The translations under genes were made by a program, and so were the position numbers. Below the pieces are notes generated by a model. The model saw nothing but the letters and a program-made list of their open reading frames with translations, ran no database searches and was not told where the DNA came from. From an uncultured Planctomycetaceae bacterium (lineage in GTDB: Bacteria > Planctomycetota > Planctomycetia > Isosphaerales > Isosphaeraceae), in contig CAWIAD010000002.1 in the NCBI GenBank assembly GCA_963833985.1, positions 1,120,001 through 1,184,000 on the forward strand: a DNA stretch of 64,000 nt. Reading direction: 5' to 3'. This document shows positions 1 through 64,000 of this stretch, piece by piece. Position 1 is the first letter of the stretch. Each line of letters starts with the position of its first letter.

Positions 1-1217
1 CCGTAATTGTCGTGCGACAGGCCGCCCTGCGAGTAGATCGTCCGGCCGAACTCGCCGCCCCAGATGACCAGGGTCTGGTCGAGTAGCCCGCGAGACTTGA
101 GGTCCTGGATCAGCCCCCAGCAGGGCTGGTCCACGTCCTTGCACTGGAAGGGCATTCGCCCCGAGACGTTGGAATGATGGTCCCAGTTGTTGTGGTAGAT
201 CTGGACGAAGCGCACCCCGCGCTCGACCATCCTCCGCGCCAGCAGTGCGGAGTGGGCGAAGCAGCCCGGTTTCCTGGCCTCCTCGCCGTAGAGCCGGTAG
301 GTGGAAGGCGGCTCGCCAGCGGTGTCGGTGAGCTCGGGCACGCTCGACTGCATCCGGAAGGCAAGCTCGTATTGCTCGATGCGGGTATGCGTCTCGGGGT
401 CGCCCACCTGCTTGTAGTTCAGCTCGTTGAGCGCACGCAGGCCGTCGAGCGTGTTGCGCCGGACCTCGGCGGGCACGCCGGGGGGGTTGTTGATGTAGAG
501 GATCGGGTCGCCGCCACTGCGGAACGAGCAGCCCGCGTGCTCGCCTGGTAGGTAGCCCGAAGACCACAACCGCGCCGAGATCGCCTGGATCTGCTCGGTA
601 TTGGTGGGCTTGGCCACGAGCACGACGAACGTCGGCAGGTTGTCGTTGAGCGATCCCAGGCCATAGGAGGTCCAGGCGCCCAGGCAGGGGCGGCCGGTGA
701 TCTGGTTGCCCGTCTGCATGTAGCTGATGGCCGGCTCGTGGTTGATCGCCTCGGTGTGCATGCTGCGGATGAAGCACATCTCGTCGACCATCTGCGCCGT
801 GTGCGGGAGCATCTCGCTCACCCACATGCCGCAGTCGCCGTGCCGCGCGAACTTGTACTTCGAGGGGGCGATGGGGAACCGCTTCTGGCCGGAGGTCATC
901 GTGGTCAGGCGCTGGCCCATGCGAACCGAGTCCGGCAGGTCCTTGTCGAACCAGCCGTTCATCTGCGGCTTGTAGTCGTAGAGGTCCATCTGCGACGGGC
1001 CGCCCACCATGTGCAGGTAGATGACGTGCTTGGCCCTGGGCGGGAAATGGGTCTTGCCCGGTTTGAGGGAGCTGTCGAGCTCTCCAGCCGCCACGGCGGG
1101 CGCCAGGCCCTCGCGGCCAAGCAGCGCGGCCAGGGCGCCCCAGCCCACGGCGCTGGCGCCGCGGCTGAAGAACTGGCGGCGTGTTTCCAGGCGAATATAT
1201 TCATGAAACGGGTTCAT
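1..1217 (-). CDS. DUF1501 domain-containing protein (planctomycete sulfatase-like, Tat-type leader); runs off the left edge
   Basis: Own translation from ATG at 1217: MNPFHEYIRLETRRQFFSRG...; motifs [53 protein letters not shown]. Paralogous to 19328-20830. Confidence 0.9.
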   Translation of the reverse strand, partial: MNPFHEYIRLETRRQFFSRGASAVGWGALAALLGREGLAPAVAAGELDSSLKPGKTHFPPRAKHVIYLHMVGGPSQMDLYDYKPQMNGWFDKDLPDSVRMGQRLTTMTSGQKRFPIAPSKYKFARHGDCGMWVSEMLPHTAQMVDEMCFIRSMHTEAINHEPAISYMQTGNQITGRPCLGAWTSYGLGSLNDNLPTFVVLVAKPTNTEQIQAISARLWSSGYLPGEHAGCSFRSGGDPILYINNPPGVPAEVRRNTLDGLRALNELNYKQVGDPETHTRIEQYELAFRMQSSVPELTDTAGEPPSTYRLYGEEARKPGCFAHSALLARRMVERGVRFVQIYHNNWDHHSNVSGRMPFQCKDVDQPCWGLIQDLKSRGLLDQTLVIWGGEFGRTIYSQGGLSHDNY

Positions 1218-1247
1218 TGGCGGGTCTCGCTCGGGTCCGGCGTGCGC

Positions 1248-4200
1248 TTACTTGTTGAGTACCTCGTCCAGGTTCAGCAGCTCGTTGGCCAGCATGGTCC
1301 AGGCGGCAAGGATGGCCGGTTCCTGGCTGGTGATCGGCCTGAGCTCGCCCACGGCCAGCAGCCGGTCCGCGTCCTCGGGATGCGACTGGTAGTAGGCGAT
1401 CAGGCGCTCGGCCGAGGAACGGACGACCTTCAGCTCCTGGGTGGCAAACGGACGGCAGAGCAGGCGCCTGGCCATGAAGTCGATGCGGGCGTCGAGACGG
1501 TCGCTCGCCTGCTCCAGCGTGTGCTGGGCCAGCGCCCGGGCTGCCTCGACAAACTGTGGGTCGTTAAGGGTCACGAGCGCCTGGAGCGGCGTGTTGGTCC
1601 GCTCGCGGCGGACGGTGCAGACCTCACGGCTGGGGGCATTGAAGATGTCCATGGAGGCCGGCGGCGCGGCCCGCTTCCAGAACGTGTAAATGCTGCGGCG
1701 ATAGAGGTTCTCGCCCCGGTCGGGCTGGTACAGCCGCGTGTTGCTCTCGGGCATGGCAACCGCTTCCCAGACGCCTTCGGGCTGGTAGGGCCGCGCGCTG
1801 GGGCCGCCCACCCGAGTGGCCAGCAGGTTGCCGCAGTTCAGCGCGTAGTCGCGGACCATCTCGGCGTCCATGCGGAACCGGGGTCCACGTGACAGGAGGC
1901 GGTTCGACGGGTCTTTCTCGTTCTTCTCGGGTGTGCTGGCCGCCGACTGGCGGTACGCCGCCGAGGTGACCATGAGCTTGAATAGCCGCTTCACGTCCCA
2001 GCCGGTCTCGCGGAATTCCACGGCCAGCCAGTCCAGCAGCTCGGGATGCGAGGGGAGCTCGCCGCTGACCCCGAAGTCCCCGGCCGTGCGCACCAGGCCC
2101 GTGCCGAAGACTTCCTGCCAGAACCGGTTCACGGTGACGCGGGAGGTGAGCGGATGCTCCGGGCGCAGCAGCCACTGCGCCAGGCCCAGGCGGTTGCGCG
2201 GCAGGTCGGCGGGCATGGGCGGCAAGACGTCGGGCGTGTCGGCCTTCACCGCTTCGCGCCGCTTGTCGTACTCGCCGCGGTAGAGGACATAGGCCATCGC
2301 GGGCTGGTTGCGCTCGTGCGCGACGTGCGCGATGGTGCCGCGCGACCGGATCGCGGACTGCTCGTGCTGGAGCTCGCTGCGCCGGGGTCAGAAGCGCCCG
2401 GGTCTGGGGGTCGCGCGACCTGAGCCACCAGGCCAGCACGGCCTCGGCGTCCTTGTCGGTCCGCTCTTTCTCGGGCTTATCACGCAAGGCCAGGGCGCGG
2501 CCCGCCACCGACAGGTCGGCCGCCTGCTCGGCCTTGAGGACGGAGCGATAGAGCCGGACGTCGCTGATGCCGACGTTGTCCAGCCGCGCCGACGAGTGCC
2601 GCTGTCCGACCTTGAGCGGAACCGTGGTCTTGATCGTGGCCGTGAGCTGGTTCGTGGCGACGTCGGCCTCTTGAATCTCGCCGTTGACATAGATCTTCAC
2701 GCCCGCGGCCTGCGACGAGCCATCATACGTGATCAGCACGTGGGTCCACTCGTTCAGGGGAAGCTCCGGACGAGCCACCAGCTTCAGCGCGTTCTCGGGC
2801 CACCTGTTCACGAGGTGGGTGGCGACTCTCCGACCCTCAATCCAGAGGTCCCAACCGCGGTAGTCGTGCTCATCGTCCATGCGGGCGACGACCGACCCGG
2901 ACTGCCCGCCCCGGCCCAGCCTGATCCAGGCACCGAAGGAGAAGGCGTCGGAGCGTTCGAAATCGCCCGAATCGACACTCTCGAAGGCCGGCCTCGGCGG
3001 ATTGTGTGTCTTGCTGGAGTTCAGCAGGTCCGCGGGGCTCGACCCCAGGGCGAGCCGCAGCTCCTTGACGGGAACCAGCGCCGTCAGCGTTTCACGGGTC
3101 TGGGAAGCCAGCCACTTCGTGAAATCGGCCCGGGCGGCCGCCGTTCGTGCCGTGATGCGGCCCTGAACCTGGCCCAGCTCGAGTTCGAGCTTCGACCAGC
3201 GGTCGCGATCCCCGGATTGCGGCACGAAGATGATCGGGGGCGTGTTCTCGATGTTCCCGTCGAAGGCGTCCTGGGTGGTGTTGTTGAAGAAGGCCGACAG
3301 CTCGTAGAACTCACGCTGGGAGAGCGGGTCAAACTTGTGATCGTGGCACACGGCGCAGTTCGCGGTGAGGCCGAGCCACACCTGCGAGACGGTCTCGGTC
3401 CGATCGCGCGTGTAGTTGACCAGGTTCTCCTCGGCGATGGTCCCTCCCTCATTGGTGGTCATGTTGCAGCGGTTGAAGCCCGAGGCAATCTGCTGGTCGA
3501 GGGTGTGCCCGGGGAGCAGGTCGCCGGCGAGTTGCTCGACGGTGAACCGGTCGAACGGCATGTTTTGGTTGAACACGCCGATCACCCAGTCGCGGTAGGA
3601 CCACATCTCGCGGTAGTTGTCGAAGTGGTAGCCGTGCGTGTCGGCATAACGCGCGGCGTCGAGCCAGTAGCGGGTGCGATGTTCGCCCCAGCGGGTCGAT
3701 TCAAGCAGGCGGTCGACAAGCCTCGCGTACGCGTCCGGTGCCTGATCGGCCACGAACGCCTCGACCACCTCCGGCGCCGGGGGCAGGCCGGTCAGATCAA
3801 GGCTGAGCCGCCGGACCAATGTCCGCCGATCGGCTTCGGGGGCGGGTTTCAGCCCTTGCTCCTCGAGCTTCGCCAGGATGAAGCGATCGATCGGATTGCG
3901 GACCCACGCCTGCTGCTTCACCGCGGGCAAGGGCGGCCGGCCTGGTGCGATCAGCGACCAGTGCGGTTGATACGCGGCGCCGGACTGGATCCATTCCTTC
4001 AGGAGATCTTTCTGCCGGGACGTCAGCGTCTTGTGCAGCGCGGGCGGAGGCATGAGCTCCTTGGGGTTCGTGGCATTGATGCGCGCGAAGAGCTCGCTAC
4101 CCTCAAGATCGCCGGGCGTGATGGCCCCGAGCTCGATGGCGGCCTCGCGGCGATCGAGCCGCAGGTCGGCCTTGCGGGACGCGCTGTCGGGCCCGTGGCA

Positions 4201-4392
4201 AGCGAAACAGTTCTCCGCCAGGATCGGCCGGATGTCGCGATTATACTGGGGCTGCTCCGCGGCCGGCGCGGGGCTGCACGCGAGCGCCAGCAGCAGCGAC
4301 CGCATCAGGGCGGCACCAGTCCAGCTCCTGCCATTCGCCCGGCGGCATGCCAGGCCCAGGCCGGCCAGGGTCTCAGGAAGTCGGCACATCAT
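1248..4392 (-). CDS. PSD1/planctomycete cytochrome C protein (DUF1549 + DUF1553) with inserted LamG-like domain; one frameshift in GGGG at 2384-2387
   Basis: YNRDIRPILAENCFACHGPD, CAVCHDHKFDP and LamG-like WTHVLITYDGS in ORF 1624..4785. Continues in ORF 1248..2297 ([36 protein letters not shown]). Removing one G restores LTRRSELQHEQ... Confidence 0.88.
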
Positions 4393-5137
4393 CGCTTTCC
4401 TCGACAGGAACGGAAGGATTCTGGGGCTGGGACGGCCCATCCGGCAACGCGTTGCACCAGTAGGACATGCCCGACGCAATGTGGCTGGCCATCGCGCGGA
4501 CCGCCGCTTTCCGGTTGCCGGCCAGCAGCGCCTCAACAATTGCCAGGTGCTCGCTCGCCTCGGCATCCACGCGGTGGAAATCCTGGCGTGATTCCGAATG
4601 GTTCCACGCGGCGTCACGGAACGCGCAAAGAGGTCCTTCAGCCGGCCCAGCTCGCGGGCCAGGAACGCGTTGCCGCAACGGCCAGCGATCAGGTCATGGA
4701 GCCGGCTATCCACGGCCCGCGCTTCCTCGATGAACCTGTACCGGTCGCGCGACTGCACGGCGGTGAGCTTCCTCAGGTCCACCATCAGCGCCTCGAGGTC
4801 GCGGGCCTCGATCCGGCCACACGCCAGGCGTACGGCCTCGCACTCCAGGGCCGAGCGCCACCTGGCAGATCTCGCGGACCTCTCGTGCCGTGAGCGTGCG
4901 TACGATGGCCCCGCGGTTCGGCGTCACATCGACAAGGCCCATTCCCGCCAGCATCACCAGGGCCTCGCGCACCGGCGTATGGCTGACTCCGAAGCGCCGC
5001 GCCAGGGCCTGCGTGACCAGGTGCTCGCCGGGGCGGACCTGGCCGTTGACAATCTCCTTGAGCAGCGATTCCACCAGCACCTGCCGGCGTGAGCCATGAT
5101 TCCAGCGCGGGGCGGTGGATCGAGCGGAAGTCAACAC
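4373..5137 (-). CDS. GntR family transcriptional regulator (wHTH + FCD); two indels at ~4859 and ~4627
   Basis: HTH LARRFGVSHTPVREAL...TPNRGAIVR; FCD segments SALECEAVRLAC, DSRLHDLIAGRCGNAFL and EHLAIVEALLAG lie in successive reading segments. Confidence 0.85.
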
Positions 5138-5422
5138 GGGAGGGCCCCGATGAATCTATATGCACTCACGGATGGAATCGAACGCGATGGCGGGCGGGTC
5201 ATCATCCGGCGTGCGGACCACCCGGACCCTTGCGATCCTACTCCCCTGCGCCATCCCCTGACAAGCCAAATTCTATAGAATCTTCCAGGCCAGGTGAATG
5301 ATCGTCCCCCGTCGAGCGAAAGGCTCCTGCAAGCCGATGTAGTGTGGCAGCCGCAAGCGTGGGATGATACCTGCTGGCGCCACTACGGCTTGCGGTCGGT
5401 CGGCCCCCCAGGGGAGCTCTCG

Positions 5423-6088
5423 ATGAAGATTTCGTTCGCATGTCCAGCCTGCAATGCGAGTGGGTCGGTCGATGATGTGCACGTTGGAAAGCAGGTGCGA
5501 TGCAGGCACTGCAACGCCCGGTTCGCCATCCCCGGTCCGGCGGACCCGGAGTCCGACGTCTACGCCCTGGAAGAGAGCGGGCAGCCGGAGCAGCCGACCG
5601 GAGAGGAACCCTGGAGCCGGCCGGCCGAGGAAGCGGTCTTCGTGCGGGCGCGGTCGTCTGAGTCCGGGTCGCGACAGAGAGAGCGTCAAGGTCATGAGCA
5701 ATCCCAACCGGCGCGGCGCCGGCGGCGAAATACGAGTGATGTACATGCCTGGCCCTGGCAGACCTGGCTGGTCCGTGGATGCGTGACGCTCGCCCTGCTG
5801 CTGGTGGCAATCACGCTCTTCGCGCCTCATGGAACCTGGCTGGCGGGGTGCATCCTGCTGGGCGTCGGCGGTCTGCTGGTGCCGCTGGGCTTCTTCGCCG
5901 GAGCGTTCGGGGCCTTCAGCGAGGATCCGGTCTACGGGTTCTTCTACCTCTTGATCCCGTTCTACTCGGCCTATTATCTGGTGACCCGGTGGGAGGACCT
6001 CTGGCCCTGGGTTGCCTGTGCGACAGCGGGTGTGGGCCTGGTCCTGCTGGGGACCGAGATGATCCGCTGGGCGGCAGCACCCGTTTGA
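5423..6088 (+). CDS. Zinc-ribbon membrane protein (hypothetical)
   Basis: MKISFACPAC...VRCRHC N-terminal zinc ribbon; about 4 C-terminal hydrophobic helices; GGGAG RBS upstream. Confidence 0.75.
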   Translation: MKISFACPACNASGSVDDVHVGKQVRCRHCNARFAIPGPADPESDVYALEESGQPEQPTGEEPWSRPAEEAVFVRARSSESGSRQRERQGHEQSQPARRRRRNTSDVHAWPWQTWLVRGCVTLALLLVAITLFAPHGTWLAGCILLGVGGLLVPLGFFAGAFGAFSEDPVYGFFYLLIPFYSAYYLVTRWEDLWPWVACATAGVGLVLLGTEMIRWAAAPV

Positions 6089-6193
6089 GCCGCCCCGAGC
6101 GCGCGCTCGAGCGATCAAGGTCGGGTGCTGTGCCCGGCGGGCCCGCGGTCAGCGGAACGCGATGCGGTCTTTACCTTCGGCGCGGGCGGCCCA

Positions 6194-6742
6194 TCAAACG
6201 GCCAGGACACCGGTGCGGATGAGGTAGGCGAGCCGCTGGCGCTGCTCGGGGGTCAAGAGCGTATGAATCTGCTCGAGCGCCTGGATCAGCGTGTCGCGAA
6301 CCCGCGCGGCACTGGCGACGCGGCGCTCCCCGGCGCTTCGGGCCCTGGCCGAGTCGAAGGCCTCGCCCGCGACGGCGTCGGAGAACTCGGCCAGGGCGCG
6401 GCGGTCGTCCACCTCGGCCTGGGCTCGTTCGGTCTTCAGCTCGTCGAGGATCCGCGCCAGCTCGGTGATCTGCTTCTCGTTCAGCTCCAGCTTGTGAGCG
6501 AGGAACCGGAGCGGCCTGCGGACGCCAAAGCCGGAACGCGCCTCGAAACGATCTCCCTCGTCGTGATGGTGATGAGGTGGAGGGCCATGGCGGGGCATGA
6601 AGAAATCTCCGCGCTCACGGGGGTCGCCTCCGTGCAGACGGGGGTCATCGTGCCGATGCCCGTGGTGCTCTGGTCGTTCGGATTCGTGGAAGGAATGGGA
6701 ATGTCTGTGGCGCTCGCGGTGGCGCCATGCGGCGTGACACAT
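6194..6742 (-). CDS. Spy/CpxP-like (periplasmic heavy-metal sensor family) protein with His-rich N-terminus
   Basis: LAHKLELNEKQ and LLTPEQRQRL LTxxQ-type motifs; N-terminus HRERHRHSHSFH...HHGHRH...PHHHHD. Confidence 0.7.
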   Translation of the reverse strand: MCHAAWRHRERHRHSHSFHESERPEHHGHRHDDPRLHGGDPRERGDFFMPRHGPPPHHHHDEGDRFEARSGFGVRRPLRFLAHKLELNEKQITELARILDELKTERAQAEVDDRRALAEFSDAVAGEAFDSARARSAGERRVASAARVRDTLIQALEQIHTLLTPEQRQRLAYLIRTGVLAV

Positions 6743-6848
6743 GAGAGGATCTCCAACGCGCCGAGGCGTTACGCACCCGGCGGGGACTTGATTGCGTGGG
6801 CCCGATGCCACACACTTGTGGAATGGTAGGGCGGCCTGGGCACCCGGT

Positions 6849-6893
6849 CAAGCCCACGGCCGCCTGACCAACAAGCCCACAGCCGCCTGACCA
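6849..6893. repeat. Two-copy tandem repeat, 23-bp period (CAAGCCCAC[G/A]GCCGCCTGACCA)
   Basis: Copies at 6849-6870 and 6872-6893 with one mismatch; intergenic. Confidence 0.8.
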
Positions 6894-6935
6894 TGGTTGT
6901 CACGCGAGTTGCGTTCGCGAAGATCGAAGGGCCAG

Positions 6936-9900
6936 CTACCGGGGTTTGTCCGGGGCCGGCACTTGCCGGCTCGCCGCCAGGTATGCAAAAAGGTCGCGGA
7001 TCTCCTGGGGCGTGAGCCGCTCGAGCTGGCCTTCCGGCATCATCGAGACCGAGGTCGGTTTGATCTCGTCGATGTCCTCGCGCGACAGGGTGATCCGCTC
7101 GTTGGCCGTCTGGATGGTCACGGAACGATCAGTCTGCTCGCGGACGATCCCCGAGACCAGCCGGCCATCGGTCGTGGCAATGTTCGTGACCGTGTAGTCC
7201 CGGGCCACCGAGGCGCTGGGGTCGAGCACGTTCTCGAGAATGTAGTCCGGGTTGGCACGGTCCGAGCCGGTGAGCTCCGGGCCGACGTCGCCTCCGCCAT
7301 CGAAGAGCTTATGGCACTGATGACAGGTGCGGTTGAAGACCAGGCGGCCCCGACCCGGGTCGGCCGCCGGGTACTGGTCGGTGGTCAGCAGTTCCTTGTA
7401 CTTGCCGATGAGGGACGCTTTCGCGCTGGAGGTTGGCCGGACGGTCCCCCACACGGCCTCGAGCCGCGTACGGATGTTGTCCTGCCCAAGTGCCAGCAAT
7501 TGCCGGGCGGCCGTGGTGGTCAGGTCGCGGCGCGGAACGGTCCTGGCGGCGATGGCGTCCAGCAGCGCCAGGGCCCAGGCCGGCCGTGCGGAGAGCGTGG
7601 CGATCGCATCGTCACGTTCTGATTCCGAAAGTGCGGCATAACGGTTGAGGATCTGCCGGGGCGTGGCGGGATCGTTGTAGGCGGCCAGGGAGCGGATTGC
7701 CGCGCTGCGCAGCGCGGGGTCGTCAAGCAGTGCGTGCAGCTTTTCGGGGAGGCCGGGAACGTGGTGCTCCACCAGTGCGGTCAGGGAACGAGCGCGGAGA
7801 GCCGGCGGGCCGCCGGCATCGGCAACGACCAGAAGCAGGGCGCTGGTGGCCCTGGGTTCGCCCACATCCAGGGCCAGGAGCAGCATCCGTTCAACGACGT
7901 CCGGATCACGCGAGGCGAGCAGCTTCTCCATGGCGCCTGACCAGCCCTCGGGCCGGACCACCTGCTTGCGGCCCCTGAGCGCTTCCAGGACGCCGGCCAG
8001 CAGTGCCTTCCGCGCGCTGTCCGAAGCTTGCACCAGCACGGGCAGAAGAGCGTTCAGGCCGGCAGTGGCATCGGCTGTCACAGCGCGGCGGGCCAGGTAG
8101 GTGCGGTGCAACGGCAGGGTGCACTGGCCCGCAAGCTTCGAGGCACGGGCCGGATCGCGCCCGGCCAGCGGCTCAACGCCGTACCAGATCATGAGCGGCA
8201 GCATGGGGTCCGCGGGGTCGATCTTCGCCATCGCGAGTACTTCGGCCAGCGGCCAGCGCTCGGGGAGCGGAACGCGCTGGAGGGCGGACGCCAGGCAGAG
8301 CTGAACGCGCGGGGAGGAATCGCTCCGGGCCAGGGCAACCAGCCGCGCGATGGCCTGCGGGGACGGAGCCGCACGGTCGCAGAGCAAGCGGATCGCCCAG
8401 CCGCGCAGCGTGTCGTCGCGATCGTCCAGCAGAGCGAGGCAGGCCTGCTCGCCGAGCCCGGAGATGGCGTTCAGAGCCCAGAGCGCCCGCAGCCGTCGGG
8501 TGCTGTCGGCAGGCGTGGCGAGAATCCCTTGAAGGACCTCACGGCACGCGCCGAGATCTTCCCCCGCGCGGCTCGCTCCTGGAGCAACCGGCGCGCCGTG
8601 CGGACGTACCAGTCGTTCCGGTGCAGTTGCAAGCGTGCCAGCTCGGCGCTGCTGGACGCCGCCAGGTTGACCTTGACCGGCCTGGGTTCACCATACCAGA
8701 TTTTGTAGATGCGTCCATTCTCGCGATGGGCATTGTCGGCGTCGGTGTCGTGGCATTCACCGCGGTCGGTCCAGTCGGTGAAATAGACCCCGCCGTCGGG
8801 CCCATACTTTAGCTCCAGGCCGCGGAACCAGGTGTCGTTGGCCAGCAAGAAGTCGGGCTCGTGATGGGCGACGTAGCCCGAACCCTTGCGCTCCAGGCGG
8901 TCGAGATTGGCGCGATGGCCGTGCAGGTTGAACGTGATCACGGTTTGCCGGAAGCGATCAGGCCAGGCGTCGCCCAGGTAGATCATTGCTCCCACATGGG
9001 CGTGGCCCCCTCCGGCAGCGCTATGCTTCTCGTGCCCCTTGCCCTCACGGCTCTCGGTCCATTGTCCCCCCGCCCAGTGGATATGATCGGCGCATGTTTC
9101 TAGCAGGCCGTAGAGGTTGGGATTGAAATCCTGCCCGAACATCCGCTGGAAGTGAGCGCCCGGGACGACGTGAAACAGGTGGGGGATCACGCAGTTGGTG
9201 ATGAACGCCTCACCACTGTCGTCAAAATCCAGGCCCCAGGGGTTGGTCGTGCCGTTCGCCACGACCTCGAAGACCTTGCCCGTGGGATGATACCGCCAGA
9301 CGCCGCAGTTGATGGGCGTACGGCCGGCGTCGGGCGTTCCCGGTTTGCCGACTCGCGAGTTCGAGAGGATGCCGTTGCAGCCCCAGAGCCAGCCGTCGGG
9401 ACCCCACTTCAGGCCATTGAACATGTTATGCTCGGCCTCGGTGTCCCAGCCGTCGAGCACGACCTCCGGAGGCCCGTCGGGACGATCGTCGCCGTCCTTG
9501 TCGGGGAAGAAGAGGAGGTTCGGCGTGGAGCAGACCCAGACGCCGCCAAATCCGAGTTCAATGCCCGTGAGGTTCGTCCCCTTGTCGAAGAAGACGGTGC
9601 GGCGATCGAACCGTCCGTCGCCATCGGCATCCTCGAAGATGAGGATCCGGTCCTTGCCCTCGGGACCTCCCAGCCAGATCGGGTAAGCCACGTTCTGGAT
9701 GACCCAGAGGCGGCCTTTCGGGTCGATCGTGAAGGCGATGGGCTGCACAACGTCCGGCTCGCCCGCGAAGAGACCGACGTGGAACCCGTCAAGCACCGAC
9801 ATCCGGCTTGCGGCCTTTTCCGGCGCAACCGGCGCCTGGGCCATGCCTGGGCTCTTCGCGTCGGGCCCGTCACCCCGGCAATGCGCCGGCAGGCTGAAGA

Positions 9901-9952
9901 GCATGCATCCGGCGACCAGGCACACACTCAGAGAAACACGTGGCACGATCAT
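6936..9952 (-). CDS. PVC-type heme-binding CxxCH protein (membrane-bound dehydrogenase-like propeller + HEAT repeats + cytochrome c); frameshift in CCCCC at 8561-8565
   Basis: FAGEPDVVQPIAFTIDPKGRLWV, GTTNPWGLDFD and YFTDW in ORF 8471..9952; TCHQCHK, GPELTG and SMMPEG in ORF 6936..8387. One extra G joins them (ARGEDLGACREVL). Confidence 0.88.
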
Positions 9953-10083
9953 GACCGTCGGCTCCGGATGGCTGGTGATTTTTCGTCCGTTCGAGGATAC
10001 GATCTGGCTCTTTGATCAGCAACTCGACGGTCAGGCGTGAAGCCCCATCGAGGTCATGAAAAGAGCCCGGGCAGGAGCAGAGC

Positions 10084-10671
10084 ATGCCGATCACCTATGA
10101 GCAAGCCGTGCAGAAGATGGAGGAGTGGACCAGGAGCCCGGCCCTGAGAAACCACGCGCGTGCCGTCGAAGCGTCGATGCGCAAATCGGCCCACCGGTAC
10201 GGGGCCGGCAGCGACGACGAGCTGCGCTGGGCCATGACCGGGCTGCTGCACGATGCCGACTACGACCAGTGGCCCGACGAGCACCCGCGGCTCATCGTCG
10301 ACTGGCTGAGCGAGCAAGGAGAACCGGAGATCGCACACGCCGTTTCCGCCCACTTCTCCGCGTGGGGCGTGGAACCGGCGTCGCTTCTGGACAAGGCCCT
10401 CCTGGCCTGCGACGAGCTGACCGGCTTTGTCATGGCCTGCTGCCTGGTCCGTCCCGACGGCATCTCCTCGCTCAGCCCCTCCAGCGTCAAGAAGAAGCTC
10501 AAGGACAAGGGATTCGCCGCGAAGGTCGACCGGGGCGACGTCTACGCCGGGCCCGAGCGGCTGGGCACGACCCTCGACGAGCACATTCAGCTCGTGATCG
10601 ACGCCCTCGTTCCTCACGCCCGAGCGCTGGGCATCGCCGGGTCGAGCCATCCGTCCGGTAATGGTTCATGA
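10084..10671 (+). CDS. HD-domain metal-dependent phosphohydrolase
   Basis: LRNHARAVE, GLLHDADY, ACDELTGF, KLKDKGFA motifs; AGGAG RBS. Confidence 0.85.
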   Translation: MPITYEQAVQKMEEWTRSPALRNHARAVEASMRKSAHRYGAGSDDELRWAMTGLLHDADYDQWPDEHPRLIVDWLSEQGEPEIAHAVSAHFSAWGVEPASLLDKALLACDELTGFVMACCLVRPDGISSLSPSSVKKKLKDKGFAAKVDRGDVYAGPERLGTTLDEHIQLVIDALVPHARALGIAGSSHPSGNGS

Positions 10672-11762
10672 GCCGATCCGTTTATGAAAAGCTCGGGGTG
10701 CGTCCCCTGATCAACGGCATGGGCACGTACACCGTCCTGGGCGGGTCGCTCATGCCGGCCGAGGTCGTCGGGGCGATGGTTGAGGCTGCAAGCCACTTCG
10801 TGGACATGGTCGAGCTGCACGAGCAGGCCGGCGCCCGGATCGCCGGGCTGCTGGGCGTTCCCGCGGCGATGGTGACGGCGGGAGCAGCGTCGGCGATCAC
10901 GGTCGCCACCGCGGCCTGCATCACCGGGGGCGAGGACAAACTGCTGGAGCAGCTTCCCGACACCGGCGGCAGGGCTCCCGGGATCATCCTTCAGAAAAGC
11001 CACCGGAGCGGCTATGAAGCACAGATGCAAATGGCCGGGGCAAGGCTCGTGTGGGTCGAAACGGAGTCCGAGCTCGAAGCCGCAATCAGTGAGCACACTT
11101 GCATGCTCTTCTATCTCAACCGGCACGCCCCGCTGGGACGAATCTCTCCGGCACAGTGGGTCCGCGCGGGCAGGACGCATCGCGTGCCGACCTTGCTCGA
11201 CGCCGCGGCCGATGTACCACCGGCAAGCCACCTCTCGCGTTACGTGGACGAGGGCTTCGACCTGGTCGCCCTCTCCGGCGGCAAGGCGCTGCGAGGCCCG
11301 CAAGGGACCGGCCTGCTGCTTGGCCGACGGGACCTGGTCGCCGCGGCCAGGAAGGCGATCAGCCCGCACGAGGGAATCGGCAGGGGGATGAAGGTCGGCA
11401 AGGAGGAGATCATCGGTCTGGTCGCCGCGGTTGAGCGTTACCTCAAGCTCGATCACGCCGCCGAATTCCAGCTCTGGGAATGCAAGGCGGCGTCCCTGGC
11501 GTCCCGGCTGGCGACGGTTCCGTGGCTTGAGGTTCGTTGCGAGGTGCCCGAGATCGCCAACCACGCGCCGCACGTCGTTGTGGAGTGGAGCGGCGAAACA
11601 GACGGCTTTCATGCCCAGGAGATCGCCTGCCGACTGCGGCAGGGTGACCCGCCGATCGCCATCCTGGCCGAAGGCGAGCACACGCTCCGGATCGCCGTCT
11701 GGACGCTGCAAGGCGACGAGCATGAGCTTGTCGCCGCGCGGCTGCTGGCGCTCTTGCTGTGA
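10668..11762 (+). CDS. PLP-dependent SelA-like / DgaE-family transferase
   Basis: LGVRPLINGMGTYTVLGGS, LLDAAAD, SGGKALRGPQGTG (PLP lysine), GRGMKVGKEEIIG; 4-bp overlap with the HD gene. Confidence 0.85.
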   Translation: MSRSVYEKLGVRPLINGMGTYTVLGGSLMPAEVVGAMVEAASHFVDMVELHEQAGARIAGLLGVPAAMVTAGAASAITVATAACITGGEDKLLEQLPDTGGRAPGIILQKSHRSGYEAQMQMAGARLVWVETESELEAAISEHTCMLFYLNRHAPLGRISPAQWVRAGRTHRVPTLLDAAADVPPASHLSRYVDEGFDLVALSGGKALRGPQGTGLLLGRRDLVAAARKAISPHEGIGRGMKVGKEEIIGLVAAVERYLKLDHAAEFQLWECKAASLASRLATVPWLEVRCEVPEIANHAPHVVVEWSGETDGFHAQEIACRLRQGDPPIAILAEGEHTLRIAVWTLQGDEHELVAARLLALLL

Positions 11763-11840
11763 ATGAGGCGAGTGGGCCTTGCCTTGCCTTGCCAGGCTTG
11801 GCCCACTCTCAAGGAATGGCAGATCGAAGCGAGCGCGGGC

Positions 11841-14558
11841 TCACTTCGCCGGGGTCTTCAGTGCCTCGATCTTCTTGCGGAGATCCTTGACGAGGCTTTC
11901 CAGGCTTTCGGCTTGCTTCTCCAGGTCGGTCAACGGCTTGGAGGCGGTGTCGCCTCCGCTTGCCGTCGGCCTGGCGGGTTCACCCTTGAGCTGCTTGACC
12001 GCGTTTTCCAGGATCTGATGGGCCGAAAGGCCGAAGCCCCCGAAGCCCAGCGACCCGCTTTCCTTGCTCAGGCGCGCTTCGAGCGCGGGCAGGGCCTTCT
12101 TGAGCTTCAAGCTTTCGGCCAGTCTCCAGGCTCGGAAGCGGACCGTGCGGTCGGGATCGTCAATCATCGGGATGATCAGGTCCTGGAGCGCGGGGTCATC
12201 CTTGGCCAGACGGTCCAGCGCGCTCATCGCCGCCGAGCGGAGCGCGGGGGGCTGCCCGTAGACGGCGTACAGAGCGGTGAGCTCCCGGCTCTTCGGGCCA
12301 GGCTGCTCAAGTTGCAGCTCGAGGGCCGCGGCTGCCAGCCGGTGCTTGCCGGTGGGCACCTTCAGTGCCGTGCTGAGCAGCTCGTCGGCATCCTTGACCT
12401 TCCAGTTCACCAGCGTCCGCAGCGCGGTCGACCGGGCGGTGTAGGCTTCCTTGGGGTTGTTCCAGGCGCCTCGCAGGATGGCCTCGGAAGCCTCGTCGCG
12501 CTTCAGGCCCGCGAGTCCGCGAATGGCAGCGACGCGCACCCGCGCCTGCGTATCCTTGGCAGCCTCTTGAAGGGCATGGCGAAATGCCTCATCACCATTC
12601 GGCGGAGTCTCGGTCCGGGAGCCGAAGAGCGTTCTCCGCCGCCGTCCGCCCGTCTCGGGCACGCCGCTGATCAGGGTGACCATCTCGGTGCGTCCGCTGA
12701 GGCTCTTCTCCTTCTTCCACGCCTCGGCCAGCGCGTGCTTGACCTCGGGAGAGGACTCCGCCTGCTTCAGCAACGCCCTGGCCGCGGTCACGCGGCAGAT
12801 CACGCAGGAGGCGTGCTCGAGCTGGAAGAGGTTCTCCTCGGCCGTCTTCTCGAAGTCCAGCTCCTTGATGAGCGTGCAGTTCTGGTCGATCTGCACCATC
12901 TTCGGCTTGGTCCCGCAGGGGATCACGAACTCGTGGCTGGCGCCGTCGATGACGATGGGAACAGACCGGCTCTTGCCCACCGCCTCGGTGATTTCCAGGC
13001 TCGTGGGGAGGCGGAAGAGCGGCGTTTGCTCGTCGGTCTTCTGGGTCTGCTCGATCTTCACGCGGACGGTCCTGTCTTCCGGCTCATAGTGCCACCGCAC
13101 CTTCAGCTCGGGATGCCCCGCCTTGTACAGCCACTGGTCGAAGAACCACTTGAGCTCCTTGCCGGTGGCCTCCTCCATGGCCTTGCGGAAGTCGTCGGTC
13201 TCCACGACCTGGAACTTGTGCTTCGCCACGTAGTGGCTGATGCCCTTCCACCATTTCTCGTCGCCCAGCAGCCCACGCAGCATATGCAGGACACAGCCGC
13301 CCTTTGAGTACGTCATGCCGTCGAACATATCCATGGGCGAGTTGTACTTCGTTTCGACGATGGGCCGGCGGTACATCCGGTCGTTGCCCAGGTAGCTCTT
13401 GAGCTCGCCGTCCATGCGGAATCGGAACTCGTCCGGCCCTCGGTCGTGCTCGATGAAGAGCGGGTCGAAATAGGAGGCGAAGCCTTCATTGAGCCAGATG
13501 TGCGACCAGTCCTTGCAGGTCATCAGGTCGCCGAACCACTGGTGGGCCAGCTCATGGGCCACCAGGTCGTCCTGGTCGCGCTCCAGGCCCTCGATCTCAT
13601 CGAGCAGCGCGCCGTCGGTCATGGATGTTGCCGAGGTGTTCTCCATTCCCCCGCCAAACTCCGGCAAACAGATCTGAGCATACTTGCACCAGGGGTACGG
13701 CTGGCCGGTCTTCTCGCTGAAGAAGCGAATCATCGCGGGGGTCTTGCCCATGAACCTCCGGGCCGTCGCCTCATCAACGTGCTTCTGCACGTAATAATCC
13801 ACGGGCAGGCTGCCAACCTTGTCATGGAACTCGGCGAATTCCGACGCCGTGACCGTGATCAGGTAAGTCGACAGCGGCTGATCCATCTTCCAGTGAAACG
13901 TGCGGCTGCCGTCGGCGTTCTCCCGGGTGGAGATGAGCGCACCATTGGAGACCACGCTCAGCGGCCTGGCGATCGTGATGATCATCTCGGTGGTGACGCG
14001 GTCGTTGGGATAGTCGTAGCAGGGGAGCCAGTGGTGGTTGTCCTCGGCCTCGCCCTGGGTCCAGACGGCCGGCGGCTTCTCCGGACTGGCCGGATCGGTG
14101 GGAACGAAGCGCATCCCCGAATCCGGACTGCCGCTGTACGTGATGGACAGGTCAATCGTCTCGTCGGTACCGTACGGCTTGTCAAACGTGATCGCCAGCT
14201 TGTCCTTGCTGGTGCTGAACTTGCAGTCCGCCTTCTGCGGGCCCACCGTCACCTTGCTGACCTTCAGCTTGGGGCCGCAATCCAGCTCGATTCCACTGGT
14301 GTAGGGATGAAGAGGCGTGAGCGTGTGCGTGACCGTGCCGTGAATTTCCTGCTTCTTGGTGTCGAGCATCAGCTCGGCCTTGATATGCTTGATGTCCGCC
14401 TGGCGGATCCGTTCCGTCTTCCGGGTCGTCTCCACGCTGGCGAACGGACGCCGATTGGGCCGGCCCGGCTGGCCGGCGCCTGGAGCTTGCGCGCTTGCGG
14501 TCATTGCGGCCAGGCTCAGGACCAGGCCGGCGACAGGGAGTACAATGCGTCTGAGCAT
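11841..14558 (-). CDS. M1 family aminopeptidase with C-terminal HEAT-like repeats, secreted
   Basis: GGMEN exopeptidase motif, HELAHQW...WLNEGFA zinc motif, YSKGG; signal peptide MLRRIVLPVAGLVLSLAAMTASAQ. Confidence 0.92.
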   Translation of the reverse strand: MLRRIVLPVAGLVLSLAAMTASAQAPGAGQPGRPNRRPFASVETTRKTERIRQADIKHIKAELMLDTKKQEIHGTVTHTLTPLHPYTSGIELDCGPKLKVSKVTVGPQKADCKFSTSKDKLAITFDKPYGTDETIDLSITYSGSPDSGMRFVPTDPASPEKPPAVWTQGEAEDNHHWLPCYDYPNDRVTTEMIITIARPLSVVSNGALISTRENADGSRTFHWKMDQPLSTYLITVTASEFAEFHDKVGSLPVDYYVQKHVDEATARRFMGKTPAMIRFFSEKTGQPYPWCKYAQICLPEFGGGMENTSATSMTDGALLDEIEGLERDQDDLVAHELAHQWFGDLMTCKDWSHIWLNEGFASYFDPLFIEHDRGPDEFRFRMDGELKSYLGNDRMYRRPIVETKYNSPMDMFDGMTYSKGGCVLHMLRGLLGDEKWWKGISHYVAKHKFQVVETDDFRKAMEEATGKELKWFFDQWLYKAGHPELKVRWHYEPEDRTVRVKIEQTQKTDEQTPLFRLPTSLEITEAVGKSRSVPIVIDGASHEFVIPCGTKPKMVQIDQNCTLIKELDFEKTAEENLFQLEHASCVICRVTAARALLKQAESSPEVKHALAEAWKKEKSLSGRTEMVTLISGVPETGGRRRRTLFGSRTETPPNGDEAFRHALQEAAKDTQARVRVAAIRGLAGLKRDEASEAILRGAWNNPKEAYTARSTALRTLVNWKVKDADELLSTALKVPTGKHRLAAAALELQLEQPGPKSRELTALYAVYGQPPALRSAAMSALDRLAKDDPALQDLIIPMIDDPDRTVRFRAWRLAESLKLKKALPALEARLSKESGSLGFGGFGLSAHQILENAVKQLKGEPARPTASGGDTASKPLTDLEKQAESLESLVKDLRKKIEALKTPAK

Positions 14559-14820
14559 GATGGATTCCAGGGGCAATTCCGGATCGGCGGCCAATCCCGG
14601 TTGATCCGGCAGGGCGTTGTCTTGAACCAGGTGATGAACAGAGCCTACCCGGCAAGCGGTGCTCGAAGCCGTTGAAGGCGTGCGACTACTGTTCTACTCT
14701 CGGAGGAGAGAGCCGGTCAATCGGGCGCTCTCGGGGTTTCGTGAGGATCATGCCGGTGATAGAGCCTGGGCGGCCAGAGCCGGGTAAAGGCAAGAGCGGC
14801 ATTGCCGCCGGGTATGTTCC

Positions 14821-16858
14821 ATGAACCGGTTCGGTTTCGTCCGCGTGACGTCTGCGTCGATCCGGATCTCGGTGGCCAACCCCGAGGCCAACGCCGCCGA
14901 GATCCTCCGCGTGCTCGACCAGGTGCGCGACAGCGACATCGTGCTCTTTCCGGAGCTCTGCATCACGGGCTACACATGCGCCGACCTGTTCGGCCAGTCG
15001 GTCCTGCTGCAAGCCGGCTCCTGCGCGGTCAGGCACATCGCCCGGGCCACGGCCGGGCAACGCCAGCTCGTTGTCGTCGGCTTGCCGGTACCGGTGGGAA
15101 ACAGTCTCTACAACGGGGCGGTGGTGCTGGCAAACGGTAATGTCCTGGGCGTGGTTCCCAAGCAGCTTCATCCCCAACTACAAGGAATTCTACGAGAGCC
15201 GCTGGTTCCGGCCCGCCGACGGGTCCGAGCCTGCGGAGATCGAATTTGCCGACGGCCGCGTCCCCTTCGGCATCGACCTGCTCTTCGTGAGCGAGAGCCT
15301 GGTGACGGCTCCTGTCGTGGTGGGGATCGAGATCTGCGAGGACCTCTGGGTGCCGCTCCCTCCCAGCTCGACGCAGGCGGGTGCGGGGGCGACCATCTTG
15401 CTGAACCTCTCGGCCAGCAACGAGACGATCGGCAAGAGCCAGTACCGGACGGACCTGGTGGTCGGACAGTCCGGCCGGTGCATCGCCGCGTATGCGTACG
15501 CGGGCGCGGGACCTTCCGAATCGACGACCGACCTCGTCTTCAGCGGCCACTGTCTGATCGCCGAGAACGGCCGGCTCATTGCCGAGTCTCCCCGCGTGGG
15601 CGACGGCCAGGCGATCCGCCGCGACAGCTACTGGATCACCCAGGACATCGACGCCGCCAGGCTTCAGTCGGACCGGCGGATCTCGACGAGCTTCGAGCAG
15701 GGACCGCGCTTCTCGCAGCCGTTCCGCCGCATTCCCTTCGAGCTGGCCGCGGACATGCCCGGCCTGAAGCGGTTCGTACCCGGGACGCCGTTCGTGCCCG
15801 CGCAGGGTCCCGAGCTGCATCGCCGCTGTGCCGAGATCTTCGGCATCCAGTGCGCGGGGCTGGCCAAGCGGATCGAGCAGCTTCCCTCGGGCACGCCCCT
15901 GAACATCGGCATTTCGGGCGGGCTCGACTCCACGCTGGCACTCCTGGTGGCCGTCAAGACGTGCGATCTGCTGGGAATCGATCGCAGTCTGGTTCACGGC
16001 CTGACCATGCCCGGCTTCGGCACGACGGCCCGGACCCGGAAGAACGCCCTGGCCCTGATGCAACACCTCGGCGTCTCCTCCCACACTATCGACATCCAGC
16101 CGCTCGCGCTGCTGGCCTTTCAAGAGATTGGTCATGCCCCCTTCGGTCTGAACTGCCATGAGATGGACCTGCGTTCGTTCCAGGCCGCACTGGCGCAGGT
16201 GCCTTGCGAGGCGCGCAAGGACCTGACGTTCGAGAACGTGCAGGCCCGGCTGCGCACCTTCTTGCTCATGTCGCGCGGGTTCGTCGTGGGCACCGGCGAT
16301 CTCTCCGAGCTGGCGCTGGGCTGGTCCACGTATAATGCAGACCACATGAGCATGTATAACCCCAATTGCTCGATTCCCAAGACCCTGGTGAAGTTCCTGG
16401 TGCGTTACGTCGCCACGAGCGAGTTCCCCGATGGCCCGGTGCGCGAGACGTTGCTCTCGATTGCGGCGACGACCATCTCTCCCGAGCTCTTGCCGTACTC
16501 CGCCGCCGGCGAGATCGAGCAGTCCACCGAGGCGACGCTGGGACCGTACGAGATCCACGATTTCATTCTCTTTCACGCGATCCGCTACGGTGACTCGCCC
16601 GAGAAGATCCTCTTCCTCAGCGAGTTCGCCACCTTCACCCAGCCGTACCCGCGGGAGCTCATCGAGCGCACCATGCGCACCTTCTTCACGCGCTTCTTCA
16701 GCCAGCAGTACAAGCGGTCCTGCGTTCCGGACGGGCCCAAGGTGGGCACCGTCAGCCTCTCGCCGCGCGGCGACTGGAGGATGCCCAGCGACGCCGATGC
16801 CGCCGAGTGGCTGCGCTGGGCGGCCGCATCGAATAAGCCCGGCGACGGGCTCGTCTAG
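14821..16858 (+). CDS. nadE: Glutamine-dependent NAD+ synthetase; frameshift at ~15166
   Basis: Nitrilase-like FPELCITGYTCADLF, IPNYKEFYESRWF, EICEDLW; synthetase GISGGLDSTLA, ENVQAR, FFSQQYKRSCVPDGPKVG. Deleting one C gives PKQFIPNY. Confidence 0.93.
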
Positions 16859-16878
16859 ACGAGCAAGACCTCGGAACG

Positions 16879-19170
16879 ATGCCAGCGCCCGCGCTGGGTA
16901 CCGTTACGGCCTCTCTCCCAGGAGCGAAAACCGATGAACGCCTCTCTCTGGCTGGCGGCTGCTTTCCTGTGGCGCAGCTCGGCGGCTCCGCCGATCCGAC
17001 CTCCATCCCCCGCACCCCGGTCGACAACGTGTCGCGCCTCCATCCCGCGGTCAGCAAGATCGTCGCGGTGACCTTGTACCAGGGCCAGGCTCTGGTCACC
17101 CGCGAGGTGAGCGTTCCCGATGGCGTGGGGAACGTCGAGCTCGTCGTGGCCCCGCTGCCGTCGCAAACCGTGCAGAGCTCTCTCTACACCGAGGGAGCCG
17201 ACGGTCTGCGCATTCTCAGCACGCGCTTCCGCACACGCACGCTCAAGGACGACAGGCGCCTGGAAGTTCGGGAAAAGGAGGCCCTGCTCAAGCAGCTCTC
17301 GGACGATGCCCAGAAGCTTCAGAAGGAGATCGAGGTCCACGCGCAGGACCTGCAATACCTCCAGAAGCTCGAGGGCTTCACCGGCTCGGCGCTCTCCAAT
17401 CTGACTAGGGAGGGAAGACTTGACAACGAGGCGATCCTCTCGCTGAGCAAGTTCATCATGCAGAGCCGCGCCACGAAGTCGGCGTCCGAGACCGACCTCC
17501 GCCAGCGTTTGCAGTCGAATACGAAAGCGGCCGAGCTTGCCAGGAAGCAGCTCGCCGAACTCTCGGACGGCTCCGGACGGACCGAGCGGGACGCGGTGAT
17601 CATCGTCAACAAGACGCGGCCGGCGGCAGGCGCCGTCCGGCTTGGCTACCTGGTGAGCTCCGCCACGTGGTCCCCACAATACCGGTTGCGTGCTACAGCC
17701 GACAACGCGCCCGTCCGGCTCGAGTATCTCGCCGCGGTGGTCCAGCAGACCGGTGAAGATTGGCCGGGCGTGAACGTCACGCTCTCCACAGCACGGCCTT
17801 CGCAGGACGCGGCACCGCCGGAGTTCCTCCCCCTGTCCATGGCCATCGCCAGCGCCGCAGAGTCCGGCCCGGTCGAAGCGAAGGATGACCGCTCGCAGAA
17901 GATCACGGCCGAGCTGGGCAAGCTCATGGACATGCCATTCGCACGCGAGACTCCGCTCGAGGACGTTATCAAGTACGTCCGCGGCAACACCAGGAGTACC
18001 GCCTTTCCCGATGGCGTCCCGATCTACGTCGATCCCGTCGGACTTCAAGAAGCCGAGCGGACGATGGCCTCTCCAGTCACCTTCGACCTCAAGGAGGTCC
18101 CTCTGAGAACGTCGCTGGAGCTCCTCCTGAGACAGCTCGGTCTGGGCTACCAGGTGAAGGACGGCCTGCTCAGGATCACCTCGCAGGAATCCCTCGACGA
18201 GTCGGAGCGCGATGCCGAAGTCCGCAAACGCTGGCTCGCGGGCGAACCGCCGGGCGTCGGCAACATGGGCGGCATGGGTGGCGGCATGAGGGGCATGGGC
18301 GGAAGCATGGGCGGCATGGGGATGTCCCTCGAGCAAACTCAGGCGGTCGGAGTGGCGCTGCTCAACCGGGCAGCCGCCACCGATCAGGCCAGAGAGCTAC
18401 ACATTGCCGATGGCCAGGTCCCGGGAACGGCAGCGGCCGAGAAGGATGGGCCAAGCGTCGCGTTCTCGATCACGGGCCAGATCGACATTCCCTCCCGCCA
18501 GGACCCTCAACTGCTGGAAGTGGCCCGCCTCAACCTCCCGTCCGAGTACTACGCGAAGGCCACTCCCGTCCTGACTCCGCGGGTGTACCGCCTGGCCAGG
18601 CTCACCAACCGGAGCGACCTCGTGCTGCTCCCGGGCGAGGCCACCGTCTACGTGGGCCTGGATTTTGTCGGCCGGATGAAGCTTCCCCTGGTGGCCGCCG
18701 GCGAGCCCTTCATCGCCGGTTTCGGTGTGGATCCCCAGCTTCAGGTCAGCCGGCGGCTGGTTCGCAAGACACGCTCGGTGCAAGGCGGCAACCAGGTCTT
18801 CGACTATGAGTTCCGCATCGGCCTGCGCAACTACCGCAGCACTCCGGTCAAGATCGAGCTCTGGGATCGATTGCCCCGACCGCAGGGCGAGGCGGTGGCC
18901 GTGAACCTGGTGAAGACCTCGACGGAGCTGAGCACCGATCCGCTTTACCTGCGCACCGCCCGGATGGATAACCTGTTGCGCTGGGATATGAACATTCCCC
19001 CGAACACCATTGGTGACAAGACCATTTACGTGAACTACGCGTTTCGCCTGGAATACGCCCGCGACCTGCCCCAGCCTCGTTTCACCTCCGGCGGCCTGGG
19101 AGAAGCCCCCATCGGCGGCGGCGCGATCGGCGTTGGCGGGATGATGGGCGGCATGGGCGGCATGCAATAA
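16879..19170 (+). CDS. DUF4140/DUF4139 (MuiA-like) protein with inserted STN-like domain and Gly/Met-rich tracts; start uncertain
   Basis: IVAVTLYQGQALVTR, GYLVSSATWSPQY, QQTGEDWPGVNVTLSTARP, LLPGEATVY, FGVDPQLQV. Confidence 0.8.
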   Translation: MPAPALGTVTASLPGAKTDERLSLAGGCFPVAQLGGSADPTSIPRTPVDNVSRLHPAVSKIVAVTLYQGQALVTREVSVPDGVGNVELVVAPLPSQTVQSSLYTEGADGLRILSTRFRTRTLKDDRRLEVREKEALLKQLSDDAQKLQKEIEVHAQDLQYLQKLEGFTGSALSNLTREGRLDNEAILSLSKFIMQSRATKSASETDLRQRLQSNTKAAELARKQLAELSDGSGRTERDAVIIVNKTRPAAGAVRLGYLVSSATWSPQYRLRATADNAPVRLEYLAAVVQQTGEDWPGVNVTLSTARPSQDAAPPEFLPLSMAIASAAESGPVEAKDDRSQKITAELGKLMDMPFARETPLEDVIKYVRGNTRSTAFPDGVPIYVDPVGLQEAERTMASPVTFDLKEVPLRTSLELLLRQLGLGYQVKDGLLRITSQESLDESERDAEVRKRWLAGEPPGVGNMGGMGGGMRGMGGSMGGMGMSLEQTQAVGVALLNRAAATDQARELHIADGQVPGTAAAEKDGPSVAFSITGQIDIPSRQDPQLLEVARLNLPSEYYAKATPVLTPRVYRLARLTNRSDLVLLPGEATVYVGLDFVGRMKLPLVAAGEPFIAGFGVDPQLQVSRRLVRKTRSVQGGNQVFDYEFRIGLRNYRSTPVKIELWDRLPRPQGEAVAVNLVKTSTELSTDPLYLRTARMDNLLRWDMNIPPNTIGDKTIYVNYAFRLEYARDLPQPRFTSGGLGEAPIGGGAIGVGGMMGGMGGMQ

Positions 19171-19181
19171 TCCGGCACCAG

Positions 19182-19283
19182 GTAGGGCATGCTCTTGCAT
19201 GCCGATTATGGCCTCGTAACGCCGGTAGGGCATGCTCCTGCATGCCATTTCCGGCCCTGGCCCGCATAGATAGTATGCCCTAC
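19182..19283. repeat. Cluster of three GTAG-type REP-like palindromes (GTAGGGCATGCTC[T/C]TGCATGCC)
   Basis: Direct copies at 19182-19203 and 19225-19246; diverged inverted copy at 19264-19283; lies between convergent genes. Confidence 0.75.
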
Positions 19284-19327
19284 GAACATGCCGGATTCCG
19301 CGCGAATCTCCTTTGCCGCGGTGCGGC

Positions 19328-20830
19328 TCACGCCAGCAATTCCTTGCGTACGTGGCCGTCGCCCTCGACCCCGATGAGGCGCTGCTGCAACCCCTGGTAG
19401 GGGAAGCGGAAGGTCTCGGCGTCCAGGCCCACTAGGTGCAGGATCGTGGCCTGGAGGTCGTGCACCGTCACGGGACTGTCGGTGATCTGGTAGCCCAGGT
19501 CGTCGGTTGCGCCGACGGAGATGCCCGGCTTGAAGCCGCCGCCGGCCACCCAGAGCGTGAAGCAGTGGGGGTGGTGGTCGCGGCCCAGGAAGGCGGAACC
19601 GCCCCGCGCCTCGTTCATCGAGGTCCGGCCGAACTCGCCGCCCCAGACCACGATCGTCTCGTCCAGCAGCCCGCGCCGCTTCAGGTCCGCAAGCAGCGCG
19701 GCGACGGGCCGGTCGATCTCCTTGCACTTCTTCGGCAGGTGAATGACGATGTCGTCCCCGGCGCCCGTGCCATGACAGTCCCAGCCCCAGTCGAAGAGCT
19801 GGACGTACCGCACTCCCCGCTCCACCAGCCGCCTGGCCAGCAGGCAGTTGTTGGCGAACGATGCGGCCCCTGGCTGGGCGCCGTATTCCTCGATGATCTT
19901 CGCCGGCTCCTGGCGGATGTCCATCACGTCCGGGACCGACATCTGCATCCGGTAGGCCAGCTCGTACTGGCTGATGCGCGTCAGGGTCTCCGGGTCGCCG
20001 AACTCCTTCAGCTCGTACTCGTTGAGCTGCCGGAGCGCGTCCAGCGTGCGCCGTCGGTCCGCCCGGTCCATGCCCTTCGGGTCGCTTACATAAAGGATCG
20101 GGTCGCCGACCGTCCGGCACTGCACGCCCTGGTACACGCTGGGCAGGAACCCCGTGCTCCAGAGCGCCTTGCCGCCGGTGGGGTCGGTGCCTCCGCTGAT
20201 CAGCACGACGAAGCCGGGCAGGTCCTGGTTCTCCGAACCCAGCCCATACGTGATCCACGAACCCATCGCCGCGCCGCCGTTGCGCGGGGTGCCGGTGAAG
20301 ATGAACAGCTCGGCCGGGGCGTGATTGAACTGGTCGGTGTGCATCGAGCGGATGACGGCGATGTCGTCGGCGACCGTGCCGAGGTGGGGCAGCAGGTCGC
20401 TGATCATCTGGCCGCTCTCTCCGCGCTTCTGGAACCGGTAGGGCGTGCCCAGCAGCTTGGGATGTCCCTTGATGAACGCGAACCGCTGGTTCTTGAGCAG
20501 CTCGTCGGGGCAGGGCTGCATGTGGTGCTTGACGAGCGTTGGCTTGAAGTCGAAGAGGTCCTGCTGGGGCGGCCCGCCCGACATGTGCAGGTAGATGACG
20601 CGCTTCGCCTTCGCCGGGAACATGGGCGGCCGCGGCGCCATGGCGTTGTCGGCCGCGGCCGAGAGCCTCCCGGCCGGCTTTGGCACGCCATCCGCGGCCC
20701 GCCCCGCGCCGCCCAGCAGCATGTTCAGGGCGATCGCCCCCAGGCCGGTCTGCGAGTGCTTCAGGAACTGCCGGCGCGTCACGGCGCGGGCGTGCTGCAA
20801 GCTCAGGTCGAGTTCCGGTTCCAGGCTCAT
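19328..20830 (-). CDS. DUF1501 domain-containing protein
   Basis: Tat-like [65 protein letters not shown]. Confidence 0.92.
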
Positions 20831-20834
20831 GAGA

Positions 20835-23450
20835 TCAGCCCCTGGTCAGGACGGCGTCAAGGTTCAGCAGCACGTTGGCCACCGCGGTCCACGCGGCCAG
20901 GTCGGCAGGGTCCATCCCCTCCGGCAGCGGGCCCAGCGGCTCGGTCGCCAGCGCCCGGGCGGCCAGAATGTCCTTCGCGTAACGGCCGTGCTCGGCCTGA
21001 TGGAGCGCGACGAGCCTCTCAACCTGCTCGGACCGGGGCGGCCGGCAGAGGCAAAGCTGAAGGGCGTAGCGCATGCGGTCCTCCAGGCATGATCCTCCCT
21101 CCCGCACCACGCGCCGGGCCAGTGCCTGCGCGGCCTCGAGATAGACCGGGTCGTTGAGCGTGACGAACGCCTGGAGCGGCGTGTTGGTCCGCACCCTCTT
21201 GATGGCGCAGATCTCGCGGCTGGGAGCGTCGAACGTGGCCATCGAAGGGTAAGGCACCGTGCGCCGCCAGAACGTGTAGATCGCCCGGCGATACCGGTCG
21301 TCGCCGCGGCTGGTGGCCCAGGTGCGCTGGCCGTTGAACGCGGCCTGCCAGAGGCCGTCGGGCTGCGGTGGGAAGACGCTCGGCCCGCCAATCCTGGTGC
21401 TCAAGAGGCCGCTCAGCGCCAGCGCCTGGTCGCGCACGATCTCCGCCTCCAGGCGCAGGCGCGGGGCGTGCGCCAGCAACCGGTTGCGCGGGTCGCGCGC
21501 GAGCAGCTCTGGCGTCACGCGAGACGACTGACGGTAGGTCGCCGATGTCACCATCCGCTTCAACAGCGCCTTGGTGTCCCAGCCCGAATCCATGTAGGTC
21601 ACGGCCAGCCAGTCGAGCAGCTCCGGATGGCTGGGCAGCTCGCCCTGGGTGCCGAAGTCTTCCTCGGTGGCGACGATCCCCGTGCCGAAAAGCTGGGCCC
21701 AGGCGCGGTTCACCGCCACGCGGGCCGTGAGCGGGTTGCGGCGATCGACGAGCCACCGCGCCAGCGCCATCCGGTTCACCGGGGCGCTGGAGGGCAGGGG
21801 ATGGAGCGCCTGCGGCACGCCGGGCTGCACCGGATCGCCCGGGTCGAGAAAGTTCCCCTTGCGCAGCAGCTTCGTGACCCGCTGCTTGCCCCTGGGCAGC
21901 TCGACCATGACCGGCACGGTGGGCAGCTCCGGCTTGCTCTTCTCCAGCCGGGCGATCTCCTCGCGAAGCGGTTTCAGCTCCGGCGCGATCGACCGGAAGT
22001 AAGCCGCCAGTTGCTCCGTTTCAGCCTGGCTGCGCTGCTTGACCGGGGTCGCGACGATCTTGAGGACCTCCTGGGGAACGTGCTTCCGCGCCTCGGCGTG
22101 CACCGGTTCGGCGGCAACGCTCGCCTCCCATTTCGCCTCCGCGGTCTGCAACCCGGAAGCCCGGCCCTCCTTCTCAAGCCGCCTCTTCAGATCCTCCAGC
22201 TTGCGGTTAATGGCCTCGGTCTGGGCCTTGATCTCGGCCGTGGGGGCGGTGATCACCGGCGCTTCGTCGGGCTGATCGGTGTCGGCCGTCTGGTTGAAGA
22301 TGGCGAAGAACTTGTAGTATTCCTCATTCGTGAGTGGGTCGTACTTGTGGCTGTGGCACTTGGCGCAGCCCATCGTCAGCCCCATCCAGACCTGCATCGT
22401 GGTATCGACCCGGTCCTTGATCGCCGCCACGCGGAATTCCTCGTCGTCGGTTCCCCCCTCGGTATTGGTCATCGTGTTGCGATGGAACGCCGTGGCAATC
22501 TTCTGGTCCACCGTGGGGTCCGGCAGCAGGTCGCCGGCGATCTGCTCGACGGTGAACCGGTCGTAGGGCATGTTCCGGTTCAGTGCGGCGATCACCCAGT
22601 CGCGGTAGCGCCAGATGGTGCGGAGCGGATCCGAGCCGTAGCCGGCCGAGTCCGCATAGCGCGCCAGGTCCAGCCACAACCGCGCCCAGCGCTCGCCGTA
22701 GGCCGGGTCGTCCAGGAACCGGTCGACGGCGTGCTCGTAAGCATCGGGGCTCGTGTCGGCCACGAACCGCTCGACCTCGCGGGGCGATGGCGGCAGCCCG
22801 CGCAGGTCCAGGCTCACCCGCCGCAGCAGCGTGTACGGGTCGGCCTCGGCAGCGGGTCGCAGTCCCTCCTGCTCCAGGCGGGCGAGGACCCAGGCATCGA
22901 TCCCGTTCCGCGGCCAGGCGGCCTCCTGCACCCGTGGCAGGGGCCGGGCCGCGGGAGCCACAAGCGCCCAGTGCGGCTCGTACTTCGCGCCCTCCGCGAT
23001 CCACTGCGTCAGGATGGCGGCCTCGGCGGGCGAGAGCCGCTTGCCGGCCTTGCGGGGCGGCATGCGGAGCGTGTCGTCCTCCTCGCTCACCCGGGCGATG
23101 AGCATGCTGGCATCCGGGTCGCCCGGAACGATCGCCGGATCGCCGCTCCTGAGCGGCTTGACGGCCGCCTCGCGGAGGTCGAGCCGCAGCCCCCGCGCGC
23201 GCTTCGCCTCGTCCGAGCCGTGGCAGGGGAAGCAGCTCTTCGACAGGATCGGCCGCACGTCCCGGTTGAAGTCCACGCCCTTGCCCGCAGCCGCCGCCGA
23301 CGGTGCAGGAGCCAGGCCAGGAACCGTACCCGGCGCCGGCTCACCCGCCGCAACAGCCGGCCGGCACGCGGCGACGAGCCACCCAGCCGCCAGGGCCCCC
23401 GCAAGCGCGAGGCCGCGGCTCTTCCTCACGCGATCGATCGTCTGACTCAT
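20835..23450 (-). CDS. PSD1/planctomycete cytochrome C protein (DUF1549 + DUF1553)
   Basis: [59 protein letters not shown]. Confidence 0.92.
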
Positions 23451-23776
23451 GGATCCGGCTCCCATCCCCTCGGTCGCGGACGAGCCTCGGCTGGCAAGCG
23501 CGTCTGGCTGGTGGTCGGCAGGCGGGTGGTCCGACCCCTGACAGGACGGACTCTATAGAATCGATTCTCACCCGTCGGCCCCATCCGGCTCAAGGGTGGA
23601 CTCCTGTCCCGGTCTCCGAGGACTCACCGCCGCGGGGCGCTCATAGTGTACTTTTGAATCGTATGCGGCCCGGCTCGAAGTGGGTTTCAAGACACCGGGC
23701 CAGGATGAATGTGGAAGCGCTCCCGGCACCGCGAAAGGAAAGGAATCATGCACCGCACTCGTCTCAGGCCATCCCC

Positions 23777-23875
23777 GCGAGAATTGGGTTCCTTCTGGCC
23801 CTCGAAAAAGCCAATTTCATGACGTAAGTCCATTCCCCAAAGCAACTAACAACTTCCGAAATTGGCTTCGTTCCG
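23777..23875. repeat. ~100-bp dispersed repeat, copy A (AATTGGGTTC...CCAATTTCA-GACGTAAGTCC...AAATTGGCTTCG)
   Basis: Three conserved blocks shared in order and spacing with 24233-24333; internal inverted repeat AATTGG/CCAATT. Confidence 0.7.
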
Positions 23876-23937
23876 CGTCGTCGCGGAATGCCAGTTGCGA
23901 GCCACCCTCACGTCGTGCTCGCACATGGTTGTAACTC

Positions 23938-24057
23938 GTAGGGTGGTTCATCGCAGCGCAACCCACCATCTGTGAACCACCTACGTGCAGCACCTCGCAC
24001 CCGCCCCGCGACGAGCACGACGATTTCGTAGGGTGGTTCATCGCAGCGCAACCCACC
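23938..24057 (+). repeat. Tandem pair of identical GTAG-REP elements (GTAGGGTGGTTCATCGCAGCGCAACCCACC)
   Basis: Exact 30-nt copies at 23938-23967 and 24028-24057; GTAG followed by a GGTGG/CCACC hairpin. Confidence 0.85.
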
Positions 24058-24232
24058 GTATATCAACCGCTTGCGTGCGTCGACCTGCACGCCCCCCGCG
24101 GCGTCCGGTTCAAACTCTTCGTTCCCGGCCCGCTTGATCGTGCTCCACCTCCTCGCGACCGCCCGACCCGCCGGCGTTCTCTCCCGAACTCCACCGGATC
24201 GTGCAATACGACCCTGCCCGGCACCTCCCGTC

Positions 24233-24333
24233 GCGAAAATGGGTTCGTTCTCGGTCGTCGCGAAACCCAATTTCACGACGTAAGTCCTTGCGGTGTAAGA
24301 GTTCGATGGATCATGAAAATTGGCTTCGCTCGG
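24233..24333. repeat. ~100-bp dispersed repeat, copy B
   Basis: Direct, diverged copy of 23777-23875. Confidence 0.7.
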
Positions 24334-24580
24334 TGTATTTCGTGCGGCTCCGAGCATGGCCATCGGTTCCGGCCGCGGCTCAAGCTGCGGGCATCCTTCT
24401 AGATCCTGTGCGGTTCAAGCCGCGTGACGCTGCCCGCGCTGAGAATGCCCCCTATTGACAGCATCCGCTACGCGCGGCCGAACCATCTGCCTTACTTGCG
24501 GATTTTTTCCAGAATCTCCCATTTTCTTGAACTTGAACTCATGCCATCCGCTTCAGCAAGTTGCCCTTGCTCCATGGTTG

Positions 24581-24609
24581 TTGACACTCACCCCCGGGCG
24601 TGTTACTGT
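24581..24609 (+). promoter_or_regulatory. Putative sigma70 promoter TTGACA-N17-TACTGT with extended -10 TG
   Basis: TTGACA at 24581-24586, TG at 24601-24602, TACTGT at 24604-24609. Confidence 0.45.
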
Positions 24610-24795
24610 CCGATCTGGTCTTGCGTACAGGTGAGTTACTGATCGGGGTGCACCGCCACCGGCTGGAGCCTGCCGGGCGCAGCCTCGACCCGCCGCACAT
24701 GCACGCAGCCCAGGACATTTTGCATTGGTTCTTCATGCCACGACCATCGTTGTCGCACCCCCCGCTATTGATGAAGCCGGGCGCGAGGCGTTGCG

Positions 24796-25476
24796 TCAAC
24801 GGCCGTACAGCGAGCGGAGAGTACGGGCCTGAATGCGCTGCCTGTCGCTTTCTCTGCTTTCTCTTCCTTTCGTGTCCGTGCTGGTGAACAAACCTCTGAC
24901 ATCCTCCAGACGCTCGTGGTTCTCGATGCAGAGGCGACGAATCTCCCCAGCGTTCAGCTTGTGGAAGGGGTTGATGCCGAGGGTGGCCCCCAGCACGATC
25001 TTGAAGAGGTCGCTATCCGTGAAACGGTGCTCATCGACCTCCCGGAGCTGCTGGTAAGCCTGGAGGGCCTGCGGCGGGTTCTCGAGGATCAGGCGTCCGA
25101 TGTTCCGGTCGGTGTTCACCAGCAGGGGCCAGCGCTGGTCGCCGGTTCTCTGGGTGAGGAAGTCCCGCAGGCAGAGGGTCAGCCTCGCCTTCGGCATGCA
25201 GCGGGCTTCCAGGTCGCGAAAGAAGAGGGGGAGCTTCGCCCTGTCTCGGGTTCGGTCCACCAGGATGATCTTGGCGGCGGGGTCGTCTCGCAGGTTCTCG
25301 TACATCTCCCGCAGGGCAAGGTTGCCGCTGCAAAACAGCACGGTGAACCCGTTCTCCTTGGCCCAGCCATCGACCGCCCGTGCCCCGGCACAGATCATTC
25401 GCCGAGGGTCGCCCACGATGATGAGGGGTTCGCCTTTGAGGGGATTGAGCTGGCCGATCACCCAGGACTCGATCAT
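24796..25476 (-). pseudogene. Probable 5' remnant of a PglZ-like (BREX-associated) gene, truncated near 24880
   Basis: N-terminus W...[11 protein letters not shown]...ENGFTVLF...LALREMYE resembles my recollection of BREX PglZ N-termini (LVxDPDxLL...GF...FRxxYE). No phosphatase domain follows and the ORF runs into unrelated-looking sequence. Confidence 0.45.
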
Positions 25477-25491
25477 GCGTTACATCTCAGC

Positions 25492-25892
25492 TCAGGGCGT
25501 GAGCCAATCCTCCAGCCGGAGTCCGCGGATGTTCTGGAAATCTGCGGTGTTGTTCGTGACGAGGGTCAGGTCGTAGACGAGCGCCACGGAGGCGATCAAT
25601 AGGTCAACTGGATTGACATTCGTACCTTGTCGCAGCAGATCTCTCCGCATCTGGCCGAAGATCCGGCGCAATCGTCATCGAAATCAAGCCGGGTCACCTC
25701 GTCACGGAGCAACCCCTCGATCGCCGACAATCGAGCACTCGGGTCTTCCTTCCCGAAGGCCCAGACGTAGAGTTCCGCCAGTGCGATCGATGACAGGTAC
25801 AGACGCCCGGAATACTGAACGAACCGGTGTGCGAGTCCACCGGGTCGTTTCAAGTAGACCGAGACGATGTTCGTATCGAGGAGATAGCTCAC
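25492..25892 (-). CDS. vapC: VapC family PIN-domain toxin; 1-nt deletion at ~25665
   Basis: [10 protein letters not shown]...SIALAELY; shifted frame continues [38 protein letters not shown] start overlaps the antitoxin stop. Confidence 0.85.
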
Positions 25893-26197
25893 TCCGGCAG
25901 CTCCCGCCACCTTGACGCCTTGCGGTCTGCCTGAATCTGGTCGAGAATCCGGTCATCCTTTTCCGTCCATTCATCCGCCAGGACGCCCGCCACCTTCGAG
26001 GGTGCGCCAGGGCTCCAGCCGGGCGGCGGTCCAGGCAGCGTCTTTGGAGTCTTTGGGAGCTGACTCGCTTCCGGTGGATGTTCCAGCGATCCGGAGGGGG
26101 TAACGACCAGCTCGACGGCTTGCCCTTCCCACATCCCAAGATCCTCGCTGATCACGATCGTTTTACCGTGAACAATTCCATGCAGGACTCTTGTCAT
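25889..26197 (-). CDS. Putative antitoxin (AF2212/DUF104-like N-terminus)
   Basis: MTRVLHGIVHGKTIVISEDLGMWEGQAVELVV; acidic C-terminus; AAGGAG RBS; coupled upstream of vapC. Confidence 0.7.
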   Translation of the reverse strand: MTRVLHGIVHGKTIVISEDLGMWEGQAVELVVTPSGSLEHPPEASQLPKTPKTLPGPPPGWSPGAPSKVAGVLADEWTEKDDRILDQIQADRKASRWRELPE

Positions 26198-26233
26198 TGC
26201 GATGCTCCTTTGCGTTCCCGGGTGAATCTCTTC

Positions 26234-27710
26234 CTGTACTTTCCGCGATTTCGCTCCCTAACTTCGTGAGCTGATTCGGGTAGACGAATGCCGGTCCGGC
26301 CGGGACGATGTCGGTTAGCTGACCAAAACATCAACCCGGACGGAGCCGGCCATGACATCTTCGCACCAGGATGTGCCTGCATGCCAGTGGTTCTCGCGCC
26401 TCGCCGAATTCCTCGACCGCAGATCGGCTCCCAGACTGGCCTGGCTGTTCCTCGGGGCGGTCCTGGCCCGCGGGCGGAGGACCGTCATCAGCTGGATCCG
26501 AGCCGCTGGCCTGAGCAGCCAGTTTCGACCCTGCTACACGACGGTCGCGGCTGCCGGCAAGCAGGCCAAGAACATCGCCGCCCGCCTGGTCTGCGAGGTC
26601 GTCAAGCCCTTGGTTGCCAACCAGACGCGGCTCACCTTGGCGATCGACGACACGCCCACAGAGCGTTACGGGCCGCTGGTCCAGGGAGCTGGCATCCATC
26701 ACAACCCGACTGCTGGCCCGGCGGGTTCACCACATGTTTACGGCCACATCTGGGTGGTGATCGGGCTCCTGGCCGCCCATCCCGCGTGGGGAGTCATCGC
26801 GCTGCCGCTGTGGGCGCGGATGTATGTTCGAGTGAAGGATCTGCCCGCGATCTACCCGCAGCATCGGCCGGAGTTCCAGACCAAGCTGGAGATGGCTGTC
26901 GAGCTACTACAATGGGCTCGCTCCTGGTTCAAATACCTGGGCAAGCCGCTGTGGGTCGTGGTCGACGGGGCGTACGCCAAGGCCCCGTTTCTGAAGCCGG
27001 CGATGTCGCTGGGGATGACAGTTGTCAGCCGCTTGCGCAAGGACGCGGCGCTCTACACGGTGCCGGGACCCCGCGTGGCCGGGCGTCGCGGCAGGCCGAG
27101 GAGCTACGGGGAGAACCGGATCGAGTTGGCCAAGCGAGCCGGGCAGCGTCGCGGCTGGACGAGCGAGGTCTTCAAGCTCTACGGCAAGCCGGCGAAGAAG
27201 CTGTACAAGACGTTCGTGGCGACCTGGCGGCCTGTCAGTGGCACGATCCGTGTCGTGCTGGTGGACGAGCCGGGGGGCTGGGTGGCCTTCTTCTGCACCG
27301 ACCCGAATGCATCGGTGGGCGAGATCTTGGAGGCCGTCGCCGACCGGTTTTCGCTGGAGACCACGTTTCGCGATTGCAAGGAGGTCGTGGGGGCTGGCCA
27401 GCAGCAGGTGCGGTTCGTGTGGGCAAACATCGGTGCATTTCACATCTGCCTGTGGACGTTCACGATGACCGAAGCGTGGGCCTGGAACCGTCAGGAAGAC
27501 GAGTTGGTGGACCGGAAGGCATCACCGTGGGACGATCCGAATCGCCGCCCGAGCCATGCCGACAAGCGTCGGGCCTGGCGTCGCGAATTGCTGGCCGCAG
27601 AGATTCGCGGCGTTTTACGCCCTGGGGTCACCGAGGAAGAATTCCAGGCCGTGACCGAGCGGCTGCTCGCCCTGGCGGCATGAAGCTACAGTCATTCGCG
27701 GAAAATGCAG
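26234..27710 (+). mobile_element. IS701-family insertion sequence
   Basis: Terminal inverted repeats CTGTACTTTCCGCGA (26234) and revcomp CTGCATTTTCCGCGA (ending 27710), 13/15 identical, enclose a single transposase; no target duplication visible. Confidence 0.8.
26352..27683 (+). CDS. IS701-family DDE transposase
   Basis: LAIDDT, VVVDGAYA, SRLRKDAALY, RFSLETTFRDCKEVVG (RxxIExxFxDxK) motifs. Confidence 0.9.
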   Translation: MTSSHQDVPACQWFSRLAEFLDRRSAPRLAWLFLGAVLARGRRTVISWIRAAGLSSQFRPCYTTVAAAGKQAKNIAARLVCEVVKPLVANQTRLTLAIDDTPTERYGPLVQGAGIHHNPTAGPAGSPHVYGHIWVVIGLLAAHPAWGVIALPLWARMYVRVKDLPAIYPQHRPEFQTKLEMAVELLQWARSWFKYLGKPLWVVVDGAYAKAPFLKPAMSLGMTVVSRLRKDAALYTVPGPRVAGRRGRPRSYGENRIELAKRAGQRRGWTSEVFKLYGKPAKKLYKTFVATWRPVSGTIRVVLVDEPGGWVAFFCTDPNASVGEILEAVADRFSLETTFRDCKEVVGAGQQQVRFVWANIGAFHICLWTFTMTEAWAWNRQEDELVDRKASPWDDPNRRPSHADKRRAWRRELLAAEIRGVLRPGVTEEEFQAVTERLLALAA

Positions 27711-27959
27711 TAGTCAAGCGAGCCGCGGTTTTTTCTTCTGAGAATTTGCTCCTGCTTACGAGGATTTGGGGGTGTCGTCGATCTTAATCGTAGTTCTGTT
27801 TACGTAGTTTCTTCCTTTCCCCTCTTGTCGAGCCCGAGTTGAGCTCCAGTGGTCTACTCGATCGCCGCCTTCCGCGGCTGAGGATTCAGGACCTGTGTGA
27901 TGCTCCTGGTTAAACGGGAAGTCATCAATTTCATGTGTGTGCACTTGATGGTCCGATGA

Positions 27960-28160
27960 GTTTCGCCGCCGGTTGTCCCATTCTTCTATCCGAGCGTTGG
28001 CCCAAAGGCCTAGCCCCAATGGGTGCTTCGAGACGGTTGAAGAGGACGACCCCATCTACAAACGAGCATCAAGCCCAAGGGTGGGGCGAATCGCCCTCTT
28101 CAGCCCGGGACGCAACGGTGATTCTCAATAACCAACATGCCTCGCTTTGTGAATCAATGT
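27960..28160 (-). ncRNA. Putative IS110 bridge/seek RNA (target-binding loop 28038-28102, candidate donor-binding loop 27975-28034)
   Basis: 15-bp stem TGAAGAGGGCGATTC/GGGTCGTCCTCTTCA encloses loop strands GCCCCACCCT and TTTGTAGATG plus an inner hairpin; a second similar stem-loop-stem follows. RNA ends are approximate. Confidence 0.7.
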
Positions 28161-28162
28161 GT

Positions 28163-29186
28163 TCAGGCCGCTTGTTTCAGTTTGATCGGTCCTCCTGCGA
28201 CTTGGTGGAACAGCCAACGGACCCAACGGTTCCCGACCGCGGCGGCAACGACACAGGCGGGCTTGCCGGCCTGTCTCATCGTCGTGGCCAACGCCTTCCA
28301 GCGCGGGTTGTAGCGGATCAGTCGGTGGGCGGTCTCGATGATCGTGGCGCAAGTACTCGTTGCCCGCCTTGATCAGCCCAGCGTCGGCCTGACGTTGGCC
28401 GCTGGAGGCATTGCGCGGCGACAAGCCGCAGTATCGTGCCATCTGCTTGCCGGTGCTGAACCGATCGAAACGACCGATCTCTGCCCGCAAGCACCAGTCC
28501 GTCACCAAGCCGACTCCGGCGAGCAAGATCAGTTGGCTGACGACCGGGTCCTCGGAAGTCACCTGAGCCAAACGTACTTCGACATTGAAGATCGCGTCGG
28601 CGACGTCGCGGAGTTCTTCGATCAACCGATTGGCGACCCATCGGGCTTCGCTGCCGAGCCCTTCGGCGGTCGCCAACCACGTCAGCCAGGTCCGTCCCCA
28701 GCGCCGGGCCTTGGGTTCGACGACACGGTTGTCGCGGAGCAACGCGGTCACGCGAAGCTTGGTGTTGCGACGCCGGTTGGCGAGCTGCTGGCGATAACGG
28801 GTCAGGGTGCGGAGCTGGCGGACGTCCGCGGGTGCCAGCCAGACCCTGGGCAAATAGCCGACGCGGACCAGATCGGCGATCACACGGGCATCGACCCAGT
28901 CGGTCTTGTCGGGAGTCTGCTTCATCCGCGCGACATAGCCGGGGTGCGCGAGGTTGATGATCCAGCCATGCTTCGTGGCCAGTTCGTCGGCGAGGTTTGC
29001 GGCGCCAGAGCAGGCCTCAATGGCTGCCCGGACATCACCGCCGAAAGGTGCGACCAGCTTGACCAGGGCCTCAGCCTGATTCTGACAGGGCCGGTTCGCG
29101 AGCATCTTGCCAGAGGAGTCCATGACGCACACTTGAATGGAATCCTTGTGGTAGTCGAGGCCAATGTAAGCAGTTACCTTGGACAT
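28163..29186 (-). CDS. IS110-family DEDD recombinase/transposase; frameshift at ~28348
   Basis: IGLDYHKD, AIEAC, KTDWVDA (DEDD); C-terminal GVG...EIGRFDRF...YCGLSPRNASSG (catalytic Ser); shifted frame gives TIIETAHRLIRY...KQAA-stop at 28163. Confidence 0.92.
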
Positions 29187-29338
29187 GGTCTGTTGCTCCG
29201 CTCTGAGGGATGGGGTTCGACTCCTCCAGGGTAAACCCCGCGATCGTGTCGCGGCAGGAGCAACAGGCTTTCATCCCCATCTACAAGAGTGGAGACGACC
29301 GGGTGCGAGGGGTTTCGGGAATTACCGCGCGAGGTGGT

Positions 29339-29410
29339 CCGGTGGGTTGCGCTGCGCTGACCACCCTACAAGAGTGCCCACTGCCGACTGCCCACTGCCG
29401 ACTGCCTACT
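29339..29410 (-). repeat. GTAG-REP element followed by ACTGCC[C/G] heptamer repeats
   Basis: CCGGTGGGTTGCGCTGCGCTGACCACCCTACAAGAGTG is the near-exact reverse complement of the 23938 REP; followed by CCCACTGCCGACTGCCCACTGCCGACTGCCTACT. Confidence 0.8.
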
Positions 29411-29537
29411 CCCCACGGAAAACCATGGAGGCCAGGGGCTGCTGGAACGATATCATGGACGGCAGTCCGATGGCTCGTCGGGCGGCGGGCGACCGCAGGA
29501 GAGAAGGGACTCGTGAAATGGACAAACGAGGAGCTGA

Positions 29538-29773
<236 letters not shown>

Positions 29774-29774
<1 letters not shown>

Positions 29775-30148
29775 TGCGTTTCAAGGTCGACGAGAACCTG
29801 CACCCGGACGCCGCCGATCTCCTGCGGGCAGCCGGTCACGACGCCATGACCGTCTTCGACCAGGGGCTTCGTGGCCACCCGGACGAGGACATCGCCACCG
29901 TCTGCCAGCGTGAGCAGCGGGCCATCGTGACCCTCGACCTGGATTTCAGCAACATCCGCCAGTACCCGCCCGAGGACTACCCCGGCATCATCGTCCTTCG
30001 GTTGGAGAACAAGGGCCGCCCGTCCGTGGTGATCGCCCTCACGCAGATTGTCCCTTTGCTCGCCACGGAGCCGCTGGCCGGACACCTGTGGATCGTCGAG
30101 GAGCAGCGGGTGCGAATTCGTCAGGGCAGAACCAGCGGCTTGCCGTGA
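29774..30148 (+). CDS. DUF5615 family PIN-like toxin
   Basis: MRFKVDENL...DEDI...IVTLDLDF...GIIVLR; TGATG overlap with the DUF433 gene. Confidence 0.9.
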
Positions 30149-30446
30149 ACTGGGCAAAGAGATGATGGCGGCGTCACCGAACACCGGCTCCAGCCGAACG
30201 CCAGGCCGGCCGGGGACCCTTCGCCCGTGGTCCGGTCAAACTCCGATCGGCACTGAGGATCGCTCGCCGCGGACCTGACAACGCCAGCGGAGAGGTTCGC
30301 TCTCGAATACGGATCTTCTCTCCAGCCGCCGGTCCAATGGCTCGTCGATCGGCCAGCGACCACGAGTCAAGGGGCTTGCCACTTCTCCAGCCATCTGAAC
30401 AATCAGAGGAGAGGGCTCGGAGACCCGGAAGAAACAGGAGACCGCC

Positions 30447-30677
30447 ATGATTACCGTGACGATCCAGGAGGCCCAGACCGGGCTGCCGGAGTTGATCCGC
30501 CGTCTGACGCCAGGGGAGGAGGTCATCATCACGGACGACGACAAGCCGGTGGCCAGGCTGTCTCGCAGCGAGCCGAAGACCACGTGGCCGTGCAAGGCGG
30601 GTAGCGCCAGGGGCAAGGTCTGGATGGCTCCGGATTTTGACGCCCCGCTCGAAGAGTTCAGGGAATACATGGAGTGA
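30447..30677 (+). CDS. Type II antitoxin (Phd/YefM-like N-terminus + DUF2281-like C-terminus)
   Basis: VTIQEAQTGLPELI...GEEVIIT...KPVARL...GSARGKVWMAPDFDAPLEEFREYM; AGGAG RBS. Confidence 0.88.
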   Translation: MITVTIQEAQTGLPELIRRLTPGEEVIITDDDKPVARLSRSEPKTTWPCKAGSARGKVWMAPDFDAPLEEFREYME

Positions 30678-31060
30678 ACCTGCTTTTGGACACCCACACT
30701 CTGCTCTGGTTCCTCAACGACGACCCCAGCCTGAGCGTCGCCGCAAAGGCCCTGATCGAGGACCCGGTGAACCGCAAGCTCATCAGCGTTGCGAGCTGCT
30801 GGGAGATCGCCATCAAGGTCGGCCTCAAGAAGCTCGACCTCGGTGAACCCACCACGACGTTCCTGCCCCGGGAACTGGCGACGAACGGCTTCGATCTGCT
30901 CGGGATCGATCTGATCCATGCGACTTCTGTCGAGTCGCTGCCTCCGCACCACAAGGACCCTTTCGACCGGCTGATCATCGCACAGTCGATGATCGAGAAC
31001 CTGCCGGTGGTCAGCATGGACGCCCAGCTCGATGCCTACGGGATCACCAGGCTTTGGTAG
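30674..31060 (+). CDS. vapC: VapC family PIN-domain toxin
   Basis: LLLDTHTLLW, SVASCWEIAIK, HHKDPFDRLIIAQ; 4-bp overlap with the antitoxin. Confidence 0.92.
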   Translation: MNLLLDTHTLLWFLNDDPSLSVAAKALIEDPVNRKLISVASCWEIAIKVGLKKLDLGEPTTTFLPRELATNGFDLLGIDLIHATSVESLPPHHKDPFDRLIIAQSMIENLPVVSMDAQLDAYGITRLW

Positions 31061-31234
31061 GAGCTGCGATGAGCGCTGGGACCATGGCGAGCACCAGCGT
31101 CATCACAGCCCCCGGATCGACGATCGCCCGCCACGACGGCTCCTCCCTCCCGTTTCGCCGCGAGCTCGGCCGTCTGCTGATCCGGCGGACGCGAGACGTT
31201 GCGGCATCGCCGCAGGGAGACAAGCCGAGGCGGT

Positions 31235-31397
31235 CCGGTGGGCCAGCGCTGCGCTCGACCCACCCTACAAGAGTGCCTACCGCCTACTATTGACAGGCAA
31301 GAATGCCTGTCCTCCGCTTCCATTGACAGGCAAGAATGCCTGTCCTCCCTTCTTCACTGCCTACTGCTTGCTGCCTGCTGCCTGCTGCCTGCTGCCC
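31235..31397. repeat. Repeat mosaic: GTAG-REP (31235-31276), two copies of palindromic ATTGACAGGCAAGAATGCCTGTCCTCC (31289-31315, 31322-31348) and CTGCCT[G/A] heptamers
   Basis: Read directly from the sequence; GACAGGCA-AGAA-TGCCTGTC is a perfect 8-bp hairpin. Confidence 0.85.
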
Positions 31398-31485
31398 GTT
31401 GACAACCAGGGGGTGGATCGGCATTTTGAAGCGGCGGGAGACGGAACGACTGCGGAGTGGACGGCGACGGGAGGAGCACCTTCTC

Positions 31486-32328
31486 ATGCTGCGACATACA
31501 TTCATTCATCTGCCGGGCGTGGGGCCGCAGCGCGAGCGGTCGTACTGGGAGCAGGGGATCCTCGACTGGGACCAGTTCCTGGAGAGCGCGGGGAGTGGTC
31601 GCGTGAAGGGCCGCGCTGCGCATCAGGCAGCGGAGCTGGTGCGGCACTCGCAGGCCGCCGTGGCGCGGGGAGACGCGGCGTTCTTCAAGCCTTATCTGCC
31701 GGCCAGGGAGGCGTGGCGGCTTTATTCCGAGTTCGCCGAGGGCGCGGTCTTCCTGGATATCGAGACCACGGGGCTTGCCGGAGATTACGACGATGTCACG
31801 GTGATCGGCGCGCTGGGGAACGGGGCGCTCGCGCTCTTCGTCAAGGGGATCAACCTCGAACAGTTTCCGGACTACATCGCCCGGTTCCCACTGATCATCA
31901 GCTATAACGGCATCCAGTTCGACGTCCCGTTCCTGCGGGCACATTTTCCCAAGGCCCGGCTGGACCAGCCGCACATCGACCTGCGTTTCGTGCTTGCCTC
32001 GCTGGGCTACAAGGGCGGGCTCAAGGCGGTGGAGAGCCGGCTGGGGCTGAAGCGCGATGCGTCCATCCAGGGCGTGGACGGGTTTGAAGCGGTCCGGCTC
32101 TGGCACCGCTACCGCCGTGGAGACGTGCGCGCGCTCGAGACGCTCATCCTCTACAACCTGACGGACGTGGCGAACCTGGTGGAGCTGGCCGAGATCGGCG
32201 TTCGGCTGAAGTGCCAGGGCCTGGCGTTTCCGGGAGAGCTTGCAGCGCCTTGCCGATGCACCTCGCCGCAGCCGGACCCGGCCGGGCTCAGCGGCTGGAT
32301 CGAGCAGTTCCTCGCCGTGCCGGTGTGA
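31486..32328 (+). CDS. RNase H-like (YprB/RNase_H_2) exonuclease domain protein
   Basis: FLDIETTGL, SYNGIQFDVPFL, HIDLR, GGLKAVE, YNLTDV; N-terminal HhH-like LPGVGP; GGAGGAG RBS. Confidence 0.85.
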   Translation: MLRHTFIHLPGVGPQRERSYWEQGILDWDQFLESAGSGRVKGRAAHQAAELVRHSQAAVARGDAAFFKPYLPAREAWRLYSEFAEGAVFLDIETTGLAGDYDDVTVIGALGNGALALFVKGINLEQFPDYIARFPLIISYNGIQFDVPFLRAHFPKARLDQPHIDLRFVLASLGYKGGLKAVESRLGLKRDASIQGVDGFEAVRLWHRYRRGDVRALETLILYNLTDVANLVELAEIGVRLKCQGLAFPGELAAPCRCTSPQPDPAGLSGWIEQFLAVPV

Positions 32329-32414
32329 GCGGAGGCCACGCAGCGCTGGCGAAGCGCCACGGCCGCGGACTACAGTAGGATCATCGTATCCGTTCCTGAA
32401 TGCGGAGCCATGCG

Positions 32415-32954
32415 ATGAGACCGTCCCGGTATACGATTGGCCAGGTCATGCTGGTGATCGCGGTGTTCGCGGGCTTGCTCGCCGCGCCTCGGATGGCCGT
32501 GTCGTCGGATCGCGTGGTCATGGTCTGCGTAGTCGGGCTGCTCACGGCCCTGGTCGTGCTCAACGTGGTGGTGGAGACGTTCGTGGGCAAGGTCTGCCCG
32601 GCGTGCGCGCAACTGGCGCTGCGCCGGCTGGCCCGGCATCGCCGCTACTACGGTTGCCTGGCATGCGGGGGACGGTTCAAGCGGTATGGCCTGGGTCCCT
32701 GGCAGGACGCGTCCGGGCCCGAAGACGCGGCCAGGTTCCGAAGGCCGGCCGGGCCTGGCATGTGGAAGGGGTTCACGGTACCGCAAGAGCTTGGCGCGAC
32801 GACCAGCGGCCGGCTGCTTCAGAGCAAGCGAACCGGCGAGCTGGCCGACACGGGGGCTCATCCGACACACGCATCGGAGCAGGCGCACAGCCTCGCAGAG
32901 GCGTCGCGGAGAAGCCGCGCGGCGCTGGAGCACCTGAAGCGATGGCAAGGTTAG
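32415..32954 (+). CDS. Hypothetical membrane protein with zinc ribbon
   Basis: Planctomycete-type leader RYTIGQVMLVIAVFA, two hydrophobic helices, CPAC...CLAC. Confidence 0.65.
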   Translation: MRPSRYTIGQVMLVIAVFAGLLAAPRMAVSSDRVVMVCVVGLLTALVVLNVVVETFVGKVCPACAQLALRRLARHRRYYGCLACGGRFKRYGLGPWQDASGPEDAARFRRPAGPGMWKGFTVPQELGATTSGRLLQSKRTGELADTGAHPTHASEQAHSLAEASRRSRAALEHLKRWQG

Positions 32955-32980
32955 CGTTGCCGTTCCAGCGCCTTGGATCA

Positions 32981-33997
<1,017 letters not shown>

Positions 33998-34192
33998 GGT
34001 GCGTCTCCGGTTCAAGGTGATCGATCTCCGGTCCGAGATTTGACGATAGCCAGGCCCGCATGCCGACGCAAGCGCCGGCGCTTGCCGGCCTGGTGCCGCG
34101 GTTCGCGTGGTGGTTGCTCCGGTCCTTGCGCGGGGATAGCATCGAGGTTTGGGTCAGAGATCGATGAGGGTTCTGGCCCGGGAAGGAACGCC

Positions 34193-35668
34193 ATGAGATA
34201 CACTCGGCTCCTGCTGACGTGGCTGGCAATCGGAGCGGCCTGGACCGAGAATGAGGCCCGGTGCGACGACGCGGCGGGACACTTCGTCAGGGTCAGCCCG
34301 CGTGATCCGCGCTACTTCGAGACCGACGACGGCAAGCCCTATATTCCCAACGGACTGAACCTGATCTCGCCTCCGTGGACCCGGTCGCGCCGGCCGGAAG
34401 ACCGCCTGGCCGCGCTCGACCGCTGGCTGGGGAAGCTGGCCGCCCACGGCGGCAACCACATTCGCGTCTGGCTAAGCAACGAGTTCTACGAGGTGGAGCA
34501 CGAGCGCGCCGGCGAGTATGACGTGGAGCGCGCCCGGCGCATCGACGCGATGCTGGCGCTGGCCCGAAAGCACGGCATCCGGGTGAAGCTGACCATCGAG
34601 CATTTCCGGGAGATCGACCCGGCTCAGCCGCGCCAGCCGTGGGCGCTGAAGGCGCTGCATCATGGCTCGCGCGGCGGGCTGGCGAGGTCGGTGGAAGACT
34701 GGCTGGAATCGCCCCGGGCACGCCGGCAGTTCGTGGCCAAGCTCGAATTCTTTTCCAGCCGCTATCGCGACGAGCCCACCATCTACGGATGGGAACTCTG
34801 GAACGAGATGAACGCCGTCGTCGGCCGCGGCGATTACCTGGGCTGGACGAGCGCCATGCTGCCGGAGCTGCATCGGAACTTTCCCCGTCAGCTTGGCATG
34901 CAAAGCCTGGGCAGCTATGACAGCGAAGGCGTGCGCGAGACGTACCGGAAGCTTGCGCTCATGCCAGGCAACGACGTGGCGCAGGTGCATCGCTATCTCG
35001 ACATGAGTGCGCGGCTGGAAGTGTGCCACGGCCCGATTGACGAGCTGGCGGCCAGCGCGGTCTCCACGTTGCTTGGCTTCAAGCCGGGCCGGCCGGTCAT
35101 GCTGGCCGAGAGCGGGGCGGTCGAGCCCTCGCACAGCGGACCGTCGAAGCTCTACGCCAGGGACCAACGTGGAATCATCCTGCACGACATTCTCTTTGCG
35201 CCCTTCTTCGCGGGCGCGGCGGGTTCCGGTCAGTGCTGGCACTGGGATGAGTACGTCGAGGCCAACGACCTCTGGTGGCAGTTCGGCCGCTTCGCCTCGG
35301 CGGTCAAGAACCTCGACCCTCCCGCCGAGGGGTTTGAACCGGTGCGGCGTGACAACGACGCCTTGCGCGTCTACCTGCTGAAGGGCCGGCGCACCTGGCT
35401 CGCCTGGTGCCGCGACAGGGCCAGTCACTGGAAGACCGAGCTCGCCGACGGCATCGCTCCCCGGCCGCTACGAGGGTTGCGTCTGGACCTGGGCCTGCCA
35501 GCCGCATCCTCCGAGGACTGGGTGGGCGTGGTCTATGACCCGTGGACGGACCGCACTTCCAGGGCCGAGCGTAAGGACCACGCCATATTACTTCCGGATT
35601 TCACGCGTTCGATCGTGGTCAGGCTGGAGCGCGCCACGCCCACCAGCCCACCGCCCCGAGCCCGATAG
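34193..35668 (+). CDS. Clan GH-A (GH5-like) glycoside hydrolase, secreted
   Basis: GGNHIRVW, WELWNEMN (acid/base), QVHRY, PVMLAESG (nucleophile), WHWD; signal peptide. Confidence 0.75.
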   Translation: MRYTRLLLTWLAIGAAWTENEARCDDAAGHFVRVSPRDPRYFETDDGKPYIPNGLNLISPPWTRSRRPEDRLAALDRWLGKLAAHGGNHIRVWLSNEFYEVEHERAGEYDVERARRIDAMLALARKHGIRVKLTIEHFREIDPAQPRQPWALKALHHGSRGGLARSVEDWLESPRARRQFVAKLEFFSSRYRDEPTIYGWELWNEMNAVVGRGDYLGWTSAMLPELHRNFPRQLGMQSLGSYDSEGVRETYRKLALMPGNDVAQVHRYLDMSARLEVCHGPIDELAASAVSTLLGFKPGRPVMLAESGAVEPSHSGPSKLYARDQRGIILHDILFAPFFAGAAGSGQCWHWDEYVEANDLWWQFGRFASAVKNLDPPAEGFEPVRRDNDALRVYLLKGRRTWLAWCRDRASHWKTELADGIAPRPLRGLRLDLGLPAASSEDWVGVVYDPWTDRTSRAERKDHAILLPDFTRSIVVRLERATPTSPPPRAR

Positions 35669-35682
35669 AAAGATGCATTGCC

Positions 35683-37947
35683 ATGCGCAGACACTTCGTG
35701 CCGTACGCTCTCGGGATGCTGGGAGCCATGCTCGTGTGCTGGGCTTCGTGGGGTCATGGCCAGACCGGCAAGGAGCCGACCGCGCGCACCTGGCACTTCG
35801 ATGCGGCCGACGACTTGAAGGCGTGGAAGGCCGCCGGCGACGTGGCCGTTGACACGGGGCACGGACGCGCGGGACCGGGGGGCGCATTGCGCGTGGGTCC
35901 GCGCAGCACGGCGGTGCTGACGCTGCGCGCGGCCGACGCATCCGGAAAGGTTGAGTTCTGGGTTCGTGACGATGGCACGCGGCCGGCGAATCCCAGGGCC
36001 TCACGGCTGGGGCCGCGCTGGGGCCTGGTGCAGAACGACGGCCGCGTGCTGGCGGTGGGAATTCTTTACGCGAGCTACCTGGGCGGCGACGAAGGCTACA
36101 CGGCGTCGGCCCGCGCGGGTCCGGCGGCGAACTGGTTCGACCGGCTCTTCTGGCTGGGAGTAAATCGAGCGCCCGCCGGCTGGCATAAATGGACCTTCGA
36201 CTTCGATGCCGAGGCCGGCTTGCAGGTCTTCCACAATGACCGCGAGCTGGGCGCAATCGATCCCGGCAAGACGGGTCTGCGCGGCTTCAGCGGGGTTGCC
36301 GTCTGGGGCGACGAGGGCCCGGGGCCGGGGCAGTCGATCTGGGTGGACGACCTCTCGGTCACCCTTGGCGGGCCGGCCAGGCTGGTCGAGGCGGTCGAGG
36401 CCGATCCCTACGCAGCGAGCACGACCGCTCATGAAGCCCGCTGGCCGGTCGTCATGTACCGCCGGGAAGACACGCCCGCCACCCCCGCGCTGGAGGACTT
36501 GCCTCTGCGGGAGAGCGTCTCACAGTACGGCATCACCTGGACGTTCGATCGGCCCGCGCGGGTCGGGCATTTCGTCAACGGCGACTGGTACGTGGTCGGG
36601 CCGGTGACGGTGAAGGCGATCGACCCCCGGCCGCTGTACGGCAGCGAGATCCCCAGGCGCGAGCTGGACCAGGTGGACAGGGAGCACCCGCCAGCAGAGC
36701 GCGTGCGCAACGGGTTCATGCTCGATCCGCCGGCGCGGATGAAGGTGGCGTATGACAGCGGGGTGCGGAACTGGTTCGACCCCGGCATGGTGCAGAAGCT
36801 GCCCGTGGCCATGAAGCCCGGCGCAGCGCTGGTATCCACGATCAGCATGCCGAAGGGCCTGATCCTGCATGCCCCGTTGCGGAACAAGATCGAGCGCGGG
36901 GTGGACGACAGCAGCCCGATCCGGACCGCGGCCGTTCTCACCTGCGTGGCGCGGTCGCTGCCTCCGGACGCGTTCCGGCCGGCCTTCTGCGCGGGCGGGC
37001 AGCCGATCCTGCTGGCACGCAACCTGAGGCGCGACCTCCTGCCCCGGGCGGCGCGCACCCGGAGCATGCCCCGCGTCGAGCAATACGTCCGGTTCACCGA
37101 ACGCCCCTGGGTGGGAACGTGCTTCTTCGGCTTCGAGGAGCCCGTCGAGAACATGCCGCAATACGGCCTGGAGTACGGCAGGGTGACGGGAATCTCCGCA
37201 CTCCTCCTGTGCACGGACCTGAAACCCGAGGAGAAGGAGCCTTTGCTTCTGAACTTCGTGCAGGTGGGCATCGATCTGGCGGGGATGGTGAGCGCGGGCC
37301 ATCCGGGCTGGCCGGGCTGGGGCGGGCACGGCAGCGGTCGCAAGCTGCCGATCATCTTCGCCGGTCTGCTGCTGGGAATCGATGACTGGGCCCGGATCAA
37401 CACCGCCTTCCCCAAGGTGAGCTTCGGCGAGGACGAGCAAACCGCTTACGGGCCCGGCTGGACTGGCGCCACGGTGGTGTTCGCGGGACATTCCGGGATC
37501 GATGCCGCCACCGGGGCCGGCCGCGACCGCGGACGCGGAGGCGCCTGGGGCCCGTACGAGCACATGGACCCGTCGCAGTGGAAGGAGGGGCAGAACACCA
37601 GCGAGTCCTACCGCCGTTGCTGCACCAGCGTCGGCTGGGTGGCGCAGGCGCTGGCCCTCCGGCTGCTGCATGCCGAGCACGCCTGGGGCCACGATGCCTT
37701 CTTCGATTACGTCGATCGCTGGATGTCTGAGGATGACGCCGCGTTCGTGAAGATCATCAAGCAGGCCACGGGTCATGACCACGACCAGGAGTGGTCTCGC
37801 CAGGGCCAGGCCTGGGACCCATTCGTCAACGAGATGTGGGCCCGGCACCGGGGAACTCTGGATGCCCACGGCGACGGCTGGAAGCAGCCGCACGACGACT
37901 CGTATTACAAGGCGGCGCTCAAGAAGTCCGCCAGTCAGGCACGGTAG
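35683..37947 (+). CDS. Secreted hypothetical protein, 754 aa
   Basis: Long ORF with typical codon usage and signal peptide, 14 bp after the GH5-like gene; Trp-rich beta-sandwich-like N-terminal part. Confidence 0.75.
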   Translation: MRRHFVPYALGMLGAMLVCWASWGHGQTGKEPTARTWHFDAADDLKAWKAAGDVAVDTGHGRAGPGGALRVGPRSTAVLTLRAADASGKVEFWVRDDGTRPANPRASRLGPRWGLVQNDGRVLAVGILYASYLGGDEGYTASARAGPAANWFDRLFWLGVNRAPAGWHKWTFDFDAEAGLQVFHNDRELGAIDPGKTGLRGFSGVAVWGDEGPGPGQSIWVDDLSVTLGGPARLVEAVEADPYAASTTAHEARWPVVMYRREDTPATPALEDLPLRESVSQYGITWTFDRPARVGHFVNGDWYVVGPVTVKAIDPRPLYGSEIPRRELDQVDREHPPAERVRNGFMLDPPARMKVAYDSGVRNWFDPGMVQKLPVAMKPGAALVSTISMPKGLILHAPLRNKIERGVDDSSPIRTAAVLTCVARSLPPDAFRPAFCAGGQPILLARNLRRDLLPRAARTRSMPRVEQYVRFTERPWVGTCFFGFEEPVENMPQYGLEYGRVTGISALLLCTDLKPEEKEPLLLNFVQVGIDLAGMVSAGHPGWPGWGGHGSGRKLPIIFAGLLLGIDDWARINTAFPKVSFGEDEQTAYGPGWTGATVVFAGHSGIDAATGAGRDRGRGGAWGPYEHMDPSQWKEGQNTSESYRRCCTSVGWVAQALALRLLHAEHAWGHDAFFDYVDRWMSEDDAAFVKIIKQATGHDHDQEWSRQGQAWDPFVNEMWARHRGTLDAHGDGWKQPHDDSYYKAALKKSASQAR

Positions 37948-37978
37948 ACGCGCCGGGGAGCGTGCTTCCCGCAACGGG

Positions 37979-39187
37979 TCACGCAGCCGTCGAGGGAATC
38001 AATTCCACCTTCACCCACCCGGGCCGGTGCTCGGCGAATGTCCTGTAAGCGTCGATCACCGAGGTGAGCGGCAGCCGCTGGGTGAGCACCTTGAGCGGGT
38101 CGACGGTGCCATTGCGGACCAGTCCCACCAGGTGGGGGATGATCCGGCGATGATTGCAGTTGCCCATCTTGACGGTCAGGTTCTTGTTCATCGCCAGGCC
38201 GATGGGGAACGACATCATCGTGGGCGGATAGACGCCAATCACCGCGAGCGTGCCGGCCTTGGCCAGCGCGGTGACGGCCCACTGGAGGGCCTGTGATGGG
38301 GCGTCGCCCGGCAGCCAGTCTTTGTCCGGACGGGCACCGATCTGTTCCAGTTCCTGTTTGTATTGCTTCTGCGAGGCCCGGTCCGCCTGACCGGGGCCCT
38401 GCTCGGCCTGGTAGGCGTCGACCCCCACGGCATCGATGGCGCGGTCCACGCCAATCTTCCCGGTCAGCCCGAGAATAGCCGCGACGGGATCTTCCGCGTC
38501 GAAGTCGACGATCTCGGCGCCCAGCTCGCGCGCCATCCCCAGGCGGTCGGGTACGGAGTCCACGGCGATCACCCGCGACGCCCCCAGGTGCAGTGCCGAC
38601 CGGATCGCGAACAGGCCGACCGGTCCGCAGCCGAAGACCGCAACGTTATCGCCGGGAGCGGTCTCGGCGAGCTCGGCACCGAAGTAACCGGTGGGGAAGA
38701 TGTCCGAGATCAGGATCCCTTGCTCGTCGGTGATCTCTTCGGGGAGCTTGACCATGCCGACATTCGCGAAGGGAACGCGTGCGCGCTCGGCCTGTAGCCC
38801 TTGAAACGGGCCGGTTTGCTTCGGGCCGCCGTAAAAGGCGGTGCCGGCCAACGCCCCGTTGGGGTTGGCGTTATCGCACTGAGCCTGGTAGCCGGCGCGG
38901 CAGTACGAGCAGTAACCGCAGGCAATCGTCGAGGGAATCACAACGCGGTCACCGACCTGGAAATTCCGGACCTCCTTGCCCAGCTCCTCGACGATGCCCA
39001 CACCTTCATGACCCAGGATCGTACCGGGTTCCAGACCGGGCACGGTGCCTCGAACGAAGTGCAGGTCAGTGCCGCAGATGGCGCTTGCCGTGAGCCGGAC
39101 GACGGCATCCGTGGGGTCCTTGATTCGGGGTTCCGGCACCCGCTCGAGCCGGATATCGCCAACGGCATGGAATACAACCGCGTTCAT
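37979..39187 (-). CDS. Zinc-dependent alcohol/formaldehyde dehydrogenase (MDR family)
   Basis: AICGTDLH, LGHEGVG, CGYCSYC...C, SDIFPTG, GCGPVG. Confidence 0.92.
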   Translation of the reverse strand: MNAVVFHAVGDIRLERVPEPRIKDPTDAVVRLTASAICGTDLHFVRGTVPGLEPGTILGHEGVGIVEELGKEVRNFQVGDRVVIPSTIACGYCSYCRAGYQAQCDNANPNGALAGTAFYGGPKQTGPFQGLQAERARVPFANVGMVKLPEEITDEQGILISDIFPTGYFGAELAETAPGDNVAVFGCGPVGLFAIRSALHLGASRVIAVDSVPDRLGMARELGAEIVDFDAEDPVAAILGLTGKIGVDRAIDAVGVDAYQAEQGPGQADRASQKQYKQELEQIGARPDKDWLPGDAPSQALQWAVTALAKAGTLAVIGVYPPTMMSFPIGLAMNKNLTVKMGNCNHRRIIPHLVGLVRNGTVDPLKVLTQRLPLTSVIDAYRTFAEHRPGWVKVELIPSTAA

Positions 39188-39336
39188 GAGGCACGTTCCT
39201 TGATCCGGATGTTGAGCGGGAGTGTCCGCGGCATGGCGCGGGCTGCTGGGAATGGCTTGTATCGAAGGGCCGCAAGACGAGAGAGAGAGTCGCGCTTGCG
39301 CCGGTGCTCCCTCTCCCGCTAGTGCTTGAATCAGGT

Positions 39337-39852
39337 TCATGACGAACTGGCGGCGCTGACGTTGACCGAGGACTCCGCGATCCTGGTCAGTTTCTCGTCG
39401 CAGGCGGACTCCTCGTCCAGTGTTCTCTGAAGAACCTGGGCGATCTCGTCATGCCCCAGATGCTGGGCGAGCGTCCGCGCGGTGCCGTAGCCGGAGATCT
39501 CATAGTGCTCGACGCGCTGGGCGGCCGCGATGAGAGCGGCGTCCTTGATTTCCGCCTTGCCGCGGGCGCTGATCGCCTCCTCGCCCTCGCTGATGAGACC
39601 CTTCATCGCCTCGCAGGTCTCTCGCTTGGGACTCTGGTTCATCGACGCGAAGACCTTCTCCAGGCGCGCCACGTGTTGCTCGGTTTCGCGGAGGTGGGAT
39701 TCGAAGGCGGACTTGAGATGGCCGCTCGATGCGGCCTCGGCCATTTTCGGCAGGGCCTTGGTCAGCCTTTGCTCCGCGTCGTAAAGGTCCCGGATCTGAG
39801 CGACGAAGAGATCGTCGAGTGAATTCAAGGTCATGCTGGAAAACAGTCCCAT
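39337..39852 (-). CDS. yciF: Ferritin-like DUF892 stress protein (YciE/YciF family)
   Basis: DLYDAEQRL, HLRETEQHVARLE, CEAMKGLISE, AQRVEHYEISGYG. Confidence 0.9.
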   Translation of the reverse strand: MGLFSSMTLNSLDDLFVAQIRDLYDAEQRLTKALPKMAEAASSGHLKSAFESHLRETEQHVARLEKVFASMNQSPKRETCEAMKGLISEGEEAISARGKAEIKDAALIAAAQRVEHYEISGYGTARTLAQHLGHDEIAQVLQRTLDEESACDEKLTRIAESSVNVSAASSS

Positions 39853-40002
39853 GAGCAGCTCCCGAGAAAAACTTCGGCACCCTCAACTGGCCGGCAGGGA
39901 AGCCCGGAACACAAGACGCGGCCGGCGTCGCGACAGAGGCCATCTCGTTCTCTGCTACAAACCCGATGCCGCAATCCATGCGATTTTCTTAATGTGTTGC
40001 GG

Positions 40003-40854
40003 CTACCCGTTCACCACCTCACCACCGTTTGGATGCAAGATTTGCCCGGTCATGTAAGAGGCATCGTCGGAGGCGAGGAAGACGAAGCAAGGGGCCACTT
40101 CCTCCGGCTGACCGGGTCGTTTCATGGGCACATCCGATCCGAACTTCTCAACCTTTTCCGCGGGAAACGTGGAGGGGATGAGCGGGGTCCAGATTGGCCC
40201 CGGCGCCACGGCGTTGACGCGTATTCCCTTGTCGGCCAGAGCACTCGATAACGACCGGGTGAAGGCGACGATGGCACCCTTGGTGGACGAGTAGTCCAGC
40301 AGCATGCGGTTCCCCTGGTAGGCCGTCACCGAGGTTGTGTTGACGATGGCGGACCCGGCCTTGAGGTGCGGCAAGGCCGCCTTGGTCATGAAGAACTGCG
40401 AGAAGATGTTCGTGCGGAAGGTGCGTTCGAGCTGCTCGGCGGTGATGTTTTCGATGGAGTCCTGAGGGTGCTGCTCGGCGGCGTTGTTCACAAGAATGTC
40501 CAGGCCTCCCAGCTCTTCCGCGGTCTGCCGCACAGCGCGCTGGCAGAACGATTCATCGCCGACGTCTCCGGCGATGAGAATGCACCGGCGTCCCTCACGC
40601 TCCACCAGCCGCTTCGCCTCCTGAGCGTCCTCATGCTCGTTCAGGTAGACGATCGCGCAGTCGCATTCCTCCCTGGCGAAGAGGATCGCCACGGCACGGC
40701 CGATGCCGCTGTCCCCCCCGGTGATGAGTGCGACCTTGTCTCTCAGCTTTCCCGAGCCACGGTACGACCGATCGTCGGCCGCCGGTCTGGGAACCATCTC
40801 AGACTCGCGCCCGGGTTGCTGATTCTGTGTCTGGGGAGGAGGCGTCAGGCCCAT
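40003..40854 (-). CDS. SDR oxidoreductase, general-stress YdaD/YghA type
   Basis: PPQTQNQQPGRE, YRGSGKL, TGGDSGIGRA, NNAAEQ, YSSTK, PGPIWTPL. Confidence 0.92.
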   Translation of the reverse strand: MGLTPPPQTQNQQPGRESEMVPRPAADDRSYRGSGKLRDKVALITGGDSGIGRAVAILFAREECDCAIVYLNEHEDAQEAKRLVEREGRRCILIAGDVGDESFCQRAVRQTAEELGGLDILVNNAAEQHPQDSIENITAEQLERTFRTNIFSQFFMTKAALPHLKAGSAIVNTTSVTAYQGNRMLLDYSSTKGAIVAFTRSLSSALADKGIRVNAVAPGPIWTPLIPSTFPAEKVEKFGSDVPMKRPGQPEEVAPCFVFLASDDASYMTGQILHPNGGEVVNG

Positions 40855-41139
40855 TGAGATTCCACCTGGAGGAGTGTGCATCAAGGTTTTCATGCCGGAA
40901 TGGCGTGCCGGTTTGACGACCGGATTTCCCTTCTTCGTGCAAAGGGAGTGCCGAGCCGCAAGTCGCGCAGACCTCAGGCATATCTCATGAAACGCTTCAA
41001 ATCCGTTTTGAAAAACGGCCGATGAAGCGGCGGGCAGGTGGTGGTGATACGGACGTCCTGAACGCCTGGTGCCGTCCGCTCAGCTCGTTAAAAAGAACGC
41101 ACCAAGGCGAGCTCGTCCGGCGCGAGACCATGCCGGCAC

Positions 41140-41750
41140 TCAGTAATGGGCGGTCATGGTTGCGAGCGTTTTTTGTAATTCGACGATGAAGCGCTCGAGC
41201 TGGGCTTGCGCCATGGGGGTCGCGTGCTTTCAGGGAGGGGAGCGTCTCCCGTGCCACTTCCGTGAGCTTGTTCCGCGCATCGACCACGTGCCGGATGGTG
41301 GCTTCTCCGTAAGTCGCGTGCTCGCTGACCACCTGGCCGACCGCCTGCTCCGCGGCTTTCCGCGCCGTCAGTAGACGCGCATCGCCGGACATCGCCCCGG
41401 GCCAGAGCACCTTGCCATCCTCCGTGAGCAGGCGATCACGTGGAACCGTGGGAAGAATGCGGGGTGGAGCATGATGCGCGGCCGGTGCGCCGTTCCAGCC
41501 GGGCAGCGACGTGATGGCCTGGATCAGCGGACCGAAGCTGGTGACCGTCTGCGCGGGCGGGGGCACGCCAGTAGTGCGGCGTGCGGTAGTTATAGTAACC
41601 CGAGGGCCAGCCAGCCGACCGGAACGTCCCGGAGACGCCCGGCCGGTAGCCGGGTTGCTGGTAAGGCCGGACCTGCGCCTGGCATGGCCAGGCGCAGACC
41701 GCCGTCATCCCGAAGACGGCCCAGTAGAATCGAGTGCGAATTTGGATCAT
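41140..41750 (-). CDS. Secreted hypothetical protein; two apparent indels (~41570, ~41205)
   Basis: Signal peptide and Y/G-rich start in ORF 41436..41771, central part in ORF 40997..41566, C-terminus LERFIVELQKTLATMTAHY-stop after a second shift. Confidence 0.5.
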
Positions 41751-41842
41751 GGCCGGGTCTCCTGGTTTCATTTTACCAGGGGCGCAGCCAGTGAGTCAGC
41801 GCCGCGACAACCAGCCATGACGGTCACCGCGCGGCAGCACGA

Positions 41843-42625
41843 TCAGAGCTCAACCGCGACGTTCGTCTGGGGTTCGCAAACCCGGATGCCGTCGCGCAGG
41901 TCGGCATGGTGAACCACCTGGTTCTTTCCGCTCGTCTTGGCGAAGCGCATGGCTTGAACCGAGCGATCGAGGATTTCCAGGGACGTCATGCCCGAGCACT
42001 CCAGCGTCGCGACGCCGAAGCTCGCGGTGACCGGCCTGGCCGGCCAGCTCGCGCCCTCGATCCCCCGGCGCAGGCGCTCGGCGATGCCGTGCGCATCGGT
42101 CTGATCGGTCGCCGGCAGCAGCACCGCGAATTCACCGCCTTCCAGGCGAGCCAGCACGTCGTACGCCCGCAGGTTGCGGTCGAGGTATCGTGCCAGATCC
42201 TGGAGCAATCGGTCACCGGCCGTGTCACTCACCTCCCGGTTGTACGACCGTAGCTCGTCCACATCCAGGACGATGGCCGACAGGAGAAGATTGTGGCGAA
42301 CCGCGAAGCTCCATGCCCCCTCCAGCTCCTCGCGGAACCTTGTCCGGTTCCGCAAGCCGGTCAGCTCGTCCCTCAAGCTCTGGCGCGACAGGCAGTCGAG
42401 GGCGAACCTCAGCTCGCGGCACTCCGCGCGCAACTGTGTGATCTCCGGATGCGTCCGCCCGGCTTGCTCCTCCTGCCCCTGGCCGGAAGTCTCGGTCGAG
42501 CATCGATCCGCTTGCGGCGCGACCGCGGTCGTGCACACCTCCGGGGGCTGCTGAGCGTCCATCCACGAAAGATCGAGGTGCAAGGGGCGTCCCATCTCCG
42601 GGTCGTGCGTCTGATCGTCTTGCAT
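41843..42625 (-). CDS. GGDEF-domain protein with degenerate active site (EGGEF)
   Basis: DELTGLRNR, IVLDVD, AGDRLL, RAYD I-site, RLEGGEFAVLL, VTASFGVA, AKTSGKN. Confidence 0.85.
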   Translation of the reverse strand: MQDDQTHDPEMGRPLHLDLSWMDAQQPPEVCTTAVAPQADRCSTETSGQGQEEQAGRTHPEITQLRAECRELRFALDCLSRQSLRDELTGLRNRTRFREELEGAWSFAVRHNLLLSAIVLDVDELRSYNREVSDTAGDRLLQDLARYLDRNLRAYDVLARLEGGEFAVLLPATDQTDAHGIAERLRRGIEGASWPARPVTASFGVATLECSGMTSLEILDRSVQAMRFAKTSGKNQVVHHADLRDGIRVCEPQTNVAVEL

Positions 42626-43131
42626 GGTGAAGGCAGCATCCTCTCGATGAATTCCGGGAAAGCAAGCTCACGAAATACCGGTTCTCCGCCGCGCAACGTT
42701 GCGACAACGCAACCAGAGGCGGCGGGTTCTACTCTCACCATAGGCCATCCCCGCGCAAACCTTGCCGCGACGCAACACGCGTGGCCCGGATGTGTCGAAA
42801 GAGCAACATGACGACGGGCTTCAGAGCCAGCACCGCAGAGCCGGGCCAGCACGCTTGACCCCGAGCGCCCGCTGCGGTGCAGCCTCCGCACGGCATGGCT
42901 GGGCAGTTCAGGCCAGGTGTACGGTCTGGCCGGAAACGGGCACGAGCACGGCACGCTTACCTGGCCTGAATCGACCAGCCCAATCCAGGTGGCCAGATTC
43001 ATCCAGTACAATCTTTGCATGCGTTGATCTTTTTATGGCGCGGGGAACCTCCGGCACAGTCTCTGCATGACGGACCTTCACGACCATCCCCGGGAATACG
43101 GTCGCCGGATGTTCGGTCTGGGTGGAACAGA

Positions 43132-43419
43132 ATGAAGCGAGAAATCGGTCGTCAGCGGCGCGTACCGGTCCCTGGTTTCACGAGCAGGTGCACTGACCGC
43201 TGGTGCGTCGCGTGCTGCCACCCGGCCGTACTGCTGTCGCTGTACCACTGTGGCCACTGTGACCGCGAGGTGTGCTCGATGTGCGTGGTGCACCCCGGAG
43301 AGACAGCGGAATTGCTTTGCCCTGAATGTGCCTGCGCGTACCAGGGTGCTGAGCCGGAGACCAGAGCGTATGTTGGCCCGAGCCATCTGGCAGGGAAACC
43401 TGCTGGTCCAGAAACATGA
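43132..43419 (+). CDS. Small Cys-rich putative zinc-finger protein; start uncertain
   Basis: CVAC...CGHC...CSMC...CPEC within about 45 aa; overlaps the start of ku. Confidence 0.5.
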   Translation: MKREIGRQRRVPVPGFTSRCTDRWCVACCHPAVLLSLYHCGHCDREVCSMCVVHPGETAELLCPECACAYQGAEPETRAYVGPSHLAGKPAGPET

Positions 43420-44153
43420 GGTTGCCGTGAAGCTTTACTCGGCGGTCACGGACCAGCAGATTCACTTCCACCTCCTGCACAGGAAAGATCGAACTCGACT
43501 CCAGCAGCGCATGGTGGACCGCGAGACGCAGCAACCCGTACCGCTTGACGAGGCCAGGAAGGCATTCGAGGCGGAAGGCGGCCAGTTCATCGAGGTGACC
43601 CGAGAGGAAATCGAGCAGGCCGTCCCTGCGGCCAGCCGCGCGCTCCGAGTCAGCCAGTTTGTGAACGGCAACGCCATTGACCTTCAGAGGTTTGACCGAC
43701 CCTACTACCTGGGCCCCGCGGGAGATTCCGAGACCGACTATTTCGCGCTGGTGCAGGCGCTCGAGCAGGCCGGTCTTGTGGGCATCACTTCATGGATCAT
43801 GCGTAAACACACGTATGTGGGTGCTCTCATCGCTCGGCTCGGTTACCTGATGCTGATCACGCTGCGGCATGACGCAGAAATCATTCCGGTCAACCTGCTG
43901 GAACCGCCCGAGGGTGCGGCAGCATCGGCCAGGGAGCGAGACATGGCCATGGCCCTCATCAAGGCGCTCTCGGACGAGTTCCGGCCCGAGAGCTACCACG
44001 ACGAGTATCACCAGCGGGTCCGTGAGCTGATCGACGCCAAGCGCGCCGGCAAGAAAGTGGCGGCCATGCCGGCGCGGCGCGCGGCAAGAGGCATCGCTGG
44101 AAGGATCGCTCCGGGCAAGCCTGCGGCAGGTGGCCGCCCAGCGCCGGAGCTGA
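43370..44153 (+). CDS. ku: Ku protein, paralog 1; frameshift at ~44078
   Basis: ARAIWQG, VKLYSAV, FHLLH, FDRPYYLGP, YHDEYHQRVRELIDAK; shifted frame gives the Ku-type tail SLEGSLRASL...stop at 44153. Confidence 0.88.
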
Positions 44154-44186
44154 GTTCTGACGGGCTCATTGTGCGGAGGATTCATC

Positions 44187-45185
44187 GTGCCACGTGCCAG
44201 GAAAACATCGCGAACCAGACCGAAAGAACCAAAGCCCCGGACGCTGCCGTTCCACGCATTCTGGTCCGGCGCGCTCAGTTTCGGGCTTGTGAACGTGCCG
44301 GTGCTTGTCTTTCCAGCGACCCGTCACGCGGGCATCCGCTTGCGGCTGATCAGCCCGCGGGGCTCACTGCTGGAAAGGCGCTTTTATTGCCCCCAGGACG
44401 GCAAGGACGTCGCGCACGAGGAGATCGTCCGCGGATACGAGCTTGACGACGGTTCCTACGTCGTTGTGAGCGACGACGAGCTCGAGGCGCTCGAACCACA
44501 GAAGAGTCGAGAAATCGAGCTACGCGAATTCGTGGACATCGGCGACCTGCCTCCGACCTTGCTGGAAAGAGGCTACTACCTCACGCCTCAGAAAGAGGCT
44601 GTCCGCGCCTATCGCTTGCTGGCCGAGGTGATGGAGCAGACCCGGAGGGCGGGGATCGCCACGGTCGTGATGCGCGATCGCGAGTACCTGATCGCAATCT
44701 TCGCCCGCAACAGCATCCTCTGCGCGGAGACCCTGCGCTTCGGCGACGAGCTTCGAGACCCGAAAGCCATTGGCTTGCCTGCGCCATCGCCGCCAGACAA
44801 GGCTCGGGTCTCGGCCTTTACCCGATCCATCAGCGCACTCTTTCGCAAGACCCTGGTCCACCAGGAGCTGGCGGACGAGGCCACGGAAGCTCTCCGCAAG
44901 CTCATCGAGAAGAAGCAAAAGCAGGGGCGCGACATCATCCGCGCAGCACCGGAGGCCGGCGATCCGGGTGAAGCCGGCAGTCCCGACGCGGATGGCGATG
45001 ATCCGGACGAGCAGGGGGATCTGCTCGAGACAATCCGGCAGAGCCTGCGGCACGCGGGCAGCGCGTCAGGCTCGAAGAGTTCGCCGGGCAAGAGCAAGGC
45101 CGGCCAGCCGCGGCGTACCAGAAAGGATGAGGGGACGGCATGGTCCCGCGGCAAGAAGCCCTCCCGAACCCGCAAAGGCGGTTAG
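44187..45185 (+). CDS. ku: Ku protein, paralog 2, with basic C-terminal tail
   Basis: FWSGALSFGLVNVPV, EIVRGYE, REIELREFV, YYLTP, DLLETIRQSL; GGAGGA RBS, GTG start. Confidence 0.92.
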   Translation: MPRARKTSRTRPKEPKPRTLPFHAFWSGALSFGLVNVPVLVFPATRHAGIRLRLISPRGSLLERRFYCPQDGKDVAHEEIVRGYELDDGSYVVVSDDELEALEPQKSREIELREFVDIGDLPPTLLERGYYLTPQKEAVRAYRLLAEVMEQTRRAGIATVVMRDREYLIAIFARNSILCAETLRFGDELRDPKAIGLPAPSPPDKARVSAFTRSISALFRKTLVHQELADEATEALRKLIEKKQKQGRDIIRAAPEAGDPGEAGSPDADGDDPDEQGDLLETIRQSLRHAGSASGSKSSPGKSKAGQPRRTRKDEGTAWSRGKKPSRTRKGG

Positions 45186-45321
45186 CGGGCAGAGGTCAAC
45201 CGTTGCATTGCCCCGTGGGTTCCGGCGCGGCCGCTGTCTGGATAAGCTCCTGGTTGAGGAATCAAAAACCTTGCTCGATGGCGTCGTGAAGTGACCGGCT
45301 CTCATCCAGGCAGAATCTCGC

Positions 45322-47986
45322 ATGGGACTGAAAGAATACCATCGCAAGAGAGACTTCGAGCACACCGATGAGCCCGAGGGCCGTATCGGGGCGCAGGCTG
45401 GCAGCCGGTACCTCGTGCAGAAGCACGCCGCCAGCCGCCTGCATTACGATTTCCGCCTCGAGCTTGACGGGGTACTCAAGAGCTGGGCGATACCCAAGGG
45501 GCCCAGCCTCGACCCCCGGGTCAAATCGCTCGCGGTGCACGTGGAAGACCACCCCATCGATTATGGGACGTTTGAGGGTGTGATTCCCCAGGGCCAGTAC
45601 GGCGGCGGGACGGTCATGCTCTGGGACCGAGGGACCTGGGAACCCGAAGGTGATGCCGCAACGATGTACCAGCAGGGAAAGCTGGTTTTCCGGATCCACG
45701 GCGAGCGTTTGCGAGGCCGCTGGGCGCTCATCCGCATGGGTGGCAAGGCCGGGCAGGATGGCAAGAACTGGCTGCTGAAAAAGCTCGAGGACGAGGACGC
45801 CCGGCCCCGGGAGGAGTTTGACGTCTTGACGCATACCGGCAGCGTGGCCACCGGGCGGAGCATGGACGAAATCGCCAGCGGAGCGAATCCGTCGGCCCAG
45901 GCGGCAAGGTCAACGCCCGGCTCGCGCAAGGCCCATCGTTCCAGCCGGCCCGACACACGCGTTCGCAAGCGTCCCAACGCCCGTGCGCTCGACCCTGCCG
46001 GGCTCGAGGGAGCCAGGCGGACCGCGATGCCGCTCAAGGTTGCGCCCGAGCTGCCGCTCCTGGTGGAGCGGCTTCCCGGCGATGACGGTTGGCTTCATGA
46101 GCTGAAGCTCGATGGCTACCGCCTGATCGGCGTGGTCCGGGCCGGAGAGCCGTCACTCCGCACGCGCCGCTGGAACGACTGGACGCACCGGTTTCCCGCG
46201 ATTGCTCGGGCACTCCGTGAGCTGCATCTCGAGAACGCGATCCTCGACGGCGAGATCGTCGCGCTCCGCAAGGATGGCAGCACCGATTTTCAGGCCCTGC
46301 AAAACAGCTTGCAGGAGGCCGGCGGTGTCCCGCTGGTTTACTTCGTCTTCGACCTGCTCTACTACCGCGGGCACGACCTGCGCCAGGTCGCGCTCATCGA
46401 CCGCAAGTCACTGTTATCGCGAATCCTCGAGGCCAGGCCACCTTCCAGGTGGGTCCGCTACAGCGGCCATATCGCAGGCCAGGGAAACGAGGTCTACTCC
46501 CGTGCCTGCGGCCACGGCCTGGAGGGGATCGTGGCCAAGCGAGCCGGCAGCCCGTACCTCGGGCGGCGGACCTCGGACTGGGTGAAGATCAAGTGTCTGA
46601 AACGCCAGGAATTCGTGATCGGCGGCTGGACCGAGCCCGGCGGCCGCCGCCAGTCCCTGGGCGCCTTGCTGCTGGGCTACTTCGAGGGACCGTCGCAGCT
46701 TGTCTACTGTGGACGCGTGGGGACCGGTTTCACGGAAGGGTCCCTGCGCGATCTGCACAGGGCGCTGCGGGCCGTCGAGAGCAAGCAATCTCCGTTTCGC
46801 AATCGTCCTTCCGGCATGGCCGCACGTGGCGTCATCCACTGGGCCGATCCGGTCGTCGTCGCGGAGATCGCGTTCTCCGCCTGGACCGCCGATGGCATGT
46901 TGCGCCACGCCTCGTTTCAGGGAATTCGAGAGGACAAGGACCCGCCGGAGATCACGCGGGAAATCCCAGCGGCCGGACCCGCGCCCGGGAACCACGGCGG
47001 GGCGGAGGAGCGATCCTCCAGGCGGACCGGCCGGATGAACGCTGCGCCCCGTCGATCGGACCCGCAGCCAGCAGCGAGCGACCGATTCGCGGGCGTGCGG
47101 CTGTCTCATCCCGGCCGCATCCTGTTTCCCGACGAGAAGCTTACCAAGCGCGACCTGGCGGCTTACTACGAATCCATTGCGGACTTCATCTTGCCCCATA
47201 TTGTGGGCCGGCCGCTCTCCCTGGTGCGCTGTCCGGATGGATCCGGAAAGCCGTGCTTCTACCAGAAGCATCTCGGGACATCGATGCCGCCGTCCGTCCG
47301 CGGCATCGCCGTGACCGAGAAGGCCGGAGCGGGAGTGTCCATTGTCATCGACGACCTGGCGGGATTGATCTCGCTCGTGCAAATGGGAGTGCTGGAGATC
47401 CATCCGTGGGGGAGCCGGGAAGATCGACTGGATCGTCCCGACCGCTTGATCGTCGACCTGGACCCGGCCGAAGGCGTGCCCTGGGCTCACGTGGTACAGG
47501 CCGCGCTGCACGTCAGGCAACGGCTCGCGGAACTGCGGCTCGAGAGCTTTGTGCGGACGACTGGCGGCAAGGGATTGCACATTGTTGTGCCGATCTCCCG
47601 GCGCACGCCGTGACCCGATCTCAAAGCTTTCGCCAGGTCGCTTGCCGACGCACTGGTCCGCGCAGCCCGATCGATACATCGCCCAGTCCAGCAAGGCCCG
47701 GCGGGCCGGCAAGATTTATGTGGATTACCTGCGAAACGAAAAAGGAGCCACCGCAGTCGCTTGCTACTCGACGCGCGCACGGCGCGGCGCGACGGTCGCA
47801 ACTCCCCTCTCATGGGATGAGCTTTCCGAGTCGTTACGGCCGGAGCAGTTCACGATGCGCACCGTGCCCGAACGGCTGCGGACGATCAAGGACGATCCAT
47901 GGGCGGGTTTTTTCGCGATCCGCCAGACCATCAGCAAGACCATGGCCACCAGCCTGGAGCGCTCGTCGGGTCCCGCCCGGACCTGA
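45322..47986 (+). CDS. ligD: DNA ligase D (phosphoesterase-ligase-polymerase); in-frame TGA at 47611-47613 and indel at ~47660
   Basis: PE: QKHAASRLHYDFRLE; LIG: ELKLDGYR, EGIVAK, WVKIK; POL: LVRCPDG, FYQKH, DLDP, TTGGKGLH, then IYVDYLRN...YSTRAR in the next frame. Confidence 0.92.
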
Positions 47987-48215
47987 CCTTGCTTTTGTGC
48001 TCTGATGCTCTCATTTTTCGTTTTCTGTTTTGCGGTTGCCGCCGGACCTCACCATACTGAGGCTGCGTTGATGCCGCTTCGCGTAACCTCGGCCCGTAGG
48101 TTTGCATCCACGAGACAGCATGGACCCGGGTGAGAGGTACTTCGAAGCAGGCAAACCGTGTCGCGATGACGAGCGCTGGCAGGCCGGATCTGCCTGAAGA
48201 GCAAGGAGACCGTCC

Positions 48216-50198
48216 ATGGGCGCCGCAGCCAGTCCCTTCACCATCACGCAGCAGAACATCAACGTGAACACGCCGTTCGGGGCGAACCTGATGGCGGGCG
48301 GGGCCACGTTTCGCGTCTGGGCTCCGCGGGCGATCGAGGTCCACCTGATGCTCAATGGCAACGCCGCAACCTGGCAACCCAATCCGTCGACCCTGCTCGC
48401 GAAGGACAGTGCCACCGGCATTTGGAGCGGCTTCATCTCGGGGGTTCTCGACGGCGACCGGTATCGCTTCTTCGTCGTCGGCCCGGGTGGCCGCGGTTTC
48501 AAGCGCGACCCGTACGCACGCGAGCTCGGACCGCACTTTCCCGACTGTGATTGCATCGTCCGCGATCCGCGTGCATTCCCCTGGCAAGAGGGCGATTATC
48601 GCACTCCCGATTTCAGCGACCTGATCATTTACCAATTTCACATCGGCACGTTCTATCGGGTTGTGAATGGCCAGGACGACCGGCCGAATCATATCGCCAA
48701 ACTGCTTGATGCCCTCCAGCGCATGCCCGACCTGGCTGACCTGGGTGTGAACGCCGTCGAACCGCTGCCGATCGACGAATGTGTCGGCGATATCACCCTC
48801 GGCTACAACGGGACCGATTACTTCTCTCCCGAAGAGGCGTACATGGTCCCCCCCGCGGAGGTCGGTCCTTACTTCAGCATGGTCAACAACCTGCTGGCCG
48901 CCAGGGGGAAGGCAGCGCTGCCGGCAGGAGCACTCGATAGCCAGGTGGGCCAGGTCAAGGCGTTCGTCGCTGTCTGCCACGCCTACGGCATGGCGGTGCT
49001 GCTGGACGTGGTCTACAACCATGCGGGCGGACCGTTTGACGACCAGAGCCTCTACTTCCTGGATCGGGCGAAGTTCACCAGCAACGCGGATAGCCTCTAT
49101 TTCAACAACAACTCATGGGCCGGCGGACTAGCCTTCGAGTACCGTGAGCCGCGCGTCCGCGAGCTGCTCATCAACAACACACTCTACTGGCTGAACGAGT
49201 GCCACACGGACGGTTTCCGCTATGACGAGGTGACGGTCATCGACGGCTTCGGCGGCTGGGGCTTCTGCCAGCAGATGACCAATCTCCTCCATCACGACCA
49301 TCCCCGGGCGATCAACATCGCCGAGTACTGGCGCGACGACCAGTCGTGGGTCATCAAGGCGACAGGGCAGGGGGGCGCCGGGTTCGACGCGGTCTGGTAC
49401 TCAGGCCTGCGCGGGGCCATTCGCGGGGTCCTGGGCCAGGCGGCAGGTGGCGCCGGGGCCGCGGTGAACTTCGACCCCGTGCGGGACACTCTCTCCCGGC
49501 CGGGAGGATTCACGGCCGCCTGGCAGGCCGTGCAGCACCTGGAGAACCACGACAAGGTTCGCGTGGACAGCAACGATCGCGAGCCGCGGATCGCCGCGCT
49601 GGCCGGTGGCGACAACTCGCGCTCCTGGTACGGCCGCAGCCGCACGCGCGTGGCAACCGGTCTGCTCATGACCGCGCCGGGCATCCCGATGCTCTTCATG
49701 GGTGAAGAGATGCTCGAAGACAAGCTCTGGAGTGAGAACCCTCTGGCACATCCCGGTACCCTGATCTGGTGGGACGGCTACCTCTCAGGCAAGGACCGTG
49801 CCGCGGTGGGCCAGCGCTGGTTCACGCACGACGTCGCCTGGCTGCGGCGTCGCTACAAGGCACTGCGGGGCGAGTCGATCAACACGTTCCACGTGCACAA
49901 CCTGAACCGGGTGATCGCCTTTCATCGCTGGGTGGAGTTCGAGGGACGCGACGTGGTGGTCGTCGCCAGCCTGAACGAGTTCACCCAGTTCGGCTATGTC
50001 CTGGGCTTCCCCCAGCCGGGTCGCTGGCTCGAGGTCTTCAATGGGGAAATATACGACAACGCCGGCAACCCCAGTCCCGCCGGCAATGGCGGGTCCATCA
50101 TGGCAAATGGACCGCCCGCCCACGGCCTCCCCTGGTCGGCACCCATCGTCATCCCGGCCAACGGCTTCCTGGTCTTCGCCCGCAACCAGGGGGACTGA
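48216..50198 (+). CDS. GH13 alpha-amylase family protein (GlgB/TreZ-like, with CBM48-like N-terminus)
   Basis: TFRVWAP, DPYAR, LDVVYNH, DGFRYDEV, IAEYW, ENHD, PMLFMGEE; AAGGAG RBS. Confidence 0.9.
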   Translation: MGAAASPFTITQQNINVNTPFGANLMAGGATFRVWAPRAIEVHLMLNGNAATWQPNPSTLLAKDSATGIWSGFISGVLDGDRYRFFVVGPGGRGFKRDPYARELGPHFPDCDCIVRDPRAFPWQEGDYRTPDFSDLIIYQFHIGTFYRVVNGQDDRPNHIAKLLDALQRMPDLADLGVNAVEPLPIDECVGDITLGYNGTDYFSPEEAYMVPPAEVGPYFSMVNNLLAARGKAALPAGALDSQVGQVKAFVAVCHAYGMAVLLDVVYNHAGGPFDDQSLYFLDRAKFTSNADSLYFNNNSWAGGLAFEYREPRVRELLINNTLYWLNECHTDGFRYDEVTVIDGFGGWGFCQQMTNLLHHDHPRAINIAEYWRDDQSWVIKATGQGGAGFDAVWYSGLRGAIRGVLGQAAGGAGAAVNFDPVRDTLSRPGGFTAAWQAVQHLENHDKVRVDSNDREPRIAALAGGDNSRSWYGRSRTRVATGLLMTAPGIPMLFMGEEMLEDKLWSENPLAHPGTLIWWDGYLSGKDRAAVGQRWFTHDVAWLRRRYKALRGESINTFHVHNLNRVIAFHRWVEFEGRDVVVVASLNEFTQFGYVLGFPQPGRWLEVFNGEIYDNAGNPSPAGNGGSIMANGPPAHGLPWSAPIVIPANGFLVFARNQGD

Positions 50199-50326
50199 GC
50201 CACCGTGGACTGCCGGCGCTTCACGGCGCCGAACCCCACCGAGCTGATACAGACGGCCCCTGGGGATGAATTCAAGACAGACGAACGCGCCCGGCGAGGC
50301 GGCTTCCGTGGCTCTCGGATCAAGGT

Positions 50327-52552
50327 TCAGAGTTCCACATCGAGCGGGTCGCCGACGAACCGGATGGCGCGGGTTGCCTTGTCCGGGACCAGCCGCACCA
50401 GGAAGTCGCGGGCCAGCGGGGGCCGCATCCTCGATCCCCTGGCGAGCCGGAGGGTCAGTCGGCGTTGAGTATCGTCCCAGGCCATCTCGATGCCCGTCCA
50501 ATCGCCCTTGAGATAACCGGACGTGATGCCGTCGTCATCGTAGAGGGTGAATGCGCCACGGGCGCCGGGGTAGATGCGCAGCTCCGTCGGGGCATCGACG
50601 GGCTCGCCAGTGTACTGCTTGACGGGGCCCAGGGGGATGATGGCTCCGGCCCTGACAAACAAGGGGATCGTCGCCAGGTCGGCGGGCCTGACGATTTCAC
50701 GGCCGCCTTCCAGCTTTTCCTCGGTCCAGAAGTCGTACCAGAGCCCGCGCGGCAGATAGGTCTTCCAGGACGTCGCCCCCTTCTTCGTCACGGGCGCGAC
50801 CAGCAGATCGCGGCCCCATAGATACTCGTCGCCCCGGACCACGGCCGCCGGGTCGTCGGGGTGATGAAGCCACAGCGACCGCATGATCGGCAGCCCCGTC
50901 ACGTGCCCCTCGTGCAAGGCGCTGTAAAGGTAAGGCAAAAGGCGATAGCGGAGTTCGAGGTACTTGCGGCAGATCGGCTCGACCTGTGCGTTGTGCAGCT
51001 CCGCGGGGTCCGGGTTGGCCGCATCGCCGTAGGTCCGGACCTCGTCCGGCCCGAGCTCCCCTGTGTTCCAGCCCCAGGGCAGACGCAGCTTCCACGTCCG
51101 CCCGTGCGATCGGAACAACGGGCAAAACGCCGCGAACTGGAACCAGCGGACATAGAGCTCACCCGTGAATTCCCGGGTCGGGACGAACCCGCCGATGTCC
51201 GTGCCCCAGAGGGGGATGCCGCTCAGGCCCGTGTTGATAGCGATCGGCACCTGGGTCTTCAGGGTCTCCCACGTGGAATACACATCCCCCGACCAGAGGA
51301 ACGCGGCGTAGCGCTGCATGCCGGCGTAGCCGTTGCGGTGCAGGGCGAAGGGGCGGGCGTCGGGCCGGTCAAGCTGCTCGCCCTCGTAGTACATGCGGAT
51401 CCGCGCGAGCCGTGAGGGAATATCAAGCGGGTCTCCTTCGTCCGGCCACCAGCCGTCGAAGTACGGCTGCACCCTGCGATGGGCGTTCCAGTAGCTGGCC
51501 GCGGACGACTCGTCGACGACGGCCGGGTCGAACGGGTCCCGCACCGAGCCGCGCAGCGAGCGTGCCCGGATGACCACGTGCGGCACGACCCGAAAGTGGA
51601 GCGCCCGCAGCGCGTCGATCTCAACCTTGGGCTCGGGGAACACGGCGCGGTTGAAGTCCCATGAACCGTGGCCGGTGTTCCAGCCGGACGGGCAGAAGCC
51701 GGTCCCGAGATAGATCATCGTGTCGCAGGGGAGCTTCTTCTCGCGAAAGGTCCGGGCCTCGTTGAGGATCTCCTCGCGGCTGGCCAGGGTCCGGTGCGAC
51801 TGCTGGTAGCCGAGCGACCAGAGCGGGGGCAGCGCCGGGAACCCCATCAGCCGCGCGTATCCGGCCATGATCGAAGCGGGCTCGCGGCTCGTCACCACGA
51901 ACAGGTCCATGGGCAGCGCAGAGGCTATTTCGTGCGGCAGGTACTTTCCCTCGCCGCCAGTCAGGTCGACGGAGCCGTAAGGCCGATGGATGAACATGGC
52001 CCAGCCGGACGTGCCGATCAGCCAGGGGATCGGTACCCGGCCGCCGTGGGTGCGCAGGCGGTATCCGCCCTGACCGCTTCGCATCCGGTCGGCGGAGCCC
52101 CGGTGGTCGAACTGCGGGCCGCCCTCGCCCAGCCCCAGCACCGGGCCGTCTCCCAGCTCGAACGCGAGCGCGCCGGTTTGCTCGTCGACCCGCAGGCGCT
52201 GCACCAGCCGGCCGTCCTTCGCCTCGATGCGGATCGTCAGCGGGTTGCCCGAGACTGTCACACGAGAATCGCCACAGGCGGCCACCCGGGGCTCGGCCAG
52301 CGACATGAGGCGGAGGATCGGCGCGCCACTCTCGTGCGGGACAAGCGACCCATCGGCGGGGATCGGCTGCGGCCGCCCTTCCTCCATCGCCGTCACGCTG
52401 ATGCGGACGATGGACGGGCCGATGGGCGTGACGCTGAGCTCGACCTCCCTCCCGGCAATCTTCAGCCGCTCATCCCTGGCCGCCCGCCGCCGGGCTGGGA
52501 GCAAAGAAGTGATTCCCAGGCCCTTGAGAATGATCCTGCGCGAGATCGGCAT
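50327..52552 (-). CDS. GH31 family glycoside hydrolase, Tat-exported
   Basis: MPISRRIILKG Tat motif; GWWPDEGD, WSGDV, WGTDIGGF, ELYVRWFQF, RYRLLPYLY, PIMRSL. Confidence 0.9.
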   Translation of the reverse strand: MPISRRIILKGLGITSLLPARRRAARDERLKIAGREVELSVTPIGPSIVRISVTAMEEGRPQPIPADGSLVPHESGAPILRLMSLAEPRVAACGDSRVTVSGNPLTIRIEAKDGRLVQRLRVDEQTGALAFELGDGPVLGLGEGGPQFDHRGSADRMRSGQGGYRLRTHGGRVPIPWLIGTSGWAMFIHRPYGSVDLTGGEGKYLPHEIASALPMDLFVVTSREPASIMAGYARLMGFPALPPLWSLGYQQSHRTLASREEILNEARTFREKKLPCDTMIYLGTGFCPSGWNTGHGSWDFNRAVFPEPKVEIDALRALHFRVVPHVVIRARSLRGSVRDPFDPAVVDESSAASYWNAHRRVQPYFDGWWPDEGDPLDIPSRLARIRMYYEGEQLDRPDARPFALHRNGYAGMQRYAAFLWSGDVYSTWETLKTQVPIAINTGLSGIPLWGTDIGGFVPTREFTGELYVRWFQFAAFCPLFRSHGRTWKLRLPWGWNTGELGPDEVRTYGDAANPDPAELHNAQVEPICRKYLELRYRLLPYLYSALHEGHVTGLPIMRSLWLHHPDDPAAVVRGDEYLWGRDLLVAPVTKKGATSWKTYLPRGLWYDFWTEEKLEGGREIVRPADLATIPLFVRAGAIIPLGPVKQYTGEPVDAPTELRIYPGARGAFTLYDDDGITSGYLKGDWTGIEMAWDDTQRRLTLRLARGSRMRPPLARDFLVRLVPDKATRAIRFVGDPLDVEL

Positions 52553-52731
52553 GCTCGTGCCCTCCAGTGGGTTGTCATGGGCCACTCCTCGAATCACCTC
52601 GACGACCGGCTCGGCCACGCGGATTTGTTGCAGGCGGGCCAGGTCATCCCGGGCCGTTTCCGATTGTAGCGAGCGGGAATGCTCACGCGGTGATACAATC
52701 CGGGTCTTCATCCTCTCGCCCGGAGCAGCCG

Positions 52732-53580
52732 ATGGACAACCTGACCAGGTCGATCGATGGCGTTCGCGTGCCTTCGTTCCTTTATGGTACCGCCTGGAAG
52801 GAGGAGGAAACCCGTCGCCTCACGGAGCTCGCCTTGCAGCAGGGCTTCCGCGGTATCGATACAGCCAATCAGCGCCGCCATTACGACGAGGCCGCGGTGG
52901 GTGGTGCCGTCGCGGCCTCCGTCCATGCCGGCTTGCTGGCTCGCGATGAGCTTTTTCTGCAAACCAAGTACACATTCCAGCGCGGGCAAGACCACAGTCT
53001 GCCCTATGACCCTCGGGCACCCATCGCGGTCCAGGTGGACCAGTCGTTCGCCAGCTCGCTGGAGCACCTGGGCGCCGAGGTCATCGATTCCTACTTGCTC
53101 CACGGACCAACGCAAGGGATTGGACTGACAGCGGCCGACTGGGAGGCATCGCGCGCGCTGGAGGCCATTCAGGAAAGCGGCCGGGCCCGCTTCCTGGGCG
53201 TGAGCAACGTGAATCTCGATCAGGTCCAGGCGCTGTGCCGGCAGGCACGTGTCCGGCCGCGCTTCGTTCAGAACCGCTGCTACGCGCAGCGAGGATGGGA
53301 CCGTGAGGTCCGGGAGTTCTGTGCCGCGAATGGAATCGTCTATCAGGGTTTCTCGCTGCTGACCGCCAACCGCAAGGTGCTGGCTCATCCAGAACTGACC
53401 CGCATCGCCCATCGGCACGGGCGGACGACCAGCCAGATCGTTTTTCGGTTCGCCCTCGAAGTGGGCATGCTCCCCCTGACTGGCACCAGCGACGTCGCCC
53501 ATATGCGGGCCGACCTCGAAGTCTTCGACTTCCGCCTCGATCCCGCGGAGGTGGAGCGAATCGAGAGGCTGGGAGCCTGA
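52732..53580 (+). CDS. Aldo/keto reductase
   Basis: YGTAW, GFRGIDTA, LFLQTK, DSYLLHGP, LGVSN. Confidence 0.9.
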   Translation: MDNLTRSIDGVRVPSFLYGTAWKEEETRRLTELALQQGFRGIDTANQRRHYDEAAVGGAVAASVHAGLLARDELFLQTKYTFQRGQDHSLPYDPRAPIAVQVDQSFASSLEHLGAEVIDSYLLHGPTQGIGLTAADWEASRALEAIQESGRARFLGVSNVNLDQVQALCRQARVRPRFVQNRCYAQRGWDREVREFCAANGIVYQGFSLLTANRKVLAHPELTRIAHRHGRTTSQIVFRFALEVGMLPLTGTSDVAHMRADLEVFDFRLDPAEVERIERLGA

Positions 53581-53775
53581 CTCGAAATGCTGGCGGCGAA
53601 GGACCGTCGAACACGGCCCGCTGCTCGAAGTGTGCTGAAGCAGAACGCCGTCCGCAGCCGCCCGCGTCGTTCCTCACCCAGCCAGGACGCAGAACCGCGC
53701 TGCCCTGACGTTGTATACTCTGCGTGATGTCTCGGGGGGTTTTCATGATGACGACTGAGACCGAGTGAAGGTGCC

Positions 53776-56700
53776 ATGGAAGAACCTGCCCCATTGACTG
53801 CTCCGAACATGACAGCCTCATGGCGGCAGGAACCGCGCGGGCACCCCGGCGAGGTCCACGCGCGACGGCTGAAGAGAAGGACCTGGACGCTGCTCGCGGC
53901 GCTGGCCGTGGCGCTCGGGGCACTGCTGAGCCTGACCTCGTTCTTTCGCGTGCGCCCCTATCCGGCATTCTTGCCGATCGTGGTCGGGGGCATGCAGGAG
54001 CCCGGCGGCGCCCTGGCGTTTGCGGACGCGGACCTGGCAGCCCTTGCGCGACGGGGATTGTTTGCACGAACAATCGGTGATCCCGCGCCACTCGGTCCGA
54101 CCGATACGATCGCCCATCGGCTCGAACGACTGGGCGAGGTGAGCGCACGCGAATCGCTCGTGGTTCTGCTGATGGCCCCGGCGCGCGTTGGGCCAGGCGG
54201 GCAGGTCGAAGTCCTCGGGACCGGGGCGAAAGGGGATGGCCCTGGCCGCTGGATCGCATTTCGTGAGATCCTCGCCCGGGTCTCGGCCTGCCCGGCTCGG
54301 CATCGTCTGGTGGTGCTGGACGTCATGCGGCCGATGGCTGACCCGATCCGGGGAATCCTCGCGGATGACGTGGCCGGACGGATTTCCCAGGAGCTCGAAG
54401 CCGCGGCGACAACCGATCAAGGAGTCTTCGTGCTCTCCGCCTGCGAACGCGGACAGCAGTCGTGGGCGTCGGAAGAGCTGGGGCGATCGGTCTTCGGGCT
54501 CGCGGTCGAGCAAGGCTTGCGAGGGCTGGCTGATTCCGAAGGGGGCGACGGCGACGGCCGGGTGACGGTGCGCGAGCTGTCCCGCTACGTGATGCGCAGG
54601 ACACACGCCTGGGTCTGGCACAACCGGCAAGCCCGGCAAACTCCTGTTCTGCTCGAGAAGGGGCGGATGCATGAACGGCTTGTGGACTTCGCTCTGGCGC
54701 GTCGGGCTCGTCTCGACGCGGCTGACGGACAGGAGCCCGTCGCACCCGAGGCACGCAGCTATCCCGACTGGCTCAAGGCCGCCTGGGCGAGGCGAGACGG
54801 CCTGCTGGCCGACGGTACCGCACGCCTGGTGCCCCGGGCACTCCGTCTCTTGAACGCAGGTCTGCTGGCCGCGGAGCAGGACTGGCGGGCGGGGGTCGAT
54901 CCTGAACAGGTTCAACGTCAGTTCGAGGCGGACTCCGCCAGGCTCGCCCCGCTCTTCCAGCGGGTGAAGTCCGAGCAACGGCTGCCCCTGCGATCATTGG
55001 CACTCGCGGAGCGCCAGGGGCAGGTGGCCGATCCGGCGGTCAAGGCCGCCATGGCCGACCTGCTGAAGAAACGGGCGCGCCCGGCCATTGGGCTCAAGCC
55101 CGAGGAAGCCGCGGCCGCCGGGGCCCGGTTGCTTGCCGATTTCCTGGCGGCGACGCAGGACAAGGGTGATTTCGATGTGGCCTCCACGGTCTTCTCGGCC
55201 GTCGCCGACACGCCGGTACCGGTGCCCGAGACGGTCCTGTCCCTGGAGGGCCTGCTGCGGGCGCGTCAGCCCACGGTGAACTGGGTGGAGATCCTCAGTC
55301 TGCACCGGCTGGCCGAGCGTGCCGAGGCGATCGTGCAAGGAAGGCTCAGTCCTCAGACCTGGAAACCGGCCACAGTCCGGAAATTGCTCGAGGTCGTTCG
55401 TGAAGGCGAGCGCGCCCACGCCCGCGCGGGTTCTCCGCACTGGGTCCATCCCTGGCTGGACGCGGCCGCCCAGGCGCGGCACCTCGGCGAGGTCGCTTTC
55501 GATGCGGCGGGCTACGTTCCGCCCGAACAGGCGGACGGGTATCTCGATCGCGCGGCGGACCTGTATTCGGCCGTGCGTGCGGCACAGGATCGATTTCAAA
55601 ACGCGGTACGGCTGCGTGACGAGGCCGCGGATCTCTTGCCCGACGACTTGCCCTACCTCGATGAGGCTCCGGGGTTGTTGAACGCATGGTCTGATGCCGT
55701 GTCCGCCTTCGAGGCGCTGGACGCGGCGATTGCGGTCTCGCCGGTTGAGAAGAAAACAATGGACGGGGCCGAACCGACGGGTCAGGTGCCGGGACTCGAG
55801 GTCTTGCGTGCCGGGAGCGATCGCATCGATCGCCTCAACGCCGGGCTGAGCTCTTCCCTCGACCGCCTTCGACAGCCATTCCAGAAGGACACCATCGTCG
55901 GCCTCGTGGCTCGAGCCAGGGAGCCGAGGGCCGACTCGGCAACCTGGCGCGACATCGCCTCGCGGTTCGTTTCTCCGATCGCCACCGCCGAGCAGCGAGC
56001 CTTGCTCTGGAGTGCCGCTCACGAGCTGGCGGAGCGGCTGGATCGTGCAACTCCCTGGGAGGTCCCGCTTGCCGCAGTTGCCGGTGACACGGGTGCCGAG
56101 CCTTTCCCCGTGCTGCTCGCGCGCGGCCTGACCCGCCGCGCCACGGAGGCGGTGGGGTTACTGAAACTGGCCGGGCTCGAGGCCCGAAAGGCAGCCATCT
56201 TCGAGGAAGCGATCGTCAGGATCACGAGGCAGAGTGAAGATGAGGGCCGGTCGATTCCTCTGGACCAGAGAATCGACTGGTCCCAATGCGGGGAGGAGCT
56301 GCATCACGCCTGGGTTGAGCTGATCAACATACCGGAACACGGCGATCTTGCCCGGCGGTCTCGACTTGTCCGGATACTTCCCGGCTCCATCCGGGCGACC
56401 CCCCTGGACCTTGGAATTGACGATCCCGTGGCGGAGGCACGCAGGCGGAACGCCCATGCCTTGCAGGCCTGGCTCGCAGACTGGTTCCGGTACGTCGGCA
56501 CTGATCTGGAGATGGATTTCTTCCTGGTCGCGGCCCAGGAGTATCGCCGCGGCGTCGAGTCGCTGACGCTCCGTCCCACGGCGACCTGGACCGGTCCCGT
56601 CGAGCCGCCCATGCTGGCAGAGAACTCGCCTCAGGCATCGCTCGATCTGACGCTGGAGCTTGCCGCGGACTCCGCCGAGATGGGTGCGGGAGCGACCCCG

Positions 56701-58797
56701 ACCCCGAACGCGCCCGCCTTGCGCGCCGATCCTGGTGCGTGTGCTCCAGCCAGTGCGTGACTGGCTCGGCGTGAGCCTCGATGCCGTGCACGGCCTGAAC
56801 CTGGGAGATCCTGCACGAATCGTTACCGGCGAAGGTGCGGGCCAGTACGTGATCACTCCGGCGCAGCCGGGACCGATCCCCTTGCGGCTGCAATTGACGA
56901 CGCGCGGCACTCGAGTTGAGGTGCCTCGGGCCTTTGAGACCCACGCTCTGCCGCCGGCGGGAATCCTCCTCCAGGCGGAGGTTCAGGGGCGAGTCTTCTC
57001 GCGGAGGATGCCGGTCGTTGTCCGAAGCCCGGCGGATGCGTTCCGGATCATACTGGGAGATGAGGCACAGGATCAGGCGGGCGCGCGAAAAACGGTGCAG
57101 CTCAGGCCGCTCCCCGGCCGGCAAAGGCTGCCCCTGCGGATCAAGAACCCGACCGCTTCCGCCCAGGAAGTCATCATCGAGCTACGGCGAGGCCCGGACG
57201 ATGCCGGTCCCGTTGTTGCCAGCCCGCGCATGACGATTGCTCCGTTCGCGACTCAACCCGTGGCGTTCACCGTTCCGGCGTCAGACGGTGCGCCGTCCGG
57301 AGCTGCGTCCGCGGTGGGCTCGTCGACCGGACCGGCCGCCGGGCCGGGCCCAGGTTCCGGAGCCAGTGCCCCTGGGCCGCCTCCGCTTGCCGAGCTGGAA
57401 GGTCCTCTGGAGTTCCGGGTGCTTGACGCCAAACGGCCCGAAGTTGTGCTCGGCCAGCGCGTGGTGCTGGTCGAGGTGGCCGCTCCGAGCGATTATGTTC
57501 GGGTACACGATGCGTCGCTCACCCCTGCGCGGCCCGTGGCGAAGGAGCCGAACCGGCTGAGCGTGTCGCTGCGATCCTTGCTTCCTCCATCCGACCCCGC
57601 GACGGCGGTCGAGCTGGTGCTCCGGCGCGAGCGAATTCCTGGATTCCTGGGCGTGGACAAGGGGGTGCTACGCGGCAAGCTGCCGGCGGGCGGCGAGCTG
57701 AAGCTGACGGCCGAGGCGTTGAATCTCGATCCCGCGGCCGCCGGTGACGGAGTGATCGAGGTGACTGTCGATGGCGTCCCGCGTGCCCTCCTTCTGAGGG
57801 CCGCGTTCGCGGGAATCCGGGATGTGTCGATCCCGCTCAACGAGGAAGCGGTCGCGCTGCGGCTGAGGTCACCGGCCATGGCCCGCACCGGCGCGCCGGT
57901 TCCCGTGGTCCTGGAAGTGGACAACGCGCCCGAAGGGGCTGCGCTCGAGCTGAGTCTGGGACGTACGCTCTCGGGGCGGTTCGAACCGATCCAGTCCTGG
58001 CGATACCAGGGGCGCACTGCGCGCGGATCGGGATGGACACGGCCGCACCCGGTGGCGGCTTGCAATTCGAGGCGAGCCTGGGGGACTGGCGCCAGGTCAT
58101 CGATACGGCGGGATTGAGGGGCCGGTTCCCCCTGCGTGCGCGGTTGCGTCGGAGCGATGGGTCGATCCTCAAGGAGGTGGAGCAAGAGCTCCTGCTCGAC
58201 GACCAGGCGCCCCGGTGGATCAGCCTGGTCGGCCTGCCGCGGCGTGCCAGACGGGGTCGGACTCTGGCGGTCGCCGCGATCGGCGAGTCCCCGCCTGCCG
58301 GCATCTCGTCCGCACAGTTCTTCATCGGCAAGCCGACGCCAGATGGCAAGATGCCGGCCGGGGCGGTCCTGGTACCCGGGATACGCCAGCCGGGCACGAC
58401 CGAGCGCTGGCTGGCCGAGTTGAAACTGCCCGCCGACAAGAGCGAGTCCGAGGCGGCGATCAGCGTGCGGTTCGTGACCGGAGCGGGGATCGAAGCCTTG
58501 GAGACGGCTTCGGTCGAGCTGGCCGACACGGACCCTGTTGCCACTGGTTCCGTGCGCGGAGTGGTTCGAGAAGGATCACTTGCGCAGAAGGATCTGGTGG
58601 TGGGTCTCTTCGATCCCAAGGGGAACAAGCTGCGTGAGGCCCGCACTTCCGATACCGGCTCGTTCCGTTTCGACGACCTGCCACCCGGCCTGTACTACCT
58701 GACCAGCGGGCGGCCGGTCGCCGCGACCAAAGGCCAGGCAAAGGCCGAGGTGAAGCCTGACCATACCGCCGAGGTGACGATCTCCCTCTATCGCTGA
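53776..58797 (+). CDS. Large (~1,670 aa) membrane-anchored protein: caspase-like (C14) domain, helical region, beta-sandwich region, C-terminal carboxypeptidase-regulatory-like domain; indels at ~56710 and ~58020
   Basis: Three overlapping ORFs (53776..56760, 56660..58117, 58033..58797); VLSACERGQQSW...SVF...GLRGLAD...DGRVTVREL...QTP; terminal GSVRGVV...TSDTGSFRFDDLPPGLY. Confidence 0.7.
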
Positions 58798-58954
58798 GTC
58801 CGCAAGGGTTCAGCCCATGAAGTCCAACGGGGCCGCCATGTTCCTCCAGCGGTAAACGGGTCCAGCCATGTTCTTCCCGAAGTTCTGGACGAAGGGGTCC
58901 TTGCCCGGTACGTCTGGCCATCATGAGAACGACCCTGTCGACGTCCGTCCTGCT

Positions 58955-59150
58955 GCTGCTGCGGTCGCCGTGAGGCGAAAGAACTCGCTGCTCCTGAGGA
59001 GCGACCGCGGGGGCCGGACGGCGGCTGTGCTGAGAAGCCTGGTGCAGTCGCGCAAGCGTCTGGGGAACTGGCGGTTCGCCACCTGCGCAACGTGCTCGAC
59101 CGAGTCAGCTCCCACCCGGCCAGTCGGAGAGACGGCCTGCGGCCAGACCG
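58955..59150 (+). pseudogene. IS66 transposase (TnpC) C-terminal relic
   Basis: AVAVRRKNSLLLRSDRGGRTAAVLRSLVQSRKRLG, then (shifted) LRNVLDRVSSHPASR; matches the IS66 pattern GRKNWLFAGSDxGGxxAAxxYSLIxTCK...YLxDVL. Confidence 0.75.
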
Positions 59151-60412
59151 CCCAGTGCTGCCGCATTCGGCTGACTCCGGCCGCAGCGCGTCGTGCCGCA
59201 GGCGACGCAGGTCAGAACAGCCAGGAGGGTGATGAGCCAAAAGGGGTGCGACGCGACAGCTTCGATGATGGGGACGATCGGGTTGACCCAGCCGAAGGCC
59301 CGCTCCACCAGCCATGCGGTCGCTGCGGTGCCGGTGAGTGCGGCCCCAACGATGCGAAACGGCCCATAGATGCGCGAGCGAGCGAGCAGCACAAGCCAGG
59401 GCATCGCGGTCAGGATGACCAGAAGCTGGAAGGCTTCGATCCCGAGATTGAAACCCAGCACGCTCGAAACCATCGTCAAGGGGTCGAGCCCGAAGCCGGT
59501 CAGTGTCGTCGCGAACGCCAGTCCGTGTACCAGTCCGAACCCGCCGGCGATGAAGATTTCCCGGCCCCGGAAGATCGGGACCAGGGCATGGACGGCCGAG
59601 ACCAGGATCGAAATGGCGATGGCCGACTCGACGTGGGCACCGGCGGCGTGGACCCACTCCAACGCCCCGAACAGGAGCGTGATCGAGTGGCCCACGGTGA
59701 ACGCGGTCACGACCCTGACAATCCGCCGCAGGGCCGTCCTTCCGCCGGCATACCCGCCCCAGCGCCCGCCTGTCGCGACGAGGGGCGCCGGCAGGATCAG
59801 CGCGAGCAGGAACAGGAGATGGTCCGTCCCCTCGGCGATGTGGCGTGTCCCGAGCCGGAACATGGCGGCGAACCCCCGGAACCAGCTCCCCCCGGAGCGG
59901 TCGATGGCGATCTCGGGAGTGGTGTCCCGCATCGTCCCCAGGAGCACCGGCTGCTCATCCAGGACCCCGTTGCGCCAGTCGCTGGCCAGGGTGACCACCG
60001 CGGTGTGAGTGATCAGGTGGTGGAAGATCACATCGTAGTGGAAGGTGAGCCGGTCCGCGGGCGCGCCGGCTGGCGGGGTCATCGTCAACGTGACCCGCAC
60101 GTCGGGGTCCTTTTCCTCGACCGGGGTGACCTCGCGCAAAGTCACCGCCCAGGGCCGCCCGTCGGGTGTCGATGCGCGGATGTGCTGGAGCACGTAGCCC
60201 TTCATTTCCTCGCCGTACTGCTGCACCGTGCGGACGGAGTCCGTGGGTAACGGCTTCTCCCAGCCCACCGCCAGCTCGCCGATCGGCAGCGTCAGTTCAG
60301 CGCTGATCTCGGCGCGATGGACGCGCAACACGACGGCCGAGTTCGGCATGGGATGGGCCCATGCCGGCCGCGCCGCCATCAGGAGCAGGAGGGCCGGGAG
60401 AAGTCGTTTCAT
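59105..60412 (-). CDS. HupE/UreJ family membrane protein
   Basis: Signal AWAHPMP; HIAEGTDHLLFL, TAFTVGHSITL, FGLVHGLAFA, FNLGIE. Confidence 0.9.
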   Translation of the reverse strand: MKRLLPALLLLMAARPAWAHPMPNSAVVLRVHRAEISAELTLPIGELAVGWEKPLPTDSVRTVQQYGEEMKGYVLQHIRASTPDGRPWAVTLREVTPVEEKDPDVRVTLTMTPPAGAPADRLTFHYDVIFHHLITHTAVVTLASDWRNGVLDEQPVLLGTMRDTTPEIAIDRSGGSWFRGFAAMFRLGTRHIAEGTDHLLFLLALILPAPLVATGGRWGGYAGGRTALRRIVRVVTAFTVGHSITLLFGALEWVHAAGAHVESAIAISILVSAVHALVPIFRGREIFIAGGFGLVHGLAFATTLTGFGLDPLTMVSSVLGFNLGIEAFQLLVILTAMPWLVLLARSRIYGPFRIVGAALTGTAATAWLVERAFGWVNPIVPIIEAVASHPFWLITLLAVLTCVACGTTRCGRSQPNAAALGGLAAGRLSDWPGGS

Positions 60413-60419
60413 GGCTGCC

Positions 60420-61571
60420 TCAGAAAGAGAATTCGGCGCCGTAATCGGTCAGCCGGTCTCGCCAGATCGTGTGGACATGGTCGCTGCCCTGGACGGCGAA
60501 CTCGATCCAGACGCGCGGCCCGTCGAGGCGCACGTAGTCGCCCCGACTGCTCCCGCTCATGGACCCCGAGTAGGCGACCATCACCCGGTCCAGCTCGGCC
60601 TCGTAGATTTTGCGATATTCGGCGGCCTGGGGGCTATCGCCCGTCCACGCGGCGATCGCCTTCTTGACGAACTCTTTCGAGGCATCGGGAAGCTCTGAGA
60701 CGGGGACCCCCTCGCTCTTCGCCGGGAACTGGCCGTCCTTGCCGGGGCCCACATAGACGTCGTTGAAACGCGCCTCAAGCTTCGCACGCTTCGATTGCTC
60801 GGGCGTGAGTGAGGCAAGCAGCCCTTGCAGCGACTCACGCATCGGGGCGAGCGGCTCGTGCGTCTTGCCCTGATCGTCCTTCCACACTGTCGGCTGCGCG
60901 GCAACGTGGTAAGGGGTCGCCGCGCCGGTCGTCCCCTTGTAGTAGATGTTGATGGCGAGGTGGTGGCCGCCGAACTGGAGGATCCAGGGCATGGTCTTCG
61001 ACGGCTTGCCGAGGAACGCGATCATGTAGTTTTCCGATCCGAAATTGAACCCGCCGCCCGGCCCGCCGGGGCCGCCACCCTTTCTTTGGGCGGGACCACC
61101 CGGCCCACCAGCACCTCCCCCGCGGCCCCCGCGGCCTCCGGGGCCACGGCCGCCACGCCCCTTGGCGAAGGCGTCATCGGTCGCGCGGACCTCCTGGTAT
61201 CGTGCGAAACCCACCTCTCCCAGGGCGACGCGGGCGACCTTCAGCGCTGCCTCGACCTGGGCTGGCTTGAGGTCGCGAAAGAACACACCGTTGCGCACAT
61301 TCGACCCACCGGGAAAGTTCGTCCACCGGACGGCGAGTCTCGGCGTGAGCTCGATCTGGGCGATCGCCCGCTGCTCCGCCGAGAGCGTCGCCAGGAACGC
61401 CTCTCCGGCGTCCACGACGTCGGCCACCTGCGGCGATGCGGGTAGATCCTGGCGGGGCGCGGGGGCCTGGGCAACGGCCTCGGGTGCAGAAGAGGCGAAG
61501 TTGCTCGCGAGCAATCCGAGCAACAACGCGCCCGCTGTCGCGGTGAGGGTAAGAAAGGCCGGCCTGTTCAT
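60420..61571 (-). CDS. DUF3500 domain-containing protein with Gly-rich insert
   Basis: AFLATLSAEQR, WTNFP, WILQFGGHHLAIN, YVRLDGPRVWIEF, HVHTIWRD...DYG. Confidence 0.85.
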   Translation of the reverse strand: MNRPAFLTLTATAGALLLGLLASNFASSAPEAVAQAPAPRQDLPASPQVADVVDAGEAFLATLSAEQRAIAQIELTPRLAVRWTNFPGGSNVRNGVFFRDLKPAQVEAALKVARVALGEVGFARYQEVRATDDAFAKGRGGRGPGGRGGRGGGAGGPGGPAQRKGGGPGGPGGGFNFGSENYMIAFLGKPSKTMPWILQFGGHHLAINIYYKGTTGAATPYHVAAQPTVWKDDQGKTHEPLAPMRESLQGLLASLTPEQSKRAKLEARFNDVYVGPGKDGQFPAKSEGVPVSELPDASKEFVKKAIAAWTGDSPQAAEYRKIYEAELDRVMVAYSGSMSGSSRGDYVRLDGPRVWIEFAVQGSDHVHTIWRDRLTDYGAEFSF

Positions 61572-61909
61572 GCAACGCTCTCCTGTTCTGTTTCGCTCTG
61601 AGAAAGGAAGTGAAAATGGCATCCCGGGACGCGGTCGCGCGGCCTGCACCGGCGCCAGAATATGGTCGGCACGGCCAGGGGCAGATGATCGCTCGACGAA
61701 CCAGGCCATTCGGAGGTCGGACCGTCGTACTCGAGACGATAGCGTCCGTGCCCGTCGCCGGGGCGTCGAGAATCCCTAAAATCCTCTTTATCCACGCCGC
61801 TCGGTCCGTTTTCCGGATGCGTCCTGTCGGCTTTCCGCCGATCAGCACACCTTCGCCCTGAAAGACGACCTGCAATGGAAGCTTTCGGACGACCAGCGGC
61901 ACCGCTGCC

Positions 61910-62893
61910 TCAGCGCGGCGCCCGCACGTTCTCGCCTTCAAGGGCACTCATTATCCGTGAAACCTGGGCGAGACGGTCCTCGAAAGCGGCTCGCTGCTCC
62001 TCGAGACTGGCACGTAGGTCTGCAATCTCGGTTTCCAGCCGATCCACTCGTTGCGTATCAAGTCTCTCCTCGAGAAGTCGATACGCGTCGTCGGCCTTGG
62101 CATGGAGGTTGGCGATCTGCATTTTCTGCCGCGCGTTGTTCTCGAGATCGCGCTTGTCTCGAAGCCGGTTCTGCTGGTTCAACCCATTCACGACCACCAG
62201 GATGACGGGTGCCTGGATCGCCGCGAGCATCGAGAGCATCAGGATCAGCAGGGTGTACGGAAAGGGATCGAACGGGGGGATGTAAATCGGCCAGGCGATG
62301 CCGCGGCCCAGAATCATCCACAAGGCCAGGATGCCGCCGAAGACCACGAAGAAGAGCCACGAGCCAACGAGCCTGGAAACCCAGCGCGCGAGCTTCATGG
62401 GCCCTGACTCGGTCTGGTCCAGGCGTTCATCGATGTCTGCGTTCGACTGGACCCGTAGGGCCTCCAGCACCGATCGCAGTCGCTTGGAGAGTAAGCCGAG
62501 GAACTCACGGCCAATCTGCGGATAACGCGTCAGCAATTCCTCGAAATGCTGGCGGTCGAGATTCAGCAGTTGCGTTTCCTCCGTGGCGATCGCGGTAAAC
62601 GGACTGGGAGACTCTTCCAGCAGCGCGATCTCGCCGAACTGCTCGCCCTCCCGGCACTCGCGAATCAGCACTCGCTCGCCACGGTCGTTCTCGGTGTAGA
62701 GCAAGACGCGGCCCTTGCGGATCACGTGCATCGTCCGCACATGCTGTCCCGTACGGACAATGGTTGCGCCCACCGCGTACTTGCGGGGGCTGAACCGCTC
62801 CGCCAGGAAGGCAAACTGCTCGTCGTTCAGGATCGCTCGGAACGCCGTGTCGGCGAGCTCGGATCTGTTCACGGGCATGGCCTGGGCCCCCAT
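61910..62893 (-). CDS. Cyclic-nucleotide-binding domain + DUF1003 membrane protein
   Basis: MHVIRKGRV...GEQFGEIALL (cNMP); VGSWLF...FDPFPYTLLILMLSMLAAIQAPVIL (DUF1003); coiled-coil tail. Confidence 0.85.
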   Translation of the reverse strand: MGAQAMPVNRSELADTAFRAILNDEQFAFLAERFSPRKYAVGATIVRTGQHVRTMHVIRKGRVLLYTENDRGERVLIRECREGEQFGEIALLEESPSPFTAIATEETQLLNLDRQHFEELLTRYPQIGREFLGLLSKRLRSVLEALRVQSNADIDERLDQTESGPMKLARWVSRLVGSWLFFVVFGGILALWMILGRGIAWPIYIPPFDPFPYTLLILMLSMLAAIQAPVILVVVNGLNQQNRLRDKRDLENNARQKMQIANLHAKADDAYRLLEERLDTQRVDRLETEIADLRASLEEQRAAFEDRLAQVSRIMSALEGENVRAPR

Positions 62894-62972
62894 GGTCTCT
62901 TGCCGGGCAGGAGAAACACGCTTCAAACCGTGTCTCCCTCGCCCACCTTGATAAGCGAACGATCCGAGCTTG

Positions 62973-64000
62973 CTATTCACCCGCGACCGCGAACAGGGCA
63001 AATTGAAGTGCGACCTGACGATCCTTCCAGTTCACGATGAGCCAGCGCGCGCCCTGGCGCAGCTCATCCGGGTTGCTGATGATGGAGTGATTCAGTCGCA
63101 TGGCCAGCGACTGGTCGTTGTGCACGTCTTTCCATGCGTCGTTCCCGCGGGACACCTCGAAATAGACCCAGTCACGACTGACCGGGAGGGCCCTGGGAAG
63201 ACGTTGCAGGGGAGTGAGGTTCAGCCCCTCGGCGCCCTTGGTGAACAACGATTCGACCTGCCGCCGGCTGCCGAGTTTCCAGTCAAGCTTGCCAGAAAGC
63301 AGCTCGTGGCATTCCTTGTCCGTGAGCTCCCCCCTGTGCACGCCCACGTACCACTGCCAGTTGGATTCGAACCACTTGGTGTCGAGTGTCACCTGCATTC
63401 CGAGTCCCATGCCCACGAAATAGCGTTGCTCGAACTCATAAGTGCGCAGCGCGTTCAGCCTGGTCCTGATCAGGTCCATCAGCTTGTGAAAGATCGTTCC
63501 CAGATCATCGTGATCGTAGGGCGGAATCGCGGGAAGCACCCGGTCGTTGAAAACGGCGATCCGGCCGACGATCTTCGCCATCTCGACGTAGGCAACGAAG
63601 GGATGGACCCCGCGGGCCGTGGCCAGAACGTGGATCGCCGCGTGTGATTCAAAGAGGCGATCGAGCATCAGCAGCCGGGCCAGGTCGCCCGGCTCTCGGC
63701 TATCGAAGGTGACGCCGCGGTTGGCAATCTGGCCGCCCATGTCCTTGATCTTCGTGGCGATGATATCGGCCGTGGCGCGGATGATGTCGTCGCCCAGGCC
63801 CGGCCAGGCATCGGTGGAGAGCGCGGGGGGGATGTAATCGCGGTCAATCCGGGCGCGCCCGCTCTGGGCACTGCTGCGCTCGACACGGGCCAGCGGCAAC
63901 ACCTCGTATCCTTCGCGCTCGTCGTCCTCGGTGAGCAGGTACCAGTGCAGCTTCCTGAACTGGACCGGCTGGACGCTGCCTCCCCGACTTTCATCTTGAA
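62973..64000 (-). CDS. tssK: Type VI secretion baseplate subunit TssK; 5' part beyond the window
   Basis: Frame is open to the edge: QPVQFRKL...GYEVLPLARV, DRDYIPPAL, HPFVAY, PPYDHDDLG, GLNLTPLQRLPRALP...YFEV. Confidence 0.85.
   Translation of the reverse strand, partial: QDESRGGSVQPVQFRKLHWYLLTEDDEREGYEVLPLARVERSSAQSGRARIDRDYIPPALSTDAWPGLGDDIIRATADIIATKIKDMGGQIANRGVTFDSREPGDLARLLMLDRLFESHAAIHVLATARGVHPFVAYVEMAKIVGRIAVFNDRVLPAIPPYDHDDLGTIFHKLMDLIRTRLNALRTYEFEQRYFVGMGLGMQVTLDTKWFESNWQWYVGVHRGELTDKECHELLSGKLDWKLGSRRQVESLFTKGAEGLNLTPLQRLPRALPVSRDWVYFEVSRGNDAWKDVHNDQSLAMRLNHSIISNPDELRQGARWLIVNWKDRQVALQFALFAVAGE

Follow-up and report, generated by a model that had tools for sequence, protein, structure and literature searches.

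IS1111 elements have subterminal repeats and a non-coding region downstream of the gene, in which the complement of the top strand comes first (Siddiquee et al., 2024, PMC11187229). The same paper demonstrates a seekRNA for the REP-targeting ISPa11 and natural redirection in ISEc11/ISXne4, and for 93% of IS1111 elements a bridge RNA has been predicted in the right end (Durrant et al., PMC11208160). An RNA encoded downstream, the targeting of REPs and reprogramming in nature have all been published before (ISPa11, ISEc11, IS621), and together form the known IS1111 pattern. By definition, GTAG REPs are numerous and extragenic, have GTAG at a hairpin foot and are linked to a RAYT gene (PMC6006769). 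Three sources (PMC13604230, 10.1101/2025.05.14.653916 and 10.64898/2026.08.14.744561) serve mainly as context.

How does the present locus compare? The window (the whole stretch of DNA that was analyzed, 64,000 nt) holds a broken element with a single recombinase gene. The reading that we favor, with a probability of roughly 93%, is that the downstream non-coding region of this IS1111-type element encodes a seek/bridge RNA of ~155 nt, whose guides would lead to the AG of a host REP and to the joined ends of the element. The gene is as follows:

28163..29186, minus strand: IS110-family DEDD recombinase gene (PF01548 and PF02371, reading frames, alignment to L003)

A profile search of the whole genome returns this gene as the only IS110 match. 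Intact homologs are 341 aa long; in the window, a 2-bp deletion near 28346, after codon ~280, disrupts the frame relative to a Singulisphaera protein that is 87% identical and the closest named homolog. Because near-identical soil contigs, all from one study, retain the frame at this site, the break reads as a lesion or an assembly error confined to the window copy. Three DNA sequencing runs gave only partial cover. A further homolog (81% identity) comes from an acidobacterial MAG. Two close matches were found in 60 related genomes; a search of 400 genomes of the phylum at E <= 1e-70 returned no relative except the window's own, and viral contigs yielded no relative. An intact homolog scores 207 bits with NF033542 (cut-off 140); across the aligned homologs the catalytic residues D11, E57, D96 and D99 are invariant and S261/S262 are retained, and the IS1111 hallmark GL-P----SG is present. 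Judged by layout, protein length and this motif, the element is likely IS1111-type, and every feature of IS1111/IS110 membership open to sequence testing was found. The best named matches in the plasmid collection are IS5708, ISPsy16 (30%) and IS4321 (25%), with a range of 25-31% identity; since the named ISs of that collection reach at most 31%, the clade is, on this comparison, uncatalogued. No paper on the clade, or on a planctomycete IS110 element that targets REPs, was found in the open-text literature, and a description may exist outside it.

The predicted RNA begins ~43 nt past the stop codon of the homolog frame, and its region is conserved in 76 of 87 loci as judged by alignment and folds:

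27964..28120, minus strand: predicted seek/bridge RNA, ~155 nt, three-way junction (ends placed by the closing stem)
28038..28102, minus strand: target-binding hairpin, with a 15-bp outer stem, an internal loop and an inner GGGC/GCTC hairpin
28078..28085, minus strand: left target guide and core, CCCACC-CT (flank match in relatives)
28054..28061, minus strand: right target guide and core, TTGT-AG, followed by the predicted handshake dinucleotide AT

The first-pass annotation had drawn this hairpin by eye, and its parts lie where it had put them: the 15-bp stem (28102-28088/28052-28038), CCCACCCT (28085-28078), TTGTAG (28061-28056) and the inner hairpin, together with an exact copy of the encoded 12-mer at 31259-31270 and a copy with one mismatch at 29360-29371. 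Its count of four G-U pairs in the outer stem is corrected to three. Against shuffles, the 81 nt of the target hairpin form a better fold (z -3.06; 1 of 200 shuffles as good); the whole 271-nt region, whose fold had been proposed as a check (z -0.95), and the second arm alone (z -0.20) do not. Among 47 sequences, 10 of the 15 pairs of the target stem have changes on both sides. The order is that of IS1111, with CCCACCCT before TTGTAG and TTGT-AG-GGTGGG on the gene-sense top strand. The right target guide matches the window copy's own flank at 4/4 positions; the other flank is lost, and the left-guide half of the window's target is taken from relatives and neighboring REPs. In two Singulisphaera copies, CCGTAG stands in RNA and flank alike, where the window copy has TTGTAG in both. 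Rfam returned three chance-level matches, none close to the cut-off.

If the loops are guides, their sequences should change with the insertion sites, a covariation that had been set beforehand as the refuting test. The comparison comprises 87 loci, the window and 86 homologous loci that are 52-100% identical to P0002, the intact Singulisphaera homolog; six came from other searches and the remainder are the best 80 of 555 metagenome matches. Left out were L005 (a fragment), L006/L116 (the window itself) and L009-L035 (25-35% identity). With the core position fixed from the RNA alone, the target loop could be parsed in 76 of the 87 loci and gave no parse in 11. The left guide matches the right flank at 6/6 positions in 36 of 56 loci, at 5/6 in 12 and at <=4/6 in 8 (mean 5.4 of 6); the right guide matches the left flank at 4/4 in 26 of 63 loci, at 3/4 in 25 and at <=2/4 in 12 (mean 3.2 of 4). 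When each distinct guide is represented by one locus, the means are 5.15 of 6 against 2.07 permuted for 31 left guides and 3.17 of 4 against 1.29 permuted for 28 right guides; 0 of 5000 permutations were as high in either case, counts that overstate independence among loci that are kin and are not a strict probability. The targets are unrelated words (CATAAC, GCCATG, GAATCC, TCCCGG and others). The eight poor left-guide fits are L001, L008, L041, L047, L055, L056, L062 and L113; in L001 the right end runs into the element's own coding sequence, and L008 and L055 fit with a one-base slip. Loop sequences do change with sites, and this covariation in homologs supports the earlier proposal of an RNA-guided recombinase with a downstream RNA and REP-directed guides.

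CCCACC is the commonest left guide (19/74) and is scattered over a quick tree, on which it needs 13 changes, at least seven of them forced by strong branches; gains and losses are indistinguishable. The left loop strand is always 10 nt long, and the core-matching CT occupies positions 8-9 in one set of loci and 9-10 in a second set; both registers occur for a single target, TGCACC (L051 and L108 versus L070).

The sites have a shape as well as a sequence. A perfect hairpin stem of at least 7 bp directly follows the core in 29 of 53 distinct right flanks, compared with 1.5% of AG sites within the elements (n = 3294) and 0.8% of those beyond them (n = 2840); by distinct flank hexamer, 14 of 34 have the hairpin and 20 fail the strict test. 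The four bases that end in the core are GTAG in 27 of 46, followed by ATAG, TTAG, AAAG, GAAG and GCAG. By these flanks, the clade inserts often, not always, at the base of palindromes that resemble REPs and belong to several families; no role for shape is needed to explain the palindrome bias, since selection for sites that are plentiful and harmless accounts for it. Could the protein instead pick the hairpin by shape, the guides being copies of the target acquired by local gene conversion or through an origin in the repeat? With more than half of the distinct sites at a hairpin foot, shape could contribute, and the RNA strand TTGTAG-ATGGGG shares all of its 12 nt with the left junction. Yet each half of the target has a loop strand of its own, the two running in opposite senses, and both track the site across 31 and 28 distinct guides; the tracking holds at the 20 of 34 flank hexamers that lack such a hairpin; the ATGGGG after the guide belongs to a stem and either stays constant or changes independently of the end (L004, L067/L068); and RNA guidance has been demonstrated for the family (PMC11187229, PMC11208160). 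We regard a copied origin of the guides as very improbable and keep to guidance by the RNA.

Does the second arm read the element's own ends? Both arms share one scaffold: CTCG, a left guide, a GGGC/GCTC helix, a right guide ending in AG, two bases and GGG. The donor arm and the stem predicted to close the RNA comprise:

28018..28023, minus strand: left donor guide CCCAT(T), matching the element end CCCCAT at 29275-29280
27981..27989, minus strand: right donor guide and core, ATAGA-AG, followed by the predicted handshake dinucleotide AA
28107..28118, minus strand: 5' arm of the closing stem, CCGTTGC-GTCCC, paired with 27979-27966 in the constrained fold
27966..27979, minus strand: 3' arm of the closing stem, GGGAC-AAC-CGGCGG

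The first-pass annotation had CCCAT and GATAG partly matching the element end; CCCAT does match CCCCAT, whereas GATAG is off register and the right donor guide is ATAGAAG (27989-27983), equal to the right end CAT-AGA-AG of intact relatives. Together, CCCAT and ATAGAAG match the circle junction CCCCAT-CT-TCTAT. Donor guides and ends hardly vary (GATAGAAG in 69 of 72 loci, the ATGGGG end in 68 of 73) and donor covariation is thin: L078, in which end and guide change together, is the sole clean case, and in L055, L067/L068 and L108 the end has changed with no clean matching change in the guide. This thin covariation speaks for a reading in which only the target hairpin works, as a short seekRNA, with the donor arm a processing or structural remnant and the ends read by the protein at the subterminal repeats; so do RNAs of short length, since RNAs of 70-100 nt are sufficient for ISEc11 (Siddiquee et al., PMC11187229). 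Against it, the donor arm repeats the target-loop scaffold (CTCG, GGGC/GCTC, AG, GGG), matches both donor halves and is >90% conserved, and L078 changes both partners. A dispensable donor arm is, on balance, improbable, and it would concern that arm alone: target guidance stands regardless. We retain an RNA that would read both target and ends.

The shape of the donor arm is a separate matter. It was first drawn, as in IS621, as a simple second hairpin, GTCTCG/TGGGAC (28034-27975). That pairing mirrors the target loop, its CTC/GGG is 93.7% paired by column count, and protein binding could select for it; column counts alone fit both donor-arm pairings. Folds with the guides held open disfavor it: the 3' GGG has the 5' end of the RNA as its partner in 61 of 65 folds and the CTCG side in one, and RNAalifold likewise pairs the 3' GGGAC with the 5' CCC, the stem continuing outward. 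One pair of the second hairpin has changes on both sides, versus three for pairing with the 5' end, and multi-loop donor arms have been noted in IS1111 orthologues (Durrant et al., PMC11208160). In the closing stem, a locus's own partner forms a duplex of -24.4 kcal/mol on average, versus -17.8 kcal/mol for the partners of other loci (median rank 6 of 65). The simple hairpin is thus unlikely, if less so than the two alternatives above, and the models predict a ~155-nt RNA whose 5' end closes a three-way junction holding the donor guides.

Two bases follow each right guide. AT follows the right target guide in 72 of 76 loci and is the same AT/AU as the handshake A81-U82 in the target loop of IS621 (PMC11208158, PMC13626964); as in IS621, its partner would be the incoming donor strand. 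Of 72 loci, 52 have A and 19 have G as the first donor handshake base. Where both ends are available (46 loci), an A fits the donor but not the target in 30 loci, and a G fits the target in 12 of 13. In IS621, G166A strongly lowers recombination (PMC11208158), so that the base most common here would be unfavorable there. Because the G loci lie nearly all within one branch of the quick tree and the register is borrowed from a distantly related protein, this difference is a lead, not a result. An extended 6-nt handshake was considered and rejected: only AT lies in the loop, and the rest is stem and does not follow the end.

The ends of the element can be set from its relatives. On the left, homology with L002-L007 begins at 29284-29286:

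29266..29282, minus strand: left end, with core AG (29282-29281), ATGGGG and the subterminal inverted repeat ATGAAAGCC (homology boundary)
29191..29266, minus strand: left-end inverted repeat CTGTTGCTCC ... GGAGCAACAG, covering the GGAG ahead of the start codon
29283..29291, plus strand: surviving target flank ACAAGAGTG, equal to the sequence after two neighboring REPs

Read in the direction of the gene, the left junction consists of the flank TTGT, the core AG, ATGGGG and ATGAAAGCC, in that order, and the left end is ~95 bp long. Its inverted repeat (at least 9/10 complementary, with paired changes, in 62 of the 71 loci that have the motif) would mask the GGAG ribosome-binding site of the recombinase gene, and resembles the inhibitory 5' leader reported for ISPpu9. 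CTACAAGAGTG has five copies in the genome, three of them within the window, and follows both neighboring REPs; because the surviving flank equals this sequence, the window copy very probably landed in such a GTAG REP. In 50 of 52 loci, 8-9 of the 9 positions of the left subterminal repeat are complementary to the right end. This repeat is a 9-bp core, shorter than the usual 11-13 bp of IS1111, extends to 11-15 of 17 among the 14 variant loci listed and covaries in L004; the right subterminal repeat is absent from the window copy. The complete relatives L003 and L004, which lie within a GTAG-GGTGGG hairpin, end in GGCTTTCAT, AGA and the core AG, and continue with GGTGGG and the remaining REP hairpin. 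The terminal extensions are thus 6 and 3 bp, plus the 2-nt core at both junctions.

On the right, the window copy is truncated, lacking the last ~25 bp, the core and the other REP half:

27713..27963, minus strand: remainder of the right end, terminating in TTGAC (27718-27713); similarity to L003 reaches 27797
26234..27710, plus strand: IS701-family element adjoining the truncated right end (NF049999, above cut-off)

Neither the missing right end, sought with four motifs, nor a second copy was found anywhere in the genome. With its 2-bp frameshift and with its right end lost at the IS701 element, the window copy is probably dead and unable to move by itself. The IS701-family element cuts the right end just past the -35-like TTGAC; its flanks hold no matching duplication, and a second piece of it, 450 bp, lies at G000:C2:5691802-5692251. 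TTGAC keeps the same place in 59 of the 61 right ends, which span 222-556 bp (61 loci); the longer ones (among L003, L036, L038, L041 and L046-L062) have extra conserved palindromic inserts between RNA and end. A 12-bp direct repeat, CCCCATCTACAA (28051-28062 and 29275-29286), was considered as the element ends and rejected, as homologs continue for hundreds of bases to the true right end. In L001 (1290-1600), the right end abuts, at the AG core, coding sequence of the element itself; the resulting partial tandem repeat may reflect a partial circle, self-insertion or faulty assembly.

What is the targeted repeat? The 10.2-Mb genome has 52 exact copies of the 12-mer CCCACC-CT-ACAA, where base composition predicts 1.3, and TTGTAG is followed by GGTGGG more often than by any other hexamer (52 of 2066 sites). 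GTAGGGTGGG has 146 genome copies, 130 of them with the closing hairpin arm within 45 nt. The motif clusters at two of seven Y1_Tnp matches, with 11 and 9 copies within 1.5 kb; RAYT-like Y1 transposase genes stand amid the targeted family at G000:C2:1566525-1566890 and G000:C1:530064-530423. By copy number, hairpin and RAYT linkage, the repeat fits a RAYT-linked GTAG REP. Two unoccupied copies lie near the element:

29341..29371, minus strand: GTAG REP with one mismatch to the encoded target
31238..31270, minus strand: GTAG REP that matches the encoded target exactly

These REPs often sit in arrays of a 7-nt TGCCTAC/TGCCCAC-like unit beside a TTGACAGGCAAGAATGCCTGTC repeat (window 29372-29392 and 31282-31380, and many other copies), REP and several tandem arrays forming a longer composite repeat. 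Two copies of a related REP variant, GTAGGGTGGTTCATCGCAGCGCAACCCACC, unlike the encoded target, lie at 23937-24060. Three toxin-antitoxin-like gene pairs lie between or beside REPs (29541-31060 and 25596-26197): DUF433/DUF5615 and Phd/PIN by Pfam, and a PIN-like pair on the minus strand recognized by eye only.

How would an intact copy move? Guides, matches to repeat and ends, covariation, subterminal repeats, DEDD and serine motifs and the two lesions can be read from the sequence; the circle, the junction promoter, RNA processing and strand exchange by a tetramer are modeled on IS621 and ISEc11/ISPa11. By analogy, the element would circularize, bringing CCCCAT-CT-TCT between the inverted repeats, and a junction promoter that uses the conserved TTGAC would drive both gene and RNA. 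A promoter and terminator scan of the linear copy found none, including no sigma-70-like promoter, and no convincing -10 box was recognized across the circle junction. The RNA would be processed, as in published members; its target guides would bring the recombinase to the AG in the host GTAG repeat, and its donor guides would read the joined element ends. A recombinase tetramer would then open target and donor, the four guides pairing with both strands, and strand exchange at the CT core would leave the gene antiparallel to the CT strand.

The mechanism itself adds little to the seek/bridge RNA system of 2024 and the IS1111 layout; the value of the clade is as a resource. What is added is an uncatalogued clade with many readable natural programs, a hairpin foot at 29 of 53 sites and a donor handshake base that is inhibitory in IS621. 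The resource is a compact recombinase of 341 aa, distant from both IS621 and ISCro4, that uses one donor and comes with at least 31 natural pairs of guide and target; it does not belong to the IS621-like clade that was mined for screens in human cells (10.1101/2025.05.14.653916). It offers test cases for (i) how an IS1111-type multi-loop donor arm reads ends, and (ii) whether palindromic targets are chosen for shape or elements only survive there, REPs being safe and plentiful landing sites. A bolder proposal, which we hold to be doubtful, is that this IS1111-like clade is a REP-tracking system: donor and scaffold would be constant, and the guides would have been redirected dozens of times to the xxAG foot of the palindrome family present in the host (GTAG, ATAG, TTAG, GAAG), with help from hairpin shape. 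Its RNA would be a three-way junction with the donor handshake base in the state that blocks IS621, and direction would then be controlled differently from the solved bridge recombinases.

Among described systems, ISPa11, ISEc11, ISKpn4 and ISPst6 share with the clade the downstream non-coding region, subterminal repeats, complement order and natural reprogramming, and IS1111 seekRNA elements likewise have a protein of 330-350 aa and a long RNA of 145-170 nt (PMC11187229). The junction here has 11 bp between the repeats (6 + 2 core + 3), versus 7 + 3 or 6 + 3 in those elements, and the fit to 7 (or 6) + 3 varies with how the core is counted. ISPa11 also targets a GTAG REP, but its insertion point is GTAGGG*CG (PMC13604230, Table 1), not the AG of GTAG; it is set beside the clade by description, the 25-31% identity given above being that of the named ISs of the plasmid collection.

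ISPpu9 and ISPpu10 of Pseudomonas putida likewise insert at an AG just ahead of a REP inverted repeat; they are described as IS110-group elements without subterminal repeats and with a bridge RNA upstream of the gene (PMC12288879). An unnamed Planctomycetes recombinase, 04158c8b1089212f4f (Durrant et al., Supplementary Table 1, row 471), shows by eye the clade motifs VGLDYH, LAHPGYV, VGYLP and CGLSP..ASSGQRQADAGLI; its row carries no ISfinder name, RNA, target or donor.

IS621 and ISCro4, the only solved relatives found, have distant proteins (E 4e-12 and 2e-13). Like the clade, they have a CT core, a target loop before the donor loop and an AU handshake versus a donor ending in AT (PMC11208160, PMC11208158, PMC13626964), and the natural IS621 target, ATCAGGCCTAC, has its core, as we read the published sequence, at this same GTAG foot in a REP. 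The RNA of IS621, however, is upstream, on the CT strand, whereas it is downstream and antiparallel here, and the predicted multi-loop donor arm and long inverted repeats set the clade apart from both IS621 and ISCro4.
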